A DNA stretch of 10,046 nt from an uncultured Methanosarcinales archaeon (GTDB lineage Archaea; Nanobdellota; Nanobdellia; Woesearchaeales; JAGVZT01). Where the stretch lies: contig CAYQPU010000043.1 in the NCBI GenBank assembly GCA_964419615.1, positions 1-10,046 of the forward strand. Direction: 5' to 3'. A program made the translations under genes and the position numbers. A model generated the notes under the pieces. The model searched no databases and was not told the DNA's origin. It saw nothing but the letters and a program-made list of their open reading frames with translations. How positions within the stretch are numbered: the stretch's first letter is position 1; each line of letters opens with the position of its first letter. Shown piece by piece: positions 1 to 10,046 of the stretch.

Positions 1-38
1 GTTGACTAATATATCACTCTTAAGTAGTAAGAAGAACA

Positions 39-52
39 ATTTATATATAAAT
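39..52 (-). promoter_or_regulatory. Palindromic TATA box (ATTTATATATAAAT), probably for a minus-strand gene beginning beyond the left edge
   Basis: Perfect 14-bp palindrome containing TTTATATA on both strands, downstream of the HIT stop and its T-rich tract; the target gene is not visible. Confidence 0.35.
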
Positions 53-78
53 ATTCCTGAAAAACAACATAAAAGAGA

Positions 79-582
79 CTATCCCTTGATTTTTCTAGCC
101 AGTTCAGCTAATTTCTCTTGATCAGCTGGTTTACTATCATTTGATGCAATAAATCCTTCATATTTTTCAAAGTATCTATTGAAATGCTCTGATTTTACAG
201 GTTTCCACTCTGCTACATCTTCTGTTCCATGCATTGGGAATAGTTTTAGATGTAAGTGATTTACACCCATTCCTTCAAAGATTATTCCTGTTCTTCCAAC
301 ATCTTCTAACTTTTTATTAAGTAAAGAACACACTTTTCTTGCTGCTAAGAATATTCCTGTTGCAACCTCGTCTGAGACTTCTAAAATATCACTTGAATAA
401 TGTTCTTTTGTGACTATAACTGTAAATGCTTCTGTATTTGGAAATATTGAAAGAATTGCAATATGTTTTTCATCTTCCCAGATCTTATGACAAGGAATTT
501 CTCCCTCAATAATTTTACAGAATATGCAATCTTTGATTGCATGCTCAGAAATCTTTGTTTTCTGTTGGATACAGTTTTCCAT
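79..582 (-). CDS. HIT (histidine triad) family nucleotide hydrolase
   Basis: N-terminal DCIFCKII (CxxC) and EIPCHKIWED pattern; FPNTEAFTVIVTKEH segment; triad region VNHLHLKLFPMH. Start supported by GGTGATC 4 nt upstream. Confidence 0.92.
   Translation of the reverse strand: MENCIQQKTKISEHAIKDCIFCKIIEGEIPCHKIWEDEKHIAILSIFPNTEAFTVIVTKEHYSSDILEVSDEVATGIFLAARKVCSLLNKKLEDVGRTGIIFEGMGVNHLHLKLFPMHGTEDVAEWKPVKSEHFNRYFEKYEGFIASNDSKPADQEKLAELARKIKG
523..567. repeat. 45-bp twin-hairpin palindromic element, apparently inserted in frame in the HIT gene
   Basis: ATGCAATC-TTT-GATTGCAT (524-542, 8/8 bp) and CAGAAATC-TTT-GTTTTCTG (546-564, 7/8 bp) share an AATCTTTG core at a 22-nt period. Together they encode the extra QQKTKISEHAIKDCI between MENCI and FCKII. 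Confidence 0.6.
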
Positions 583-584
583 TT

Positions 585-591
585 GATCACC
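585..591 (-). promoter_or_regulatory. Shine-Dalgarno site for the HIT gene, overlapping the HAD stop codon
   Basis: Minus strand GGTGATC-AA-ATG is complementary to the 16S 3' tail GAUCACC; the TGA inside it is the HAD stop, suggesting translational coupling. Confidence 0.7.
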
Positions 592-1231
592 CCAAGAATT
601 TATTTAGTTCATTTAAGTTTAATATTCTGTCTTCAAAGTTTTTCCTTCGATCATTCCTATCTATTAAAACAGGTTTTATGCCAGCGTTTCTTGCGCCAGC
701 TATGTCTGATTCTATGCTATCTCCAACCATTATTACATCTTCTTTTTTTAATTTTAATTCATTAATGGCAAAGTCAAACATTTCTGGGTTTGATTTTAGC
801 ATTCCTTTTTCACAGGATAATAAAATTAAGTCAAAGCAATTTTTCATTTCATACTTTTCCATGACTGATTGCACTGAGAAGCTGTCTGTGTTAGATATAA
901 GTACAATTTTGTAATCTTTTTTTAGGTTTTCTAGAACTTCTAATGTTTCTGCAAATGGTTTTGCCAACAGTTTATTTTTGTTCCACATGCCAACTAATCC
1001 ATCTAGCATGCTTTTTGTAGGTGTGATTTTAAATTCCTTACAGACATTTTCAAAAGCCTTGTATAAATCTTCAAAATCCTTTGTCATAAAAGATTTTTCA
1101 AATCTTACTATGTATTCTGGAAATGGTAATTTGTATAGTTGTAACAGATTTTTTGCCTGCCTTACTGGACTTGGAAATACTCCATTCTCAACTAAAGTAC
1201 CCCAAAAATCAAAAAATATTGCTTTTACCAT
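587..1231 (-). CDS. HAD-superfamily hydrolase, subfamily IA (phosphatase/nucleotidase-like)
   Basis: Motif I KAIFFDFWGTL, motif II LISNTDS, motif III KSNPEMF, motif IV MVGDSIESDIAGARNAG. ATG at 1231 preferred; the ORF-track start at 1237 is a TTG. Confidence 0.92.
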   Translation of the reverse strand: MVKAIFFDFWGTLVENGVFPSPVRQAKNLLQLYKLPFPEYIVRFEKSFMTKDFEDLYKAFENVCKEFKITPTKSMLDGLVGMWNKNKLLAKPFAETLEVLENLKKDYKIVLISNTDSFSVQSVMEKYEMKNCFDLILLSCEKGMLKSNPEMFDFAINELKLKKEDVIMVGDSIESDIAGARNAGIKPVLIDRNDRRKNFEDRILNLNELNKFLG

Positions 1232-1258
1232 CCCCAAATATAAAGTTAAAACGAGTGA

Positions 1259-1272
1259 TATATAAATTTTGT
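1259..1272 (-). promoter_or_regulatory. BRE/TATA promoter of the HAD-HIT pair
   Basis: Minus strand CACAAAA-TTTATATA; the TATA box (1259-1266) ends 21 nt before the TTG and 27 nt before the ATG. Confidence 0.65.
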
Positions 1273-1420
1273 GTAAGTATGATTAAGGTATTAGATGTGA
1301 AGTTTTAGAAATGATCAGATCTCTGTACTTATCAAAAGGAGGTGTGATTGTCAGGTAAACTTCAAGCTTTTCTGAATCAAATTCCCCAATTGGTTCAATT
1401 TATTTAATTAATTATGGTAT

Positions 1421-1435
1421 CAAAATATTTATATT
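1421..1435 (+). promoter_or_regulatory. BRE/TATA promoter, leaderless
   Basis: CAAAATA-TTTATATT; TATA 1428-1435 with 22 nt to the ATG at 1458. Confidence 0.6.
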
Positions 1436-1457
1436 TACTGTTCCGTTCTTATCTAGT

Positions 1458-2021
1458 ATGGAAGAATGCATAGAGATTATTGATCATTGTTCTGATTACT
1501 CTGATTTCTTTAGAAGAATAGAGGAAGCCGATAACCCAATAACCCGGAACCTAGGCCTTGTGTATCTTGGACTTGCAGGTATATTTGACAAGAATGTTTG
1601 GAAACGACAAGCTGATCGTAGAAATGATAAACCTCACATAGTAATAGCGTCTCAAAATGGAACTTTTGGAGGAGCAATTGTAAGGAGCTTTTTTAATGAA
1701 AGTGATGTTTTTCCTACATTAATAGAAATCCAGCAGGCATATGGAGTAAAAACTGAAGATAGCCAAAGTTTAGAAATAGTTGATGGTGCTTATCAGCTTG
1801 ACGTAGGTGAATCAGCCAGGGTAAGGATTGCCCCGAATGAAACTGACTTATTTTCGAATCACCCTGAAGCTAACGCGGTTTTACTCCACTTGGGAGTATT
1901 TGAAGACTATCATGACATGACGGACACACTAAATGTTGTGGTAAACAGTACACCAATATTTAATTCAGATAGTGATGGGCAAAAATTGGCACAGATAAAT
2001 CAATATCATTTGCTTCTTTGA
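1458..2021 (+). CDS. Hypothetical protein (possible degenerate Rossmann-like fold); frame continues 34 codons past the TGA to a TAA at 2124-2126
   Basis: 187-aa ORF with a correctly spaced TATA; HIVIASQNGTFGGAIVRSF and AVLLHLG weakly resemble SDR motifs. Confidence 0.7.
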   Translation: MEECIEIIDHCSDYSDFFRRIEEADNPITRNLGLVYLGLAGIFDKNVWKRQADRRNDKPHIVIASQNGTFGGAIVRSFFNESDVFPTLIEIQQAYGVKTEDSQSLEIVDGAYQLDVGESARVRIAPNETDLFSNHPEANAVLLHLGVFEDYHDMTDTLNVVVNSTPIFNSDSDGQKLAQINQYHLLL

Positions 2022-2187
2022 CATTCAATATTTGACATTGGTGAAAATGTACAAGGTACAATGTTAATAGCACCGCAAACAGATGAGTTTCCTTTAATGC
2101 TTCAATATAGACCATGCAAACCATAATTATTTGTTATTTCTAGTGACAACTGATATATTTTTATAATTAATTGCTTTTTTAATAACT

Positions 2188-2865
2188 ATGATAGATTTCA
2201 AGAATTTAAAAAAGAAAGGAACAAGAGTAATTTGGCCAGAATTTTGTGGTTATGGAAGTATTGCCTTAGATCATCCAAATGTTGGGATAATTAATAGAGA
2301 AGGAGATCAAGTATTTAAAGGAAAATTCACAGATTTTGAAGCAAATTTATCTTACATTCTGAAACTAGAGCTTCAGCCAAGATCTCACAGAATTGTGGAT
2401 GTTGATTTACAGGGAAACACACCTGATCTATTCTTAAAAGATGGATATCATTGTTTTGATGCAAGACTTAAAATGGGATCTGATTTGAGTGGCTCTGATT
2501 TTTGGGACACTATTAAATCTGATAATATTGGGGATATTGTTAAGACAAAAAAGAGACACTTGGTTTTAGCTTGGAGAGAAGGAGGAAGTATAGGTTGCTT
2601 ACCTATAACCCAACAGGATATTGGCATTGTTGGTCCAGATAATACTTTTCTCATTGGACATGTTAATGGGATTGACTATTTTTCAGATAATTTTGCCTAC
2701 ATGGTTGATTTTTCAAATGATAACAGGGATTTCAACATGGTTACTGGAAAGAAGATTCCTACTCAACCAATTGGTCTTCCCATTGTAGGTTTTTTACTTC
2801 CAGAAGGATATCGAGCTTTTGATACAAGTTACCAACCTGCGCAAGGAAGAGTTCAAATGGGTTAG
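2188..2865 (+). CDS. Hypothetical protein; C-terminal half has weak PemK/MazF-like motif similarity
   Basis: 225-aa ORF with TTTATAAT at 2160-2167 upstream; GDIVKTKKRHLVLA...GCLPITQQ segment. The family call is tentative. Confidence 0.75.
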   Translation: MIDFKNLKKKGTRVIWPEFCGYGSIALDHPNVGIINREGDQVFKGKFTDFEANLSYILKLELQPRSHRIVDVDLQGNTPDLFLKDGYHCFDARLKMGSDLSGSDFWDTIKSDNIGDIVKTKKRHLVLAWREGGSIGCLPITQQDIGIVGPDNTFLIGHVNGIDYFSDNFAYMVDFSNDNRDFNMVTGKKIPTQPIGLPIVGFLLPEGYRAFDTSYQPAQGRVQMG

Positions 2866-3010
2866 CTCAACCTTGGCCAAGATGAGAGTGAGACTTGAAT
2901 CATTAAATTAGGCGTTTTGGAACAGTTTGTTACTTTCTTAAGTATATGGTATTAAGTTAATGATTTATCTAACAAACTGTCGAGCGAACAGGCCTGCTTG
3001 AGCTAACCTG
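2858..3010 (+). ncRNA. Putative structured RNA (three-way junction) of unknown family; alternatively a ~149-bp MITE-like element
   Basis: Two nested perfect 11-bp inverted repeats: GGTTAGCTCAA 2860-2870 / TTGAGCTAACC 2998-3008 and ACAGTTTGTTA 2922-2932 / TAACAAACTGT 2970-2980. Additional shorter stems; G-U pairs favour the + strand. Confidence 0.55.
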
Positions 3011-3023
3011 CGAGTATTTACCA

Positions 3024-3037
3024 CAAGCTTTTAATAT
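3024..3037 (+). promoter_or_regulatory. BRE/TATA promoter of the Lrp/AsnC-domain gene
   Basis: CAAGCT-TTTAATAT; TATA 3030-3037 with 22 nt to the ATG at 3060. Confidence 0.7.
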
Positions 3038-3059
3038 GATTACATTCTACTTTTATATT

Positions 3060-3287
3060 ATGATAGCATATTTATTGATTTCACTAAAGGAAAGCTCAGA
3101 GCAGGATGTACTTTTAGAGTTAACAGATATGGAGGAGGTAATAGAAGCACATATCTTATTTGGGGAGTGGGATTTAATTGCTAAGGTTAATATTGAGTCT
3201 CCACAAGATATGGGAACTTTTGTTATGGAGAAGATTAGATCCTTACCTCAGATAAAGATAACTAGTACTTTGATTGCTGCAAAGTAA
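3060..3287 (+). CDS. Lrp/AsnC ligand-binding (RAM) domain protein without HTH (demi-FFRP), 75 aa
   Basis: MIAYLLI...EVIEAHILFGEWDLIAKV...FVMEKIRSLPQIKITSTLI matches the archaeal AsnC_trans_reg pattern. The ORF-track start at 3036 lies inside the TATA box, so 3060 is preferred. Confidence 0.88.
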   Translation: MIAYLLISLKESSEQDVLLELTDMEEVIEAHILFGEWDLIAKVNIESPQDMGTFVMEKIRSLPQIKITSTLIAAK

Positions 3288-3303
3288 GTAAACTCATGAA
3301 GAG

Positions 3304-3317
3304 CAAGTTTTTAATAT
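3304..3317 (+). promoter_or_regulatory. BRE/TATA promoter, leaderless
   Basis: CAAGTT-TTTAATAT, nearly identical to the Lrp promoter; TATA 3310-3317 with 22 nt to the ATG at 3340. Confidence 0.7.
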
Positions 3318-3339
3318 TTAATGCCATTTCCCTTACTGT

Positions 3340-4119
3340 ATGACTGATAAATTTAGTATATTTTTTACACATTTGAACGAGGCTAATGTCAAGAATTATT
3401 CTGCACGTGATGAATTAAAACCTCTGCTTGGCGATCTCCAATTGGAGAGGCAAACTTTTTATCATCCTGATTGGGATCTTTACTTACATGATGACAATTA
3501 CTTTGCTGCAATATACAGGGAGGGGGAATGTCTTGTGGCTGGTCCATATGAAGGGTATTTGGATATTAAAAAGGACTTAGAAACTATGACTGATGTTGCT
3601 TTAGATGAGAGCAAATTTTCAAAATTTATCAGAGGAAAAAGTGATTGGCCCATATTGGCTTTCTGGGGAACTTCAGCTTTAACTATAATATATCAAGGAT
3701 TTTCAGAAAATAAAATTCAAGCGATTGACAATATGGTATATGCTATGGGGGAAGGTGTTATTAATTCACCTAGACTTGAAGTGACTATTGCTGGCGTTCT
3801 GGCATCTTTCTTAGCAGTTGTGGCAATAACTGGGGTTTATGGTCTATACAGAGTTGGTATGGAAGCTCTAGTAAGTTACAAAAGATCTAAATTACTGTCA
3901 GAAGGATCTCAAAAATATGTCTTTGGAAAAAGTGCTGAGAAGTGGTTAGACACCATGAAACAATTTGAAGATATTAAAGCAGATGATCTCAGTTTAGCAG
4001 ATTTCCTTAAAAAGGCAGGTATGGATAGCAACAGATGGCTTAAAGCTATGACCCAATACAAGGAAGCTTTTTCTGGAGAACTAGATCTAGATGGATTTCT
4101 AAAAAAGAGTGGTTTTTAG
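3340..4119 (+). CDS. Hypothetical membrane protein (about 2 central TM helices)
   Basis: 259-aa ORF; hydrophobic segments WPILAFWGTSALTIIYQGF and VTIAGVLASFLAVVAITGVYGLY flanked by soluble regions. Confidence 0.8.
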   Translation: MTDKFSIFFTHLNEANVKNYSARDELKPLLGDLQLERQTFYHPDWDLYLHDDNYFAAIYREGECLVAGPYEGYLDIKKDLETMTDVALDESKFSKFIRGKSDWPILAFWGTSALTIIYQGFSENKIQAIDNMVYAMGEGVINSPRLEVTIAGVLASFLAVVAITGVYGLYRVGMEALVSYKRSKLLSEGSQKYVFGKSAEKWLDTMKQFEDIKADDLSLADFLKKAGMDSNRWLKAMTQYKEAFSGELDLDGFLKKSGF

Positions 4120-4155
4120 AAAGTATTATTTACTAGATATTTTTAATTTTGTTTT

Positions 4156-4995
4156 ATGAATTGGATTTTAGCAAGTGCAATTATGTATTTATGTTCTGTT
4201 TTTATTTACATCATAATTAGAAAATTACAGTTAGTTAAAGTTTCTGTTAATACTTATTTGTTTTATATGTTTTCAATGTCAACTGTAATTTACTTAGGAT
4301 TGATTATCTTTTTGAAGATTCCAATGGCCTTGAGTGTTTCGCAACTTGTTGTGATAATTATTGCTGCTGTGTTGTTTAGCTTTATTGGCAATGTTGTTTC
4401 AAATCATGGAATTCTTAATGCACCTAATCCAGGTTATAGTTTGATTATTCAAAAGAGTTATTCTTGGTATACAACCTTAGCTGCTTTTTTTTTGTTTGGT
4501 TCTGACCTAAATATTATGAAAGGTATTGGAATAGGGATTATTGTCTTGTTTACAGGGATGATTGTTTATTCAAAAAAATCTAAGAAAACCGACAAAAAAT
4601 GGATAGTACAGTCATTTGGAGGATTTTTTTGTTTTGGTTCTTTGGCTCTTACTTCAAAGCATTTGTTAAACCAGGGTCTTGATCCAGCTGTAATTTTATT
4701 TTATGTTTGCTTTATTGTGAGTGTTCTTTTGGGATTTAGATCAAGATTTAAGTTTAATGTTAAGAAAAGATGGCATCTGATTATTCCTCTTGGTTTTTTG
4801 CAGGCTGGTTTTAATTTATTTATGAAGATTGCTTATCAAACTGCACCAAATCCTGGTTATGTAAATGCGATTAATACCTCATCAATTGCTGTTGTTACTT
4901 TGCTTACAGCATTGATATTCAAAGATCATCTTTCTTTAAGAAAGCTTGTGGGTGTTGTTGGTGTTATTCTTGGTATTGTACTGATTGTGCTTTAA
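4156..4995 (+). CDS. EamA/DMT (drug-metabolite transporter) family permease
   Basis: 279 aa, ~10 TM helices in two internal repeats (APNPGYSLII / APNPGYVNAI); C-terminal LIFKDHLSLRKLVGVVGVILGIVLI typical of EamA. Confidence 0.9.
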   Translation: MNWILASAIMYLCSVFIYIIIRKLQLVKVSVNTYLFYMFSMSTVIYLGLIIFLKIPMALSVSQLVVIIIAAVLFSFIGNVVSNHGILNAPNPGYSLIIQKSYSWYTTLAAFFLFGSDLNIMKGIGIGIIVLFTGMIVYSKKSKKTDKKWIVQSFGGFFCFGSLALTSKHLLNQGLDPAVILFYVCFIVSVLLGFRSRFKFNVKKRWHLIIPLGFLQAGFNLFMKIAYQTAPNPGYVNAINTSSIAVVTLLTALIFKDHLSLRKLVGVVGVILGIVLIVL

Positions 4996-5363
4996 TCCAT
5001 ATTTTTTAATCTTGATTCCACAGGTATTACTGAGTACAAAATCACTGAAGCTGGGAAATATTTTTCACCAGGATCTCCATCGCAAAGAGGTGAGAGTTTA
5101 AAATGAGTTTCTCTTGAAGTTGTTATTATTCCAAGATCTGCTCCAACTGCTACAAATTGTTCTTCTAGTGAGTCAAATTTCAGGGTAGTATCATATTCCT
5201 CAGGTGACCATGCGTGATTACTTAAAGCAATTTGATCACATTCTGTTTTAAATTCCTCAACTAAATAACCAAAAATATTTTCCCCTTTTACAATATATCC
5301 CATCCCAGGATTCTGTTCTTTTAATTGATCTAGACTCAAACCAGTTATTTTTATGTTACTCAT
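4992..5363 (-). CDS. Hypothetical protein
   Basis: 123-aa ORF with an ATG start; no recognisable motif; shares its stop (TTAA) with the convergent EamA gene. Confidence 0.7.
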   Translation of the reverse strand: MSNIKITGLSLDQLKEQNPGMGYIVKGENIFGYLVEEFKTECDQIALSNHAWSPEEYDTTLKFDSLEEQFVAVGADLGIITTSRETHFKLSPLCDGDPGEKYFPASVILYSVIPVESRLKNMD

Positions 5364-5526
5364 ATTTAACCACTGTTAGTATTTGTGTAAGTAGCTAATT
5401 TGGTGATGTTAATATATGTTATGGGAGAGAGGTCTTTATTTTATGAAAGTAATTTGCTATTTTTACCCATTATGAGAAAAAGGCTTGGACACATCTAGTG
5501 CATCTTCCACGAGATTGCCATAGTTT

Positions 5527-6309
5527 TTATTTCAAATTTCTAGAGCTTTGAAATATCCCCATATATTCATCAAACACTGTTTGAGCCCAATTAAGTCTTT
5601 TTTTTAATTTTCTTTTACTTAGAAGTTCTCTTGGTGCATAGCCATGTACATGATGAATTTCTGTTTTAATTGGATCATTTTCCCATCCTTTTGCATAATA
5701 AAATGCTGCACCAACTTGGTATTTTGTAAATTCTTCTTTGACTTCTTGCATACCAGATAGAAGTAGACGATACATAAAGTTCGCTTTGGGATTGTTTCTG
5801 ATTTTTACATCATTCTTGAATCTTTCAAAGAATTTGGCTTGAGGTACTGGCTCGCCTTGATTTTCTGGATAACCTGTTTGTTCTTCTTCTTGAATCCACA
5901 TGTCAGGTAATTCAGAGTAATGGCTGAATTGAACAATGTTTCTTGGAAGCCATCTTGAAGTTGGTCCAGCTATTACAATATCTACATTTTTACTTGTGCC
6001 GCGCTGACTAGTGTCATGAAGTATCATTTCTCTTAAGTTATTTACAACAGCATCAAGTGTTGGTGCATATGCCATGTCTCCAAATTCTTGATCTGCATAT
6101 TCTGCTTCTTTTTCAAACTTTAATACATATGGTCGCATAAGCATTCCTTTTTCTGGATTTGACATCTGCCTCACATTTAATTGCGATGTATCTGATGGTT
6201 CTCTTAGGTAATGAATTCTTTGGGGTTTATGGATTATCTCTCCATCAGGTGTTGCAGTAAATGAGCCAATAAATGGCCCATCCAAATTGTCAAAACCTAT
6301 TGCTAACAC
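5527..6309 (-). CDS. Hypothetical protein (probably the C-terminal part of a gene starting at 6606)
   Basis: 260-codon open frame; the only start is a GTG 6 nt after the in-frame TAA of the upstream ORF, with no clear SD or TATA. Confidence 0.65.
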   Translation of the reverse strand: MLAIGFDNLDGPFIGSFTATPDGEIIHKPQRIHYLREPSDTSQLNVRQMSNPEKGMLMRPYVLKFEKEAEYADQEFGDMAYAPTLDAVVNNLREMILHDTSQRGTSKNVDIVIAGPTSRWLPRNIVQFSHYSELPDMWIQEEEQTGYPENQGEPVPQAKFFERFKNDVKIRNNPKANFMYRLLLSGMQEVKEEFTKYQVGAAFYYAKGWENDPIKTEIHHVHGYAPRELLSKRKLKKRLNWAQTVFDEYMGIFQSSRNLK

Positions 6310-6315
6310 ATCAAC

Positions 6316-6606
6316 TTAGCCTTCAAATTGTTCTGTTTCAATACATGCGTATCCTTGGAGTAAATCAAAGTCTAGTCCCACATGTTCATTTGAAAACTTT
6401 TTATCACTAAAATCAAGTATGATTGGGTCAGTTACAACTGCCAATTTTCCACACAATTGTACTTTGTTTAGTTCAGAATAAGGATCAAAATCTTTATGAT
6501 CTTCATAGAATGAAGCTAATCTTTCATGTGGAGGATGTCTATCTGAAATTAATATTGCATGTTCTATTCCATTAAACTCAAATGTTGTTGCATATGCTTG
6601 TCCCAT
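6316..6606 (-). CDS. Hypothetical protein (probably the N-terminal part of the same gene)
   Basis: 96-aa ORF in the same frame as 5527..6309; junction reads QFEG*VDVLAIGFD. Confidence 0.6.
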   Translation of the reverse strand: MGQAYATTFEFNGIEHAILISDRHPPHERLASFYEDHKDFDPYSELNKVQLCGKLAVVTDPIILDFSDKKFSNEHVGLDFDLLQGYACIETEQFEG

Positions 6607-6690
6607 ATATGAATTAGAGGTTGGATGAGGCTTATTTTACTTGCACCCATATGATAAGTATAGTAATTATTTTTGGTTGTTTAGTAATAA

Positions 6691-6698
6691 TTTATATA
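6691..6698 (+). promoter_or_regulatory. TATA box, leaderless
   Basis: TTTATATA with 22 nt to the ATG at 6721. Confidence 0.7.
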
Positions 6699-6720
6699 TA
6701 GAATTTGATTCCCTTTACTT

Positions 6721-7245
6721 ATGTTTCATATTAATCAAATGTTGAAGGCCAAAAAAACATTGAAATCTTCCTTGCTCGAGTTAAAACTACCTGAAACTTA
6801 TGTTGGAGCAACTGTACATGACTTTCTAAAGGAAAGCAAAAAGGGTACTATTCAAACTACAAGTTATCTAAAATCTTGGGGTTGGAGTTTGGCCGGTAAT
6901 CAAGCTGGAGAATTTCTTGTTGGTAAAGCTATGGTTTATTTGCTTCGTACAGAATACAAAAAGAGCAGCGACCATTTTGGCCATATTAAAGATAGAGGAG
7001 TTGGTCCTCTTGAAGAAATAATGCTAAAAATCCATTATCCTAATGCAAGAATGCAAATAGATGAGGAACAGGGAATTGGTTTTGACAAATGGTATCGTGT
7101 TGATGCAATTTGTTTTTTTTATGATCCAACAAAACCAATTCAAGAATCAGAATTACACCTTGTTGCTAGAAATATGACTTATCCTGATGAACCTTTAAAT
7201 GAACAAAACGCTTTGAGTTATATGGGGGCTATGTCTTTAGGTTAG
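6721..7245 (+). CDS. Hypothetical protein
   Basis: 174-aa ORF with a canonical TATA spacing; no confident family. Confidence 0.78.
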   Translation: MFHINQMLKAKKTLKSSLLELKLPETYVGATVHDFLKESKKGTIQTTSYLKSWGWSLAGNQAGEFLVGKAMVYLLRTEYKKSSDHFGHIKDRGVGPLEEIMLKIHYPNARMQIDEEQGIGFDKWYRVDAICFFYDPTKPIQESELHLVARNMTYPDEPLNEQNALSYMGAMSLG

Positions 7246-7265
7246 AAATAGTTTTTCTAATTATT

Positions 7266-7273
7266 AAATAAAA
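7266..7273 (-). terminator. T-rich tract after the tRNA
   Basis: Minus strand TTTTATTT directly follows discriminator A73, consistent with archaeal oligo(T) termination. Confidence 0.45.
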
Positions 7274-7467
7274 TGGACAGGCCGGGACTTTCAAAATCTT
7301 TTAACAGCTTGGGTGGTGATTATCTAGTTTTCAAGCACATCACCGCATGGGACTGCAAGTCCCATTACTTTTGGTGCAACTTTTGCAACAAAGCTGGAAA
7401 AGGTGCATTTGAACCCGGGGCCTATCGCCAGCCAGACGATCGTTCTACCGAGCTGAACTACCTGCCC
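7274..7467 (-). tRNA. trnA: tRNA-Ala(GGC) with a 120-nt intron at position 59/60; exons 7467-7408 and 7287-7274; CCA not encoded
   Basis: Acceptor GGGCAGG/CCTGTCC with G3-U70 (Ala identity) and A73; D arm GTTC/GAAC; anticodon arm ATCGT-CTGGCTG-GCGAT; variable AGGCC; T stem CCGGG/CCCGG with loop TTCAAA^T. Spliced length 74 nt. Confidence 0.9.
7288..7407 (-). other. Archaeal tRNA intron at non-canonical T-loop position, with BHB-type splice motif
   Basis: Central 4-bp helix TTCA/TGAA flanked by 3-nt bulges AA^T and AG^T. Intron ends pair (CTTTT/AAAAG, CAGCTT/AAGCTG); the helix next to the first bulge is weak (relaxed BHB). Confidence 0.82.
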
Positions 7468-7491
7468 ATAATTTGATAAAATTTGTTTTGG

Positions 7492-7506
7492 TATATATTA
7501 TTTTTT
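7492..7506 (-). promoter_or_regulatory. BRE/TATA promoter of the tRNA
   Basis: Minus strand AAAAAA-TAATATATA ends 24 nt before G1. Confidence 0.7.
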
Positions 7507-7541
7507 ATTATGTTTGCAAAACTTCCACCAAAAACAATCCT

Positions 7542-7654
7542 CGTGACAATAATAACTCCTTGTCAATCTTGCGCTTTGAGTTGATGCTTTTTTCTAGGGG
7601 AATATCAGCAAGCGAGATAATCAGTCACGTCGTGCATTTCTCTGGATGAACTGC
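7542..7654. other. Relatively GC/CpG-rich intergenic segment with several stems; ncRNA or gene remnant
   Basis: TGACAA/TTGTCA, CGTGAC/GTCACG, ATCTTGC/GCGAGAT and GTTGAT/ATCAGC pairings. Confidence 0.3.
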
Positions 7655-7667
7655 TAAAGAAATAATT

Positions 7668-7674
7668 AAAAAAA
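7668..7674 (-). terminator. Oligo(T)7 terminator of the antiporter-PepSY operon
   Basis: TTTTTTT on the minus strand 3 nt after the TAA at 7678-7680. Confidence 0.6.
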
Positions 7675-7677
7675 TGT

Positions 7678-8175
7678 TTAAGACTTACCTTTATCAAAGC
7701 TAAACAATGGTTTAAGACTATCTTCAACAATTTCTCCTGAATTAGAATCAACTTTAATATTTAATACATCCAAAGTGTGTCCAACAAAAGTTAGGTTCCA
7801 TACTTGTCCTACTTCAAGTTTTTGTAAGATGATGATGGTTTTGTTTGTTATTAGCTTAGGGTATTTGTTTGCTTTGAATTCTTTTGCTTTGTCTATTGAA
7901 TCAAGAAAATCAATTTTGATTATATCCTGATTAAGTGCTGGTATGTCTTGTGATTTTTTTAGTACATCATCTGAGGGTAACTTTTCAATCTTATCTCCAA
8001 CTTCAAATACAGTTATCTTGTCTGTTTCCTTGTTATAGTAACCCAACTGCCAGTTATCAAGTTTGTGGTTATCAATTCCATTGAATAAGTGTGTTAATTT
8101 AGCTTTGTCTTTTTCTTCCCATTGTTTGAAAAGTTCAGAGCTTTCTACTTTGTTTATTATTTCCTTGATCTTCAT
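7678..8175 (-). CDS. Conserved-looking hypothetical protein with a C-terminal PepSY-like domain
   Basis: 165 aa; C-terminal VWNLTFVGHTLDVLNIKVDSNSGEIV fits the PepSY W-x-V...x-I-x-V-D-A-x-x-G-x-I pattern; ATGA overlap with the antiporter stop. Confidence 0.75.
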   Translation of the reverse strand: MKIKEIINKVESSELFKQWEEKDKAKLTHLFNGIDNHKLDNWQLGYYNKETDKITVFEVGDKIEKLPSDDVLKKSQDIPALNQDIIKIDFLDSIDKAKEFKANKYPKLITNKTIIILQKLEVGQVWNLTFVGHTLDVLNIKVDSNSGEIVEDSLKPLFSFDKGKS

Positions 8176-9380
8176 TTGGTATAGTACTTATTTACATAGA
8201 AGCGAAAAAACATCGGACTTATAATTGTTGTGATAAATGCCATGAATACTAATGCGGAGAATAATTCAACTGTTATTAGATTATTTTGTCTGGCGATTTC
8301 TGCAGCAACTAATTCAATTGCTCCTCGTGTGTTAAGACCCCAACCAAGAGTTAGCCCTTCAATTAGACTTCCTTTTCCAATCCATTCTCCAATTAACGCT
8401 CCCAGCAATTTACCTGCAAAGGCTGCTATTGTGATTCCGATTCCCAAAACTGGGTTTATTAGTAAAAATGAGAAGTTACCATGCATTCCAACCCAGATAA
8501 AAAAGAAAGGTGCAATAAATCCAAAAGTTGTGATTTCCATTACTTCTGTTAACTGCTCTTGCACTTTCTTTTTTATTTTACTCTGCTGGAATGCATATCT
8601 CATTATCATTCCTGCAAGTAATGCTCCAAGTACTGATCCAATCCCCAGATATTCTGATGCAATTGCCATGAATAAGCTGAGTATTAGGGATACAATGAAT
8701 AGGTCTATTTTTGGTTGTCGCCTGCTTATGAATTTCATCATTAGTGGTACGATGATGTATCCTGAAATGTAAACTAGTAAAAAGAAAACAATGATGTCAA
8801 AAATTATTATGAATAATCCATAAACTGGGCTTTGGACAAAGTGAACAAATGTTATAAGGATTGAAATAAGAAATGCCTCAACAACATTATCTAAGATATC
8901 TGCACCAATGATTTTTTTTGCCAATGATGATTTTGCTATGTTTAGCTGACTTAATATATCAAGTGAAACTGTTTCTGCTGTAACTGATAAGATGCCACCG
9001 ACAATTATTCCAGCAAGATTTGGACGAGCTATTTGTAAAAAACCAAATCTGTAAAGAAGTTTTATGGATAAGAAACCTAAGATAAAAGGGACTACTGCTG
9101 AAAATACTGCTATGTAGATTGATTTTTTTGATTGGTCAACTTCAGATAGATCTAGCTTCATTCCCACAAAGAACATTAAAAATATTAAACCTAAATCAGC
9201 AAATGTCTTGATTATTTGAAGTGAGACATCATCAAATAAGTATTGCTGGATGATTGGTAAGCCTAATAACAATCCAACAAATAATGCACCCAAAACTCTT
9301 GGCAGTTTTAATCCTTCAAAGAGTTCTGAGAGTAGGTATGATGCTGTAAGTGAAACTAGAATTATGATTAGTGCATCCAT
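8172..9380 (-). CDS. Cation:proton antiporter, CPA2 family (NapA/KefB-like membrane domain, no KTN domain)
   Basis: 402 aa, ~12-13 TM helices; LGLIFLMFFVGMKLDL, FIAPFFFIWVG, GKLLG and GWGLNTRGAIEL motifs. Confidence 0.93.
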   Translation of the reverse strand: MDALIIILVSLTASYLLSELFEGLKLPRVLGALFVGLLLGLPIIQQYLFDDVSLQIIKTFADLGLIFLMFFVGMKLDLSEVDQSKKSIYIAVFSAVVPFILGFLSIKLLYRFGFLQIARPNLAGIIVGGILSVTAETVSLDILSQLNIAKSSLAKKIIGADILDNVVEAFLISILITFVHFVQSPVYGLFIIIFDIIVFFLLVYISGYIIVPLMMKFISRRQPKIDLFIVSLILSLFMAIASEYLGIGSVLGALLAGMIMRYAFQQSKIKKKVQEQLTEVMEITTFGFIAPFFFIWVGMHGNFSFLLINPVLGIGITIAAFAGKLLGALIGEWIGKGSLIEGLTLGWGLNTRGAIELVAAEIARQNNLITVELFSALVFMAFITTIISPMFFRFYVNKYYTK

Positions 9381-9384
9381 TGTT

Positions 9385-9390
9385 ACCTCT
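9385..9390 (-). promoter_or_regulatory. Shine-Dalgarno site of the antiporter
   Basis: Minus strand AGAGGT-AACA-ATG; TATAAATA box at about 9415-9422. Confidence 0.6.
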
Positions 9391-9436
9391 TTTTAGTTGA
9401 TTTTAGAATTGGGTATATTTATAGTTTGTTATACTA

Positions 9437-9982
9437 TCAGTCTGGAAAAGATGCAATTACTTCTTCAATGTTTTCTGGAAGCCTAACTGTAAATACAGAT
9501 ATGTCATGTTCTGTTCTTTCATATGAAACTGAACCTCCATACATTTCTGAAAATTGTTTAACACCATTCAGACTAGGGCTATGCGGGTGTGATCTTATAA
9601 ATCCGGACTCCCACATACTTGTTTCGTCATACCCAGGCCCATTATCTGTTATGGTAATTACATAATCAGGATCTCTGTGTAACTTTACAGCAATATATGG
9701 AACCATTCTATCAAGAATTCTTTTATCATACCTACCTACTAAAACATCATCCATCTGATTTAATTCTAGTATCCTAACAAATGCAATATCAATTAATGTA
9801 CCAAAAGTATATGTACCTGCTTGGCCTGCATCACACCTATCAAGAATTGCAGGATATTCTGAGTTATCAATATCAAGCGAAGTAATGAATCTTTGATTTT
9901 CTTTTCTTACATAGTTTGCAAATAAGTCAGTGAATTTAAATGCTTTTCCAACAAGGTCCTTTATTGAATATTTTTCTTCCAT
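9437..9982 (-). CDS. Stand-alone GHKL/HATPase_c (histidine-kinase-like ATPase) domain protein, degenerate
   Basis: VITITDNGPG (D/G1 box) and MYGGSVSYE...SVFTVRLP (terminal strands); the N box reads TLIDIAF and the G2 box reads SPSLNGV; TTTAAATT about 20 nt upstream. Confidence 0.8.
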   Translation of the reverse strand: MEEKYSIKDLVGKAFKFTDLFANYVRKENQRFITSLDIDNSEYPAILDRCDAGQAGTYTFGTLIDIAFVRILELNQMDDVLVGRYDKRILDRMVPYIAVKLHRDPDYVITITDNGPGYDETSMWESGFIRSHPHSPSLNGVKQFSEMYGGSVSYERTEHDISVFTVRLPENIEEVIASFPD

Positions 9983-10046
9983 TACAGGAGAGAATGTAAT
10001 TAAATTTAAATAATTATTGCCTTAGAAACTTGGAATGGAAAATGTT

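What the first reader, a model, noticed from the sequence alone, without database searches (positions are those of the whole stretch)
523..567. Twin-hairpin palindromic DNA element inserted in frame in the HIT gene
Seen: HIT proteins usually begin M-x-x-C-I-F-C, but this one reads MENCI-QQKTKISEHAIKDCI-FCKII. The 15 extra codons (523-567) span exactly two adjacent hairpins with the same TTT loop: ATGCAATC/GATTGCAT and CAGAAATC/GTTTTCTG, sharing AATCTTTG at a 22-nt period. The CI dipeptide is duplicated at the borders (TGTAT...TGCAT), like an imperfect target duplication. The strong SD before ATG 582 indicates the insert is translated. Known: Rickettsia RPEs and Methanocaldococcus MJREs are palindromic elements that insert in frame into genes. 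Inference: this is one copy of a dispersed coding-compatible palindrome family. I have an unverified recollection of 'KISEHAQK'-like peptides in unrelated DPANN proteins; the + strand here reads HAQKS.
Basis: partly seen in the sequence, partly recalled or inferred. Interest (0 to 1): 0.8.

Follow-up and report, generated by a model that had tools for sequence, protein, structure and literature searches.

The report
In-frame twin-hairpin insert in HIT gene
A 45-base stretch that folds into two hairpins sits in frame at the start of a small enzyme gene of a tiny DPANN archaeon, and its first hairpin belongs to a family of mini-palindromes scattered through archaeal genomes, much like the bacterial REP and Rickettsia palindromic elements.

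Summary
Window 523-567 is 15 extra codons in the HIT gene (79-582, minus strand). They form two adjacent hairpins with 8-bp stems and 3-nt loops, bordered by TGTAT/TGCAT.

The closest orthologues, including the same-genus one at the syntenic locus, have a clean empty site (M-x-D-C-I-F-C). At least 16 other HIT genes of the same order carry the same insert at the same codon.

- The insert is always in frame (45, 51 or 99 nt).
- It always lies behind a Shine-Dalgarno (SD) sequence and ATG.
- Insert-bearing genes are scattered over the HIT tree.

Hairpin 2 is kept by Watson-Crick compensatory changes. These couple the wobble base of the host Cys codon to an Ala/Thr codon, so selection acts on the nucleic acid, not the peptide.

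Hairpin 1 (CAGAAATC-N3-GATTTCTG) is the signature of a dispersed, almost purely archaeal hairpin family found in Woese-/Nanoarchaeota, Methanosarcinales and Halobacteria, at 1-19 copies per genome. Copies lie in multi-hairpin arrays, in tRNA introns, and in frame inside unrelated protein genes such as MetRS and TnpB.

Two caveats apply: the complete two-hairpin unit occurs only in HIT genes, and the mobilising enzyme (an IS200-type Y1 transposase is my guess) is unproven.

The parts
79..582 (-). HIT-family gene (167 aa) that hosts the insert
   Evidence: ORF and translation. Pfam HIT domain 32.4 bits against a cutoff of 21.5. Orthologues found in 41 of 41 related genomes.
585..593 (-). SD sequence GGGGTGATC before ATG 580-582; it contains the TGA stop (587-589) of the upstream gene 587-1237
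   Evidence: Sequence. An SD plus ATG 2-4 codons before the first Cys recurs in most other insert-bearing HIT genes. This places the insert inside the translated region.
523..567 (-). The 45-nt (15-codon) insert relative to orthologues; it encodes QQKTKISEHAIKDCI
   Evidence: Closest orthologues read M-x-D-C-I-F-C with no gap-filling sequence. The same insert sits at the same codon in 16 HIT genes.
546..564 (-). Hairpin 1. Sense strand: CAGAAAAC-AAA-GATTTCTG, with 7 of 8 positions paired. This is the family signature module.
   Evidence: Nearly invariant in HIT inserts (mean pairwise identity 92%). The same stem is dispersed through archaeal genomes.
524..542 (-). Hairpin 2. Sense strand: ATGCAATC-AAA-GATTGCAT, with 8 of 8 paired. 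Its 3' arm is made of the host codons Asp-Cys-Ile(2 nt).
   Evidence: Five of its 8 pairs show changes on both sides across 13 sequences, with no one-sided changes and 98% of cells paired. The Cys wobble base covaries with the Ala/Thr codon.
569..573 (-). 5' border repeat TGTAT (codons Cys4-Ile5)
   Evidence: Sequence. In other copies the repeat extends to GAY-TGY-ATA. Its wobble base does not covary with hairpin 2, which serves as an internal control.
524..528 (-). 3' border repeat TGCAT (codons Cys19-Ile20); also the end of the hairpin 2 3' arm

Best explanation
The 45 nt are a miniature palindromic insertion of the REP/RPE kind. It entered the HIT gene at the DNA level, between the Cys-Ile codons and the Phe codon of the conserved M-x-D-C-I-F-C start, and it is translated as 15 extra N-terminal residues.

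Shown:
- It is an insertion relative to the nearest orthologues.
- It stays in frame and lies behind the SD sequence and ATG.
- Its two stems are maintained by strict Watson-Crick complementarity rather than by peptide conservation.
- Its presence is highly homoplastic on the HIT tree.
- Hairpin 1 (CAGAAATC-N3-GATTTCTG-AG) is the shared module of a low-copy, archaeal-specific family of hairpin elements. These occur in arrays, in tRNA introns and in frame in unrelated proteins.

Inferred:
- The family moves or is copied as folded single-stranded DNA hairpins, most plausibly through an IS200/IS605-type Y1 (HUH) transposase acting in trans. Excision would be precise and insertion would occur next to a short target (TGYAT).
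- The element's 3' arm (GMTTGYAT) mimics the HIT target GAY-TGY-AT. This would explain both the apparent CI duplication and the repeated use of this one site.
- The peptide itself is a tolerated, probably disordered extension.
For: Empty site:
- Closest orthologues L007-L011 lack the insert. The same-genus L007 shares the upstream gene end.

Same insert elsewhere:
- Found in at least 10 of 401 genomes of the order, plus metagenome contigs: 16 distinct HIT genes in all.
- Lengths are 45, 51 and 99 nt, all multiples of 3, with no stop codons.

Covariation:
- 98.1% of cells paired.
- 6 pairs changed on both sides, 0 one-sided (no G.U).
- 0 of 500 shuffles reached the observed values; slid controls paired in 16-46% of cells.

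Internal control:
- The 3' Cys wobble base pairs with R of RCA in 12 of 13 sequences.
- The 5' Cys wobble base shows no such coupling.
- One His to Tyr change (L037) keeps the pairing.

HIT tree:
- 13 state changes, equal to the shuffled expectation, with at least 5 forced by well-supported branches.
- The window gene is nested, at 98% SH-aLRT support, among four insert-less genes.

Family:
- 109 of 120 genome hits are archaeal.
- 19, 9, 6, 6 and 1 sites per genome against 0 for the control.
- Copies in tRNA introns, in BIME-like arrays, and in frame in the MetRS linker, with an empty site in an 86%-identical orthologue.
- Inside TnpB between its domains.
- Own-genome relatives at C1:20299, C2:20400/20462, C12:79, C21:21707 and C37:10539.

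Transposase:
- An IS200-type Y1 transposase is present in the genome.
- In the Halorutilales genome with 19 copies, the Y1 gene is followed directly by a six-hairpin array of the family type.

Structure prediction:
- AlphaFold gives residues 1-17 a pLDDT below 50.
Against: - The complete twin unit, and hairpin 2, were found only in HIT genes. What is dispersed is the hairpin 1 module, not this 45-mer.
- This genome holds no second exact copy of hairpin 1.
- The hairpins flanking the genome's own IS200 copy are of a different type.
- No RAYT-type enzyme and no TnpB are present, so no enzyme is tied to the family.
- Cys4, His14 and the reading frame are conserved. A protein-level role would also produce this.
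- Hairpin 1 is more conserved (92%) than the flanking coding sequence (76%). This fits in-place functional constraint as well as it fits recent spread.
- The HIT tree is short (134 columns) and poorly resolved in places. One old gain followed by many precise losses through the border repeats is not excluded.
Confidence: 0.68

Rival explanations
1. Exapted or dedicated cis-acting structure. The two hairpins at +19 to +59 of the coding region are kept in place by selection, because a trans-acting factor that recognises hairpin 1 (on DNA or mRNA) controls HIT expression or mRNA stability. On this view the dispersed copies are other binding sites of the same factor, not transposed copies.
For: - Hairpin 1 is almost invariant in sequence, while hairpin 2 only keeps its pairing.
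- The stem sequence is conserved across archaeal phyla, even in G+C-rich haloarchaea. This suggests recognition by a conserved factor.
- Many in-ORF copies lie within the first ~30 codons or upstream regions of genes: GyrA, RadA, acetyl-CoA synthetase, and a pilin-like protein.
Against: - Copies also lie in tRNA introns, in long multi-hairpin arrays with many different stems, and in internal protein linkers. A regulon of operator sites would not look like this.
- Presence in HIT genes is scattered and rare (about 2-3% of genomes of the order), and sister genes lack it.
- No candidate factor is known.
Confidence: 0.2
2. Protein-level feature. The extension supplies Cys4 and His14, which together with Cys19 and Cys22 (C-x9-H-x4-C-x2-C) form an extra zinc knuckle on the HIT fold. 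The palindromy would be incidental.
For: Cys4 is invariant and His14 nearly invariant in 14 aligned proteins. The frame is always preserved.
Against: - Codon usage inside the stems is frozen (CAG, AAA, ATT, TCT) or changes only in compensating pairs that alter the amino acids: Ile-Asp to Ser-Ala, and Ala to Thr coupled to a synonymous Cys change.
- One copy has Tyr in place of His while keeping the base pair.
- The TGT...CAT flanks are part of the family consensus in non-coding copies too.
- AlphaFold gives no confident fold for residues 1-17, though the alignment was shallow.
Confidence: 0.06
3. Protein-spliced (bulge-helix-bulge) intron in an mRNA. The insert would be a relative of the folded introns that fill this genome's tRNA genes, removed from the HIT transcript by the splicing endonuclease.
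For: The hairpin 1 module occurs inside tRNA introns (own genome C21:21707). Earlier scan notes describe spreading structured introns in this genome.
Against: - A search for a 4-bp central helix flanked by 3-nt bulges found no candidate in the window. No position that would remove the 45 nt is conserved among eight copies.
- All three length classes are multiples of 3 and free of stops, which an always-spliced intron would not need.
Confidence: 0.04

Closest known systems
Rickettsia palindromic elements (RPEs; as reviewed in PMC10969869 and PMC3733652)
   Same: Palindromic repeats inserted in frame into unrelated, often essential genes without breaking them. They add a short peptide at permissive sites such as termini and linkers. 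The mobilising enzyme is unknown.
   Different: RPEs are bacterial, about 100-150 bp, and confined to Rickettsia. Here the unit is 45 nt, built from hairpin modules with 8-bp stems and 3-nt loops. One module is shared across archaeal phyla, and the same site in one gene is occupied recurrently.
Bacterial REP/BIME elements, including intragenic GTAG- and CGTC-tagged REPs (Di Nocera et al. 2013, PMC3733652)
   Same: - Palindromes of 20-40 nt, single, paired or in arrays with alternating linkers.
- Some lie inside ORFs, often near the N-terminus, with dimers encoding 20-30 residues.
- The haloarchaeal copies carry GACG (CGTC on the other strand) 2 nt from the stem.
   Different: - That survey reports no archaeal case.
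- Copy numbers here are low (1-19 per genome).
- The DPANN and HIT copies lack a GTAG or CGTC tag.
- No RAYT-type transposase was found; only IS200-type Y1 enzymes are present.
- The stems within one array differ from one another.
MJRE palindromic repeats of Methanocaldococcus jannaschii
   Same: Archaeal palindromic repeats, a few of which lie within coding regions without destroying them.
   Different: They are described for a single species. No sequence relation was tested here. I did not see the CAGAAATC module among Methanococcales hits in the first 120 loci.
PATEs, the protein-free derivatives of IS200/IS605 elements (Haloquadratum, PMC3119063; listed)
   Same: Hairpin-bearing, gene-less elements in archaea, presumed to be moved by a Y1 transposase. 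Insertion makes no real target duplication and excision is precise. A Y1 gene is present in this genome, and in a copy-rich haloarchaeon one sits next to a family-type array.
   Different: PATEs are hundreds of bases long and share their ends with a full IS. Here the unit is 45 nt, and the hairpins flanking the genome's own IS200 are unrelated.
Transposed bulge-helix-bulge tRNA introns (Thermoproteales; Fujishima et al. 2010, as cited in earlier scan notes)
   Same: Hairpin-rich inserts that recur in many RNA genes of one genome. The hairpin 1 module is found in tRNA introns.
   Different: The HIT insert has no BHB motif and is read as protein.

Membership tests
REP/BIME with RAYT | Short imperfect palindromes present in many copies per genome, singly, paired or in arrays | tested here: inconclusive
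   Arrays and pairs exist, but copy numbers are low. Counts are 19, 9, 6, 6 and 1 sites in five genomes. The window's genome has about 8 sites within 2 mismatches, against about 1 expected.
REP/BIME with RAYT | Conserved GTAG or CGTC tetranucleotide tag at the foot of the stem | tested here: not met
   The window copy and the DPANN copies are flanked by CAA/TGT and AGCAT, not by GTAG or CGTC. Only the haloarchaeal copies have GACG next to the stem.
REP/BIME with RAYT | A REP-associated tyrosine transposase (RAYT) gene in the genome, flanked by the repeats | tested here: not met
   The Y1 proteins of G000, G402 and G404 score as IS200/IS605 transposase (NF033573: 120, 151 and 83 bits). They fall below the cutoff of the REP_Tyr_transpos model (30 and 26 bits against 80).
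Rickettsia palindromic elements | Palindromic repeat inserted in frame in unrelated protein genes, with orthologues showing the empty site | tested here: met
   HIT. MetRS linker: 33-nt insertion against an 86%-identical orthologue. TnpB: between its HTH and OrfB domains.
Rickettsia palindromic elements | Sequence membership in the RPE-1 to RPE-8 families of Rickettsia (100-150 bp) | tested here: not met
   The unit is 45 nt, and 109 of 120 hits for the module are archaeal. There is resemblance of behaviour only.
IS200/IS605-derived miniature element (PATE) | Y1 (HUH) transposase encoded in the same genome | tested here: met
   PF01797 match at C57:1018-1368 (2.5e-33) and a partial copy at the end of C2. 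IS200-type by NCBIfam.
IS200/IS605-derived miniature element (PATE) | Ends (hairpins) shared with a full-length IS of the genome | tested here: not met
   The hairpins flanking the C57 IS200 copy have different stems. No TnpB is present. In G402, a family-type six-hairpin array abuts the Y1 gene, which is suggestive only.
IS200/IS605-derived miniature element (PATE) | Insertion 3' of a fixed tetra- or pentanucleotide without target duplication; precise excision | tested here: inconclusive
   TGYAT precedes the insert and also ends it, and empty sites are clean. This fits, but the same pattern would arise from a 5-9-nt duplication.
Bulge-helix-bulge intron | Two 3-nt bulges separated by a 4-bp helix at the two borders | tested here: not met
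   No candidate in the window, and no conserved candidate removing 45 nt in eight copies.
HIT superfamily (host gene) | HIT domain and histidine triad H-x-H-x-H | tested here: inconclusive
   The Pfam HIT domain scores above its cutoff. The window protein reads H-L-H-L-K at the triad, so the third His is replaced by Lys. H109 and H111 are invariant in the alignment.

The most novel reading that the evidence does not exclude
The twin hairpin is a site-specific, homing-like mini-element. A hairpin-recognising enzyme or factor shared by DPANN archaea, Methanosarcinales and Halobacteria repeatedly inserts and precisely excises a 45-nt unit at the Cys-Ile codons of HIT genes, guided by the element's mimicry of its target. 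Hairpin 1 would be the recognition module of a pan-archaeal system, still unidentified, that also seeds tRNA introns and protein linkers.
Probability: 0.25. Interest if true: 0.8.

Novelty: new variant of a known kind. Interest (0 to 1): 0.62.

Why it matters
In-frame palindromic 'selfish' inserts are textbook for Rickettsia and are known for bacterial REPs. I found no paper describing an archaeal family built from modules with 8-bp stems and 3-nt loops and shared across phyla.

This case adds three things:
- A conserved stem sequence that links DPANN, methanogen-related and halophilic archaea.
- A single gene site that is gained or lost again and again, which gives a natural experiment for working out how such elements move.
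- A clean internal control showing that selection acts on DNA or RNA pairing inside a translated region.

Practical consequences:
- Such inserts add low-complexity peptides to annotated proteins.
- They hide tRNA genes from standard finders.
- They can mislead orthology and start-codon calls in DPANN genomes.

Tried and rejected
- Rfam: no family at gathering score in the window or in 12 loci holding copies, other than tRNA.
- BHB intron: motif search negative.
- Zinc knuckle: the AlphaFold model of the extension has low confidence and codon-level evidence argues against a peptide constraint. No fold search was made, because the model of residues 1-17 is unusable.
- TnpB/omega-RNA origin: no OrfB_IS605 in the genome.
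- RAYT: none.
- Own IS200 as the source: its flanking hairpins differ.
- Viral vector: 0 viral contigs hold the hairpin with its AGCAY tail. The 32 bare-hairpin hits have no neighbouring hairpins or family flanks and are near chance level.
- Alternative long-range stem (5' TGYAT with ATRCA): no covariation.
- Hairpin 2 outside HIT: none in the genome or in about 150 loci.
- Metagenome scan for the HIT-type insert: only 8 contigs, so the covariation sample stayed small at 13 equal-length sequences.
- Literature searches by sequence and by peptide motif returned only irrelevant hits.
- ARAGORN without intron mode missed the intron-bearing tRNAs. With introns allowed it found them.

Full report
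**The observation**

The window carries a 167-codon HIT gene on the minus strand (79-582). It has a Pfam HIT domain. Its start reads M-E-N-C-I, then 15 extra residues, then F-C-K-I-I.

On the plus strand, ATGCAATC/TTT/GATTGCAT (524-542) is a perfect hairpin with an 8-bp stem. CAGAAATC/TTT/GTTTTCTG (546-564) pairs at 7 of 8 positions. The two share an 11-mer at a 22-nt period. As single-stranded DNA, the region folds into exactly these two hairpins (z = -3.0, 0 of 200 shuffles as good).

The SD sequence GGGGTGATC lies directly before ATG 580-582 and overlaps the stop codon of the upstream gene.

One hairpin of this size is not rare here: 89 perfect hairpins with 8-bp stems and 3-nt loops, against 31-53 in shuffles. 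The weight of the finding therefore rests on the comparative data below.

**It is an insertion**

A six-frame search of 40 relatives found a HIT gene in every genome. The closest genes are 56-66% identical: G001 (same genus), G002, G004, G017 and G021. All begin M-x-D-C-I-F-C with nothing between Ile and Phe.

The same-genus locus shares the end of the upstream gene, so it is the orthologous site, and it is empty.

**The same insert recurs in distant HIT genes**

HIT genes only 36-38% identical to the window's carry the same extension at the same codon (G023, G014, G029). A pattern scan of 401 genomes of the order found it in 9, always in HIT and always single. G029 has a 99-nt version that the pattern missed.

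One more came from a Woesearchaeota genome (L088). A metagenome scan added eight contigs. This gives 16 distinct HIT genes.

- Lengths are 45, 51 and 99 nt, all multiples of three and without stops.
- An ATG with an SD-like motif lies 2-4 codons before the first Cys in most copies.
- I conclude that the insert is translated.

**What is conserved is base pairing**

I counted pairs on 13 equal-length copies (alignment A1).

| Measure | Result |
|---|---|
| Cells forming a standard pair | 98.1% |
| Pairs with a change on both sides | 6 of 16 (5 of the 8 in hairpin 2) |
| Pairs changed on one side only | 0 (no G.U wobble) |
| Shuffles reaching the observed covariation | 0 of 500 |
| Cells paired when partners are slid 1-3 columns | 16-46% |

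The changes alter the peptide. AATC/GATT becomes AAGC/GCTT, which turns Ile-Asp into Ser-Ala. GCA...TGC becomes ACA...TGT, which couples an Ala/Thr replacement to a synonymous change in the essential Cys codon.

There is an internal control. The TGY of the 3' Cys codon matches the R of RCA in 12 of 13 sequences. The TGY of the 5' Cys codon could pair with the same ATRCA but shows no coupling (4 C-G, 3 T-G, 3 C-A, 2 T-A, and one copy with C instead of R).

- One copy has Tyr instead of His yet keeps the pair.
- One copy extends hairpin 2 to an 11-bp perfect stem.
- Another copy nests two further perfect hairpins inside the loop of hairpin 1.

The absence of wobble pairs, although the sample is small, leans towards DNA-level pairing or at least strict helix geometry. 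Hairpin 1 is nearly invariant. Mean pairwise identity is 92% for hairpin 1, 81% for hairpin 2, 76% for the conserved coding flank and 55% upstream.

**Distribution on the HIT tree**

I built a maximum-likelihood tree of 40 HIT proteins, cut so that the insert columns were excluded. Three rows were left out: L008, whose frame is interrupted; L013, which is partial and from an unpublished genome; and exact duplicates.

- The tree needs 13 changes of state, as many as shuffled labels need (12.8).
- Well-supported branches alone force at least 5 changes.
- The window's gene sits with 98% SH-aLRT support in a group of five, of which four lack the insert.
- Three other sister pairs or trios also differ in state.

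The insert has therefore been gained or lost many times. The data do not separate two readings: repeated site-specific gain, or one old gain followed by many precise losses. Precise loss would be easy between the 5-9-nt border repeats. Within the window's own clade, a gain is the more parsimonious reading.

**Hairpin 1 belongs to a dispersed archaeal family**

| Group | Loci |
|---|---|
| Archaea, total | 109 |
| Halobacteria | 44 |
| Woese-/Nanoarchaeota | 38 |
| Methanosarcinales | 14 |
| Bacteria | 11 |

The bacterial hits are isolated and lack family flanks. Five source genomes hold 19, 9, 6, 6 and 1 sites. The reversed control pattern gives none.

Copy contexts vary:
- In DPANN and Methanosarcinales the usual form is ATGT, hairpin 1, AGCAYRC, then a second hairpin of the TCAGAAAC type.
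- In haloarchaea hairpin 1 is paired with a CACGAGAGC-type hairpin and flanked by GACG.
- In a Halorutilales genome it lies in arrays of up to seven or more hairpins with different stems and alternating linkers, like bacterial BIMEs.

Copies lie inside tRNA introns and in frame in real proteins.
- In methionyl-tRNA synthetase, the copy sits between the anticodon-binding and tRNA-binding domains. An 86%-identical orthologue lacks exactly 33 nt there.
- In TnpB, the copy sits between the HTH and OrfB domains.
- Further ORFs holding the hairpin encode Fic, prismane, methyltransferase and RadA-like proteins.
- Cases near N-termini (GyrA, RadA, acetyl-CoA synthetase) may in truth lie upstream of the real start. 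PMC3733652 warns of the same for bacterial REPs.

The MetRS example, two intron-bearing tRNA-like copies (L056) and the count of 6 rest on a genome flagged as unpublished under handle G403. Nothing else in the argument depends on it. The other flagged genome, G006, contributed only a partial, insert-less HIT that was left out of the tree.

**The window's own genome**

The exact 15-mer is unique. Diverged relatives exist:
- Two GC-rich intergenic hairpin blocks at C1:20299 and C2:20400/20462. One of these keeps the identical AGCATGC linker.
- A tRNA-intron copy at C21:21707.
- Twin hairpins at C12:79 and C37:10539.

Earlier notes of this scan are AI notes, used as leads only. They describe these blocks as mobile hairpin-module insertions. 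They also describe RPE-like in-frame double hairpins in other Woesearchaeota. My results agree with that picture and add the cross-phylum module and the recurrent HIT site.

**How it may move**

The genome encodes an IS200/IS605-type Y1 transposase (C57; NCBIfam NF033573). It has no TnpB and no RAYT-type enzyme. The hairpins flanking that IS are of another type.

In the Halorutilales genome with 19 copies, the single Y1 gene is followed at once by a six-hairpin array of the family type.

The HIT insert is preceded by TGYAT and ends in TGYAT, and empty sites are seamless. This is what a peel-and-paste HUH mechanism would give: insertion 3' of a short target, no duplication, precise excision. 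The same pattern would also arise from a short target duplication. I rate HUH mobilisation at about one in three.

Hairpin 2 was never seen outside HIT. Either it evolved in place, or the HIT-specific element mimics its target.

**Rivals**

- A BHB intron is unlikely: there is no motif and the frame is kept.
- A zinc knuckle is unlikely on codon evidence, and AlphaFold gives no confident fold for residues 1-17.
- A cis-regulatory role for hairpin 1 cannot be excluded, and it may coexist with a selfish origin.

**Comparison with known systems**

In behaviour this is closest to Rickettsia RPEs and to intragenic bacterial REPs (PMC3733652, PMC10969869). It fails the membership tests for REP/RAYT (no tag in the DPANN form, no RAYT), for RPE families (no homology, different size) and for PATEs (ends not shared with an IS).

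I found no publication describing this family. The library does not hold subscription journals, so this absence is weak evidence.

I file it as a new variant of a known kind.

Noticed in passing
window 7347-7390: A different twin hairpin (ATGGGACT-gca-AGTCCCAT, then a TTTTGG linker, then GCAAC-type). It belongs to a second family, AAGGGACT..AGTCCCTT plus GACCTTTT..AAAAGGTC at a 30-nt period, with at least 10 copies in the genome (C3, C5, C8, C12, C13, C20, C22, C26). The flank ends in a T-arm-like GAACCCGGGG, so this is probably an intron-bearing tRNA gene that ARAGORN and Rfam miss.
   Followed up: partly
G000 C1:20180-20420 and C2:20300-20640 (loci L169, L168): Two intergenic, GC-enriched multi-hairpin blocks closed by an AAAATCTGC...GCAGATTTT stem. 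The C2 copy carries four extra hairpins, including ACATGT-CAGAAACC-aaaa-GTTTCTG-AGCATGC. No Rfam family matches. Earlier scan notes call them mobile hairpin-module insertions.
   Followed up: partly
G000 C37:10539-10582 and C12:60-115: Twin hairpins of the same style as the HIT insert (AGGAAATC-ctt-GATTTCCT plus CAGAAAAAC-ttt-GTTTTTCTG). They lie in non-coding, stem-enclosed contexts.
   Followed up: partly
L200 (Halorutilales archaeon Cl-col2-1, G402 C1:979038-979700): The only IS200-type Y1 transposase gene of a genome with 19 hairpin 1 copies is followed directly by six tandem hairpins with 7-9-bp stems of the family type. This is a REPtron-like arrangement worth a proper look.
   Followed up: partly
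window 79-582 (protein residues 108-116): The HIT protein reads N-H-L-H-L-K-L-F-P at the histidine triad, so the third His is Lys. The insert-bearing relatives mostly have H-x-H-x-H. The window's subfamily also has the unusual H-K-I-W-E-D-E motif.
   Followed up: no
window 585-593: The stop codon TGA of the upstream gene (587-1237, minus strand) lies inside the SD sequence GGTGATC of the HIT gene. The two genes are therefore translationally close-coupled.
   Followed up: no
L074, L087, L102 (uncultured Methanosarcinales): Here the twin hairpins are enclosed by a further 8-9-bp inverted repeat (CCCACAGAT...ATCTGTGGG). This gives a cloverleaf-like element of about 75 nt.
   Followed up: no
L215, L219, L226, L230, L242 (IMG/VR contigs): Several viral contigs share a different context for the same 19-mer (TTTAARTAGTT..ACTT before, TGT/TAT after). 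This may be a phage-specific small RNA or terminator and is unrelated to the archaeal family.
   Followed up: no

Follow-up and report, generated by a model that had tools for sequence, protein, structure and literature searches.

The nested-stem element at positions 2856 to 3012 of the window (the whole 10,046-nt stretch of archaeal DNA that we analyzed) is very probably a copy of a MITE that is now worn out and immobile; intact members of its family would be about 187 bp long and insert by a DDE-type reaction with 9-bp duplications. This assignment is made because the element is present in many copies, carries terminal inverted repeats with 9-bp target duplications in its better preserved relatives, occupies sites that are filled in one genome and empty in another, has a patchy taxonomic range and matches nothing in Rfam. 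The family itself matched nothing described among what was searched. A first-pass annotation of the same DNA had proposed a new single-copy noncoding RNA or ribozyme, a reading not supported by the finding of about 25 dispersed copies, in either orientation, present or absent at orthologous sites and distributed over 3 of 143 genera. Its alternative of a non-autonomous mobile element named the right kind of object and misplaced its ends: the true repeats lie about 20 nt outside the closing stem P1, and the duplication is 9 bp rather than the dinucleotide TG. Recognition of a MITE at this position removes the tempting false lead of a new structured RNA.

The window carries one copy of the repeat, with nested stems; all window features described here are on the plus strand. 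The core common to all copies in the window's own genome (G000, a Woesearchaeales archaeon; 1.48 Mb, 64 contigs, 99% complete) spans 2856 to 3012, corresponds to positions 1 to 161 of our covariance model R1 with a score of 129.8 bits, and is 1 of the 25 copies that nhmmer detected in that genome. The core is closed by P1, in which the 5′ arm at 2860 to 2872 pairs with the 3′ arm at 2996 to 3008, as indicated by the sequence and by covariation within the family. Eleven base pairs of P1 are perfect (GGTTAGCTCAA, 2860–2870, with TTGAGCTAACC, 2998–3008), and the stem is lengthened by wobble pairs. P2 joins GGCC at 2875 to 2878 with GGCC at 2991 to 2994. A mutual-information scan places a G·A-rich helix inside P2, between GAGAGUGAG at 2884 to 2892 (family consensus, GUGAGUGAG) and CGAGCGAAC at 2981 to 2989. 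The side-arm region that follows (2893–2921) forms a small GUAA-capped hairpin in most copies and is degenerate in the window copy, where it reads UCAUUAAAUUAGG. P3 is a perfect 11-bp helix between ACAGTTTGTTA at 2922 to 2932, the most conserved sequence of the family (98.4% of cells paired), and TAACAAACTGT at 2970 to 2980; it encloses a loop of hypervariable sequence and constant length (2933–2969; 37 nt in this copy). The first-pass annotation had drawn P1, P2, and the 11-bp helix at coordinates that hold, and all three stems are supported by covariation over 56 aligned copies. Two other pairings that it drew, a CGUUU/GAGCG helix (2913–2917/2982–2986) and a side hairpin at 2882 to 2903, are not supported by the family; both compete with the covariation-supported helix 2884–2892/2981–2989.

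The 5′ arm of P1 holds a TAG at 2863 to 2865, and we confirmed the earlier statement that this is the stop codon of the upstream gene: an ORF of 225 aa (2188–2865) has its last codons and its stop inside the repeat. From the position of the stop codon we infer that the element would be transcribed as part of the 3′ portion of this ORF's mRNA. Overlap with a stop codon is confined to the window copy, the other copies being located at assorted intergenic places. On the other side, a small protein gene with an Lrp/AsnC ligand-binding domain (3036–3287; PF01037, E 3.3e-14) starts 23 nt after the core, and an ORF lies downstream of it at 3340 to 4119. The latter matched no Pfam family, and the upstream ORF matched neither a Pfam family nor any homologue among 5.8 billion clustered proteins. 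The genome of the sister species, G001, contains no counterpart of ORF 2188–2865 or of gene 3340–4119, so that the empty site of the window copy itself cannot be seen. The stretch with 2188–2865 and 3340–4119 looks like strain-specific accessory DNA.

The window copy is eroded at both ends. Its nearest relative is only 66% identical, and homology to the other G000 copies ends within a few bases of P1. A full-length profile built for G001 did not reach the flanks of the window copy, which was not even listed at E ≤ 1e-3. By eye, and in comparison with intact repeats, positions 3012 to 3022 (GAGTATTTACC) may be the remnant of a right terminal inverted repeat, a resemblance that is not significant alone; the reverse complement of 3014 to 3022 is GGTAAATAC, compared with GGCAAAGTC in intact relatives. 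The TG direct repeat earlier suggested as a target duplication is 2 bp only, whereas better preserved relatives have 9-bp duplications. Around the window copy itself no duplication rose above chance, the best pair of 9-mers agreeing at 8 of 9 positions, a value common in controls. We regard this copy as immobile because its recognizable termini and its target duplication have been lost, as in nearly all copies of G000.

A first BLAST search of the element against its own genome returned diverged relatives. A profile built from five copies detected 25 copies in G000 with nhmmer, which R1 confirmed as 24 full copies and 1 partial copy. These copies are about 157 nt long, are all intergenic and have a mean column identity of about 66%. 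They lie in either orientation: between genes of the same direction, 8 are sense and 5 antisense, and the rest are between divergent or convergent genes. G001 has about 30 copies, including a subfamily of ten young copies that are roughly 85 to 90% alike. Contigs of G001 often end inside repeat copies, and the short contigs with such ends that we checked carry ordinary genes.

Two structural RNA genes lie near copies in G000. An archaeal SRP RNA gene (contig C3, about 32984–33129; locus L032, 413–558) is divergent from one copy and about 55 nt away from it; the locus ends before its match (58.5 bits) is complete. Another copy is located 400 nt upstream of the 16S rRNA gene (contig C1, 6953–8592; L086). 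At 1640 nt this gene is longer than the 1478-position archaeal model and thus holds about 160 nt of extra sequence (an intron or an expansion).

Among 151 sampled genomes of the order, the repeat is present in four (3 of 143 genera): G000, G001, G150, which belongs to another, unrelated family and has 9 to 12 copies, and G122, which has 1 to 2 copies in GC-rich DNA. A broader covariance model, R2, returned the same four genomes as R1. None of six other genera of the same family carries the repeat, as searched with R1, and scattered single chance matches, rejected by the covariance model, were all that came out of pattern scans of 185,579 GTDB species genomes, IMG/VR, and JGI metagenome contigs. 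A distribution that is both patchy and multicopy indicates a mobile element rather than a cellular RNA gene. The first-pass annotation had named copy number as a check, multiple copies with empty sites implying a MITE, and the outcome of that check is a MITE. It had also called for a search of Rfam as a check of novelty, and no known family was matched: the window copy had no match at the gathering score among the 4227 models of Rfam 15, which include all ribozyme classes, and at E ≤ 10 the window copy and a set of 20 copies gave nothing relevant and no recurring match. Scans for tRNA and tmRNA in the window and in nine copies found none.

The ends of the element were defined on the young copies. 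When the ten young G001 copies were aligned with their flanks, similarity continued past P1 for about 20 nt in each direction, and the copies end in the terminal inverted repeats GGCAAAGTCAAC and GTTGACTTTGCC. In a scripted comparison, 6 of the 10 had perfect (9/9) target duplications directly outside these ends, each specific to its locus: AAGTTATAG, TGTAAAATA, CCTACAAAG, TTATTGAGA, GAGAACTTT, and TTTAGAATG. The remaining four comprise two with near-perfect duplications and two with damaged right ends. A second G001 subfamily ends in GATGAAGTCAAG and GGTTGAGTCAAG. In G150 the closing stem is itself the terminal repeat (...TGTCAACTTAAG), and two copies (L157 and L160) have apparent target duplications of about 8 to 9 bp, as read by eye. 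Target duplications around the copies of G000 were not above control.

Filled and empty sites were seen in both directions. The flanks of seven G001 copies (L051, L053, L057, L061, L067, L090, and L093) adjoin one another in copy-free G000 DNA. In the reverse case, contig C4 of G000 has a copy between two divergent promoters, and the spacer between the corresponding promoters of G001 lacks the copy and consists of about 65 unrelated bases. A few sites are shared by the two genomes. One is shared in a simple manner, with L047 and L030 at exactly equal distance from a conserved promoter; at the others, the two copies differ in subfamily or in orientation. Unlike copies at shared sites point to favored landing zones.

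Two larger arrangements were noted in G001. Loci L100 to L103 (e.g., C6:7652–7836, C23:13434–13618, and C33:4499–4679) have a form of the element of about 350 nt, in which the P3 loop is enlarged by about 190 nt of additional, well-conserved sequence with a short TCAAAT direct repeat at its borders. The short form could derive from this longer one, or the longer one could have arisen by nested insertion. At L094 to L098 (e.g., C48:18007–18095), five matches cover model positions 50 to 139 only, that is, the side arm and P3, and sit in longer units bounded by similar repeats (e.g., C48:17969–18442, 474 bp), which suggests that they are related elements of composite or rearranged structure.

The fold drawn for the window copy is a property of the family. 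Covariation was tested on a 56-row alignment of copies with shuffled and slid controls. In the full family structure 91.6% of cells were paired, compared with 77.5% after shuffling and about 35% in the slid controls; 24 of the 32 pairs had changed on both sides, and the observed values were reached by none of 500 shuffles. Four helices covary: P1, P2, and P3, on which RNAalifold and the mutual-information scan agreed, and the G·A-rich helix, which the latter added. Both-sided changes occur somewhere in the family at all 13 pairs of P1. P2 takes the forms GGCC/GGCC, UGCC/GGCA, and UACC/GGUA, with 99.5% of cells paired. Within the G·A-rich helix, columns 36–133 and 37–132 covary, and the central two pairs run through G-C, A-U, U-A, and C-G. 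On the stem side of this helix G34·A135 is kept in 42 of 45 copies and A35·G134 in 39 of 45; the junction-side set of G·A pairs has become Watson–Crick in 9 of 45 (CUCAC in the 3′ strand). Columns 52 and 57 of the side arm covary as a C-G pair closing the GUAA loop. P3 shows A-U/U-A/C-G and C-G/U-A swaps at two positions, and in G150 it is CAGUUUU/AAAACUG, where U-A replaces a G-C pair of G000. Length and architecture are conserved across the three genera, including the GC-rich copy of G122.

The loop of P3 keeps its length (36–38 nt in 43 of 45 copies) and nothing else that we could detect. Identity between the loops of different copies is about 36%, approximately random for AT-rich DNA and thus saturated, and the loop gave no structure signal (mean z 0.02). 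With the exception of a single 19-nt match, searches of the loops against the rest of the genome yielded nothing significant beyond chance. The idea that the loop serves as a guide was tested and rejected, as loops match their own flanks no better (7.24) than the flanks of other copies (7.24).

Folding energy did not pick a strand for the window element, because both strands fold well: RNAfold gave −43.6 kcal/mol for the plus strand (z −2.8, a value equaled by 1 of 200 shuffles), and the minus strand reached −36.8 kcal/mol (z −3.5). Folding of both strands, advised by the first-pass annotation, was thus not decisive. The same annotation had argued that G-U pairs favor a plus-strand RNA, an argument that fails for P1 and applies to the inner helices only. 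In 45 copies, mismatches in P1 are without strand bias (25 G·U and 26 A·C), as expected for a DNA inverted repeat; the inner helices are biased, with 22 G·U and about 2 A·C.

One point against a MITE as the whole explanation is that plain decay of dead copies does not account for the retained fold, the retained length and the compensated pairs. Across the G000 copies, identity is 69% in the core, 50% in the P1 region and 36% in the loop, and all 24 old copies keep fold and length though their termini are lost. For the orthologous pair L047/L030, 24 of 30 pairs stay the same, 3 carry compensating changes in both partners and one-sided changes are absent, while the loops are 43% identical. Conservation of the core in old copies suggests a constraint that acted after insertion. 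We consider it unlikely, yet worth entertaining, that the inner fold (P2, the G·A-rich helix, the GUAA hairpin, P3, and the fixed 37-nt spacer) is a selected module riding a transposon, so that an element of MITE origin would now be used by the host at many loci, either as a structured RNA, such as a k-junction-like element that binds protein in untranslated regions, or as a promoter-side DNA site. A core far better conserved than the loop and P1 region of the same copies would fit such use, as would the nearly invariant loop length, the loss of termini and not of core from old G000 copies and the compensation in L047/L030 with no one-sided change. The tandem G·A pairs and the GUAA-capped hairpin are strand-specific and RNA-like, in keeping with the excess of G·U over A·C in the inner helices; however, tandem G·A pairs and GNRA-like loops stabilize single-stranded DNA too, and the second set of G·A pairs is Watson–Crick in one-fifth of the copies (9 of 45). 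Host use is also hard to reconcile with the mixed direction of transcription, as about 10 to 12 copies lie between outward promoters, 7 to 8 follow the sense direction within 3′ regions and 5 run antisense. No promoter is placed to read into the element, the adjoining TATA boxes being those of divergent neighbors, and the family is absent from six sister genera. The compensated pairs come from the one clean orthologous pair only, and hairpin-templated repair could mimic them. If host use were real, a MITE would have spread an RNA or DNA module and wired it beside about two dozen promoters and gene ends of a streamlined DPANN genome.

Two further readings take the fold as the primary fact and dispense with a transposon. 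Covariation as strong as that seen here, with two-sided changes at 24 of 32 pairs and 0 of 500 shuffles as good, and the conservation of length and architecture across three genera are what one would look for in independent structured noncoding RNA paralogues with a cellular function. We judge this very improbable in view of the terminal inverted repeats with 9-bp target duplications, the filled and empty orthologous sites, the random orientation, and the burst of copies roughly 85 to 90% alike in G001. Paralogues of a cellular RNA also sit poorly with a lack of any conserved promoter and with a range of 3 of 143 genera, in which none of the six other genera of the family is included. That the element is a self-cleaving ribozyme, or another known catalytic or regulatory RNA, placed over a stop codon is harder still to credit: a multihelix junction with conserved unpaired purines recalls such RNAs, but all 4227 Rfam models went unmatched, even at E ≤ 10 across 20 copies, and the window copy alone overlaps a stop codon.

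A TATA box at a fixed 14 to 17 nt from the left repeat was considered as a promoter of the element, or as a sign of targeting to transcription start sites, and set aside; a promoter that serves the divergent neighbor in a tightly packed genome accounts for it better.

For the MITE, the best lead to a mobilizing enzyme is a transposase of the IS1 family, to which we give somewhat less than an even chance. IS1 was suspected because of the 9-bp duplication and the GG termini. The ends of Escherichia coli IS1A, taken from its record, are GGTAATGACTCCAACTTATTGAT and GGTGATGCTGCCAACTTACTGAT, and the repeat core TGCCAACTTA/GTCAACTTA matches them; by eye, about 15 of 20 aligned positions agree with the IS1A end, including CAACTTA. 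The MITE ends GGCAAAGTCAACTTAATG (G001) and CCTGCCAACTTAAG (G150) both have the (T/C)CAACTTA core, as does IS1A, and its distance from the tip is similar. An IS1-family transposase, seen in only 7 of the 401 genomes of the order and not found in G000, is present in G001, where the fresh insertions are. On its contig C10 (L166, 1197–1911), a 64-aa InsA-like zinc ribbon (20.7 bits, below the Pfam cutoff of 26.1) is followed by a 160-aa DDE_Tnp_IS1 domain (PF03400, 70.7 bits). The pair is flanked by an unknown ORF on one side and by a DeoC aldolase gene on the other, and the genus has no other IS1 gene. The gene looks truncated, and no recognizable terminal repeats surround it.

Other observations fit IS1 less well. 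No IS1 transposase was found in G150 or G122, both of which carry the repeat. In three other Woesearchaeales, the intact IS1 elements have ends (GGTAGTGTTA...TTTGACTGAT) unlike the MITE repeat and make 8-bp duplications. An autonomous element with the repeats of the MITE was not found, an absence that is weak evidence in draft metagenome bins. In two Woesearchaeales, G133 and G209, at least 10 contig ends each stop inside an IS1-family transposase gene (L171, L172, L174, L175, L177, and L178), a sign of recent IS1 expansion in family f127. With respect to other enzymes, the IS1595 and IS256 families were absent from the genomes searched, TnpB was not found (a TnpB-type zinc ribbon scored below cutoff), and G150 contained no long pair of repeats. 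An IS5-like element was rejected as a partner, its terminal repeats being unrelated to those of the MITE. This element, on G001 contig C58 (L118, 1415–2369), is about 955 bp long, with repeats GGCTCTGTCCAAAA and a DDE_Tnp_1 frame containing one TGA, and has a relative in G000 as a single match (C2:51060–51455).

The following course of events would account for these data. Intact members of about 187 bp with terminal inverted repeats of 12 to 14 bp (GGCAAAGTCAAC...) would be mobilized in trans by a transposase making 9-bp staggered cuts, the duplications suggesting an enzyme of the DDE type. Insertions would persist at the places that a compact genome tolerates, namely between divergent promoters or from a stop codon to the next promoter. 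In the window, the upstream ORF now takes its final codons and its TAG from the insertion. The inner fold (P1, P2, the G·A-rich helix, P3, and the loop of fixed length) would be kept by some pairing-dependent constraint, for which the candidates are action as RNA, a single-stranded DNA stage during transposition and hairpin-templated repair. Because long-dead copies keep a covarying multihelix core and a loop of exact length, the family is well suited to testing what lies behind covariation in repeats: a function as RNA, the chemistry of transposition, or repair from a template.

With this analysis a woesearchaeal MITE family is described by its ends, its 9-bp duplication, a census of copies, covariance models, its distribution and a candidate IS1-type mobilizer. 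Elements of this kind matter in very compact symbiont genomes, where they interrupt assemblies, contribute stop codons, and lie at promoters. In a published survey, a woesearchaeal genome is among the archaea densest in MITEs (PMC11602168).

Parts of the element recall other known systems. Like the k-turns and k-junctions bound by L7Ae in archaea, it has, on one strand only, tandem G·A/A·G pairs of the sheared type that adjoin a Watson–Crick stem and a three-way junction. In contrast to them, it has no canonical 3-nt bulge next to the invariant set of G·A pairs, and its junction-side G·A set is Watson–Crick in 9 of 45 copies; the likeness would be one of appearance. With IS1 elements and their deletion derivatives the family shares 9-bp duplications, GG termini, and a (T/C)CAACTTA identical to that of E. 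coli IS1A, whereas the intact IS1 elements of other Woesearchaeales differ in both repeats and duplication length (8 bp).

The closest parallels are the prokaryotic MITEs with hairpin bodies, which include ERIC/IRU of enterobacteria, Correia/NEMIS of Neisseria, the Rickettsia palindromic elements, and SM1 to SM4 of Sulfolobus. The present family appears to resemble them in its size (150–190 bp), in being noncoding, with dozens of intergenic copies, in its terminal inverted repeats and target duplication, and in a body that folds as a long imperfect hairpin; as seems to be the case for the Rickettsia elements, one end can run into an ORF. The difference lies in what has been conserved: in this family the best preserved part is the inner multihelix core, not the termini, and the tandem G·A pairs and the loop of fixed length and free sequence belong to the Woesearchaeales family.
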